Part shown: positions 1 through 64,000 of the stretch, piece by piece
Numbering within the stretch: position 1 is the first letter of the stretch
How the letters are laid out: every line of letters begins with the position of its first letter
Source: Mobula hypostoma
Lineage: Eukaryota
Length of the DNA stretch: 64,000 bases
NCBI RefSeq assembly: GCF_963921235.1
Contig: NC_086108.1
Coordinates: 17,608,001-17,672,000, forward strand
Direction: 5' to 3'
The notes under the pieces: generated by a model
What the model was told of the DNA's origin: nothing
Databases searched by the model: none
The model's input: only the letters and a program-made list of their open reading frames with translations
Translations under genes and position numbers: made by a program

Positions 1-949
1 ACATCAAAAGAAACGTGTGCCCAAAGAATTGATAAAAGGACATGCTACTCAGAAGAAGTGGTACATACAGCAAGTGAAGCATGTGCTGAAGCTTTAGACA
101 GAAGATTTACCTTGGTGACTGCTGCATGTTAATGCTAGAATCAGAATCAGGTGTAATATCACTGGCATTCTGCATGTCATGAAATTTGCTGTTTTGTGGC
201 AGCAGTACATTGCAATACATAATAAAAAAACTAAATTACAATAAAAATACATCTCTAAAAATTAAATAAGTAGTTCAAAAAGAAAGAAAAAAAGAAAAAT
301 ATATTGAGGCACTGTACAGTGTTCATTTAGAAATCTGATGGTGCACTATGCAGTAAGGTTCCTCCAATCCTACTCCAGGATTTCCAAAATTCTGGCAGCA
401 GCCTATCGTCCTGCATTGGGATACAGGACAATATCCAATTGTGTGTATGTTGAGTGAAGACACACTGCCCAGAAGGAACTATGGATAGACCACCTGGTTG
501 AGGTGATCTCAAATCCCCTTTTGTGGGAGGGGCAGATCACCTCAATTCTTCTCACCTGCCGTTTAGTGGAGGCGATGGGGAGATACTGAAGGGAGCCTCG
601 GAGACGGGGTATTGGAAAAAGAGGTGCCATACAACACTGTCACTGCAAGTTCAAAAACCTCCCCAAGCTGGAGGATGAAATGATCCAGGGCTCTGAACCC
701 AATGGCACACAGCTAGGAGCTGAGATTCACACTCCTCTGTCCCGTGATAACCCTCCTCATCCCTCACCCCAGGGTAGTGCTTCCCCCACACTCCTCCATT
801 CCATGACTTCCTCCTCCCCCACCCACAAACAACATCTGTATCCCCCTGTCCAGGGAAACAGCCAGAACAACAATGAGGGAAGGGTTGACAAGTCTTTCCT
901 TTAATAAATCAATCAAAGCAATATTTAATCTTAAAAACATTTTAACTTC

Positions 950-1425
950 AAAGGAGGGGGTAGAGGGGAAAAGAACATAAACAAGGGGATGGGTGAAGGA
1001 AACTGTGGGGGGGGGGGTTGAAGGGAACCAGGAGAGAGGAGGGGGTGTGAAGGGTACCAGGGGTAAGGAAAAGAGGGGAGGGGGAAGGGAAAGATGAGAG
1101 GGAGAAAGAAGAGGGGAGGGGGAAGGGGAAGAGGGGAAGGGGAAGAGGGGAAGGGGAAGAGGGGAAGGGGAAGAGGGGAAGGGGAAGAGGGGAAGGGGAA
1201 GAGGGGAAGGGAATGGGGGAATGGGGAAGGGAAAGAGGGAATGGGGAAGGGAAAGAGGGAAGGGGAATAGAGCAAGAAGAAGGAAAGGGAAAGAAAAAGA
1301 GATATAGAGAAACGGGGAAGGAAGGAGAGGGGGAAGGAAGATAAAGAGAAAGGAGGGTAAAGGTAGACTGAAAAAGAAAGGGGTAAAGGGAAAGAGAGAG
1401 AGATGGAAGGCAGCGGGGGAGCGTA
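950..1425 (+). repeat. Purine-rich low-complexity tract with a (GGGGAAGAGGGGAA)n core, at the 5' end of RXR intron 1
   Basis: Almost pure G/A sequence, with a 14-bp tandem unit at ~1120-1210. Confidence 0.9.
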
Positions 1426-1429
1426 ACAG

Positions 1430-1870
1430 GAGATGCGCGTACGGAGGAAGTGATGAGTGTGGGAATGTGCCGGCGCTTTACTTACGGCTGTAAGTGACAG
1501 GGAGCTTCACCAAGTGATGGTAGTGTCCGTACATGTTGCTGCCTGGCTGCTACTGGCGCTTCATTGCTGATGACTGCAGAGGCTGTTCTACGGACGACCA
1601 CAGGGTGCCGAGTCACCGGCCGTCCCACTGCCGGACACGTAAGAGCGCACCCCGTTTTAAGCGCTGTCCGTGCCCAGCTCCAGCACATGTGTCAGCGGCC
1701 GGTGGGTGCAACCGCTCCTGACTGCGCTCCTCCGCGCTCTTAAAGGAGCAGGGCAGCATAGCAGCACGAGTCGGCCGCTCAGCCTCTCTCGCCATGACTG
1801 CCCCAGCTACAGAACAGCTGGAAGACTCGATTACATGGAATGTAATTCACTGGGGCCGTGCAAAGTGCGG
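1430..1870 (-). promoter_or_regulatory. CpG-rich promoter and 5'UTR of the RXR exon
   Basis: This is the only clearly CpG-dense non-repeat segment in the window (gcgcgt, ccggcg, gcggccgg, ccgcgc) and it surrounds the ATG exon. It has a TTTAAG TATA-like element near 1740, an E-box CAGCTG at 1815-1820 and GGAATG at 1837-1842. The TSS cannot be determined from sequence. Confidence 0.65.
1486..1534 (-). CDS. RXRG: First coding exon of a retinoid X receptor, most likely RXR gamma; the rest of the gene lies beyond position 1
   Basis: The minus strand reads gcagcaacATG TAC GGA CAC TAC CAT CAC TTG GTG AAG CTC CCT GTC ACT TAC AGC C|gtaagt, i.e. MYGHYHHLVKLPVTYS plus 1 nt. From recall, this matches the amniote RXRG N-terminus (human MYGNYSHFMKFPAGYG) and its 49-nt phase-1 first coding exon. 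It has a consensus donor, A at Kozak -3 and a CpG-rich context. Paralog identity rests on only 16 aa. Confidence 0.82.
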
Positions 1871-2184
1871 ACTTTCTACCCCATCATGAGATCTGTTCCC
1901 ACAACTCTTGTGAAACAACTTCATTTCTACCTTCAGCGTTTTGTAACCACTGAACCCCTTCCCTCTCCCCTGATCTGTTGTAACCAGAAAAACAGACAAT
2001 CGTGCCCATAGCGACGTCTCTCAAATAGATAGTATTGACTGGATTGACCAAGATATTGTCTCCCATGTCAAGAACACAAGAACATACGAAATAGAAGCAG
2101 AGAGCCAGAGCATTCAGTCGCTTTCTTGAACTGGACACATATTTAACAGCCGACAAATCTATTTATATCATTCTTGAATATAAT

Positions 2185-2620
2185 CAGTTACAAGAGCATA
2201 AATTATGAGAAGAGATTGAGTCTTTTCTCCTTGGAACGACGGAGGATGAGAGGTGACCTAACAGAGGTGTATAAGATGATGAGAGGCATTGATCGTGTGG
2301 ATAGTCAGAGGCTTTTTCCCAGGGCTGAAATGGCTAACACGAGAGGGCGCAGTTTTAAGGTGATTGTAAGTACTGGTAGGTACAGAGGAGATGTTCGGAG
2401 CAAGGTTTTTACGCAGAGAGTAGCGAGTGCGTGAAATGGGCAGCCGGCGACAGCGGTGGAGGCGGAAACAATAAGGTCTTTTAAGAGACTCCTGGATAGG
2501 TACATGGAGCTTAGAAAAATAGAGGGCTATGGGTAACTCTAGGTAATTTCTAAAGTAAGTAGATGTTCAGCACAGCACCGTGGGCCAAAGGACCTGTATT
2601 GTGTTGTAGGTTTTCTATGT
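2185..2620 (+). mobile_element. CR1 LINE 3' fragment
   Basis: Encodes LFSLERRRMRGDLTEVYKMMRGIDRVDSQRLFP (CR1 ORF2 C-terminus), followed by a 3'UTR ending TTCTATG. Confidence 0.9.
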
Positions 2621-2689
2621 CTCTATTTTTCATTGTGTCTCTTAGGGCAAGAATTCCAAAGGTTTACCACCTTCTGAGTGAAGACAATT

Positions 2690-2880
2690 CTCAGCAACAA
2701 TCTGCTGGAAGAAGTCAGAAGGTGAAGCAGTATCTGTGGGGGGGGGGGGGAGGAGAGGAATTGTCCACCTTTCACATTAAAACCCTGCATCAGGACTGAC
2801 GCAAACCAATGGCAAATCACAGCTGCTGCTTGACCTAGTGAATTCCTTCAAGTGTGCCCGTTTCAGATTCCTGCATCAAC
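2690..2880. repeat. Degenerate Penelope-type foldback repeat (hammerhead-like family)
   Basis: Arms ctgctggaagaagtcag...gcagtatctgtgg and gctgctgcttgacc...gaattccttc flank accctgcatcaggac (reverse complement gtcctgatgcagggt). Confidence 0.55.
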
Positions 2881-3139
2881 ACTGAATGTTGTATGTTCCA
2901 ATAAATCTTTCCAGTTTGACTACATCTTTCCTATAACAGGATGCCTAAAACTGTTTTAATTTACTCTTTCAATAACAAATACACTGATTCCCAGGTAAGG
3001 AGAAAGGAACTTGAAGGCAATATTCCAAGTATGCTCTCTATATACTGTAGAAACCTGGTAACATGTGAGCATTGATTGCCAGGTGGTGAAGAATGGCTGC
3101 TGCTTCCTGTCAAAAGTATCATAATCAGTGGCCAGTTGG

Positions 3140-3300
3140 GAACTGACATTTCGGGCTGAAACCCTGGTCCTGGTCCTGATGTAGAGTTTCGACCCAAATT
3201 GTTAATGATTCCCTTCTCCCACAGATGCTGCTTGACCTGTTGAGTTGCTCCAGCAAGTTGTTTGCTGCTCTAGATTCCACTACCTACAGTCTCCCGTGCT
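3140..3300. repeat. Penelope-type foldback repeat copy
   Basis: catttcgggctgaaaccct...gtcctgatgtagagtttcgaccc...cccacagatgctgcttgacctgttgagttgctccagc. Confidence 0.65.
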
Positions 3301-3534
3301 TCCAAAGTGTCCTGGCAGTTTGGCTATAGCCGATGGGGAAACTATATCTCAGGGATGACTGCAGATAGCAATGAGCTAACATCTCATGGCTGTCTATATC
3401 TATAGCAACCATAGAATTAATCCATGAATTGCAGAAAATGAAAATTCTGCGAAAGCACAAAAATAGTCTAACTATTGAAATAAAGGAGCAAATGAAAATA
3501 GTATTAAATGCGAGGAAGCAGCTTGTAATTTCTA

Positions 3535-3990
3535 TAGATGCACAATGGAGAGCATTCTGACTGGCCGCATCGGAGCTTGGTACGGTGCCTCAGGTGCACA
3601 GGATCACAGAGGCTTCACAGGTTTGTAGACTCAGTCAGTTCCACCATTGTAACAACCCATCTCACCAGCAAGGGCATCTTCAAGAGGTGATGTCTCAAGA
3701 AGGTGGCATCCATAACTAAGAAATCTTGCCATCCAGAGATGTCCTCTTCTTGTTACTACCAGCGAGGAGGTAGCACAAGAGCCTGAAGATCCATATGGAA
3801 CAATTCACAGCTTCTTCCCCTCCTCCACCACCAGTTTTCTGAACAGTCCATTAACTCATGAACACTACCTCATTTTTTTTGCTCTATTTATATTTGTAAT
3901 TTATAGCAGCTTTATGTCTTTGCACAGTACTGCTGCCACAAAACAACAAATTTCACATCATATTAGTCGGTGATAATAAATCTGATTCTG
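3535..3990 (+). mobile_element. Rex1/Babar LINE 3' fragment (old)
   Basis: ESILTG(R)I-AWYG motif, an S-F-F-P-like end, and an aataaa-ctgattctg tail. Confidence 0.7.
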
Positions 3991-5329
3991 CTAAAGTTGC
4001 CAGAAAAAGTTGGGATTAATCAAAGAATTTGGGCAAAGGATTTCCAAGAAACTTATAAGTCAAGGGAAAATGAATTATGAGTCTAGAATGTTATAAATAC
4101 AAAATCAGGTTGTTGGTTTGGAAAAGGAAAGGATTAGTACAGGTATTGTGGCTGATAAAAATTATATTGAGGGGTCAGAATAATTAAACAAACATCTGTG
4201 CTATTGTTAAGAGAAAATAAGGGGACTAGAAAATGAAAGCATTGATGTACTGCAGAGGTTTATAAGGTGCTGGTTAGAACACATTTGGAATATAGTCAGG
4301 GAAAATGTTACAGCAGTGCTCAGGCAGGACAGATTAGAGGGCTTGTCTACCGAGGCCATATGGGTGTTCCAGGATTGAAAGGCTTAATGTATGAGGATCA
4401 TATGATGTCTCTGGGTCTGTGCTTGATGGGGATCTTAGTGAAACTTCCCTCTGCATCAGGATAGTTTCAACCCAAAGCATTAACAATTCCTTTCCTCACA
4501 CAGATGCTGTTCAACAGCTGAGTTTCTCCAATAGTTTTTTTTGTTCTATATTACAACATCTATAGTTTTATAGCGTCTATACAGTCTGAAACCTCATGGC
4601 AGAAGCAGCAGCAAACAGAAATGATACAGGTCTTCCCTGAGTCATGAACACCTGTGTTATGAACACTCCATATCATATATTGACGATTGTTTGGAGACCA
4701 GTGGAGTGGATGGGGATGGATTTGCAGGCAGTTGTGAGGCTGCAGGCATCTTCTGCTGAATGGGCATGAGTATTTCTACGTGCCTTTTCTACACACCACT
4801 ACCTGCCCACCCCCACACCCTAAGCTGCAGCAATTGGCGGCTGAGAGGGGCCAAGCAGGGCCAGTGTCGCTGAGCAGACTCACTCCCTCATTCACTGAGT
4901 TGCTGAGGCTGGCTGGCGACCGCTCTTCCCGTGTCTCCTGTCACAGCTGTTTCTGTGATCCTTTCCCACACACTGTGTCTGTTCATTTCCAACTTACAAA
5001 TAGTTCAGTTGCCCCAGAAGCAGGAGTTGAATTCCCCATCTGGCATGTAGGGATCTGAAGTTTAAGTAAATAAATAAAAATTAGCTTAATTAATATTGGT
5101 TCTTAGATGAGGGGATTGTTGTAAAAGTCCATCAGATTCACTAATATCCTTCTATATTCTGTAAAATTAATAAATCAAAACACGCAAATGGATCAGATCA
5201 CAGCTCTCCAATCCCATAGCATCAACATAAGACCAATAATGAACAGTTACACTGTTAGTGAAAGGAAAATGCTTTGAAAATACCTCCACTCTCAAAAGCA
5301 ATGAAGAATAAGTTTCCTGATGTTTCCAT

Positions 5330-5806
5330 AATCAGGGACCCCACCAGCCAGGTTATGCTCTCTTCTTACTGCTGCCGACTGGAAGAAGGTACAAGAGCCT
5401 CAGTACTCAAACCACCAGGTTCGGGAAAAGTTGTTACCCTTCAACCATCAGGTTTTTGAACCAGTGGGGATTACTTCACGCAACTTTACTTGCCCCATCA
5501 ATGAAATGTTCCCATAACCTATGGATTCACTTTCAAGGTCTCTTCATTTCATGTTCTTGATATTTATTGCTTACTTATTATTATTATTATTATTATTATT
5601 TATTTAATTGTGTATTTGCACAGATTGTTGTCTTTTACACACTGGTTGAATGCCAGTTGATGAGGTCTTTCATTGATTCTATTATGGTTGTTATTCTATT
5701 ACAAATTTATTGAGTGAACCTGCAAGGCAATAGATCTCAGGGTTGTATACGGTGACATAAATGTACTTTGAATAATAAATAAATAATAAATTTATTTTGA
5801 ACTTTG
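5330..5806 (+). mobile_element. Rex1/Babar-type 3' fragment
   Basis: IIRDP... motif, accaccaggttcggg...ccatcagg, and a 3'UTR with (ATT)n and a (TTGAAC)n tail. Confidence 0.6.
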
Positions 5807-6611
5807 AACCTCATATGAGTGCACCAAACAAGCTTGAAGCATTCACAACCATGTCTTTCAGCAGTGCTGAGTGAATGATGTAACTCGACTTCTCCTGAGC
5901 TACCAACAGTCACAGAAATCAGTGTCCAGCAACTCAACAAGAGTTCAAGAAACAGTTGAGAGTACTGGATAAAGCAAGTGCTACAGGATCAGACATTTCA
6001 GCTGTATTACTGAAAGATTTATCCAAATTAAGGCCAGGGAATTCAACTTTGTGCAGTTTTGGAGGGGTACTTTAAACAGACATTTATTACAGGCTTTGTC
6101 TATAATGTGAGTTTGCCCTTAGCAGAGAGAGAGTAGACTAGGAATGTGTTTTCTTGAGTTTAAAAGAACAAGAGGAGATCTCATTGAAACAAATTTTTAG
6201 AAGATTTGACATATGATGGGGTTGGGATGGGGGTTGAATTCAGGAAGAATGCTTTCCCTAGACAGGAGCCTAGGTCTAGAAGTCACAGTTTCAGGACAAA
6301 GGTTTGTCCATTTGGGAAGGTGTGGTGCATCGTTGGAACTCAGTCACTAAGCAGATTGATACATTTCTTGATATTTAAGGAATCGCATGGGGATAGTGCT
6401 GAAAAAAAAAAGATTATGGAGCAAGCTGGATGGCCCAGTCCTGTTCAGGATTCTGATGTACATTTATCAAAAATGCTTGCGGTACAATATTTCCAAGTCA
6501 AGTTGTGGAATGATTGAAGACATGAGCACAAGAACAGGAGAAACCAAGTAGCTTCTTGAGCTGTCCTGCCATTCACTCTCAGATGGAAACAATTCTGTTA
6601 ACCCTCTGCTT

Positions 6612-7797
6612 TGAATTGAATTGAACTGAATTGACTTTATTTCTTACAAACTTCACATACTTGAGGAGTAAAAATCTTTACGTTACATCTCCATCTAAAT
6701 GTGCAATGTGCAATCATAGTAATTTGTAAAAACTTATAATAAATAGAACAGTCAATGTAACATAGAAATACACTCAAATCAGCGTGTTAATCAGTCTGAT
6801 GGCCTGGAGGAAGAGACTGTGCTGGAGCCTGTTTGTCCTTACTTTTATACTGCAGTGCTGTTTCCTGGATGGTAGCAGCTGGAATAAATTGGGGTTGGGG
6901 TGACCTGGGTCCCTAATGAACCTTCGGCCAATTCCTTTTCTCACACCTGTACCTGTCTTTCTAAATGTCCTGAATCATGGGAAGTTCACAACTACAGATG
7001 TGCTGGGCTGTCCACACCACTCTCTGCAGAACCCTGCGATTAAGGGAGGTACAGTTCCCATACCAGGCAGTGATTCAGTCAGTCAGGATGCTCTCAATTG
7101 TGCCCCTGTAGAAAGTTCTTAGGATTTGGGGGCCTGTACCAAACTTCCTTAACCATCTGAGGTGAAAGAGGAGTTGCTGTGCATTTTTTGCTACACAGCT
7201 GGTGTGTACAGACCACGTGAGGTCCTCAGTGATGTGGATGCCGAGGAACGTAAAGCTGTTTACCCTCTCAACCCCAGATCAATTGATGTCAATAGGAGTT
7301 AACCCATTTTCATTCCTCCTGTAATCCACAACCAGCTCCTTTGCTTTTGCGATATTGAGGGAGAGGTTGTTTTCTTGACACCACTGTGTTACAGAGATGA
7401 CTTCTTTCCTGTAGGCCACCTCATTATTGTTTGAGATTAGACCAATCAATGTAGTGTTAGCAAATTTAATTAGCCGATTAGAGCTGTGGGTGGAGACACA
7501 GTCATGGGTATACAGGGAGTAAAGGAGGGGACTTAGTACAAAGCCCTGAGGGGCTCCTGTATTGAGAGTCAGAGGGGTGGAAGTGAGGGAGCCGACTCTT
7601 ACCATCTGCCGACAATCTCACAGGAAGTCCAGGATCCAGCTGCACAAGGCAGGGTCAAGACCAAGATCTCTGAGCTTCCTGTTGAGCCTGGATGGAATTA
7701 TGGTGTTGAATGCTGAACTGTAGTCCAAGAACAGCATTCTCACATAAGCATCCTTCTTCTCCAAATGTGTAGGGACAGTATGTAGAGCAGTGACTAT
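6612..7797 (-). mobile_element. Rex1/Babar LINE, 5'-truncated and decayed
   Basis: ORF 7279-7605 encodes [20 protein letters not shown]...WCQENNLSLN..K.KELVVDYRR. There is a (TTGAA)n tail at ~6612-6635. Same subfamily as 17231-19192. Confidence 0.9.
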
Positions 7798-8769
7798 CTT
7801 TCAGAGAATGTACTACAGTTTGTTAATTGCTTCAGTTTGACCCCGTGTGGCTTAGCTATAACTTCATGAATGCCTCCCTTGTTGAGGACCTCTCCATCAA
7901 AGGGGCTTCGTCTGGTCTACCCTTTTAGGTCTCTCAATCAATTAATGCCCTTGACCAAGGCTTGGCAGGCTTTGGAGCAGACCTGGTGTCTTGTCATTCA
8001 GCACTAAATGATGGGTATGACAAATTTACCAGCAATATTGTGCTTATGAATAAACAAGAGCAGCGTATCAAAAGGAAATGGAGTGCTATTAGCATTCTAA
8101 AGCCCTTCAGAGTCAGCTGGAGACATTTAGTCAGAAGGTACAGGGTCACTCTACTTGTTTGTCATGTGAAGGCTGTAATGGGTATATTCTGTGTGACCAA
8201 CAGTGTTTGGGGAGTTTCAATGCAAAAGTCTGTGCTCCTTTTTGTTGAGCAATCATTAACCCTGGTTGCTTTGAGCATGCACACCTCAAGATATGGTTAC
8301 TTGCCCATTGCAAACCAGTGTCAATAAAGGGCTTGAACTGGGATCAGCCTCAATTTGCTATGCAGGAGCCCGATTCCCTGGACTTTGCTCAACATCTGTC
8401 ATCATGGAAAAGGGTAAATAATACCAGAGAATTGAATTTGTGGCTCAAAGTGTGGTGAAAGAGGAACAGGTTTCAACTAATACAATCCTGGCAAAAGTTC
8501 TGCAGAGAGGGAATTACTCCACTGGGATAGCCTTCACTTGAAGTGAACTGATCCAGTATCTGAGCAAATCAGACAACAAGTGATGTAGAGATAAGGGTTG
8601 ATTCTAATTATTTGTGGGATGGAGTGCGGGGAGGAGAGTGGTTGTTCTGATTATCAAGAAAATGGACAATGAATAATGATAGTGATATTCTGGCTCTAGC
8701 CACCTTATCACTCTGCAAGTAGCATTCATTGCAATGTAGGTGAATTTAAAGAACAAATGGGCAGCCTAA

Positions 8770-9065
8770 TGGTGCTCATAGTGCCAGAGACCCAGGTCCA
8801 ATCCTGACCTCTGGAGCTATCTGTGTGGAGTTTATACATTCTCCCTGTGACCACATAGGCTTCCTCAGGGCTCACCAGTATCCTTCCACATCCCAAAGAT
8901 GTGCGGATTCATAGCTTAATAGGCTACTGTAAATTGTCCCTAGTGTGCAGAATCTGGGGGCGGGGTGTTTATGGGAATGGGGAGAGAATTTTAAAAAAGG
9001 CAATTAATATAGGATTAGTGTAATTAAGAGGTTGATGATGAACAATACCTATGCAGTATCTATCT
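8770..9065 (+). mobile_element. HE1/V-SINE-like tRNA-derived SINE
   Basis: Core tgtgtggagttt..acattctccctgtgacc...ccacatcccaaagatgtgcgg...taaattgtccctagtgtg. Confidence 0.75.
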
Positions 9066-9589
9066 ACGATTACAACTCCGAAGGTTTCAATACTACAGTC
9101 ACTCGAGAGGTGAGGCTGCAGATTTTCCAAGATTGGGAATTATATATTCCAGGGCAGTTTACATTCAGAGGAGAATTAAAAATTAGAAAAGGATGAAGTC
9201 TCATGTGAATAATAAAGGCTGGGATCAATTGTTAGCATGGATTGTGGGCCAGACATCATGGTAGAATTGGTTTGGGTAGAGGTTAAACAGCCAAGTGCAG
9301 ATACCTGGGTGAAAGCTGTATACAAGGACATAAACAACAGCAGAAATAGCATAACTTAGTAAAGTAGAGGAGCACATAAAGTAGGTAACACAATAATCGT
9401 GAAAACTTATTTATGAATTCCTGGAATATATACAAGATGAATTTCTGGAAAAGTGAATTTGGATAAGTGAGAGGTGTTGAATTTTGGGAAAACAAACCAG
9501 GATAGGATATTCACTGGCTGGTGTTTTGGAAATGAGGAACATAGGATTACAATTGCTTGGTTCCCCAAAAGTAGCATTGCAGGTAGACA

Positions 9590-10232
9590 GGAAGATGGAA
9601 AGGCCTTCATCAGTCAGGGTACTAAGTATAGAAGTTGGGATGTTATGTTGAAGTTGTACAAGACATTTGTGAGATTGCAGCTGGAGTATTGTGCACAGTT
9701 TTGGTCACCCTGAATAAGAAAGCTGAAAGCTGTGAATGTTGGATTGACAAGAATGTTGCCAGGACTTGAATGACTGAGTTATAGGAAGAGGTTGGACAGG
9801 CTCAGACATTTTATCTTGAAAAGTAGAATGAGGATATATAAAATCATAAGTGGCAATGCACACTGTTTTTTTTCACAGGGTTGGGAATCAAGAATTAGAG
9901 ACATTAATTCAGGGTGATAGGGGAAAGATTTTATGGACCTTAGGAGCAAATTTTTCTTCCAGAAGGTTGGTGATAGATGGAATGAAACGCCAGAAGAAAT
10001 GGTTGAGGATGGTACATTAAAGGTATGTGGACAGGAAAGGTTTAGAACAGGGGTTTCTAAACAGGGGTCTAGTCTTGCTTAGTGGTATTGGTCCATGGCA
10101 TAAAAAAGGTTGGGAACGCCTGGTTCAGGGGGATATGGGCCAAACACAGGCAAATGGAACTAGCTTAGAAGAGAACTTTGGCCGCTGTGGACCTCTTGGA
10201 CGAAGGGCCCAAATTCATGCCCTGTGACTCTA
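9590..10232 (+). mobile_element. CR1 LINE 3' fragment carrying a hAT MITE
   Basis: Encodes YRSWDVMLKLYKTFVRLQLEYCAQFWSP, followed by the 3'UTR. Confidence 0.8.
10048..10122. mobile_element. hAT (Charlie/MER5-like) MITE, 75 bp
   Basis: TIRs CAGGGGTTTCTAAAC / GTTGGGAACGCCTG. Degenerate 8-bp TSD GTTTAGAA (10040-10047) / GTTCAGGG (10123-10130). Confidence 0.75.
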
Positions 10233-11014
10233 TCATGGTAGCTAGGAGGATGATGAGTGGAGTCTATTTTATATCTAGTACTAAGGAATGAGAATGGTTA
10301 ATTAATAATCCAGTAGTTAACAGGTCATTAGAGAAGAGCAATTACAATGAAATTTTATATTAAGGTTTAGTTCAGTCTGAAACCAGGGACTTTAAGTTAA
10401 ACAAAGCTAATTGTGAAGGTAGGAAATGTGAATTGTCTCTGGTGAACCAGGAAACCATATTGAAAGCTATGATAGCAGATAAACAATGGACAACATTTAA
10501 AAATCACCATGGAGTTACAACGAATAATTATCTCTTAAGCTACAAAAAAAATGTGGTTCAGCTGTGGTTAACAGGAGACAAAAATATTAGATCAAAGAAA
10601 AATACTGCTAACACTGTCAAAAGAAGCTGTAAAGTTGATAAAGGGGAAAGTATCACATTTCAGTAAAGAGGCAGAATTCATTTCAGCATTCTTCATTGTG
10701 GGGGAAACCCTATTCATCAGTCAAGGGAGGCTTTCCCTACCTAACTTTAACTTGGTGGTAAGGAAGATTATAGTTTGGGAATCAACCCAAGACCCTGATG
10801 ACATACAAGGATCTGCTAGACAGAGAAAGTCATTTGGTCAATTGTACTTGGGACTGTTTTCCAAGAGCAGCCATTGTTTCACCCTCCTATCCCAATACCA
10901 ACTCATTAAACATATCCAATTCCTAAATTAATGGATGACTATGGGTCTCGTTAGTATTTTGGCTGAGTCATTCTCAATTCACTCTATTCAAAAGGACTGC
11001 TTAGCTTAGCTTAA

Positions 11015-11590
11015 CCCTCCCTGTGAATGTGTGGATTTTCCCCTGGGTGCTCTAGTTTCCACCTCATCCCAAAGATGAGTGGATTGGTAGGTTGATTGGC
11101 CAGTATAATTTGCCCCTAGTGTGTAGTGCTAAAATGGGGGTCTTAGTTGTGACTAGCTCAGATAGGCTCCTTGGTCAGAATGAAGAAGTTAGACTGAAGG
11201 GCCTGTTTCCCTGCTGTAACTCTCTATCCTCTGACTCTATACAGACTCTGACACTGGAAGAAGTCGCTCTTACTCAGTATTGTTTGGCATTACAATGTGT
11301 ACACAGCATTGGCTGTAAAGTACTGGAGATGATCTGAAGGGGATGGGAAGTGTGCTATGCTGATGCAATTGCTTTTCTCTCCTCTTGAGCAGGCTATACT
11401 GGAATTCCCTGCCAATTACCATTTGGCCTGGTGGCACAGGTGAGGCATGGTGGTGCAGAAATTGTGCTGTAGCCTCACAGTTCCAGCAACCTGGGCTCAA
11501 TCTGTACTTCCAGCGTTCTTGTGGGGAGTTCAAATGTTCTTTCTGTGACCACATGGGTCTTTCCTCAGTGCTTTGCTTTCCTTCCACATC
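11015..11590 (+). mobile_element. Two HE1/V-SINE-like fragments (~11015-11240 and ~11430-11590)
   Basis: V-domain-like cores cctgggtgctctagtttcc...cccaaagatg and gcctcacagttccagcaacctgggctcaat...tgtggggagtt. Confidence 0.65.
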
Positions 11591-12139
11591 TGAAAACCAT
11601 TCTAATTGGTTACAACATGGAAACTCAAATACACAGGATCACAAGAGACCACAGAAATGGTGGACTCAGCAAGTCCCATCACAGGTACAGTCCTCCCCAC
11701 CATTGAGAACATCTACAAGAGTTGATGTGTCAGGAAGGTGATGTCCCTTATCAGGGAACCTCACCAACTTTTTTTAAAACTTGCAGAATGTGGACATCAC
11801 CGGCCAAACCAGCATTTATTGCCTATCCTTAGTTGCCCTTGAGAAGGTGGTGATGAGCTGAAACCATCCTGGAACCATTCTACATAGAAACATAGAAAAC
11901 CCACAGCGCAATACAGGCCCTTCGGTCCACAATGATGTGCCGAGCATGTACTTACTTTAGAAATTACCTAAGGTTACCCATAAAATAGAGGGCTATGGGT
12001 AAGCCTAGGTAGTTCTAAGTTTATAATATACAATGGTGCTGCTGGAAAAGGCTGATTTTCATGGCATTTTCACCCGGGGTACTGATGCTGATGACACAAT
12101 CTTGAACTTGAAGGTGAGCGACTGGGTAGGTTAATTGGC

Positions 12140-14207
12140 TGCTGCAAATTTTGGTGAGCGTGTGGTATGAGTATGCCTCAGCTGTCACGGACTTTATCTG
12201 GAAATGTACAGAGGACTGTGTGTCTCGCAAGACGATCCAGGTATTCCCTAACCGGAAACCTTGGATAAATTATGAGGTCAAGTCCCTTTTGAAGGCTAGA
12301 GCTGCAGCTTTTAGGTCCAGGGATACCAGTCGCTACACGGAATCCAGGCGTGAACTCCGGAAAGCAATTAAGGGCACCAAGACGCAATATCGAGCCAAGT
12401 TGGAAGCCCAGGATAACCAAAGGGATGCCGGTAAACTATGACAGGGTCTAAACGAGATCACTGGGCGCAAAGAAAAGGCTTGGAATATCAATAATTATGG
12501 TGCTTCTCTTCCTGACGAACTTAACGTATTCTACGCAGGATTTGAACAGAAGAGGAGCGTCCCGCTCAATTCGGATGAACCAGACCTGGTGGCATCGAGA
12601 TTCATCATCACCGAGGAGGACGAAAGAAAGGCCTTCCTGAAGATAAGTCCAAGGAAGGCGACGGGCCCAGATGGCGTCCCAGGACGGGTTCTCCAGGTCT
12701 GTGCAAGCGAGCTAGCTGGAGTGTTTGCTGACATCTTCAACTGCTCCTTGCTTCAGTCTAAGATTCCCCTCGTGTTTTAAGAAGGCAACGATAATCCTGG
12801 TGCCGAAGAAGAGCAAGGTGGCATGCCTGAATGACTATCGACCTGTGGCTCTGACATCAATTGCTATGAAGTGCTTCGAGCGATTGATTATGGCACACAT
12901 CAACCACAGCCTACAAGTCAACCTCGACACTTTGCAATTCACCTACCGGAGCAACAGGTCAATGGCAGATGCCATCTCTCTGGCCCTACATTCCTCCTTA
13001 GAACACCTGGAGAATAAAGATGCATATGTAAGGCTCCTTTTCATTGACTGCAGCTCTGCCTTTAATACCATCATTCCAAATAAACTGATTCCTAAGCTCT
13101 GGAACCTGGGCCTTTGTACTCAGATCTGCAGCTGGATCTTCAACTTCCTCACAGACAGGACCCACGCTGTAAAAATAGGGGACAAGCTCTCCTCTACAAT
13201 CACTCTGAGCATCGGTGCCCCACAAGGCTGTGTACTCAGCCCCCTGCTGTACTCACTGTACACCCATGATTGTGTAGCCAAGTTTCCATCGAACTCAATA
13301 TATAAGTTTGCTGATGACACCACAATTGTAGGCCGTATCTTGGGTAATGATGAGTTTGAGTACAGAGAGGAAATTAAGAACCTGGTGGCATGGGGCGAAG
13401 ACAATAACCTATCCCTCAACGTCAGCAAGGCGAAGGAATTGGTTGTTGACTTCAGAAAGAGTAGCGGACCGCACGACCCAATTTACATCGGTGGTGCGCA
13501 AAATGGAACAGGTCAAAAGCTTTAAGTTCCTCGGAGTCAATATCACAAATGACCTGACTTGGTCCAACCAAGCAGAGTCCACTGCCAAGAAGGCCCACCA
13601 GTGCCTTTACTTCCTGAGAAAGCTAAAGAAATTTGGCCTGTCCCCTAAAACCCTCACTAATTTTTATAAATGCACAGTAGAAAACATTCTTCTGGGGTGC
13701 ATCCCAACCTGGTATGGAAGTTGTCCGGTCCAAGACTGGAAGAAACTGCAGAAGATCGTGAACACAGACCAGCACATCACACAAACCAATCTTCCGTCCT
13801 TGGACTCACTTCACACCACACGCTGTCGGAGAAGTGCTGCCAGGATAATCAAGGACACGACCCACCCAGCCAACACACTTTCCGTCCCTCTTCCCTCTGG
13901 GAGAAGGCTCAGGAGCTTGAAGAGTCGTACAGCCAGATTTGGGAACAGCTTCTTTCCAACTGTGATAAGACTGCTGAACTGATCCTGACCCGGATCTGGG
14001 CTGTACCCTTCAAATTTCCGGACCTGCCTCTCAGTTTTTTTGCTCTACCTTACTTTCTCTGTTCTACTTTCGATTTATGATTTATAATTTAAATTTTTAC
14101 TATTTACTATTGATTTACTCCAGGGAGCGCGAAGCGCAGAATCAAATATCGCTGTGATAATTGTATGCTCTAGTATCAATTGTTTGGTGACAATAAAATA
14201 AAGTAAA
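12140..14207 (+). mobile_element. Rex1/Babar LINE, 5'-truncated, with a nearly complete RT and a few stops/frameshifts (young)
   Basis: ORFs 12151-12441, 12589-12780, 12725-13525 and 13347-13982 encode [64 protein letters not shown] and TARFGNSFFPTVIRLLN. The 3'UTR ends aataaaataaagtaaag. Confidence 0.95.
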
Positions 14208-15299
14208 GAGGGATGTTGATGGGACACATGAGAAAGTGGCTGGCAGGGAAGTAAGAAGGGAAGTGGGATTGATGGCTTCAAATGATGGCAAAGACTTAAT
14301 GGTCCAAAAGAACTTTGTTGGAAGGAGATACAGAGGGTAAGCATGAGTAGGTGGCAGAATGGGACTGGAGTTAGCTACTTCCAGCTAAATGTGAAAGAGC
14401 TCTTCCCCTGACACCTCCAGCTTTATAGACCCTGAACTAAGAGGCAAAATAATAGAAATAAATACATATTTGGGGTTTTGCCAGTTGCATGACTGAAAAT
14501 GGACTTGGACCAAAATCAAAGACATTGAATGAGTCTACTGCACTTTGTAAATCCGATTAGGTCCTTCCCAGAATTCATTAGGCTTGGTGTAACTCCTTGC
14601 CCTGAGTAACGACCCTCATGGAGCGTTGCAGGGAAAATTTCATCATTGGACTTTCCCACATAAAAAAGGTATTTGCAAATCGGCATTGGATTGGGAATCC
14701 TGTGGTAAATCCTTTGCTTCCCATTACAGGACACAGTGTCACCATCCTCACGTTGCCCACCCCACACCTCTCCCCACAGTCCTATTCACCACTTCCTGAC
14801 CCCTCTCGGGCCCCACCAACTTTTCCAGTAGACCGGGCCCCCAGTGCAGTGACTCATTATTAAACCTTTAGTCTCTGGAGTAGTACTGAGGGGTGGGGGG
14901 TTAGTAGCTTGATGCATGATGTAGAAGGCTGAGGTTTCCTGAAACACAGAGCGGGTTGCTACTTTATACTGTATCTTGCAGATGAAAATCTGAGGTCCTA
15001 ACCTTTAGGGTGGGTGAAAAAATTCTAGAGCATAACTTTGAAGAACAATGATAATTAATTAACCCAGTCAATAACTTCCCCTCTACCAACATTACTGCAA
15101 CAGATCATGTTTTTTTTAATAATTGGCTTGCAGTTCCTAGGACCTATTTCTTCATTGCTCATTAAATGCATTGGGCTACCCAGAGATTAAAAAAGACATC
15201 AAAGAAATTCAAGTCCTTTTATTGGGCTTCTGCGTGTCAAATGGTTGTTGTGATACATCTAGTTTGGTAGTGTAATGGGTAGTGCTTGTCACTCTCACT

Positions 15300-15862
15300 T
15301 TCAATTTCCACCGCTGGCTAGCAGTCTTGCGAAAAGGAGAGCTGAATGCACACATTTCTCCCTGCTAGTACAGAGCCTCTCCAACAGCAAGCTTTGTAGT
15401 GCTTTCTCGCTGGCTACACATGGAAAATGAACACCTTTCGGACTCAGGCTGAACTACAGAGGATGGGAAGGAGGTCTGGCCCCTGCATATGTAGCACGCA
15501 GGTGTGTGGACATGCCCTGGTACTCATGAACCAGATCCCCAGCTATGTGCCACTGCCTTGTGGGTAGCATTGGGAAGGATGAAGGCTACGGGAGTAAATC
15601 CAGACAGAAAATTCAGGGCGGAGACTCTAACGCAGATGACGTCACTGACCATCCTCCTAGCAGCTCCTGCAGCCAAGCTGTTGCCAAACATATTGCTTCA
15701 TTTTCCTTTGGAATATACAGGTGAGGCTGAGAGGGGGATACTGGGCATCCCAGGATCTTCATACCCTCTACCCAGGCTTGTGTCTTAGAGAGGTCACTCC
15801 AGTGCCACTATCCGTTGTCCTTCGAGATGGATGGATGCCATCATCTTCATCATCATCATCAG
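15300..15862 (+). mobile_element. Probable RTE-related non-autonomous retroelement
   Basis: Resembles the RTE 5' region (gaaggctacgggagtaaatccagacagaaaattcagggcggag) and has a (CAT)n 3' tail. No RT is recognisable. Confidence 0.4.
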
Positions 15863-16169
15863 GTTTCTACAACCACATAGAGGACTATTCTTCATATGAG
15901 TTCAGGGAATAATTTTGGGGAAGATATTTGATGATAGAAGAATCACAATAAAGCTTATTGTAGCTCTCACCTGACTGCCTGACAGTGATGCTGTAATCCA
16001 AACTGATCTTCAGACCCCACTTCCCCTTTCCTTCCGTTGAGTGGTAAGATTGTTGAAGGGGTTAGGGGCAATTGGTACTAAAGTGTCCATGGAGACCAGT
16101 TATCCGGGCACAGCCCTGAGATATAATCAGCAGCCTTCAATTGTGTACATTTCTGATCATGGCTTACAA

Positions 16170-17230
16170 CGGGTTTGGGGTGGGTAGAGAAGTTCACCAG
16201 GATGCTGACTGAATTAGAGAGTATTAGCTATAAGGTTAGACTGAACAAACTTGGTTTGTTTTCTCTGGATGGGCAGAGGCTGAGGGGAGACCTGAAAGAG
16301 GATTATGAGATTATGAGAGGAAAATATAGGGTAGACAGTTTGAACCTTTACCCCAAAGTAGAAATGTCAAACATTAGAGGACATAATTTTAAAGTTCAAA
16401 AGAGATGTGTAGGGCAAGTGTTTTTACACAGAGTAGTAAGTGCCAAAACGTGCTGCCTGGGGAAGTCATAGAGGCAGATGTAATAAACACACTTAAGAAA
16501 CTATTTTATAGGCATGTGATTGTGCAGGTAATAGAGGGATGTGGATCGTCTACACTCAGATAAATCTATTTTAATTTGACATTAATGTCAGCACAGACAT
16601 AGAATGTAGAAAATAGAACAGTATAGCACAAGAACAGACCCTTTGGCCCACAATGTTGTTCTGAACAAATTAAATTAATAATCAAATGGACAACTAAACT
16701 AATTCCTTTTGCCCGCACGATGTCCATATCCTTCCATTTTCCTCACATTTATGTGCCCATCTAAACATCTCTTAAAAGTACCTAAGGTACCTCTACCATC
16801 GCTCCAAGCAACGCATTCTAGGCACCCATCACTTGCTGTGTAAAAAATCTGCCCCTCACATTGCCTTTCTCATAATCTTATAAACCTCTAAAGTCACCAG
16901 AGAAAAACAGCCCAAGTTTGTACAACCTTTTGTTAGAGCACATGTCCTCTAATCCAGACAGCATTCCAGTAAATTTCTTCCGCACTCTTCCCAAAGCTTC
17001 AACATGCTTCCTATAATGGATTTCAAAAGTCAAGTGGTTATATTGCTTTATAGAACTCTGGTTAGGCCACATCTGTATTGCATACAGTTCTGGTCACCCT
17101 ACTATAAGAAGCTTTGGAGCTTCAAAGGGGATGTGAGGAGTAAGTTTTTTTATTCAGAGAGTGATGGATGCCTGGAATGTGCTACCTGATATAGTGGTAG
17201 AGGCTTTTAAGAGATGTTTAGTTAAGCACA
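16170..17230. mobile_element. Cluster of CR1 3' fragments: + 16170-16600, - 16600-17016, + 17017-17230 (the last resumes at 19193-19330)
   Basis: KFTRML.ELESISYK.RL.KLGLFSL on plus; HYRKHVEALGRVRKKFT on minus; LYRTLVRPHL.YCIQFWSP on plus. Confidence 0.8.
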
Positions 17231-19192
17231 AGCTGCAGGACTCCTGCAATGACATCAACTGGAATGTCTCCCACGATGAAAATGCCTCCAAGTTCACCGA
17301 TGGAGTCACGTGCTTCATCCAGAAGTACATCGACAATAGTGTCCCCCAGAAGTCGGTCAGGGTCTTCCCGAACCAGAAACCCTGGATCAATAGTTCCGTG
17401 CGAGCAGCACTTACAGCGCGACATCGAGCTTACATCACTGGTGATCAGCTAGGGCTTAAGAAAAGCAGCTACAATCTGCCCAAAGCTATCAAGGCTGCGA
17501 AACAACAATATAGGGAGAAGATTGAGTCAAGATTCACAATGAATAGCATACACGACTTGTGGCGAGGGCTGCATACCATCGCAGACTTCAAAGCCAAACG
17601 TTGGGCTGCTGCCAACATCACAACCTCTCTCCCAGAAAAGCTCATCACTTTTATGTTCAGTTTGATGTCGCTAACTATGAGCCTCCAAGGAAAGCCACCG
17701 CCACAACCTGCAACCTGGTCATCTTTGTATGCGGATGTTTCCAATGAGTGGACAGTCGCAACGGTTCGGGACTGGACGGCATCTCAGGATGAGTACTCAG
17801 GATGTGTGCAGCACAACTGGCAGGTGTGTTTACTGACAGTTTTAATTCCTCCCTCTCTCAGCGTAGAGTGCCCTCCTGCTTCAAATTATCCACTATTGTC
17901 CCTGTACCAAAAAAGACTAAGGTAACGTGCTTGAACGACTAGCGTCCTGTCGCACTCATCTCAAAAATAAGCAAAAGCTTTGAGAGGCTGGTCAAGGATT
18001 ACATCTGCAGCATGCTACCACCCACACTACCACCCCTACAATTCACCTACTGACACAACAGATCGACAGATGACACAATAGCCACTGCTCTACATACCGT
18101 CCTTACACATCTGGAGAAGAAGGATGCTTCTGTGAGAATGCTGGTCTTGGACTACAGTTCAGCATTCAACAGCATAGTTCCATCCAGGTTCGACAAGAAG
18201 CTCAGAGACCTCGGCCTTTTTGACCCTCCCTTGTGCAGCTGGATCCTGGACTTCCTGTCAGATTGCCAGCAGGTGGTAAGAGTGGGCTCCCTCACCTCCA
18301 CGCCTCTGACTGTCAATACAGGAACCCCTCAGGGCTGTGTACTGAGTCCCCTCCTTTACTCCCTGTATACCCATGACTGTGTCACCACCCACAGCTCCAA
18401 TCTGCTAATGACGACACTACATTGCCTTATCTTAAACAATAACGAGGTGGCCTACAGGGAAGAAGTCATCTCTCTGACACAGTGGTGTCAAGAAAACAGC
18501 CTCTCTCTCAATGTCGCCAAAACAAAGGAGCTGGTTGTGGATTACAGGAGAAATGGAGACTGCCTAACCCTTATTGACATCAATGGATTTGGGGTTGAGA
18601 GGGTAAACAGCTTTAAGTTCCTCGGCATCCACATCACCGAGGACCTCACATGGTCTGTAAGCATCAGCTGTGTGGTGAAAAAGGCACAACAGCACCTCTT
18701 TCCCCTCAGACGGTTGAGTAAGTTTGGTATGGGCCCCCAAATCCTAAGAACTTTCTACAGGGGCACAATAGAGAGCATCCTGACAGGCTGCATCACTGTC
18801 TGGTATGGAAACTGTACTCTGCAGAGGATGGTGTGGACAGCCCAGCGCATCTGAAGTTGTGAACTTTCCATGACACAGGACATTTACAAGGACAGGTGTG
18901 TAGGATCATTGGAGACCCAAGTCACCCAAACCACAATCTATTCCAGCTGCTACCATCTGGGAAATGGTACTGCAGCATAAAAGCCAGGACCAACAGGCTC
19001 CAGGACAGTTTCTTCCACCAGGCCATCAGAGTGATTAACTCATGCTGATTTGAGTGTACTCTATATTACATTGACTGTTCTATTTATTATAAATTATCAC
19101 GATTGTACATTTAGCCGGAAGACTTAACGCAAAGATTTTTTACTCATGTATGTGAAGGATGTAAGAGTTAAAGTCAATTCAATTCAGTTCAA
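17231..19192 (+). mobile_element. Rex1/Babar LINE inserted into a CR1 3' end
   Basis: ORFs 17161-17925 (FPNQKPWIN) and 18132-18854 ([27 protein letters not shown]), with an (AATTC)n tail. The host CR1 3'UTR resumes at ~19193. Confidence 0.92.
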
Positions 19193-19839
19193 TACATGAA
19201 TACGAGGAAGATGGAGGGATATGACATTGTGCAGGTAGGAAGGATTTTTAAAAATTTATTTTTTAGCTGGTTTGGCACAACTCTATGGGCTGAAGGACCT
19301 GTTCCTGTGCTGTACTGTTCTATGTTCTATTTTACCAGAACTGTAAGTAATACAGCAGAAGCAGCTGAACTAGAGTTTTATAAAGCTGAAACATGACTTG
19401 CTGACTTTTGAACTCAGTGCTTTGACTAATAAAGGCAAGCATGCCATATGCCTTCTAACCACCATGATATGCCAAAGGGCCAGTTCCTGTGCTGTACTCT
19501 TCTATGTTCTTGCTGCTAATGTCTTGACACCCACTGGGCAGTGAAGGTTGTTTAGCATGGTACTCTGTGTAATACACAATACATAAAACATATGTGCATC
19601 TGCTGCTGTGTATCTTTGCCAGACTGCTGAGAAGGCAGGAACAGCAACTCTAAAAACCGTGAAAATATTAATTAGACAAATACGTTTGGGCTTAAAAGTA
19701 AATATGAATGAGTACATCCAAAAATAGATTGTTTTGCTGGATAGATTGCACATTCTAAAATGGAACAAGCTGTCCTCTGGGAGCTGTCAATATAGGATTT
19801 TCTAGTGCTTAGAGAAATACGCAGCTTTCAGTGCACTGA

Positions 19840-20470
19840 CATCCCTCCCTCTCTCTCTCCTACTCTCAATTTCTATCCTTTTCCCTCTCTATTTCTCTCC
19901 CTCTGCCTCTCCCCGTTTTCCATCTTTCTCTCTCTACTTGTATCTCTTTATATCCTTCTGTGCACTGTCTCTTTGTCACCTACATACTTATCCATTACTA
20001 ATTCTATCGATTTTTACCACTGAATACCTTTCCCTTTCTCTCTTTCCCCACTCTCTGCTTTTCTATCTCTCTATTCTTATCCATCTTTATCTGTCTCTAT
20101 CCATCTTATTTCTTTGCATTTTTTGTTCCCTCTTTTTCTGTCTCTCTTTGTAATCTCTCTCTACTTTTCTCTCATTATTTCTGTTTTTTCTCCCTTTGAC
20201 TTTCTCACCCTCCCACCATTTCTCCTGCTCCTACTCTATTTTGCTCTGTTTGCTCCCGCTCTAACTCTCTGATTCTGCTTCCAATTTCTCTTTCACTCAG
20301 ATTCTCTCTCACCAGTACACACATTCTCCCCTTTTTCTTCTATTTTGCCTCTCCACGTCCCCAACTCTTCTCTCCCTGCATCTCTCTCACACCATCTCCC
20401 TTGCTTCTTTACTCTCTCCCTCTCTCCTTGATCTCTCCCCTTCTCACTCTCTCTCCCACTGTCTTACTCT
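19840..20470 (+). repeat. CT-rich low-complexity tract
   Basis: About 630 bp of polypyrimidine-rich sequence. Confidence 0.9.
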
Positions 20471-20889
20471 GTAATAGAGGTCACATGCCCGAGACTACTA
20501 TAGGGCAATGACCTGGGTTTAAGCAACAAACAACTAATGTTGTCTGGTTGAGAGGGGAGATTGTGAATGCAGAGATTTCAAAACTTCTCTTTTGAATTAT
20601 TTGGCAAGAATATTCATAGGTGGGGTGGGGCATTTTAGAGAGCTTTTGGGAAAAGTTAAATGGAAACTCACATGGAGGCAACATCCAAAAACAGTGTCAG
20701 AAGTTCCACTGCACAAGCATCAGCCACTGTAGAGACCTCACACGTTGCTCTGATTGCATCTTATCAATATGGAATAATTGGGGTGCTAGAAATAAGCACA
20801 GAAAGCAAACAGTCTGCTGGATGTATACAGTGGGTCAGTGTAGGTCAGAGGATAGGAACTGTCAATTCTTTGAGATGAAACCCTGAATT

Positions 20890-21300
20890 AGGATGGATAG
20901 GTGCAAAATGAGGATAATGGGAGTGGTGAGACAGGGGCTAAAGGCGATTGGTAGACTGAAGAGGGAAGAAGGATGAAGGGAGACGGAACGAAGTGTGGTG
21001 GAGACAGGATATGTTTCAAGAGTGATAAGCAGGAACACAAAGGGTTACCAGTGCTGGGGTAGATGTAAGGAAGGCAATAATGGACACTATTAGAGGAGAG
21101 TGGGCCCTTATGAGAAAAGGCCCAGACGGGGAATGTTAGGGAGAGTCTGTGGGAGAAATGTGTGGGGAGCAGGTAAATGAAACTGGGAGGAGTATGAAAT
21201 TGCGTGATGGGGGTCTGGAGGAGGGAGGAATGGGAATGGAGACAAAAATAGGACAGTTGGACGATTGGAAGAAGGCAGTGTTGGGGGGGGGGGAGGAACA
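20890..21300 (+). repeat. G/A-rich low-complexity tract
   Basis: Strong G/A skew with a poly-G run near 21282. Confidence 0.7.
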
Positions 21301-21752
21301 CACTGAACCTGGGATACTCTGCTAGTAGTATTCTTCTAGCCCGGAAAGGACCTATATATTCTAACACTGTTGGTGTTTATGAGCCAACAAGTTTTTATTC
21401 CAAGCTAAGACACTTCCTTCAACAACCTGGGCTCTAAATTTATGCACCAGCTTCTTATGTTCCACATTGTTAAATACCTTTTTGAAATCCACAGATATAT
21501 ATGCTACACCTACAGGTTCTCTCCCTCCTGCATCATTGAGGTACACTGTAAAAAATGGTCATCTCCTTACCTTTTTAACAACAATGCTTTACACTGCAAT
21601 TCTTAAAACTAAAAGGTATTAATGTAAAATAGAGCAAAAATAAATCCAACAGAATCACATCTACACGAGGAATTGGCTGATTATCAGCCTACCATTCCAA
21701 TACCCTTACGTATACAAACGTAAACAAAACTGAAATGTCTTTTCATGCTTAC

Positions 21753-21764
21753 TTTCCACGAAAC
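21753..21764 (-). CDS. Candidate 12-nt microexon, or the 3' end of a 43-nt ATG exon (21795->21753), of an upstream RXR isoform
   Basis: The minus strand reads tgtattttatttcag|GTTTCGTGGAAA|gtaagcatg. It preserves frame, is compatible with phase 1, and lies in a repeat-free AT-rich island. No expression evidence. Confidence 0.3.
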
Positions 21765-24394
21765 CTGAAATAAAATACACTGAGCTAATGTTCATAAAAG
21801 CAGATTTTTGCTGGTTTCTTAAAAATCCTTGGCATAAATACTATAAATACTGTATGAATGTTGGAGAGCAAAGAGAAAGATGACAGGAACTTGCTGATTA
21901 GAGTGGGAATGAGTGAAGTATGAAAGGTGGAGAGACAGAGATACAAGAAATGCTGGAGGAACTCAGCATGTCAGGCAGCTTCTATGGAGGGAAATGAACA
22001 AACAACATTTCAGGTCAAGACCCTTCCACTGGACTGGATATCAAGATGGAGTCAGCTGGTCGAGATGGAGTTCTTTGATGCAGAAGGCTTACCTGGATCT
22101 TACCTGGCTCATCAAACAGCTTGGTCACATTTGTGGCTAAGGGATAGTTCCTCCACCATTTTCTGTGTGTTGCTAAGGGATGTGTTTTTGCCATATAAAT
22201 GAATAGTGTCATAAATTAATTTCTCATTGTTCTCATTGAGAAGTGTTGGTTTCCCTGGCTATAACACAGCAATGATGGGCATAACAGGATTTAAAATTTT
22301 ATAGGGTTATTTCCTCTTAAGGCTGAAAAAGCCTGAAGTTCAAATTTCTACCAGCACCTCCTGAAGGGGAGCTCAGCAAAGGCAGTAAATGTCAGCTTTG
22401 CCACCACTGTCATAACAACAAATGAAAGAAAACTTTGAACAATTATATCCTCTCTTTTCCCCAAACGACAGGCTCCATCCTACACTTTGCTTATACTCAC
22501 TGATATTCGGTTCGTTTCTTTTTAGCAGAATTTTATACTTTTTTTCAGAGGTATCTCTTTAACTGGAGCTCCACAGTTCTTAAGAAACAATAGGTAGCTT
22601 TCCAAATTAAATTGTGCCTATTGAAAATCACAGTAATGAAGTGTAAACTAAATAGGTTTGCACCGTGCATACACAGTTGCAAACCTATTTACTCACATCT
22701 ACTTTTACTGTTAAAATAATCTGAGAAAAACATTCTTTGAGAGGCTCTAAACTGACAGTAAGCTTTGTTAAGAGGGCAAGGTTCTCAAAGTAATCCCAGC
22801 CCATGTGTTTTGGATAAATGCCAACTCACCTACTCATGGATGTTGATAAAGTTATGGCATTGAGGCCAGGAAGATAAGTCATAAGTCATAAGTCACAAGG
22901 CACTTCACTGCAACTTAAATATACACTAACGCAGCGCATTAAGAACCAAAAATGCCTTTCTTTAAATCATCTTTTGTTTGGCTGATGACATCATTAACAG
23001 GTCCAGTGTTTAATGCCTATCTCTAACTGCCCTTTTAGAAGCGTTAGCTGCCTTCTTGAACCATTGGATTCCTTCTTGTGAAGGTTCTCCCACAGTGCTG
23101 TTGGGAAGGCAGTTCCAACATTTAGACCCAATGATGGTGAAGGTTTAGTACTGTCTGCAGGCGGCGCAGAGGGAAACACTACACAGTGCATTGTGCACCA
23201 GTGGTGGATATTGTGAATGTTTAGTATGGTGGATGGGAAACCATCCAAGACAAATCAACCCATTTGATTGGTGACAAGTTTTGAGTTTTCTTAGTGCTAG
23301 ACTCATTCAGCCAAGTGGAGTGTGTTCCACTTAACTTGAGCAATACAAAATGTCAAAAATTACTTTCTTCCCGTAGATGTTTTCAACCCAATGAATTTTT
23401 TTTTTACCCATCTGTGTCACCAACAGTTGATGTATGCCATGCTCTTGTCTAGATGCTTCTTAAGATGGTTCCAGCATCTGCTGTGTCATATCTTGCCCCT
23501 TGTAGATTGTGGAAAGGACTCAGGGAGCAGGAGGTAGGTCACTTATTGCCCAAGTTACCCATCCTCTGACCTGCTTTTGTAGACATGGTATTTAAGAGAT
23601 TCCTGTCAATGGTGAACCCCACACACACCCCCAGGATGTTAGATGGTGGGCATTTCCCAATGCAATGTCTGTTAATGTAGAGGGTAAGTGATAAGATGTA
23701 CTTTTGCAGATGGGCATATTCTGGTTTCACTGTGATAGAGCAAATATTGCTTTCCACATCAGCTCCTGCCAAAATATCATCTAGGTCTCATTGCATACAG
23801 GTATGAACTTCTTTGCTGAGAATTTGTGAATAGAATTGATTATATTACAACCATGGACTCTATTTAGAATTCTTACTGCCATGGTAAAGCAGCCATCTAC
23901 CTCACACATTCTGTTTTCACCTTTTATTGAGCAGAAGATACAAAAGCCTTAAGGTATGTACAAACTTTGTACATCGAGGCTCAAGGACAGCTTCTAGCCT
24001 GCTGTTATGAGAACACTGAATGGTGCACTAGGACAATAAGGTAGACTCTTGGCCTCACAATCTACTTTATGATGGCCCTTGCATCTTATTGTCTATCAGC
24101 ACTACACTTTCTCCGTAAGGCAGGGTTTGAGGGTCAGCACAACAACGTGGACTGAAGGGCCTGTACTGTTCTATACTATTCTATGTAACACTATATTCTG
24201 CACTTGGTTATTGGTTTACCTTATAATAACTCAATGTACTGTTGTAAAGAAGTGTTCTGTGTAGATAGTATGTAAAACAAACTTTTCACTGTACCAGGCA
24301 ACAATAATAAACTGATTTACCGACATCTCCACATTTGACATTCTGTTGGGAGGAAGGCCCCAAAGCACGTTGTATGGAATGAATATGAGTGACA

Positions 24395-24700
24395 GAGTGG
24401 TACAGCGGGGGGAGCTGCTTCTTCTCAATTCCTGTCACCCCACATCCCTCCCAGATTCAAATCTGATCTCTGATGTTGTATGTGTAGAACATGTTCTCCC
24501 TGTGACCTGTGTGGACTTTCCATCGATGCTCTGGTTTCCTTCCACATAGAGTTTGGTAGGTTAATTACTCCCTGTAAAGTGGGAGGGTTGATGGGAACGT
24601 GAGGAAACTAAAATGAGATTAACATAGGGTTAATGTAAATGTGTTCTTGATGATCAGCACAGACTTGTTGGGCTGAAGGGCTTGTTTCCATGTGCTGTGT
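24395..24700 (+). mobile_element. HE1/V-SINE-like SINE
   Basis: agtggtacagcgg...gagctgct head, tgtgtgtagaacatgttctccctgtgacc core, and gggctgaagggcttgtttcc CR1-like tail. Confidence 0.65.
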
Positions 24701-24799
24701 GTTATCCTCAGATTTCAGTCCAAATCAAACAGATTCAAAACTGGAAAAAACAGAGTGAAGGCAAGACTGAAAGCAAGGGACAGAGTGAGACACGTATTA

Positions 24800-24952
24800 C
24801 AGTCGACCTTCACTAATCCGACTACCTGTAATCCGGTTCCTTTGATAATCTGCCACTGATTATGCTTAATATGATCCTTCTGTAATTCGGCATTTTCACT
24901 AATCCGGCACTCCTCAGGTCCAAATGATACCGAATTAGTGAAGGTCGACCTG
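24800..24952. mobile_element. Tc1/mariner-superfamily (pogo/Tigger-like) MITE, 153 bp
   Basis: TA|CAGTCGACCTTCACTAATCCG ... CGAATTAGTGAAGGTCGACCTG|TA: near-perfect ~21-bp TIRs with a TA TSD. Confidence 0.88.
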
Positions 24953-25104
24953 TACATCAAATGATATGTCATGCAGGGCGAATGTAGAAAATAGGAAACA
25001 CTGATCACAAAGTCATTCCTATAAACTAGGACACTGGGGATTTGCCTCCTGTTCTTTTTTCAAAGCTGATTATTACATACAAGACATAGCAGAATTTTTT
25101 TAAC

Positions 25105-26600
25105 TAAAAGAAATTTTATTCACAATAAAAATTATTTCAGGAATAACTCATGCAATAACTTTTCATTCTTACATTCATAGACAATGTGTTAAGTAATGTT
25201 CTATTACATTTCTTAAAAACCAATAGCACTGTTGCCATTCATGTGGCCCCCGGGGTGGTATGCTACTACAATAATTGAGGGGCTTCTCCATCCAACCCAA
25301 CCCCTCCCTGCCCAGTAGCGAAAGAACCCTAGACTGTCGTCATCCCCCACTGAGCCCTTGCTGTGGGTATGTCCCTCAGTATGTACTCCTGAGCCTGGAC
25401 TGTGCTACGCAGCAACATTCTTCCATGGACATCTCGATGAGCTGGCAGACCAAGTTTTGGGCAGCCCAAAGGGTGTTTTTCACCGAGTTGATGATCTGCC
25501 AGCACCACTCTACCTCCTTCACTCTGCATGTATCCTTGGGACAGCCCGTAGATCAGACTCCTCTGTTATGCAGCATCTCGGAATGAAACACGGCCCAGGT
25601 CCTTACATCTGTCTCCACACCCTCTTTGTAAACCCACAGTCTGCAGAGGTGAGCCATCACACACCCCCACAGCATTCATTCCATGGGGAGTGATGTTACA
25701 GGCATGCACAAAGGGTCTGACTTGGAGGGCTCCTCTCACCACCAGCCAGGCAAGATGTTAGTTACTGTTGGTGAGGTTCTGGCGATGACACATCCTGCTA
25801 GAATGTCTGGACAGTCTGCTCAGTCCACTGTGTCCATCCAGTCCTTCTCCTTCAGTGCCTCCAAGATGTGCCAAGCTGACCACTGCTTGATGAACGTGGT
25901 CAAAGGTGTTGGTCTGGAAGAACTTCTCCACATAGAACAGGCAGTGTGGCAATGTCCAGCTGACTGGGACGTTGTGCAGTAAAGGGGCCAGACCCATCGT
26001 GCACAACACAGAGGTCAGATAGAACCTCGGCACATAGGGTACTTGGTGCCCATGTACTTAGGTTCCACACAGCCTGATGCAGCTACACATGAAGATGGTC
26101 ATCAGGGTGAGAGTGCCATTGAGTATATTTTCTCCTGCATTGTCTAGGGACTTGTGCATTGTGATCTGTATGTTTCACTCCAACTTGGATTTCCAGATGA
26201 ACTGGAAGATGGCCCAGGTGATTTCCAAACTGGAGGAGCAGACAGGCGGTTCATACCTGCACCAAGTACAGCAGTCCTGAGAGTACCTCACACCTGATGA
26301 CCAGGCTTTTCCCAGTTACTAAGGACGAGTGTCCCAACGTTTGTTTTAACCGCTCCAGCCAACTCTTGTTGAATGCCTCTGCTCCTCCAACCCAGATCCC
26401 CAGCACCTTCATGTAATCGGACCCAATGTGAAGGGACAATGAATCAGTCATGCCAGTTGCCCAAGAGCATGCCCTCCTTTTTCCTGCAATTAATCTTGGC
26501 CCCTGATATCAACTCAAACTGGTCACAGATGCTGATCAATAAGTGAACTGACCTTGGATCCAAGCAGAAGGTAATGGTGTCGCCCATCTACAGGGTGGTT
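25105..26600 (-). mobile_element. Tx1/L1-clade non-LTR retrotransposon 3' part, decayed
   Basis: Minus-strand fragments encode MKVLGIWVGG..., GKSLVIRCEVLSGLLYL, SWTLPHCLFYVEKFF and QEYILRD, with a degenerate YMDD-like site near 26585 and an AATAAA 3' end near 25115. Confidence 0.8.
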
Positions 26601-27509
26601 GACAAAGCCACATTTTGACAACTTCACTGGGACCTACCATAGATTCTGGGATGAGTCATGAACTCACAACCTTCTGACATTGAGACTGGCAGTGATTGGT
26701 CTCAGCAAGGCAAACAGGTCCTTCTGAAAACCACAAATTGATAATGTCTCCAAGCACGGAGTTGACTGTGGATTACTGTTAATTTTCAATGCAGTTTCTT
26801 ACTGAATCAGTCAAGACTGCAAAGAGTCACTCAGATGACACACAAGGCCAGTTGCACTCTCAGAACGCGTCTCTTTCCTTGATGGTATTTGACAGCAAGG
26901 ACCAAAAAAAAACAAAATTGTTCCTTGCTCAAGATGCATCATTCTTCACATGGAACGTTTGGGATCTGGAAACTCTGTCACCTTTTCCTTTGGATGCTGC
27001 TGCAGATTCCTCTTGACAATTCCTAGACTGAGTCATGGTGAGCCAGGACTTTCCTATCAGCTTACCTCATTTTACATGTGGTGGTTTTCTGGAAGCTGAC
27101 CATGTTATCTCAGCAATGATCACTGCTGGCTTGCCGCAGGATATCTGCTGTGCTGGACTGGGATCACCATGAGGATATCCCTTACTTGCCTTTTATCTTG
27201 CTGAGATTTTGCTCCATGAGGATAATGCCCAGTTTCTCGACCCCAACTCTTTGAACCCTCCCAATCCTGACTTTCCGACAACCAACTCCCCCCACAATTC
27301 CACCCAGTTATTCTGCCAGCTCCTCTACTTTCCTCTAGAGACTCTGCAGTAGGTCAACCTACTGCATGCAATGCCCTCATCAATGCCCACATCAGCTCTT
27401 AGGTGCAATGTAATACCATGTCAGTGTTCCACATAGGGTCATAGAGCTACTAAAAATGGCCCTTTGGCCCACCATAATCATATTCACCCATCAAGTACCC
27501 ACCTATACT

Positions 27510-27712
27510 GGAAACACAAAAGACGGAAGATGCTGGAATCTGGTATTACAAACTATCTGTTGGAGGAATTCAGCAGCTCGAGCAGCATTTGTGGAGGAAA
27601 GGAACTGTGGATGTTTTGGGTTGAAACCCTGCATCAGGACCTGAAACATCAACAATTCCTTTCTCCCGCAGATTCTGTTCGACCCACTGAGTTTCTCCAG
27701 CAGATTGTTTAC
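27510..27712. repeat. Penelope-type foldback repeat with two inverted arms
   Basis: atctgttggaggaattcagcagctcgagcagcatttgtggagg ... accctgcatcaggacctgaaacatc ... cccgcagattctgttcgacccactgagtttctccagcagat. Confidence 0.7.
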
Positions 27713-28219
27713 CAGTCTATTCTAATCTCATTCTCTACGTTTGGTGTATGCCTTGATGATTCAAATGCTCATCCAGGTGACTTCATCAATGTTGGGAGAG
27801 TCTCTGCCTTTAACACTCTTTCAGGTAGTGTATTCCAGATTCTGATCGCCCACTTGAGGGAAAAAAATCCCCTCAGATCCTCTCTAAACTGCCTACCGAT
27901 TATCTGAAACATCTGTTCTCAAGTTTTAGGCACGGCTTCTATTGGGAAAACTTTCTCACTATTCATTCTGTCTCTCTATCACATCATTTTGTAGGACTCC
28001 CTCAGTCTTTTCTGCTTCCAAGGAAAACAAACCCAGCCTGTCCAGTCTCTCCTCAAATTCTCTGATCTCTTCCTGCCTGATCACATTTAAGACAGCACAA
28101 CAGCTTCATTCATCGAAGCAGAAATTTGAAAGCATAAACTGATCTCCATCATAGTCAGGGTAGGGAAACAAAGGCAGGTGAAAGAAAGCTAGTTGTTTTC
28201 TGCAGGTTCTGTTGAACTA

Positions 28220-28476
28220 CAGTAAAGTGCAAAAGTCTTAGGCACATATATAGAGCTAGGGTACACATTTTGCACCGTACAGTACATTATGTTTTTCAGT
28301 TACCAAATAACACTATGCTACTGAGCTAATACAAAGCTAAGTACTCTTATTTCTGTTTCCCAACCATCTTATTATTTTAACTAATCGATAATCAGTACCG
28401 TGCAAAAGTCTGAGTCACTCTAACTATATAATATATATACATGTGTGTGTGTGCTGAAGAATTTTGCACAGTTCTG
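28220..28476. mobile_element. Two tiny Tc1-like MITEs (28220-28282 and 28393-28476)
   Basis: TIRs resembling CAGTA(C/A)(C/A)GTGCAAAAGTC and TTTTGCAC(A/C)GT..(T/A)G|TA, with TA at three of the four ends. Confidence 0.7.
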
Positions 28477-28714
28477 TAAGAATATACTGGCATCTACAGG
28501 AACATCACAAACCAAATAATCTGCAAATGATCTTCATCTGTGTATAATTAGACTATTGACCCAGCTTTCGGTAACACACTGGTGCCTAAACACTAGTGGT
28601 GAATCCGTGCTTGCAATCCCACATTTTAAGCATATAAACCCCAATATGGCATTCCCCTTCTTTCTTCCATTGGCTATGTGCCACTTTAAACTTAATGACA
28701 AACGTAGGTCAAAT

Positions 28715-29225
28715 AAGTTGCGTGCAGTTCTGGTTGTCTCATTATAGGAAGGATGTGGAGGCTTTGGAAATGGTGCAGAAGAGGATTACCAGGATGCTGC
28801 CTGGATTATAGGGTATGAGCTATAAGGAGAGGCTGGAGAAATTTGGGTTGTTTTCTCTGGAGCTTCAGAGGCTGAGGGGTAACTTGATAGGAGTTTGTAA
28901 GATTACGAGAAGCATAGATAGGGTGATAGTCAGAATCTTTTACTTAAGGTAGAAATGTCAAGTACTAGAGGACATGCATTCAAGGTGAGAGGGGGAAACT
29001 TTAAAGGAGATGTGTAGGGCATGTTTTTTTAGTCAGAGAGTGTCAGATGTCAGGAATGCGCTACAAGGGGTGGTGGTGGTGGATACAGAAACAATAGTGG
29101 CATTGAGATAGATACATGAATATGCAAGGATGAGGGATGAAGACATGTACAGTCAGAAGAAATTTAGTAGTTTAATTCAATATAGTGGAAAGGGCTGATT
29201 GCCAAGGTGTATTTTTTATGTTACG
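28715..29225 (+). mobile_element. CR1 LINE 3' fragment
   Basis: VQFW.SHYRKDVEALE.VQKR.TRMLPGL motif followed by the 3'UTR. Confidence 0.85.
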
Positions 29226-29349
29226 TAAATGATGAATGGTCAAACACACACACCTAGGATGACCCTCTCTCAGACTCGCAGCCTTATTTCTTCCACTGAC
29301 ATGTCACATTTGCAGAAAGGCAAAGTGGAAGGAAAGTTGCAGTTATGTA

Positions 29350-30262
29350 GCGCCGCTCACAAACTCAGGACATCACGTTGCCACGAAAAGCAATGGACAC
29401 TACAGCCAAGAAACCTCACCAACACCTCTAGTTCCTCAGGACGCTAAAGAAGTTTGGCAGGTCCTCTTTGACCCTTACCGATTTTAATTGATGCACCAAC
29501 AGAAAGCATCCTATCCTGATGTATCATGGCTTGGTATGGCAATTGCTCTGCCCATGACTGCAAGAAACTGCATAGAATTGAGGACACAGCTTAACACATC
29601 ATAGTAACAGCCTCCCCTCCACGGATTTTATCTATTTTTCTTACTGCGTCAATAGTATACTTCATTAGGACTTTGAGATTTGGTATGTCACCAAAGACTC
29701 TAGCAAATTTTTACTGTTGTACCATGGAGAACATTCTGATTGACTGTATCACCATCTGGTATGGAAGCTCCAATGCACAGGATCAGAAAAGGCTGCAAAG
29801 GGTTGGAGTCTCAGCCAGCTCCATCATGGGCACTAGGTTTTCCACCATTAGGGACATCTTCAAAAGGCTAGAAATGGTTTGCCTCTTGGAGCACAGGAGG
29901 CTGAGGTGTGACCTTACAAAGATGAATAAAATCAGGAGGGGTATAGGTAAGATGAATGGCCACAATCTTGTCCCCAGGGAAAGGGGACACAGGGCACAGG
30001 TTTAAGGTAAGAGGGAAAAGATTTAGAAGGGACCTGAGGGACTGATTGTTCACACAAAGAATGATGGGTATATGGAACAAGCTGCCAGAGGAAATGATCG
30101 AGGAGACTACAAATACCAACTTTAAAAGGCAGGTTGTTAGGAAAGGTTTAGAGGGATATAGGCCAAATACAAGCAAATAGGATTAAGTCAGTTCAGGAAT
30201 TTTGTCAGCATGGATGAGTTGGGGCAAGAGGATTGTTTTCTATGCTGTATACCTCTATGACT
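29350..30262 (+). mobile_element. Rex1/Babar fragments (~29350-29870) followed by a CR1 3' fragment (~29870-30262)
   Basis: FGMSPKTLANFYCCTMENIL..CITIWYG, then LEHRRLRCDL and a CR1 3'UTR that contains the empty MITE target gtttagag. Confidence 0.75.
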
Positions 30263-30479
30263 CACCCAACAAAGTGTCTATGTGACTCCAGACACACCAA
30301 CAGTCAGCCATTCTGTTCAAGGACAATTAGGGATGGGCGATACATAGTAGCTTTGCCAATGAGATCCACATCATCATGGAGACATGCAGCATGGAAACAG
30401 GCACTTTGGCCAACTGAGTCCGTGCCAACCATCCTTAAACATGAAGAATGATATTGAAGAGTTTGATAAAATTCTGTTC

Positions 30480-31620
30480 CTGAGCTTCTCTGCAAGTTTC
30501 GCTTGGGAGGGGCAGGGGATACAGGGTGCGGAAAACCAGGGCAAAGTGGGTTTAACAGTATCGCAAAGTCGTAGGCACTTTTATCCTGGTAAAAAGGTTA
30601 TCAGCAAGTTTATCCCTTCTCTCTGTCCTGTGGTACAGGGCCAACTTCCCCACAGAGGAACAGACATGATTACCCGTGGACAGACACAAATTCCCTCTCC
30701 TAGCAAGCACACCTTCAATGGAGAGCTAATCTTACCATAAAAGGGCCGAAGGGTCCAGAAGTCCTCCATTGGTTCTGATGACTGGTGCAAATGGGAGCCA
30801 GGTGCTGACACTGAGAACTGTCCAGGAGCCACGGAGGAACCAGCTGACAGCTCTGCTGGTGAGATTCAGCCACTTCACCAGGAGGGAAGGGGTAACAGGA
30901 GGAATGGGCAGCACTGGCCGGGTAAACTCGTGTCACTTATGTCGCCTGCGCACAAAAAAATCCTAACTGCTCTGCACAGGCAGAAGAGACTAGACCAAAG
31001 GTCAGGGGCGTGTAAAGAAAATTTAAATCAAATCGCTTCTCCTCTACCTCCTCTGCCGTTCCTCAGGAAAACCAGATGATGCTCGGGGTAAAAAAAGCTG
31101 TTGACTGACAGTGTCCCTAAATCCAGGCTGTCAGTGCTGTTCATAAATCCATTAATTATCTCCACAGCCGCAAATCAAATCCCACACCTAGAACATTAAA
31201 CTCCCTATCTCTGCCGTGGTCAATTATTAAACTGTACACATGTGCTAAGTACATAAATAGCCTTGGATTTTAACTTCTCCCCACAACATTCACATTCCAA
31301 ACTCCATAATCTCCCACACCCACTACCTCCCACTCCACTTCCTTCTCTTCTTCCCCTCCCCAAACCCCCTTCGCCACAAGGCAACACATGCTAAAGTAGC
31401 TTAAACTATAAAAAGATTTGTGAGATCTTATTACATTAAGCATAATATAAATGCTCAGATCACAGGTCCCAGGGAGCTCTCAAAATGAGATTTGAGCTGG
31501 CTGAATGGCTTCAAGAGGGGGCGGGTAGGAAATGCTGCCATTATTTTTGCCCCTTACAAGGAGGTGTTTGTCTGTCTACAACCTGTTAATAGAATAGAGA
31601 AGCCGATTGCATATTTCAGC
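30480..31620. promoter_or_regulatory. Repeat-free island with clustered transcription-factor motifs (candidate distal promoter or enhancer)
   Basis: AGACCA-A-AGGTCA (DR1-like, contains NBRE AAAGGTCA) at 30992-31004, TGACTGACAG at 31102-31111, an inverted CTGTCAGT at 31128-31135, and TAAT/ATTA clusters. Confidence 0.45.
30736..30769 (-). CDS. Candidate alternative first coding exon (MEDFWTLRPFY plus 1 nt), possibly of the RXR gene
   Basis: The minus strand reads ccaATGGAGGACTTCTGGACCCTTCGGCCCTTTTATG|gtaaga. It is 34 nt, phase 1 like the RXRG exon, has an in-frame stop upstream and sits in a ~1.1-kb repeat-free island. I do not recognise the peptide. Confidence 0.4.
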
Positions 31621-31660
31621 CTATCCAGCTTCCACCAGTAGACTGCAAAAGCTATGTGAT

Positions 31661-31750
31661 CTGCTGAAGGGTCTCAGCCTGAAATGTCGACTTTACTCTT
31701 TTCCATAGATACTGCCTGGCCTGCTGAGCTCCTCCAGCAGTGTGTGTTAC
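31661..31750 (+). repeat. Penelope-type repeat with a degenerate hammerhead core
   Basis: CTGCTGA-agggtctcagcct-GAAA-tGTC-gact followed by the family arm. Confidence 0.7.
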
Positions 31751-31924
31751 GTGATTCGTCTTTCTTTCAGCAGAGCCCCCACTATTTCACCACTCCAACA
31801 ACTAATTGTACTCCCCTTTGAAAGTTGCTGTTGAATCTGCCTTTTGCCTTTTAGGCAGCCCGTTCCACATCTCGCTGTGTCAGAACGCTATCCTTACTTT
31901 CTCCTCGTCTCTTGACAATCACGC

Positions 31925-32350
31925 TGCTGGTAGAACTGCTGCCTTACCTTGGATTCTGACCTGTGTGGAGTTTGCACATTCTCCCTGCGACCATGTGGGG
32001 TTCCTCTGGGGTGCTTCGGTTTCCTCCCACATCCCAAAATCATCTGGGTTAGTGGGTTAAGTAGCCTCTGTGAGTTGCCTTAATGTGTGGAAGAATTGTA
32101 GAAACTGGGAGTTATTGAGGTGAAGGTGGGATGAATTAAAAATTTTATGAATGTAGGATTTGTGTAAAATGCTGTTGATGATCACGAAATCCAAGCAACA
32201 CACACAAAATGCTGGAGGAACTCAGCAGGCCAGGCAGCATCTATGGAAAAAAGTTAGTCGATGTTTCGGGCTGAAACCCTAGCTGTACACGAGACCATTT
32301 TGTGATCAGTGTGCTGAACAGCCTGTTTCCATGCCATATCTCTCTGACTT
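31925..32350 (+). mobile_element. HE1/V-SINE-like SINE, interrupted at ~32188-32283 by a Penelope-type repeat on the minus strand
   Basis: tgtgtggagtttgcacattctccctgcgaccatgtggggttcctctggggtgcttcggtttcctcccacatcccaaa. Confidence 0.8.
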
Positions 32351-32464
32351 CAGTCCTCTGGTTACATACCTTCATGTCAGTTTTTCCCTGTTCAACCTAA
32401 AAAACCTGCACACTATCTCACACAATATGTAATTTCCTCTCTCTCCTCTTACACTGGTATCATT

Positions 32465-32565
32465 ATCCTGATGAAGAGTCTTGGCCCAATACGTCGATTG
32501 TTTATTCATTTCCGTAGATTCCCCCTGAGCTGCTGAGTTCCTCCAGCATTTTGTGTGTGTTGCTT
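32465..32565 (+). repeat. Penelope-type repeat with a degenerate hammerhead core
   Basis: CTGATGA (32468-32474)-agagtcttggccc-AATA-cGTC-gattg followed by the family arm ctgctgagttcctccagcattttgtgtgtgttgc. Confidence 0.7.
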
Positions 32566-33530
32566 ATGTTTATTTTGTTGTGCAAATTGGGTAAACTTTT
32601 GTTGTTAATTTAAGTTTATGTTAACCTAAGTTTGTCATGGTTGCAATGTACTGTGCTGCTGATAAAAGCTCATTTGGCATTGATATCATACATTTGTGTA
32701 CATATGATAATAAATAAATTTATAAAATTACAACACAGCCTAGGCAGGGCCTTTTCTAAAATAATAGCAGTGGCAGAAGAATTGTTTACTGAGAGCCAGT
32801 CCTACAATGTAGAGCCAATGTAAGAGTAGAAAGAGACAGAGTAGGAGGGCTTTGGTTCAACAGAGCTTTGGCGATAACAGGTTGAGGCAAGCTGAGTTAC
32901 TTGCGAAGAATAGGAATAGGAAGTATGTCTGTGAGGCCGGTGTTCTGTACTGGGTGTCAGATGTGGTATGTTCGGGAGACTCCCAGCCCCCTGGAAGGCC
33001 ACATCTGCGCCAGGTGCGTCAAGCTGCAGCTCCTTAGGGACCGGGAGTAAGGAACTGGAGATGCAACTCAATGACCTTCGTCTGGTCAGGGAAAGTGAGG
33101 AGGTGAAAGAGAGGAGCTATAGGCAAGTAGTCACACTGGGGCCTCGAGAGACAGGTAAGTGGGTAACAGTCAGGAGAGGGAAGGGCAAGGGTCAGATACT
33201 AGAGAGTACATCTTGGCTGTCACCCTTAACAATAAGTACCCCTGTTTGAGTACTGTTGGGGGAGGGGGGAAACCTACATGGGGAAAGCAACAGTGTCTGA
33301 AAAGTGTCTACATGGGAAAGAGTCTGGCCCTGTGGGTCAGATGGGTAGGGAAAGGAAGAGGATGGCAACAGTGATAGGGGACTCTATAGTTAAGGGGTCA
33401 GATAGGCGATTCTGTGGATGCAGGAAAGAAACTCGGATGGTAGTTTGCCTCCCAGGTGTCAGGGTCTGGGATGTTTCTGATCGTGTCCACAACATCCTGA
33501 AGTGGGAAGGTGGAGGTCATGGTACATATT

Positions 33531-34187
33531 GCCCAGTTTGAGCTTTGACTGCCATGGCCCACACACTCCTGTTTCGGGTCAAGTGGATCAATTCATTGGT
33601 ATTCATTTCCAGTTTTCTGGCTGCTGTCTCCATCATCATTTGTCTTTGCCTTCCTCTTGCTTTCTTCCCTTCAATCTTTCCTACAATTATTGTGCATTCT
33701 AACTCCTCTTTCCTAATCACATGTCCAATGAAGTCACGTTGCCTTTTCATGATCTCATACATTATTTCTCTTTTTGTGTTTGCTCTGTTCATGACATCGT
33801 CGTTAGATATTCATTTCATCCATGATATTCTTTGCATCCTCTTCAAAAACCACATCTCTGCTGCTTCAATTTGTTTCCTCATGTTACTAGATATTGTCCA
33901 ACATTCTGAGCCATATAACATAACTGGATAAACGTAACATTTCAGTGCTCTGAGGTGGGTTGTCATGCCTAGTTTAGTATTGGTCAGTGTACTCTTCATT
34001 GTAGTAAAGGTGTCTTTTGCCATCCCTATTCTTCTTTTGATGTACATGTTGCACCTGCCATCTGATGTCACCCAGCTTCCAAAGTAGCAAAAGTTCTGTA
34101 CTTGCTTTATGTCTTCCCCGTTTATTCTCAGCCTGCCGACAGGATTTTCCTTCTTTTTGGATATCACCATACATTCTGTCTTTTTGC
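33531..34187 (-). mobile_element. RTE-clade LINE fragment inserted into CR1 ORF1
   Basis: KKTECMVISK, IKQVQNFCYFGS, IKRRIGMAK, YVYPVMLYGSECWT, EAAEMWFLKRMQRISW, GKIEGKKARGRQR. Confidence 0.9.
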
Positions 34188-35009
34188 AACAACATAGGTA
34201 GGAAAAGGGAGGAGGTATTGAAAAAAGGCTACAGGGAGTTAGGAAGGATGTTGAGAAGCAGGACCTCTAAGATAGTAATCTCGGGATTATTGCCTGTGCC
34301 ACGTGACAGTGAGTATAGGAATAGAGTGAGGTGGAGGATAAATGCATGGCGGAGGGATTCAGATTTCTGGATTATTGGGAACTCTTTTGGGGCAGGAGTG
34401 ACATGTACAAAAAGGACAGGTTGCACTTGAATCTGAGGGGGCCAATATCCTGGCAGGGAGGTTTGCTAAGGCTATTGGGGAGAGTTTAAATGAGAATCAC
34501 TGGGGCTGGAAACTGAACTGAAGAGCCGGAGGTAGGGGTGGTTGGCTCACAAATCGAGAAAGCTTGTAGACAGTGTGAGAAGAAGGATAAACAGGTGATA
34601 GAGAAGGAATACGCTCAGACTGCTGGTTTGAGATGTGTCTGTCTTAATGCAAGGAGTATCATAAACAAAGCAGATGAACTTACAGCATGGACCAGTACTG
34701 ATCAGCTATGATGTTGTGGCCATTACAGAGAGTTGGATGGCTTGGGGACAGGAATGGCTACTGAGAGTGCCAGGCTTTAAATGTTTCAGAAAGGACAAGG
34801 AGGGAGGCAAAAGAGGTGGGGGCTTGGCACTGCTGATCAGAGATAGTGTCCCGGCTGCGGAAAAGGAGGAAGTCATGGAGGGATTGTCTACTGAGTCTCT
34901 GTGGGTGGAAGTTAAGAATGGCAAGGGGTCAATAACTCTACTGGATGTTTTTCAAAGACCACCTTGTACATCGAGGAGCAGGTAGGGAGACAGATTCTGG
35001 AAAGATGCA

Positions 35010-35372
35010 ATGATAGATGTGTATAAGATGATGAGGGGCATTGATCGTGTGGATAGTCAGAGGCTGTTTCCCAGGGCTGAAATGGCTAACACGAGAGGGC
35101 ACAGTTTTAGGGTGCTTGGAAGTAGGTACAGAGGGGATGTCAGGGGTAAGTTTTTTTATGTAGAGAGTGGTGAGTGCGTGGAATGGGCTGCCGGCAATGG
35201 TGGTGGAGGTGGATATGATAGGGTCTTTTAAAAGACTCCTGGATAGGTGCACAGAGCTTAGAAAAATGGGGGGCTACGGGTAACCCTAGGTAATTTCTAA
35301 AGTAAGTACATGTTTGGCACATCATTATGGGCTTAAGCGCCTGTATTGTGCTGTAGGTTTTCTATGTTTCTC
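35010..35372 (+). mobile_element. CR1 3' fragment nested in the host CR1 endonuclease region
   Basis: IDVYKMMRGIDRVDSQRLFP plus 3'UTR, splitting the host's QILER...NRVVVVGDFNFP. Confidence 0.88.
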
Positions 35373-36408
35373 TAACAGGGTTGTCGTGGTGGGAGATTTT
35401 AATTTCCCAAATATTGATTGGCATCTCCCCAGAGCAAGGGGTTTAGGTGGGTTGGAGTTTGTTAGGTGTGTTCAGGAAGGTTTCCTGACATAATATATAG
35501 ATAAGCCTACAAGAGGAGAGGCTCTACTTGGGAAATGAATCTGGTCAGGTGTCATGTCTCTCAATGGGAGAGCATTTTTGAGATAGTGATCACAATTCTA
35601 TCTCCTTTACCATAGCATTGGAGAGGGATAGGTACAGACAAGTTAGGAAGGCATTTAATTGGAGTAAGGGGAAATATGAAGCTATCAGGCAGGAACCTGG
35701 AAGCATAAATTGGGAACCGATGTTCTCAGGGAAATATACGGCAGAAATATAGCAAATATTCAGGGGATATTTGCGTGGTGTTCTGCATAGGTAAATTCCA
35801 ATGAGACAGGGAAAGGATGGTAGGGTACAGGAACCATGTTGTACAATGGCTATTGCAAATCTAGTCAAGAAGAAAAGAAAAGCTTAGGAAAGGTTCAAAA
35901 AACTAAGTAATGGTAGAGATCTAGAAGATTATAAGGCTAGCAGGAAGGAGCTTAAGAATGAAATTAGGAGACCAGAAGAGGCCATGAGAAGGCCTTGGTG
36001 AGCAGGATTAAGGAAAACCCCAAGGCATTCCACAGTATGTGAAGAGCAAGAGGATAAGACATGAGAGATAGGACCAATCAAGTGTGACAGTGGAAAAGTG
36101 TGTATGGAACCAGAGGAGATAGCGGAGGTACTTAATGAATACTTCACCACAGTATTCACTACAGAAAAGGACCTTGGCAATTGTAGGGATGACTTACAGC
36201 AGACTGAAAAGCTTCAGCATATAGACATTAATAAAGAGGATGTACTGGAACTTCTGGAAAGCATCAATTTGGATAAGTCATTGGTACTGGACGAGATATA
36301 CCCTAGGCTACACTGGGAGGTGAGGGAGGAGATTGCTGAGCCTTTGGCAATGATCTTTGCATCACCAATGGGGACAGGAGAGGTTCTGGAGGATTGGAGG
36401 GTTGCAGG

Positions 36409-37370
36409 TATTAACGACCAGATTAACGAGCTGGATGTGGGGGTAGAAGGGTGGGTTGGCAAGTTTGCAGACGACACACAGGTTGGTGGTGTTGTAGCTA
36501 GTGTAGAGGATTGTCAAAGATTGCAGAGAGACATTGATAGGATGCAGAAGTGGGCTGAGAAGTGGCAGATGGAGTTCAACCTGGAGAAGTGTGAGGTGGT
36601 ACACTTTGGAAGGACAAACTCCAAGGCAGAGTACAAAATAAATGACAGGATACTTGGTAGTGTGGAGGAGCAGAGGGATCTCGGGGTACATGTCCACAGT
36701 TCCCTGAAAGTTGCCTCACAGGTAGATAGGGTAGTTAAAAAAAGCTTATGGGGTGTTAGCTTTCATAAGTCGAGGGATAGAGTTTAAGAGTCGCGGGGTA
36801 ATGGTGCAGCTCTATAAAACTCTGGTTAGGCCACACTTGGAGTACTGTGTCCAGTTCTGGTCACCTCACTATAGGAAGGATGTGGAAGCATTGGAAAGGG
36901 TACAGAGGAGATTTACCAGGATGCTGCCTGGTTTAGAGAGTATGGATTATGATCAGAGGTTAAGGGAGCTAGGGCTTTACTCTTTGGAGAGAAGGAGGAT
37001 GAGAGGAGACATGATAGAGGTGTACAAGATAATAAGAGGAATAGATAGAGTGGATAGCCAGCGCCTCTTCCCCAGGGCACCACTGCTCAATACAAGAGGA
37101 CATGGCTTTAAGGTAAGGGGTGGGAAGTTCAAGGGGGATATTAGAGGAAGGTTTTTTACTCAGAGAGTGGTTGGTGCGTGGAATGCACTGCCTGAGTCAG
37201 TGATAGGGGTAGATACACTAGTGAAGTTTAAGAGATTACTAAACAGGTATACAGAGGAATTTAAGGTGGGGGAGGGGTATATGGGAGGCAGGGTTTGAGG
37301 GTCGGCACAACATTGTGGGCCAAAGGGCTTGTACTATGCTGTACTATTCGATGTTCTATGTTCTATGTTC
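36409..37370 (+). mobile_element. Younger CR1 subfamily 3' part nested in the host CR1 ORF2
   Basis: Splits the host's DWRVA|DIVPLFKKG and ends in (TTCTATG)n. Its sequence matches the elements at 46727-49968 and 50875-54345. Confidence 0.9.
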
Positions 37371-38307
37371 AGATATTGTTCCCTTATTCAAGAAAGGGAG
37401 TAGGGATAGCCCAGGAAATTATAGACCAGTGAGTCTTACCTCAGTGGTTGGCAAGTTGATAGCGAAGATCCTGAAAGGCAGGATTTATGATCATTTGGAG
37501 AGACATAATATGATTAGGAATAATCAGCATGGCTTTGTCAAAGGCAGGTCATGCTTTACGAGCCTGATTGAAATTTTTGAGGATGTGACTAAACACATTG
37601 ATGAAGGTAGAGCAGTAGATGTAGTGTATATGGTTTTCAGCAAGGCATTTGATAAGGTACCACATGCAAGGCTAATTGAGAAAGTAAGGAGGCATGGGAT
37701 GCAAGGGGACATTTCTTTGTGGATCCAGAATTGGCTTGCCCATAGAAGGCATAGAGTGATTGTAGACGGGTCATATTCTACATGGAGGTTGGTGACCAGT
37801 GGTGTGCCTCAGGGATCTGTTCTGGGACCTCTTCTTTTTGTGATTTTTATAAATGACCTGGATGAGGAAGTGGAGGGATGGGTTAGTAAATTTGCTGATG
37901 ACTCAAAGGTTGGGGGTGTTGTGGATAGTGTGGAGGGCTGTCAGAGGTTACAGTGGGACATCGATAGAATGCAAATCTGGGCTGAGAAGTGGCAGATGGA
38001 GTTCAACCCAGATAAGTGTGAAGTGGTTCATTTTGGAATGTCAAATATGATGGCAGAATATAGTATTGATGGTAAGACTCTTGGCAGTGTGGAGGATCAG
38101 AGGGATCTCGGAGTCCGTGTCCATAGGACACTCAAAGCTGCTGCATAGGTTGACTGTGTGGTTAAGAAGGCATACGGTGCAGTTTTCTTCATCAACCGTG
38201 GGATTGAGTTCAAGAGCCGAGAGGTAATGTTACAGCTGTATAGAACCCTGGTCAGGCCCCACTCGGAGTACTGTGCTCAGTTCTCATCACCTCCCTACAG
38301 GAAGGAC

Positions 38308-38570
38308 GCACACACTCAGTGATTCAGGAACAGCTTCTTCCCCTCTGCCATCCGATTCCTAAATGGACACTACCTCACTTTTTAAAAATATACAGTATTT
38401 CTGTTTTTGCATGTTTTTTTAATCTATTCAATATACGTAATTAATTCACTTGTTTATTATTATTATTATTTTTATTTTTTTTCTCTGCTAGATTATGTAT
38501 TGCATTGAACTGCTGATGCTAGGTTAACAAATTTCATGTCACATGCCATTGATAATAAACCTGATTCTGA
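38308..38570 (+). mobile_element. Rex1/Babar 3' fragment nested in the host CR1
   Basis: ttcaggaacagcttcttcccctctgccatccgattcct (F-R-N-S-F-F-P) ... aataaacctgattctga. Confidence 0.75.
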
Positions 38571-39999
38571 AAATATAGAAAAGCAGAGGAGATTTACAAG
38601 GATATTACCTGGATTGGGGAGCATGCCCAATGAAAATAGGTTGAGTGAACTTGGCCTTTTCTCCTTGGAGCGACGGAGGATGAGAGCTGACCTGATAGAG
38701 GTGTATAAGACGATGACAGACTATCATGTGGATAGTCAGAGGCTTTTTCCCAGGGCTGAAATGGGTAACAAGAGAGGGCACAGATTTAAGGTGCTTGGAA
38801 GTAGGTACAGAGGGGATGTCAGGGGTAAGTTTTTTATACAGAGGGTGGTGAGTGCGTGAAATGGGCTGCCGGCAACTGTGGTGGAGGTGAATACAAAAGG
38901 GTCTTTTAAGAGGCTCCTGGATAGGTACATGGAGCTTAGAAAAATAGAGGACTATAGATAACTCTGGGTAATTTCTTATGTAAGGACACGTTTGGCACAG
39001 CATTGTGGGCTGAAGGGCTTCTTTTGTACTGTAGGTTTTCTATGTTTCTGTGTCTATGTCTGTAGCCCGCTTTATTGCAGGAAGAACTGAGCGAGAAAGC
39101 AGGAAAGAAAAGTAATACAGGGCAGCAATTTGAAAGAACTCTCAAGCATGGTAAAACCCAGAGAATTTAGAGGAACTTGTCAGTGAAGAAGTTGCTGTAG
39201 TGCATGGTGTTGCTGCATGCACACTCAGGTACAGTTAACCAGCAGTGGAGGGATTAAACAGCTAAATTGTGAATGAGGTGCCAGTCAAGAGGGTTTCTTA
39301 GGGGTGGATGGGCTCGAGTGGTGTCATTGTAACTATTCAGTCCAGTAGAGAGCACCCTTTCACATTCCTCAAGAAAAGTGTGGTTTCAGTTTAACATTCC
39401 ATCCATGAGGCAGCGCCATATGTTTTAAGTCCTTGCAATAAAACATCATCCCCGTCACTTTACACTCCCCTATCACAGAACTGAGTCCTTGCTCTGGTCC
39501 ATGTGGTAGCTGGTGTATAATGGCTGCCTTGTATCAGGATGCACACACAACCAGCATTCACTCCTTGATTTAGTCAACCTTGTTGTCCCTGAGCCACTGT
39601 CTCAGGTGTAAACTCTCACAGCTTCAATGAACACAGGCATTGTCCATCCTGCATTATAAGGTTAATGTTCTGGGGTGGGGGGGGGTCAGTCTCTCAAAGT
39701 TTCTGCCTTAGGTAACAATGCAATCTAATTAGTCACAGTACACAACTTATCCCATGCTGGACCATTCTCCACAACATCCTCAAAGATAACTTTACTGCTT
39801 TCAGTTGTAAACGTTTTCACATTAGTTTACCACTGGAGTTTATCATACTCCTAGGGGTCTTATCACATGATCCCCCCCCCCACCCTACAGTTTCCTGCCC
39901 TTGGTCAACCAACAAATCAACCTTCCCAGGTCTCTGAATTCCTGGGGCCAATAAGAGAGTGAGCTGGAACCGAAAGTTACAAACATTATATATGTTGGA

Positions 40000-40180
40000 A
40001 ATAAAAATGCTGGATCCACGCAGCAGATCAAGCAGCATCTGTGGAATGGGAAACTAGAGTTAATTCTTCAGGCTGAATTCTTTCCCATTCTGACAAAAGG
40101 TCTTTGACATGAATCAGTCATTCTGTTTCTCTTTCCACAGATGCTCCCTGACTTGCTCGGTTTTCAACTGTTTTTATTTC
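40000..40180. repeat. Old Penelope-type foldback repeat
   Basis: Inverted arms gcagcatctgtggaa / ttccacagatgctc flank ttctgacaaaaggtctttgacatgaa. Confidence 0.55.
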
Positions 40181-40679
40181 AATAAAGCAAGCATTCTTCA
40201 TTGCAGAATTGAATAATTATCTCATAACTACAGCTATGAGTGCAATATTTCTATAATTAATAACATAGCTGACTTGAAAAGTAAGAGAGAACACACTTAA
40301 AATGCATTTTTGGTTATGCATGAGCTGTGGTGTTTGGGGTTAATCTTGAAATGCTGTAAATTTCAGTGCAATCCTGGTGGCCATAGAATATAGAGATGTA
40401 CAAGACAGGAACATACTGTTCAACCCACTATGTCTGTACCAAGTAACAATGCTAATAACTAATCCAATTTACCTATCCCTCCATTCAGTGCCTCTTAATT
40501 GCTGCTGTTGTATCTGCTACCACCACTTTCCCTGGCAGCATATCCCAGCCTCCCACCACCCTGCATAAAAAACTAGCAAGACAAGTCTCCATTAAACTTT
40601 CCTTCTCCCACCTTAGCCCTATTCCCTCTAGAACAGGCCTTTCATTTCATGATGTCGAATTAAATAAATTCCACCGAAC

Positions 40680-41677
40680 TAGAAAGAATGCGGAAAGGAA
40701 TTACGAGGATGTTGCAAAGACTCAAGGTACTGAATTATAGAGAGAACTGGAACTGGCCAGGTCTTTATTCTTGGAGATCGTGGGGTGGTCTTGTAGAGGT
40801 GCAGAAAATCACGAGGCACATAGAAAGGGTGAATGCAGTCTTTTTCCCAGTGTTGGGGAATCAAGCACTAGAGTGCATAGTATTAAAGTGAGAGGGATTC
40901 CACTACCCAGGTCATGCTCTTTTCTCGCTGCTGCTGTCAGGAAGAAGGTACAGAAACCTCAGGACTTAGATTATGAAGACATGCAGTCCTCTTTTATTGT
41001 TACTTAACAATGCATGCATTAAGAAATGATACAATATTTCCTCTGGTGTGATATCACAAAACACAACCAGGACTGAAAAAACTAACAAAACCACGTAATT
41101 ATAACATATAGTTGCAACAGTGCAACAATACCATAACTTGATGAGAACAGTCCATGGCACAGTAAAAAGTTCAAAGTCTCTCAAATGTCCCACATCTCAC
41201 ACAGACGGGAGAAGGAAGAAAACTCTCCCTGCCATGCCCGACCACAGTCCGACTCTGAGTCATCCGAAAATTTTGAGCCTCCGATCAGCCCTCTGACACC
41301 GAGTACGGAGCACCATCTCTACCCGAACGATTCGACCTCAGTCTTGGTCACCAACAGCAGGCAAAGCTAGGGATTTTGAGGCCTTCCCTCCGGAAGATTT
41401 CTCGATCGCGCAGTAACAACGACAGCGAACTGACATTTCAGAAATTTCTCCAGATGTTCCTCTGTGCTTTCACATCTGTCTCCATCAAATCAGAATTGTT
41501 CACGACCCCTATTTACATCTCCAGGTTCAGGAACACCTCAACCATCAGGTTCTTGAACCAAAGGGGATAACTTCACTCAATTTCTCTTGTCCCATCATTG
41601 AAATGTTCCCACAAGGTCTTGGAGCTTATTAAGAGGAACCTGATGGGAAAGTTTTTCCATACAGAGCGTGATACCTA
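40680..41677. mobile_element. Nested stack: CR1 3' (+) containing Rex 3' (+, ~40895-41610) containing a (TCTAA)-tailed non-LTR element (-, ~40966-41515)
   Basis: The CR1 motifs are split at ~40895/41625. The inner element's end matches 62930-63157. Confidence 0.65.
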
Positions 41678-42311
41678 TAGAACATAGAACAGTATAGCAC
41701 AGCACACGCCTTCAGCCCATGATACTGTGCTGCCCAATATACACATACTCCATGATCAATCTAACCCCTCCCTCCTATACAGCTCATCACCATCTACTTT
41801 TCTTACATCCATGTGCCCATAGTAGAGTCTTTTAAATGCCATTGCTGTATCAGCCTTTACCACAATCTCTGGCAATGTGTTCCAAGCACTCGTGACTCTC
41901 TGTGTAAAAAACTCTGATATCTGCCCTGAACTTTTCTCCACTCACCTCAATGGATGTTCTCTGGAATTGGCTATATCGCCCTGGGAATAAAGAAGTACTG
42001 GCTGTCCACTATCTATGTTTCTCATATTCTTATACACCTCTAGCAAGTCACCTGTCATCCTCTGTTGCTCTAAACAGAATAGCCCTAGCTTATTCAAAGG
42101 TTTGCTCATAAGACATGTTTCCTAATGCAGGCAGCATTTTGGTAAACCTCCTCTGCACTCTTTCCAAAGTTTCCACATCCTCCCTATAATGAGGTGACCG
42201 GAATTGAGTGGAATACTCCAAGTGCGGTCTAACCAGAATTTTATACAGGTGCAACATTGCCTTGTGGCTCTTGAACTCAATCTCCAGGGATCTATGGACT
42301 TGGTCCCAGAA

Positions 42312-42342
<31 letters not shown>

Positions 42343-44055
42343 CTAAATTGATCCCAAAGGAAATTACAGTGTTACAGTGGAATTACAAGTTCACAGATAT
42401 ACAAATCTTAGAAGATAGATAGATAGATAGATACTAAATTGATCCCAAAGGAAATTACAGTGTTACAGTGGAATTACAAGTTCACAGATATACAAATCTT
42501 AGAAGATCTCTCTTGCCTGCCACACAGCTAAGACTCCTGTTATTAAACTTGTACTCATTCTTCAAGTTTGATAAAGTCATAGAGGTATAGCACAAAAGCA
42601 GGCCCTTCTACCCATCTAGTCTATGCCAAACCATTTAAACTGCCTACTCCCAATGTCCTGCACTCAGATCATAGCCCTCCATACTGCTGCCATCCAAGTA
42701 CATATCCAAACAAACTTTGAAATTGAGCTTGCATGCACTATTTACACTGGCAGCTCGTTTCACATTCTTATGACCCCCTGTGTGAAGAAGTTTCTCCTCA
42801 TGTTCCCCATAAATTTTTAGCTTTCACCTTAACCCATGACCTTAGTTGTAGTTCCACCCAACTTCAATGAAAAAAGCCTTCTTGCATTTACTCTATCTAT
42901 ACCTCTCATAATTTTGTATACCTCAAAATTCCCCCTCAATTTTCTATGTTCCAAGGAATAAAGTTCTAACTTATTCAATCTTTCCTAATAACCCTGGTCC
43001 TGCAGTACCAGCAACATCCTTGTAAATTTCCTCTGTACTCTTTCAATATCATTTACAACTTTCCTGTAGGAATGTGACCAAAACTGCACACAGTATTCCA
43101 AATTAGGCTTCGCCAACATCTTATCCAACTTCAACACAATATTCCATCTCCTGTGCTCAATACTTGGATTTATGGAGGCCCATGTGCCAAAAACTTTCTT
43201 TATGACCCTATCTACCAGTATCACCACTTTCAATGAATTATAGATTTGTATTCCCAGATGGCTTTGTTCTACTGTATTCCTCAGTGCCATACTATGCACT
43301 GTGTAAGACCTACCTTGGATGGCCCTACTGAAGTGCAACACCTCATATTTGACTGCATTAAATTCTATCTGTCATTTTTCTAGCTGGTCCAGATCCCACT
43401 GCAAGCTCTGAAAGTCTTCATTGTTGTCCCTTACACACCCAATTTTGGTGTCATCTGCAAATTTGCTGATTCGGCTAACCACATTATTATCCAAATCATT
43501 GATATAGATGACAAACAACAACAGAACCAGCACTGATCCCTGTGGCTCAGCACTAGTCAAAGGTCTCCAGTCAGAGAGGCAACCATCTACAACCACTCTC
43601 TGGCTTGTCCCACAGAGTCAATGTCTAATTTAATTTACTACCTCATTTTGAATGCCAAGTGACTGAACCTTCTTGACCAACCTCCCATGTGGGACCTTGT
43701 CAAATGCCTTACTAAAGTCCATGTAGACAATATCCACTGCCTTGCCTTTATCAACCTTCCTGGTAACTTCCTCAAAAAACTCTATAAGATTGGTTACACA
43801 CAACCTACCTACCATGCACGAAGCCATGCTAACTATCCTTAATTAATCTATGTCTATCCAAATACTTATATACCCAGTCCTTTAGAATAAACCCTTCCAA
43901 TAACTTTCCCACCACTGATGTCAGGCTCATAACAATAATTCCCTGGTTTATTTTTAGAGCCGCTCTTAAACAGTGGAAGAATATACGCTATCCTCCAATC
44001 TTCTGGTACCTCACCTGTTACTAAGGATGATTTACATATCTCTGCTCGGGATCTT
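41678..44055 (-). mobile_element. Two CR1 copies on the minus strand (~41678-42575 and ~42576-44055)
   Basis: TNLIEFFEEVTRKVDKG.AVDIVYMDFSKAFDKVPH, KFADDTKIG, LEYCVQFWS, and two 3'UTR ends. Confidence 0.85.
42312..42507 (-). repeat. (GATA)n microsatellite plus an exact 91-bp-period tandem duplication of a LINE 3' terminus
   Basis: tactaaattgatcccaaagg...caaatcttagaagat starts at both 42341 and 42432. Confidence 0.9.
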
Positions 44056-44929
44056 CCAGATTGTATCCTTTCATACTTCTCTAATTGAATTCTATACCCC
44101 GTTGTAACCAACAATAACCTTCTACACGATCCACAACACCTCCAAACTTTGCGTCATCTGTGAACACCCTGGAAGCTGCATTTCTTGTACGTTAATGGGG
44201 AAATGATGCTAAAATGCATGCAGTGTCTAAACTTCATGACATGTACTTAATAAATATAAGTTCTCCCTTGCCACAATGAGCTAACTCAGACTCCAAACAC
44301 ACCATCTGGTGACTGGTGTCCAAACAAAGTTTCAAAGTACAGGACATTTATTATCAGAAGTACGTATGCAGTATACAACCCTGAGATTCTTCTTCCCAAA
44401 GACAGCCACAAAACAAAGAAACACCATGGAACTCGTTCAAAGAAAACATCAAACATGCAAAAAAAAAACAAATCACAAAAATGGCAAAAAAATTAGCAAA
44501 ACGCATGGAATATTAAACATCAAACCACAGGGTTATTGAAACAGACTAGGAGTGTTTAGTTGTTCAATCCCCTCCATAAAAAATGGAAAGCCTTATTCCT
44601 GTCTTCCCAGAGACCGAGGCAGTCATGAATTTCTTTCCCATATACGATCCTTTTAAATATTAAGTGCAGATCACCATGGGAACAAGCTTTAAGGAGTCAC
44701 AAGGCAGAATAGATTCATAAACCATGGCCAGTTGCTGAAGATTCTTCAGTGATTATCTTCATTTCCCATGATATTCCTGCAGAAACCTACTCTTAAGATA
44801 ATGAATGTTTAGCAGTGTTGCTCGAGCCAAACACTGACTTCATCTATTCAGATTCTTTTTAAGACTTCATAATAATAAATATTCAGCAGTTTCCTTTACC
44901 ACCTTTGGAGTGCATTTCTATACAAGTGG

Positions 44930-45595
44930 GTGGGTAGGGTCTGTGGTCAGGGGAGTGGGGACTGAGGACTGGGTGTGGTGAGGTACTAAGTGGGTTGGCA
45001 TTGGGCAGAGGTGTGTTGGGTTGGGTGGGTCAAGGGTAATATTGGGGTGGGGTTTGTCAAGGTTTAGGTTGGGAGTGGTGATGTGGTGGAGGAGTGGTGC
45101 TCTTGAGGGGTAGGATCAGGGAAGGTTTGGGGAGGGGTTTGACGTTGGGAAGATGTTGCACCATGTTTCTAGTAGGTGAGGTGTGGGATCATTGCTGATA
45201 TGGAACTGGGATGTGGAAGGGGAATGGGATTGGGAAAGTGGGTGAGTGGGATTGTGGAGTGGGGCACAGGGATCAGAGGGGAGGGAAGTGAGATTGGGAA
45301 AGGAGATTGAGGATGGGTTCGGGAAATGGGGGATTGGGATTGGGATTGGAATTGGGGAATGGACAGAGGGAGGTTTGTGAAGTGGGTTAAGAGGGTGTTA
45401 AGTGGGATTGGTAAGGGTATGGAGAGGGATAGGAATGGGGGAGTGAGATTGGGAAATGGGATTAGAGAGGAGGGTGATTGGGAGCAGGAAGAAGGGTTTT
45501 GGGAGTGGGATTTGGGTGGGTATAGTGAAATTGAGGGGTGAAGTGGGGAGAGGAGGGGGGATTGGGGAGGGAGTGGGATAGAGTCCAGGAGGCAT
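44930..45595 (+). repeat. G-rich low-complexity tract that continues at 54500-54770 after the LINE stack
   Basis: Dense GGG runs and gggatt motifs on both sides of the 45.6-54.5 kb insertion. Confidence 0.8.
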
Positions 45596-46726
45596 TACAA
45601 AAGTCTCAAGAATAATAGAAAGACAGAAATTTTAAAAAGGGATGAAAATTTAACTTCCAGTACCATGGGGCCAAAATTGAAAAGTGTGATAAATACAGGA
45701 CTGAAGGTGTTATACTTGAATGTACGCATTATATGGAATAAGGTATATGATCTTGTAGCACAGTTGGAGATTGGCATGCAGGATGTTGTGAGCATTGCAG
45801 AACTATGGCTGAAAGAAGATTATAGTTGGGAATTCAACATTCAAGGATACACATTGTATCAAAAGGACAGGCAGAAGGGGTGGGGTGGCTCTGTTGGCAA
45901 AAAAAAAATGAAGTAAAATTCTTAGAAAGAAATGACATAGGATCGGAAGATGTAAAATCCTTATGGGGAGAGTTTAGAAATTGCAAGGGTAAAAAGACTC
46001 TGATGGGAATTATACAGGCCTCTGAACAATAGCCAGGATGTGGGACACAAATTACAGCAGGAGATAGAAAAGACATGTAAAAAGGGCAATGTTGTGATAG
46101 TTATGAGGGATTTCAATATCCAGGTAGATTGGGAAAATCAGGTTGGTGCTGGTTTCCAAGGGATGGAATTTGCAGAAAGCCTACAAGATGGCTCTTTAGA
46201 GCAGCTTGCAGTTGAGCCCACTAAGAGAAAGGCAATTCTGGATTGGGTGTTGTACAATGAACCAGATTTGATTGGGGAACAGAAGGTAAAGGAACCCTTG
46301 GGAGGCAGTGATCTCACCTGCAGTTTGAGAGGGAGAAGCTAAAATTAGATGTATCAGTATTACAGAGGAGTAAAGGGAATTACAGAGATGAGAGAGTAGC
46401 TGGCCAAAGTTAGTCAGAAGGGGACACCAAGAGGGATGACAGAAGAGTAGCAATGGCTGGAGTTTCTGGGAGCAATTTGGAAGATGCAGAATAGATGCAT
46501 CCGAAAGATGAAGTAATACTGTGAGGGGATGATGAAGCAACCATGGCTAACAAAAGAAGTCAAAGACAGCATAAAAGCAAAAGTCAGGGCATATAATATA
46601 GCAAAAATTAGTGGGAAAATGGTGGATTAGGAAGCTTTTAAAAACCAACAGAAGGTAACTAAAAAGCAATAAGGAGATAATAAATGAAATAGGAAGGTCA
46701 GCTAGCCAGTAATATAAAATAAGATA

Positions 46727-49700
46727 GACATAGAATAGTACAGCACATTACAGCCCTTTGGCCCACAATGTTGTGCCGACCCTTAAACCCTGCCTCCCAT
46801 ATAACCCCCCACATTAAATTCCTCCATATACCTGTCTAGTAGTCTCTTAAACTTCACTAGTGTATCTGTCTCCACCACTGACTCAGGCAGTGCATTCCAC
46901 GCACCAACCACTCTCTGAGTAAAAAACCTTCCTCTAATATCCCCCTTGAACTTCCCACCCCTTACCTTAAATCCATGTCCTCTTGTATTGAGCAGTGGTG
47001 CCCTGGGGAAGAAGGGCTGGCTATCCACTCTATCTATTCCTCTTATTATCTTGTACACCTCTGTCATGTCTTCTCTCATCCTCCTCTTCTCCAAAGAGTA
47101 AAGCCCTAGCTCCCTTAATCTCTGATCATAATCCATACTCTCTAAACCAGGCAGCATCCTGGTAAATCTCCTCTGTACCCTTTCCAATGCTTCCACATCC
47201 TTCCTATAGTGAGGCGACCAGAACTGGACACAGTACTCCAAGTGTGGCCTAACCAGAGTTTTATAGAGCTGCATCATTACATCGCAACTCTTAAACTCTA
47301 TCCCTCGGCTTATGAAAGCTAACACCCCACAAGCTTTCTTAACTACACTATCCACCATTCAGACATGTACCCCCAGACCCCTCTGCTCCTCCACACTACC
47401 AAGTATCCTGCCATTTACTTTGTACTCTGCCTTGGAGTTTGTCCTTCCAAAGTGTACCACCTCACACTTCTCCGGGTTGAACTCCATCTGCCACTTCTCA
47501 GCCCACTTCTGCATCCTGTCAATGTCTCTCTGCAATCTTCGACAATCCACTACACTATCTACAACACCGCCAACCTTTGTGTCATCTGCAAACTTGCCAA
47601 TCCACCCCTCTACCCCCCCACCAACAACATCCAGGTCGTTAATAAAAATCATGAAAAGTAGAGGTCACAGAACAGATCCTTGTGGGTTACCACTGGTCAC
47701 AATCCTCCAATCTGAATGTACTCCCTCCACCACCACCCTCTGCCTTCTGCAGGCAAGCCAATTCCGAATCCACCTGGCCAAACTTCCTTTGATCCCATGC
47801 CTTCTGACTTTCTGAATAAGCCTACCGTGTGGAACCTTGTCAAATGCCTTACTGAAATCCATATAGATCACATACACTGCATTACCCTCATCTATGTGCC
47901 TGGTCACCTCCTCAAAGAACTCTATCAGGCTTGTTAGACACGATCTGCCCTTCACAAAGCCATGCTGACTGTCCCTGATCAGACCATGATTCTCTAAATG
48001 CCCAGAGATCCTATCTCTAAGAATCTTTTCCAACAGCTTTCCCACCGCAGACTTATGGCTCACTGGTCTATAATTACCCGGACTATCTCTACTACCTTTT
48101 TTGAACAAGGGGACAACACTCCCTCCAATCCTCCGGTACCATTCCCGTGGACAACGAGGACATAAAGATCCTAGCCAGAGGCTCAGCAATCTCTTCCCTC
48201 GCCTCATGGAGCAGCCTGGGGAATATTCCGTCAGGCCCTGGGGACATATCCGTCCTAATGTATTTTAACAACTCCAACACCTCCTCTCCCTTAATATCAA
48301 CATGCTCCAGAACATCAACCTCACTCATATTGTCCTCACCATCATCAAGTTCCCTCTCATTGGTGAATACCAAAGAGAAGTATTCATTGAGGACCTCGAT
48401 CACTTCCACAGCCTCCAGGCACATCTTCCCACCTTTATCTCTAATCGGTCCTACCTTCACACCTGTCATCCTTTTTTCCTTCACATAATTGAAGAATGCC
48501 TTGGGGTTTTCCTTCACCCTACTCGCCAAGGCCTTCTCATGCCCCCTTCTTGCTCTCCTCAGCCCCTTCTTAAGCTCCTTTCTTGCTCCCCTATATTCCT
48601 CAATAGACCCATCTGATTCTTGCTTCCTAAACCTCATGTATGCTGCCTTCTTCCACCTGACTAGATTTTCCACCTCACTTGTCACCCATGGTTCCTTCAC
48701 CCTACTATTCTTTATCTTCCTCACTGGGACAAATTAATCCCTAACATCCTGCAAGAGATCTCTGAACATCGACCACATGTCCATTGTACATTTCCCTGCA
48801 AAAACATCATCCCAATTCACACCCGCAAGTTCTAGCCTTATAGCCTCATAATTTTCCCTTCCCCAATTAAAAATTTTCCTGTCCTGTCTGATTCTATCCT
48901 TTTCCATGATAAATGCTAAAAGCCAGGGAGCGGTGGTCACTGTCCCCCAGATGCTCACCCACTGAGAGATCTGTGACCTGACCTGGTTCATTACCTAGTA
49001 CTAGACCTAGTATGGCATTCCCCCTAGTCGGCCTGTCCACATACTGTGACAGGAATCCGTCCTGGATACACTTAACAAACTCTGCTCCATCTAAACCCTT
49101 GGAACTAATCAGGTGCCAATCAATATTAGGGAAGTTAAAGTCACCCATGATAACAACCCTGTTATTTTTCCACCTTTCCAAAATCTGCCTCCCAATCTGC
49201 TCCTCTGTATCTCTGCTGCTACCAGGGGGCCTACAGAATACCCCCAATAGAGTAACTGCTCCCTTCCTGTTCCTGACTTCCACCCATACTGAATCAAAAG
49301 AGGATCCTGCTACATTACCCACCCTTCCTGTCGCTTTAGTAGTATCCCTGACCAGTAATGCCACCCCTCCTCCGCTTTCCCCCCTTCTCTATCCCTCTTA
49401 AAACACTGAAATCCAGGAATATTGAGAATCCATTCCTGCCCTGGTGCCAGCCAAGTCTCTGTAATGGCCACTACATCATAATTCCATGTGTGTATCCAAG
49501 CTCTCAGTTCATCACCTTTGTTCCTGATGCTTCTTGCATTGAGGTACACACATTTCAGCCCTTCTACCTTACTGTATTTACACTGTTTATTCTGCTTCTC
49601 TTTCCTCAAAGCCTCTCTGTATGTTAGATCTGGCTTTACTCCATGCACTTCTTTCACTGCTCTATCGCTCCGGGTCCCATCCCCCTTGCAAATTAGTTTA

Positions 49701-49968
49701 AACCCCTCCGAACCATGCTAGCAAACCTACCTGCAAGGATATTGCTCCCCCCCCGAGTTCATGTGCAACCCATCCAATCTGTACAGGTCCCACCTTCCCC
49801 AGAAGAGATCACAATGATCCAAAAAGCTAAAACCCTGCTCCCTGCACCAACTCCTCAGCCACGTATTCAACTGCCATCTCCTCCAATTCCTACCATCACT
49901 ATCACGTAGCACTGGCAGCAATCCTTAGAACGCCACCCTCAGGGTGCTGTTCTTCAGCCTTCTGCCTA
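46727..49968 (-). mobile_element. Young CR1 LINE with the ORF1 C-terminus and a complete but frameshifted ORF2
   Basis: ORFs 49727-49921, 49310-49657, 48894-49364, 48092-48724, 47665-48207, 47359-47652 and 46783-47358 carry APE and RT motifs in order. Confidence 0.95.
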
Positions 49969-50874
49969 AAACTTTGTTAACCAAAAACTTTGATACCAAA
50001 AACTTTTTCAGATATATAAAGAATAAAAGAGAGGTGAGAGTTGATCTGAAAGTACCGGAAATCACTAGTGGAGTTCCACAGGGGTAGGTATTGGGATTGT
50101 TTTTTTAAACAGTATGTGTCATTGATTTGGATGACAGAATTGGTGGCTTTGTGGCTAAACTTGTGTACTATATGAAGAAAGGTGGAGAGGCAAGTAGCGT
50201 TGAGAAAGCAGTGAGTCCGCTGAAAGATTTAAACAGATTAGCAGAATAGGCAAAGAAATGCATAAATAAAATAGTGCAGGGATGCATGTGATCATGCACT
50301 GTAGTAGAAGGAATAAAGGCTAGACTATTTTCTAAATGGGGAAAAACATTCAGAAATCACAGGTGCAAAGGAACTGGGAAGTCCTTGTGAAGGATTCCCT
50401 AAAGGTAAACTTACAGGTTGTGTCAGTGGTAAGGAAGGCAAATACAATGTTAGCATTCATTTCAAGAGGACTAGAATATAACAGCAAGGATGTAACGCTG
50501 AGGCTTTATGAGGCATTGGTCAGACCACACTTGGAGTATAGTGAGCAGTTTTGGGCCCCTTATCTGATGAGCTGACATTAAATCTGGGCCTGTACTCACT
50601 GGAGTTTAGAAGGAAAGGGTTTCTATTAAAACCTACTGAATATTCAAAGGCCGAGACAGAATGGATAGGGAGAGGATGTTTCCTGTAGTGGGGGAGTCTA
50701 GGACCAGATGGTTCAAACTCAGAATAGAAGGAAAACCATTTAGAAAAGGGATGAGGAGGAACATTTTTTAGCCAGAAGGTGGTGAATCTGTGAAATTCAG
50801 TGCCAAAGACAGCTATGGAAGCCAAATCATTGGTTATACTTAAAGTAGAGATTGATAGGTTCTTGATTAACAAC

Positions 50875-53800
50875 TAACATAGAACAGTACAGCACAGTAC
50901 AGGCCCTTCGGCCCACAATGTTGTGCCGGCCATTAAACCCTGCCTCCCATATAACCCCCCCCCACCTTAAATTCCTCCATATACCTGTCCAGTAGTCTCT
51001 TAAGTTTCACTAGTGTATCTGCCTCCATCACTGACTCAGGCAGTGCATTCCACATACTAACCACTCTATAAGTAAAAAACCTTCCTCAAATATCCCCCTT
51101 GAACTTCCCAACCCTTACCTTAAAGCCACGTCCTCTTGTATTGAGCAGTGGTGCCCTGGGGAAGAGGCTGTCAGCTCTATCTATTCCTCTTAATATCTTG
51201 TACACCTCTATCATGTCTCCTCTCATCCTCCTTTTCTCCGGAGAGTAAAGCCCTAGCTCCCTTAATCTCTGATCATAATCCATACCCTCTAAACCAGGCA
51301 GCATCCTGGTAAATCTCCTCTGTACCCTTTCCAATGCTTCCACATCCTTCCTATAGATAGGCGACCAGAACTGGACACAGTACTCCAAGTGTGGCCTAAC
51401 CAGAGTTTTATAGAGCTGCACCATTACCTCGTGACTCTTAAACTCTATCCCTCGACTTATGAAAGCTAACACCCCATAAGCTTTCTTAACTACCCTATCC
51501 ATCTGTGAGGCAACTTTCAGGGATCTGTGGACATGTACCCCCCAGATCCCTCTGCTCCTCCACACTACTAAGTATCCTGCCATTTACTTTGTACTCTGCC
51601 TTGGAGTTTGTCCTTCCGAAGTGTACCACCTCACACTTCTCCGGGTTGAACTCCATCTGCCACTTCTCAGCCCACTTCTGCATCCTATCAATGTCTCTCT
51701 GCAATCTTCAACAATCCTCAATACTATCCACAACACCACCAACCTTTGTGTCATCTGCGAACTTGCCAACCCACCCTTCTACCCCCACATCCAGGTCGTT
51801 AATAAAAATCACGAAAAGTAGAGGTCCCAGAACCGATCCTTGTGGTACACCACTAGTCACAATCCTCCAATCTGAATTTACTCCCTCCACCACGACTCTC
51901 TGCTTTCTGCAGGCAAGCCAAATATGAATCCAGCTGGCCAAACTTACCTGGATCCCATGCCTTCTGACTTCCTGAATAAGCCTACTCTCCCTTAATATCA
52001 ACATGCTCCAGAACATCAACCTCACTCATATTGTCCTCACCATCATCAAGTTCCTTCTCATTGATGAATACTGAAGAGAAGTATTCATTCAAGACCTTGC
52101 TCACTTCCACAGCCTCCAGGCACATCTTCCCACCTTTATCTCTAATCAGTCGTATGTTCACTCCTGTCATCCTTCTGTTTTTCACATAATTGAAGAACGC
52201 CTTGGGGTTTTCCTTCACCCTACTCGCCAAGGCCTTCTCGTGCCCCCTTCTTGCTCTCCTCAGCCCCCTATATTCCTCAATAGACCCATCTGATCCTTGG
52301 TTCCTATACCTCATGTATGCTGCCTTCTTCCACCTGACTAGATTCTCCACCTCACTTGTCACCCATGGTTCCTTCACCCTACCATTCTTTATCTTCCTCA
52401 CCGGAACAAATTTATCCCTAACATCCTGCAAGAGATCCCTAAACATCGACCACATGTCCATAGTACATTTCCCTGCAAAAACATCATCTCAATGCACACC
52501 CGCAAGTTCTAGCCTTACAGCCTCATAATTTGCCCTTTCCCAATTAAAAATTTTCCTGTCCTTTCTGCTTCTTTCCTTTTCCATGATAATGTTAAAGGCC
52601 AGGGAGTGGTGGTCACTGTCCCCCAGATGCTCACCCACTGAGAGATCTGCGACCTGACCCAGTTTCTTACCTAATACTAGATCTAGTATGGCATTCCCCC
52701 TCGTCGGCCTGTCAACATACTGTGACAGGAATCCGTCCTGGACACACTTAACAAACTCTGCCCCGTCTAAACCATTAGAACTAATCAGGTGCCAATCAAT
52801 ATTAGGGAAGTTAAAGTCACCCATGATAACAACCCTGTTATTTTTCCACCTTTCCAAAATCTGCCTTCTATCTGCTCCTCGGTATCTCTGCTGCTACCAG
52901 GAGGCCTATAGAATACTCCCAATAGAGTAACTGCTCCCTTCCTGTTCCTGACTTCTACCCATATTGACCCAAAAGAGGATCCTGCTACACTACCTACCCT
53001 TTCTGTAGCTGTACTAGTATCCCTGACCAGTAATGTCACCCCTCCTCCCCTTTTTCCCCCTCTCTATCCCTTTCAATGCACTGAAATCCAGTAATATTGA
53101 GAATCCATTCCTACCCTGGTGCCAGCCAAGTCTCTGTAATGGCCATGTATTATAATTCATAATTCCATGTATGTATCCAAGCTCTCAGTTCATCACCTTT
53201 GTTCCTGATGCTTCTTGCATTGAAGTACACACACCTTAGCCCTTCTACCTTATTACCTTTACACCCTGTATTCTGTTTCCCTTTCCTCAAAGCCTCTTTA
53301 TATGTTAGATCTGGCTTTACTCCATGTACTATACTTGCAATTTTCTCATGACCTTTATCCTCATCCACCTCACTATCTGCTCTAATACTCTGATTCCCCC
53401 CCCCACCCCCGAAATCTAGTTTAAACCCCCCTGGAGCAGCACTAGCAAACTTTCCCGCAAGGATGTTAGTCCCCCTCCAGTTCAGGTGCAACCCGTCCCG
53501 TCGGAACAGGTCCCATCTTTCCTGGAACAAGGCCCAATTGTCCAGAAACATGAAGCCCTCCCTCCTGCACCAACTCCTTAGCCACGTATTTAGCTGCATT
53601 ACCTTCCTATTTCTAGCCTCACTAGCACGTGGCACGGGTAGCAATCCTGAGATTGCAACCCTGGAGGTCCTGTCCTTCAACTTTGCACCTAACTCCCTAA
53701 ATTCTCTTTGCAGGACCTCCTCCTACTTTCAATCCACGTCATTGGTCCCTACATGGATCATGACATCTGGCTGCTCACCCTCCGTCTTGAGAATACCAAG

Positions 53801-54345
53801 AACTCGATCCGAGATATCACGGACCCTGGTACCAGGGAGGCAACACACCATCCGGGATTTTCAATCTCTTCCACAGAACCCCTTATCTGTCCCCCTAACT
53901 GGACTGATCCTGACCCAGATCTGGGCCATATTCTCCAAATATCTGGACCTGCCTCGCAGATTTTTTGCACTACCTTACTTCCCATTTTTCTGTTTTCTCT
54001 TTACGATTTATAATTTAAATTGTTAATATTTACTAATTTTAACTATTTTTAATATCTTTAATATTTAATATTTGTAATCCAGGGACTGTGAAGCGCAGAA
54101 TCAAATATCGCTGTGATGATTGTACGTTTTAGTACCAATTGTTTGGTGACAATAAAGTATAAAGTAAAAAAAAAGTAACTATCCAATCCCCTGTCACTAC
54201 TGCTCTCCCTTTTTCCCTCCTTCCCTTCTGAGCTGAGGGTCCAGTCTCGGTGCCAGAGATGCAACCACTGCAACTTGTCCCTGGTAGGTCGTCCCCACCA
54301 ACAGTATCCAAAACGGTATACTTATTATTGATGGGAATGGCCACA
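50875..54345 (-). mobile_element. Young CR1 LINE of the same subfamily, with more of ORF1, a ~460-bp RT deletion and a nested Rex 3' end
   Basis: ORFs 53150-53680 (SGNH: ISGLLPVPR, DGLHLN), 52489-52857, 51982-52461, 51708-52025 and 51086-51583. The junction at ~51985 skips sequence present at ~47826-48284. Confidence 0.93.
53901..54175 (+). mobile_element. Rex1/Babar 3'UTR fragment nested in CR1 ORF1
   Basis: Closely matches 13978-14207 and is flanked by a TAACT duplication. Confidence 0.85.
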
Positions 54346-55479
54346 GTGAATAATAAGGGCATCAAATATCATGAGGAGAAGGCAGAAAAATGGGGTTGAA
54401 AAGGGATAATAAATCAGCCAAGGTGGAATGACAGAGCAGACTCAATTAGTCGATTGGTCCAATTCTATATAGTATGGATTGGAACCAGCTGCTGTGAGTT
54501 TGGGGATGGGGAGGGGTAGAGGGATTGGGAAGGGGAAGAGGGATGAGGAGGGGAGAGTAGGATTGGGGAGGAAAGTGTGGAATTGGGAAGGGTGTGATTA
54601 GAATAAGGGACAGTGCATTTGGAGACGAGAGTTGAACTGGGGAGGAGGAGGATTGGGAAGAGGAAGAGAGTTGAGGAGGGGAGAGTAGGATTAGAGAGGG
54701 AAGTGAGGATAGTGGATGGGTGGGATTGGGATGGAGAAATGGGAATCAAGTGTAGATGGGGAAGGGGATTTGCGTGCACTGTATCCTCACCCATTGTGAA
54801 CTCTGTACCATTGTTGCATTGACTAGGCTGCAATCCTTAGTGAAGACAGGTGCCCATCCAGTTGTTGAACAGTAACCAACATCCTCCCTCACCCCTTGAC
54901 ACTCTGTGAACACTGGAAAGGCAGTGCGCTCAGGCTGATCAGTCCCAGGCAACAATCTCAGCATTAGAAAGGTCAGCGCTGATGTTATACAGAGGGCTGT
55001 ACTCCCACTGCAATCATAGTGCTTTTCTCTGAATGTGCCAACCACTGTAACAGAGCAGCTTCTGTCTCACCCAAATGCTCTAATGCACATCAGGGAGAGA
55101 GAAGTCAGCAGGGAAATAGTGACGGTGAGGACTAAACAGGGCAATATTGATGGGCTGCCTCATTAATATTCATCACCTCCTACTGTTAGTGCTGTTGACC
55201 GGTGACAACATTAAACCAAGGCACAGACCTCCTACTCCTCTGGACACCAGACACTTGTGGAGATAAATATAAAATGGTTTCCCTGTTGTTAGACGACTGC
55301 AATTTTCATTTGAATGACACCTGAAATTCAAGCAAATGTTCCAAGATGGTCTGATAGAAAATTGCATTCGATAGTAAGAATATAAAAGAAATCTGGGCTA
55401 ATGAGCCAGTGATACCCACTTTACCCTCTGGTGAGGTCATGGCTGACCATTACCTCAGACTCATTTTAGTAGCTTCAAA

Positions 55480-56180
55480 AGTCATACTGCACAGAAACAG
55501 GCCTTTCAACCTAATTCATCTATGCCAACTAAGATGCTCTTCTGAGCTAGTCCCATTCACCTGCACTTGGCTCATATCCCTCTGAACCAGGGTTCCCAGC
55601 CTGGGGTTCACAGGCTCCTGGGTTAATGGTAAGGCTCCATGCATACAAAAGGTTGGAAACCTCTGCTCTAAGCCTTTCTGACCCATGTACCTGTCCAAAT
55701 GTCTTTAAAAAATTGTAATTGTACCCTCCTGGCAGCACATTCCATATCCCCACACCCTCTGTGTGAAAAAATTGCCCCTTGGATTCATTTAAAAATGTTC
55801 CTCTTTCATCTTAAACTTAAAGCCTTTAATTGTAGACTTCCCTACTCTGTGAAAAAGACTGTGATCTTCCACCTTATCTACTCACCTTGCGATTTTATAA
55901 ATCTCTATCAAGTTACACCTCAACATCCTGTGCTCCAGAAGAAAAAAGTCCCTGTCTATCCAGTATCTCCTTATAACTCAAGCCCTCTAGTCCCAGGAAT
56001 GTTGTTGAGAGGTTTTTCTGCACCCTTTCCAGCTTAATGACATCCTTCCTAAAAGACAACCAGAAACACACACAATACTCCAAGTGTTGTCTCATCAATG
56101 ATTTATACAGTTGTAACGTGATGTACCAACTTCTGTACTTAACACCCTGAATGATAAAATCAAGTATGCCAAATGCCTTA
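55480..56180 (-). mobile_element. CR1 3' fragment carrying a hAT MITE
   Basis: YRSWYITLQLYKSLMRQHLEYCV.FW...RKDVIKLERVQK. Confidence 0.8.
55588..55665. mobile_element. hAT (Charlie/MER5-like) MITE, 78 bp, same family as 10048-10122
   Basis: TIRs CAGGGTTCCCAGCCT / AGGTTGGAAACCTCTG. Degenerate TSD CTCTGAAC (55580-55587) / CTCTAAGC (55666-55673). Confidence 0.75.
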
Positions 56181-56354
56181 ACTACCCATCCACCCCTTCC
56201 CTTCACTAACCCCATTTTCTTAGATTTTCTCAATATCTATCAATTCTGTCTAGAATATACTACAGTAAATGGTCTCTAGCAGAGAGAATTCAAAAGGTTA
56301 ACTGTTCCATGGGTGGAGATTTTTTTTCCCATTTCAGTCCCTTATTTGAGGGAC

Positions 56355-56685
56355 TTGTGAGTGGCTTGTGGTAAAGCTGCTGCCTCACAGGTTTAATCCT
56401 GACCTTGGGCGCCGCCTGTATGGAGTTCGATGTTCTCCCTATAACCGCGTGAGACCCCCCCCCCCGCCACGTGCTCTGCTGTCCTCTCACATTCCAAAGA
56501 TGTGCACGTTTGTAGGTTAATTGGCCACTATAGTAGGTGAGTAGTAGAATCTGAGGGGAGTCAGTTAATGAGAATAGTGGGAGAATTAAAAGGGATTGTT
56601 GTGGGGTTAGTGTAAGAAGGCTGTTGATAGTCAGTGCAGACTTGGTAGACTGAAGGGCTTGTTTCCTTGCTGCATCTTTCCATGA
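56355..56685 (+). mobile_element. HE1/V-SINE-like SINE
   Basis: gtggtaaagctgctgcctcacag head, tgtatggagttc...ttctccct core, and ctgaagggcttgtttcc tail. Confidence 0.7.
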
Positions 56686-56754
56686 TGCAATGGTTGAGAC
56701 ATCCCATTCCATATCCAGCTTGAATGTGTAAGGTTGTATTTTGAATTTTGTATG

Positions 56755-57796
56755 TGTAATACCCTGGTTAAGGTTTCTACAGCTATTTTAGCAGTTTTCT
56801 GCAAAAGCAATGTGTCCTGCTAGTAAACAACAGGAATTCTGCAGATGCTGGAAATTCAAGCAACATACATCAAAGTTGCTGGTGAACGCAGCAGGCCAAG
56901 CAGCATCTATAGGAAGAGGCGCAGTCGACTGCGCCTCTTCCTATAGATGCTGCTTGGCCTGCTGCGTTCACCAGCAACTTTGATGTATGTTGTCCTGCTA
57001 GTAAGAGTGTTTTGGCTTCAGCTAAAAATAAGGAGCCATGTTGTCCAACTTAGGAATGTTGTGTCAGCCAACCAGAATTGTCTTGGGACATGTTCTAACT
57101 TTCTGCCCAGTGGGATGTGATGTAAGATTCAAAAGAGCTGGGCCTGATCAGATTTCTGAGACAGTTGGCTGGTTTGCAGTCGTTTGGTGGGAGCTGAAGA
57201 GAGAAGAGCACCAGGGAAGATGCTGCAGAATGCTGCTCAAGGGAGACGCCTCATTGTAAGAAGCTTTGTGCAGATGAATGGTCCCAAGGAGGAAGTGTCA
57301 GTCAGTGCTCCTGAGTTAGCCAGTTCATTCGAGATGGTCTTTGAGGGAAGTTCGAATTGTGGCTGATGTCTTTCACGCAGAACATGGGTTCAGTATGAGT
57401 AAAGCAACGCACTCGACTACTCCAGGACTGAGCTCCAATGTTTATTGGTTTAACTGTAATGTGTCCTTTTATCTTTCTTTTCTTTTCCTGTTCACTGTTT
57501 GATAAAGTTGAAAATGTGATAAGTATACTTTCTTCATAATTTTATGCTGGTGTACAGTCTGTCATTTCTTGGCGACTGATAATTGTGTATGGGCAGTATT
57601 TACACAGCATTCACTACAATCAATGTTCCTTAACTGGAACATCCTAATTTGCCTGCTTGGTTAATTCTAAATCATACCAACCCTAGATGTACTTTGCTTA
57701 TGAAAGGTGGCCTTCTCACCTTTGAGTCACCTCATGGTCAAGAGCAGAGCTAGCTAATGAGCTAAGTTTGTGTATGAGCCCAGTGAGAGGGTTGCA
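56755..57796. mobile_element. Solo LTR (Gypsy- or ERV-like)
   Basis: TG...CA termini (TGTAATACCC / GGGTTGCA) with an exact 4-bp TSD TATG at 56751-56754 and 57797-57800. No internal coding sequence. Confidence 0.75.
56827..56992. mobile_element. Young Penelope-type foldback insertion containing a perfect 132-bp palindrome (56861-56992)
   Basis: Two 66-bp arms are exact reverse complements centred on GTC|GAC. The direct repeat TGTCCTGCTAGTAA flanks it at 56813-56826 and 56991-57004. Confidence 0.9.
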
Positions 57797-58434
57797 TATG
57801 TGTCAGTGAAATCACCTCATTTTCTTTCCTAAACTCAAGAGGCTTTATGACCAAATCGAGATAATAGGACCACTGCGTCCCTCATATAATCAAGCAGCAT
57901 CAAAAAGTGGAAAGGAATTGTTTGACATTTTGTTTTTAGGTCTGCAGCAGGACTTCCACAGATCTTGGTTGACATGCTGAGTTCCTCTAGCAGTTTATTA
58001 TTTGCTCCAGCTTTCAGCACCTGAAGTCTCTTAAGTATCCACATTTTGTGCCTGGTCTGAATCTCTCATACAACAAATCTTCCAGCCCAGTGATAGCCTC
58101 CTGCCCCCTTACAAAGGCCTCCTGAAACCCTGGTTACACACATCGACTGGTTTACATTTATCTATTCTAACAACATTGACAAACACAATTTTCTTTTTGT
58201 AGTGTACATGACTCTGCCTAATTCTTTTATTATTGTCGAAATATCTGCTTACCACTTCTGTAATTGTTGTTTCTCTCTCCCTCTTCCTAAGCTGTGAAGT
58301 TATACTTGTAGATAAAGAGAACTGATCAGTCTTGATCTGACTGAATGATTCAGGTGCAGGGCATGATGAGAGAACAGGAATATGGTATAGTGAGAGATAG
58401 AATTTGAAGGGCTGAATATCCTCCTCCTGCTCCT

Positions 58435-58790
58435 AGAACACAGAACAGTACATCACAGGAACAGGCCCTCTGGCCCACAATGTTGTGCCAAACTAATGAC
58501 ACTTAAAATAATCTATTCTGAAAATCCATTTCCCTCTGTTCTTTGCATATTCATGTGCCTATCTATGAGTCTTTTGAAAACCTCGATTACGTGTGCCTCA
58601 CCACCACCCCTGGCAGTGCATTCCAGGCATCTCCCTTCCCTTTGTGTAAAATACTTGCTCCACTCATCTCCTCTGAATTTACTCCCCCTCACTTCAAATT
58701 CATGTCCTCTGGGAAAAGATTTTGGCCCTGGAGAAAAGATACTGGGATACTATATATGCCTCTCATCGCTTTGCAGATTTTGATCAGCTC
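58435..58790 (-). mobile_element. CR1 3' fragment
   Basis: agaacacagaacagtacatcacaggaacaggccc...ggcccacaatgttgtgcc CR1 3'UTR plus the end of ORF2. Confidence 0.75.
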
Positions 58791-59049
58791 TCCTGTTTCT
58801 ATGTTTTTGTGACAGGGTTAGGTTAAGTATTTGAGCAAATAAACCTTACTCCAAGGTTTTCCCTATTTTGTTTGATAATGTGAATGTATGTCACCATATT
58901 TCCATGGTGGTGAGATTTGTTTATTGGGGTCACTTGTGCACCTACTGTAGAGACCTGACCTCATTTCAGAGCAGATCCGAGGAAGTCACTGTCAGTGATA
59001 TCTACTTCAAGAGAAGATGGTAAACTGACCACAAAAGTTAAAAAAATGA

Positions 59050-59200
59050 AATTTGAAATAAAAATAGAAAATGCAAAAAAGATTCAGCAGGTCAGGCAGC
59101 ATCTCTGGAGGGAAACAGTTAACATTTCAGGTCAGTTCTGATGAACATTAACTCTGTATTTATCTCTCCATAGCTGCTGTCTGATCTGTTGACTGTTGGA
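59050..59200. repeat. Old Penelope-type foldback repeat
   Basis: cagcaggtcaggcagcatctctggag ... ttCTGATGAac ... ctccatagctgctgtctgatctgttg. Confidence 0.55.
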
Positions 59201-59889
59201 AGTGGCTTATATTGTTAATCCAAAACCCTGACACCCTCCTGCACTGGTCCATCAAAGATGAGGAAGGGTCCAGGGTTTTAGTTAGAACAATAGGGGAGGC
59301 AGCAACTGACTGGAAAAGATTCAGGAAGGCTGAGCTAATGCTGAGGTAATTGTTCATCAATCTGCTGCCGTGGTGGAATGGGTGGGGGGGGGGTGGAAAT
59401 CACCCTGAACGGTCAGTGGGGAGATACTGAACAAAGGGGTGTGCACATGAACAGCCTTCTCAGAGGTAAGTTAAAATAAAGGACTCTGGCTCAAGCCATA
59501 GAATTTCATCCCATGACACTTCAGATGCTAATAATCTGCTGGATGACTCAAGAATCAGAACAATGTCACAGCACAAGTGGATCAGTTAGAGAAAGTTCAT
59601 GGCTTGGAAAACATTACCATGAAACATAATTTGCAAGGAAACAATTGCCCTGTTAAGAAAGTCACATTACATCATCAGCTGCAATGCTGTATCCTCGCTC
59701 TGCTACAGAGAGTCACTGATTTGGTTCCAAACTACAACATTCAGTCTGTAGGAGGTTGAAAGGATTCTGACAGAGGTCTAGAGCACCAGATGGATCAGTG
59801 CTCCTCATTGGAGCCAAGGAGCAGGCTCAAAATGTGGACACCATGTTTAAATCTGATTGGGATACAGACTGAAGTGTTTCCACTTCGTT

Positions 59890-60180
59890 ATGAACTGGTT
59901 GCATCATGGTCTGGTATGGCGATTCCTGTGTTCAAAAATATAAGAAGCTGCAGAGAGTAGTGGACTCAGCCAAATATATTACAAGAACTTGCCTCCCCAC
60001 AATCCTTGATCCCTACGTGAGACACTGCCTCAAGAAGGCAATGTCTGTCATCAAAGATCTGCACCATCAGACCATGCCATCTTCTCATAGCAACCATCAG
60101 GTAGGAGGTACATAAGTCCCATATATGAGATTAAAGAGCAGCTAGCTTCAACCATTTGATTCTTGAACACATATGCACAA
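59890..60180 (+). mobile_element. Rex1/Babar 3' fragment
   Basis: GCIMVWYG....YKKLQRVVDSAKYIT...CLKKAMSVIKD. Confidence 0.75.
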
Positions 60181-60567
60181 CTCTCATCACTACCTCAGTA
60201 TAGCAACATGATGACAACTTTTCACTCCAGAGTACTTTGCTGTTTTTTGTTTTATTTGTGACCTAACTCGATGTTTGGATGACAGTTTACGTGCCAGATT
60301 GAATTGAGGCAGCGGGATCTAGGCCCCAGAGCACATCGAAATGACTGAAACCTGATGTTTGGACGACGATTTAAGTGCTGAGTCAGATTGAAAAAGTCAA
60401 GGTGTTGGGGTCTAAGGTGAGAGACGGGCCAGTTCAGCTCGCTGCTCCGTTCTGCACAGAACTAAGAGTCTGAGGACAGACACTCTTTGTGGACTTCAGT
60501 TCAGAATGCTATTTGCTTGCCTTTAATGTCTGTATGATTCTTTTTTCTCTCTGTACATCGGGTGTTT

Positions 60568-60910
60568 AGACAATAGACAAGAGGTGCAGGAGTAGGCCAT
60601 TCAGCCCTTCGAGCCAGCACCACCATTCACTGTGATCATGGCTGATCATCCGCAATCAGTACCTTTATCCTGCCTTCTCCCCATATCCCTTCACTCTGCT
60701 ATCTTTAAGAGCTCTATCTAACTCTTTTTTGAAAGAATCCAGAGAATTGGCCTCCAATGCCCTCTGAGGCAGAGCATTCCACAGAACCACAACCCTCTGT
60801 GTGAAAAAGTTTTTCCTCAACTCCGATCTAAATTGTCTACCCCTTATTCTTAAACTGTGGCCTCTGGTTCCGGACTCCCCCAACATCGGGAACATGTTTC
60901 CTGCCTCTAG
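60568..60910 (-). mobile_element. CR1 3' fragment (young)
   Basis: MFPMLGESGTRGHSLRIRGRQFRSELRKNFFTQRVV.LWNALPQ. Confidence 0.88.
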
Positions 60911-61671
60911 GTGTTTGACAGTCTTTTTATAAAAAATGGTTCTTTTGGTTTTCCTTCTTTTGTGCCTGTATGTTAGGAGATGAATCTCAAAATTGTATAA
61001 TGTATATATACTTTGATAATAAATGTACTTAGAACTTCTGAACTTTGAGCTTTGTGTTCTTTTTGTATAATTTATATTTTTCTTGTGAATGTTGTGTGTC
61101 CAGATGCTGTGACCTGTGATGCTGCTGGAAGTAAGTTTTCTAATGCATTCGCGCATAAATATATTTGTGCATATAACAATATTTTCAACTTTAACTTTGG
61201 TCCCTTCATAAACTTCTGATGCCCTTGGACCGTATTGTAGAAATTGTTGGTTAAGATTTCAGGATCAAGGAATCAGCACAGAAACTGACCTTTCATCCCA
61301 ATGCAGTCAAGCCAACTTTTTTGCCCATCTACACCAATGTCATTTGCCTGTTTTCGGAGACGATGCTTCTATGCCTTGCTTATTCATGCCCGACCGAATG
61401 CCCTTTAAATACAGTAATTATACCCAATTCCAGCTCCTTCTTGAAGTTCCAGATATCAACCATGCTCTGTGTAAATAGCTTGTTTCATGAAAATATGCCT
61501 TGAATTTTAGGCCACAGAAACTGACTATCAAGTTGGTGTTGTGGGAGAACTTGCTACCCATTTTATCTCACATGCTAGCACATCCCCTGTGCATTTTGCT
61601 CTCACATATTCAGCAAATTTTTTTCTCACACTACTCTACATTGGGCTGTGTGCTAAGAAGTTTCCATAACA

Positions 61672-64000
61672 CCATAAGACATAGGAATAGAATTAGGCCA
61701 TCTGGCCCATCAAGTCTGCTCCGCCATTTAATCATGGCTGATCCTTTTTTTCTATCCCCTCCTCAACCCCAGTTCCTGGCCTTCTCCCCATAACCTTTGA
61801 TGCCATGTCTAATCAAGAATCTATCAAACTGTGCCTTAAATACACCCAACGACCTGGCTTCCACAGCTGCACGTGGCAACAAATTCCACAAATTCACCAA
61901 CCTTTGGCTAAAGAAATTTCTCTGCATCTCTGTTTTGAAAGGGCATCCATCCATCCTGAGGCTGTGCCTTCTTGTCCTAGACTCTCCCACCATGGGAAAC
62001 ATCCTTTCCGCATCAACTCTGTCCAGGCCTTTCAACATTCAAAAGGTTTGAATGAGATCCCTCCTCGTCCTTCTGAATTACAGACCCAGAGCCATCTAAT
62101 GTTCCTTGTATGATAACCCTTTCATTCCTGGAATCATCCTTGTGAACCTCCTCTGGACCCTATCCAATGCCAGTACATCTTTTCTAAGATGAGGGTCCCA
62201 AAACTGTTCATAATACTCAAGGTGAGGCCTCTCCAGAACCTTATAAAGCCTCAGCATCACATCCTTGCTCTTGTATTCTTGACCTCTTGAAATGAATACT
62301 AACATGGCATTTGCCTTCCTCACTACCAACTTAACCTGCAAGTTAACCTTCAGGGTGTTCTGCACAAGGACTCCCAAGTCCCTCTGCATCTCAGATTCCT
62401 GGATTTTCTCCCCATTTAGAAAATAGTCTGCAACATTTATTTCTGCTACCAAAGTGCATGACCATGCATTTTCCAACATTGTATTTAATTTGCCACTTTC
62501 TTGCCCATTCTCCTAATTTGTCCAAGTCCTTCTGCATCCTACCTGTTTCCTTAACACTACCTGCCCCTCCACCAATCTACATATCATTTAAAAACTTGGT
62601 AACAAAGCCATCTATTCCATCATCTAAATCATTTATATACAGCATAAAAAGAAGTGGTCCCAACACCGAACCCTGCGGATCACCACTCGTCACTGGCAGC
62701 CAACCAGAAAAGAATCCTATTATTCCCAATCGGTGACTCCTACCATCAGCCAATGCTCTAACCATGATATTAACTTTCCTGTAATACCATAGGTTCTTAA
62801 CTTGGTAAGCAGCCTCATGTGTGGCACCTTGTCAAAGGCCTTCTGAAAGTCCAAATATACAACATTCACTGCATCCCCTTTATCTATCCTACTTACTGCT
62901 AGTGTCTTCCACAGTGAAGACTGACGCAATATTAGATTAGATTAGATTATGAGGACACGCAGTCCTCTTTTATTGTTATTTAGTAATGCATGCATTAAGA
63001 AATGATACAATTTGTTCCTCCAGAATGATATCACAGAAACACAAGACAAACCAAGACTAAAAAAAAACTGACAAAAACCACATAATTATAACATATAGTT
63101 ACAACAGTGCAAAGCAATACTGTAATTTGATGAAGAACAGACCATGGGCACAGTAAAAAATATACTCATTTAGTTCATCAGCCATCTCCTTGTCCCCCAT
63201 TATTATTTGTCCTGCTTCGTTTTCTAGCAGTCCTATATCCACTCTCATCTCTCTTTTATTTTTAACATACCTGAAAAAACTTTTGCTATCCACTTTGATA
63301 TTATTTACTAGCTTGCTTTCATATTTCATCTTTTTCCTTCTAATGATTTTTTTGGTTACTCTCTGTAGGTTTTTAAAAACTTCCAAATCCTCTATCTTCC
63401 CACTAATTTTTGCTTTGTTGTATGCCCTTTCTTTTGCTTTTACGATAGCTTTGACTTCCCTTGTCAGCCATGGTTGTACTATTTTACCATTTGAGTATTT
63501 CTTCAATTTTGGAATTCACATGTCCTGTACTTTCCTCATTCTTCCCTGAAACACACACCATTGCTGCTCTGCTGACGGCCCTGCCAGCAACTCCTTCCAA
63601 TTTACTTTGGCCAACTCCTCTCTCATACCACTATAATTCCCCTGACTCCACTGAAATATTGCTATATCAGACTTTACTTTCTCCCCATCAAATTTCAAGT
63701 TGAACTCAATCATATTGTGACCACTGATTCCTGAGGGTTCTTTTACCTTGAACTCCCTAATCGTCTCCAGTTCATTACATAACACCCAGTCCAGTATAGC
63801 TGATCCCTGAGTAGGCTCAACAACAAACTGCTCTAAAAAGCAGTCTTTTAGGTATTCAACAAACTCACTCTCTTGATGTCCATTACCAACCTGATTTTCC
63901 CAATCAACCTGCATGTTAAAATCTCCCATGACTACCATTGCCCTTTTGACTCGCTTTTTCTATTTCCTGTTTTAACCTGTGGTCCACCTCACAGCCTCTG
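61672..64000 (-). mobile_element. CR1 LINE ORF2 with an internal deletion and a nested insertion at ~62930-63157; runs off the window
   Basis: [62 protein letters not shown] and the 3'UTR. Confidence 0.92.

Follow-up and report, generated by a model that had tools for sequence, protein, structure and literature searches.

The window, by which we mean the whole 64-kb stretch of DNA analysed, contains a perfect spacerless palindrome of 132 bp that is a real and young insertion of a Penelope-like element with a known architecture. We consider it probable that this locus goes back to twin-primed cDNAs, started from both target nicks and joined by the microhomology GTCGAC, a process for which a ribozyme cut would be unnecessary. 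Throughout, +1 is the first base 3' of the predicted cleavage triplet GUC, negative numbers lie upstream, into the ribozyme, and the natural copy L091 serves as reference for element numbering.

As the sequence-only reading had described, the two palindromic arms (56861-56926 and 56927-56992) comprise 66 nt each and are exact reverse complements with a spacer of 0, while the runner-up among perfect spacerless palindromes of the whole window has arms of 8 nt. The left arm outruns the palindrome by 34 nt (56827-56860), and the insert as a whole consists of 100 nt in antisense and 66 nt in sense orientation, that is, of two head-to-head 3' end-pieces of the element. Its long arm (56827..56926, minus strand) covers element positions +100 to +1, matches natural copies to 100%, has an outer end of the class 'long' and is likely a cDNA primed at a distal start site. 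The short arm (56927..56992, plus strand) covers +1 to +66, ends at the modal short end of the family (+65/+66) and is likely a cDNA primed at a proximal start site. The 34-nt 'tail' (56827..56860, minus strand) is found on one arm only, in agreement with the one-long/one-short rule of the family described below and with the tail of 30-40 bp reported for other Penelope-like elements (PMC8557442; PMC11167929). At the centre lies GTCGAC (56924..56929), a 6-nt self-complementary microhomology with the predicted hammerhead cleavage site in its middle. An inverted, 5'-truncated head-to-head copy with a tail on one arm, a target-site duplication (TSD), a palindrome at the junction and joins through microhomology are all described for endonuclease-bearing Penelope-like elements in two earlier studies (Arkhipova et al., 2013, PMC3846280; Craig et al., 2021, PMC8557442).

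The insert is bracketed by two copies of the 14-bp word TGTCCTGCTAGTAA (56813-56826 and 56991-57004, both plus strand), which confirms the direct repeat noticed before. Because the last AA and the first TG of TGTCCTGCTAGTAA overlap the element ends, the target duplication is given as 12-14 bp, and the total insertion of 178 bp is composed of 164 bp of element and 14 bp of target duplication. It sits in a solo LTR (56755..57796) of 864 bp without the insertion, the ends of which read TGT...GCA and which is itself flanked by the 4-bp duplication TATG (56751-56754 and 57797-57800). Paralogues match both LTR flanks; 40 were listed, and in all 14 of those fetched the left flank continues through one target-like word into sequence resembling the right flank. 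Since paralogous LTRs have a single target word, the repeat of TGTCCTGCTAGTAA is a true target duplication. LTR copies with a single word had been named as a check on the locus; together with the TSD and the LTR ends they bear out a recent retro-insertion into a solo LTR. The insert codes for nothing, its catalytic core is absent with only GTC|GAC left, and the locus is thus unremarkable in itself, a dead by-product. A palindrome of such length could extrude a cruciform.

One might suspect a fold-back of the sequencing library or an artefact of the assembly, as no read or contig was seen across the palindrome in four sequencing runs from two samples, which are represented by short-read contigs only. 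The contigs of all four runs do contain a joint that skips the 178 nt; this does not testify to an empty allele at the locus, because paralogous LTR copies would yield the same joint. An artefact is scarcely credible, however, given the 14-bp TSD that is single in paralogues, the 34-nt asymmetry of the arms and the recurrence of this structure at 15 further loci, which have TSDs of their own.

The element family and its predicted hammerhead

The 3.48-Gb assembly containing the window has 19,542 exact matches to a 25-mer from the arm. The family copy L079:1718-3754 encodes an ORF of 679 aa (P0001) with matches to RVT_1 (E 2.5e-5) and to a C-terminal GIY-YIG domain (E 6e-4), both below the Pfam gathering score, and the same holds for L091. 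In L091 the terminal 100 nt held by the window insert are contiguous with the RT/GIY-YIG ORF, and the longest family copies recovered are 5'-truncated. This ORF, the tail on one arm and the TSD uphold the earlier assignment to a Penelope-like family. Ahead of its GIY-YIG domain P0001 carries a CX4CxxC linker (CKRNKCYTC), and a CX2-5CxxC linker between RT and EN has been assigned to Neptune/Nematis (PMC8557442). The linker thus suggests, on sequence grounds, that the family belongs to the Neptune/Nematis clade rather than to Penelope/Poseidon. The family has a linker of this type, yet shows clean 12-14-bp TSDs in non-microsatellite DNA.

About 300 nt past the ORF stop follows AGTC CTGACGA A GGGTCTCGGCCT GAAA C GTC GACT. 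Judged by sequence features, intact family copies would form the minimal type I hammerhead that had been proposed, with CUGANGA, GAAA, an NUH triplet, helix I, helix II and the palindromic 15.2-16.2. The two commonest forms of the intact core CTGACGA..GAAAC GTC^GAC account for 68 and 15 of 182 core matches, which come from fetched and partly overlapping loci. The commonest has a helix I of 4 bp, a helix II of 4-5 bp with G.U pairs and a C-G pair as helix III. Position 10.1-11.1 is G.U in the young subfamily and G-C in some other copies, while a G10.1-C11.1 pair is conserved in minimal hammerheads (PMC4209133). The core consensus that had been drawn from sibling copies in the window therefore holds in part: genomic copies elsewhere possess an intact core, whereas the window siblings are decayed and none passes the full core pattern with stems. 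Such older, decayed terminal-repeat relatives with partial cores lie at 32186-32330, 31610-31760, 3130-3280, 40000-40130 and near 2793 of the window.

A search of the window and four loci against Rfam returned no hammerhead, only sub-threshold matches to miRNA hairpins that are caused by the palindromes; this silence may be expected because helix III is missing. Folding of the ribozyme region as a monomer gave no hammerhead fold, with z-scores from 0.37 to -1.26, which is uninformative for a dimer-type motif. On the minus strand of L091:462-520, a predicted hairpin of CCUUCAGUUAG with CUGACGAAGG would compete and sequester the CUGACGA core in the monomer. In addition, one segment of the arm, 25 nt long and running from +27 to +3, is repeated in tandem at L212-L214 (G000:C1:124959126-124959271).

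Head-to-head pairs and the proposed joining of two cDNAs

The hairpin with GTC|GAC at its centre occurs at 16 loci of the fetched set, with different flanks at each. As the first DNA search used the palindrome itself as query and thus favoured the same axis, it was kept out of all frequency estimates. Inverted pairs of the family range from 127 bp up to 2.3 kb; in 663 of them the two anchors lie at most 50 nt apart, and the first 50 of these comprise two exact GTC|GAC hairpins and a third with substitutions. The hairpin is therefore one point in a continuum of inverted pairs. At the other end of the size range, near-perfect palindromes of 0.8-2.3 kb with nearly equal arms of 97-98% identity were observed at L080 521-2825, L078 4573-5749, L084 506-1499 and L085 444-1268. 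A self-propagating palindromic mini-element was also considered and rejected: the short arms stop at various positions between +53 and +69, and the 16 hairpins carry different diagnostic variants although the two arms of each one agree.

Across 188 distinct head-to-head pairs, pooled from searches directed at ends near the ribozyme, 175 combine a long and a short arm, with outer ends of at least +95 and of +50 to +80, respectively. The short outer end falls at +65 to +69 in 112 of the 175, with its mode at +65/+66, and a TSD-like repeat of 12-16 nt, a measure that may include a few element bases, flanks 161 of the 188. The tailed arm was the deeper one in 59 of the long-and-short pairs, the shallower in 73 and equal in 43; if a margin of more than 10 nt is demanded, the long arm is deeper in 51 and the short arm in 48. 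The measurement of inner ends stalled at a homopolymer in about five long pairs. Because 175 of 188 pairs are long plus short and either arm may be the deeper one, we infer two cDNAs that started from both nicks.

These counts speak against the notion, also put forward in the sequence-only reading, that a single cDNA, on arriving at the 5' end left by cleavage, turned back and served as its own template. Such self-priming has been proposed for the head-to-head palindromes of rotifer Penelope elements (PMC3846280), it would make the arms concordant, and a frequent junction at +6/+24, discussed below, could represent a cDNA hairpin in which a stem of 8 bp closes a loop of 4 nt. However, it requires the tailed arm always to be deeper, whereas the deeper arm is tail-less about as often as tailed (48 versus 51); it leaves the stop of the second arm at +65 to +69 unexplained, and a cDNA ending in CAGTC finds no partner at a loop length of zero. 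We regard fold-back of one cDNA as very improbable. The concordance itself is strong: at two diagnostic sites, both arms of a pair show the same variant in 177 of 187 and 143 of 146 cases, where fractions of 0.55 and 0.52 are expected. Both arms thus go back to a single RNA or locus or have been made alike, and gene conversion could account for the latter.

A Penelope-like protein has been found to cut and extend both strands in vitro, two internal start sites delimiting the tail, and it does not need hammerhead cleavage, uncut RNA being its main template (PMC11167929). Among 48 arms unselected for their breakpoint, 44 pass -10, two end at +1 and two at +3; therefore uncut RNA is the usual template in the genome as well. 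In the mechanism we favour, the endonuclease would nick both target strands 12-14 bp apart. On one RNA, or on two sister RNAs, reverse transcription would then begin at two points downstream of the hammerhead site, at a distance of about 100 nt for one enzyme and of about 66 nt for the other, and each enzyme would proceed on an uncut template into the ribozyme. Since both cDNAs would have the same polarity, they could anneal only at self-complementary words or at RNA stems. GTCGAC, the longest self-complementary word nearby, would be the place where they anneal, after which flaps would be trimmed and gaps filled.

A longer inverted pair might instead have been inserted first and have lost its centre later through GTCGAC, during cruciform or hairpin repair. 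The outcome would be the same sequence, long palindromes are unstable in many hosts, and same-strand internal deletions do occur in the family (7 of the 69 matches that break at +1, and others elsewhere). Yet the arms are 100% identical and thus young, the genome still contains near-perfect inverted pairs of 0.8-2.3 kb, and short joins often show inserts or asymmetric ends, as is typical of primary joining. Of the earlier proposal that the core was removed through the self-complementary GTCGAC, we accordingly retain the word as the site of joining, which fits best, while a deletion after the insertion appears rather improbable.

The palindrome axis and breakpoints at the predicted cleavage site

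The axis had been placed on the predicted cleavage site and taken for a footprint of ribozyme processing. Geometrically this is correct, as the axis lies exactly at GUC^, which is what one would expect if the hammerhead had cut the RNA and two twin-primed cDNAs had run off its 5' end at +1 to be joined blunt, in which case the axis would be a record of germ-line cleavage. Two such ends joined blunt would yield the identical sequence, and therefore this locus alone cannot decide between the two origins. The position of the axis does not show cleavage, because the control word GGCC (-10 to -13), which holds no cut site, makes as many hairpins. It forms the axis at 15 loci (24 arms), all 15 of them palindromic, while genome-wide 31 arms end in GTCGACTGC, with 16 palindromic loci among those fetched; neither arms nor loci differ significantly between the words (binomial p 0.42 and 1.0).

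The palindrome centre likely lies at the cut site because the six bases GTCGAC pair with themselves. Among 990 possible joins (50-nt gap), GTC|GAC is the only microhomology of 6 nt and the longest one, and microhomology of at least 3 nt was used in 15 of 31 insert-free joins as compared to 20 of the 990 possible (2%). Under a null conditioned on microhomology, 14 of 50 joins are compatible with a +1 end against 11.0 expected (p 0.14), with a parser that misread several older copies as inserts; a score-based junction parser lacking this null gave 18 of 50. The effect of a word varies, since CTATAG, another self-complementary hexamer, provides no axis among the first 50 of 323 pairs. In the subfamily GGTGCAG/CTCTAGG, a count by eye of the first 50 of 323 short pairs gives about 27 (for example L233-L235) that are joined at +6/~+24 via the stem GCACCTCT/AGAGATGC. 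As a hot spot, this stem junction by far exceeds the cleavage site.

The proposed histogram of breakpoints relative to GUC gave a mixed answer. In the whole genome, arms that match and then mismatch three times number 13 at +3, 21 at +2, 69 at +1, 13 at -1 and 47 at -3, where TGC comes next in 31 of the 47. All matches at +3, +2, +1 and -1 were fetched, and after removal of same-strand indels and duplications (1, 1, 7 and 4) there remained 12, 20, 62 and 9. The excess at +1 over its three neighbours is pronounced (binomial p 4e-14), and solo copies show it too, with 15 at +1 versus 1, 10 and 4 at +3, +2 and -1 (p 0.003). By hand count, 17 of the 62 ends at +1 use microhomology of 2-4 nt, 12 of them the helix-I word AGTC, while 45 are solo or share less than 2 nt with another element arm, against about 17 expected per position. 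Thus a single-base excess at +1 stands, but position -6 is about as hot: scaled numbers of microhomology-poor ends put +1 at about 2.6 times the regional mean (45 versus 17), level with -6 (about 43). The 100 ends taken from 355 between +3 and -13 include 7 microhomology-poor ones at +1, 9 at -6 and 6 at -13, with a mean of 3.6 elsewhere, and solos among them number 3 at +1 versus 3, 3 and 4 at -6, -8 and -13. Because -6, -8 and -13 rival +1 in solo or microhomology-poor ends, the neighbours +3, +2 and -1 understate the background.

At four loci (L102, L246, L251 and L264) both arms stop at +1 around 1, 3, 6 or 8 inserted bases, and no equal-end pair with an insert is listed at +3, +2 or -1 among the fetched breakpoint loci. 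Such pairs would suit cDNA ends set by cleavage. According to the centre-break model, hairpins are broken at their tip, and these four loci could likewise be perfect hairpins broken later. Many ends at +1 continue into TCT or TCTT ahead of the partner arm or the target repeat, as at L101, L114, L120, L239, L242, L247, L251, L262, L267 and L269. This may reflect brief snap-back synthesis from a free cDNA 3' end onto its own GGAAGAGG, which would again be compatible with a run-off at +1. Partner arms very often start between -26 and -37, where the hammerhead has its upstream edge (helix I 5' strand), for example at L099, L110, L112, L208 and L219, in part through AGTC or AG microhomology.

Against the run-off of two cDNAs at a cut 5' end, the conserved G10.1-C11.1 is replaced by G.U in the young subfamily, the modelled hairpin would compete with the fold in the monomer, and in Anolis no RNA-seq read is reported to end at the site (PMC11167929). 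Together with the GGCC control and the comparable numbers at -6 and -13, this makes a cleavage origin of the present axis unlikely, and the microhomology join of twin-primed cDNAs remains our preferred reading. Nevertheless, a weak cleavage signal in a minority of copies is possible. The share of arms ending at the cut site has an upper bound of roughly 1% (62 at a detection of about 0.42, plus hairpins, of 19,542). One might speculate that hammerhead cutting in the germ line has left a fossil trace in a few tenths of a percent of the family's genomic 5' ends, this hairpin perhaps among them, although we hold this to be somewhat doubtful.

Comparison with known systems

In LINE-1 twin priming, two cDNAs from both target nicks are joined by microhomology and yield an inversion within a TSD; the second primer sits at a variable internal site, which gives an inversion without duplication. 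The pairs described here resemble this process in the two nick-primed cDNAs that we propose, the microhomology join and the TSD-flanked inversion. They differ in that the second start is fixed, 34 nt from the first, and in that the same sequence is duplicated. That pairs combine a long and a short arm, with either arm the deeper one, is an argument from the genome for twin priming at the two reverse transcription start sites seen in vitro, and it speaks against the self-priming by which Penelope palindromes have been explained in print.

A close counterpart is the inverted-pLTR unit of EN+ Penelope-like elements (PMC3846280; PMC8557442), with which the locus shares the inverted truncated partner, the tail on one arm, the TSD and the microhomology. 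In contrast to these units, its arms are so short that the insert amounts to a 132-bp palindrome plus tail, and its TSD measures 12-14 bp instead of 8-10. Furthermore, self-priming had been proposed for them, while our pair counts favour two cDNAs.

Intact family copies resemble the metazoan hammerheads of Penelope-like elements (Cervera and De la Pena, 2014, PMC4209133) in CUGANGA, GAAA and GUC and also in the extra base before helix II, the 4-bp helix I and the palindromic minimal helix III. They depart from them by the G.U in place of G10.1-C11.1 in the young subfamily, and the window insert does so by its missing core. A possible cutting by Penelope hammerheads in vivo (PMC4209133; PMC11167929) could be tested at base resolution with the about 20,000 young copies of this genome; a breakpoint table of such hammerhead ends was not found in the literature searched outside subscription journals. 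If the cleavage signal were true, the peak at +1 and the four loci with both arms at +1 would be in vivo evidence of a ribozyme firing during transposition, readable from an assembly alone.

Another close counterpart is Poseidon of Anolis (PAc; Frangieh et al., 2024, PMC11167929), which has two start sites, cuts and extends both strands, carries a hammerhead just upstream and uses an uncut template, all of which fits the present family. Unlike PAc, the family possesses a CX4CxxC linker and a hammerhead about 300 nt past the ORF stop, and the evidence offered here is genomic where that for PAc is biochemical.
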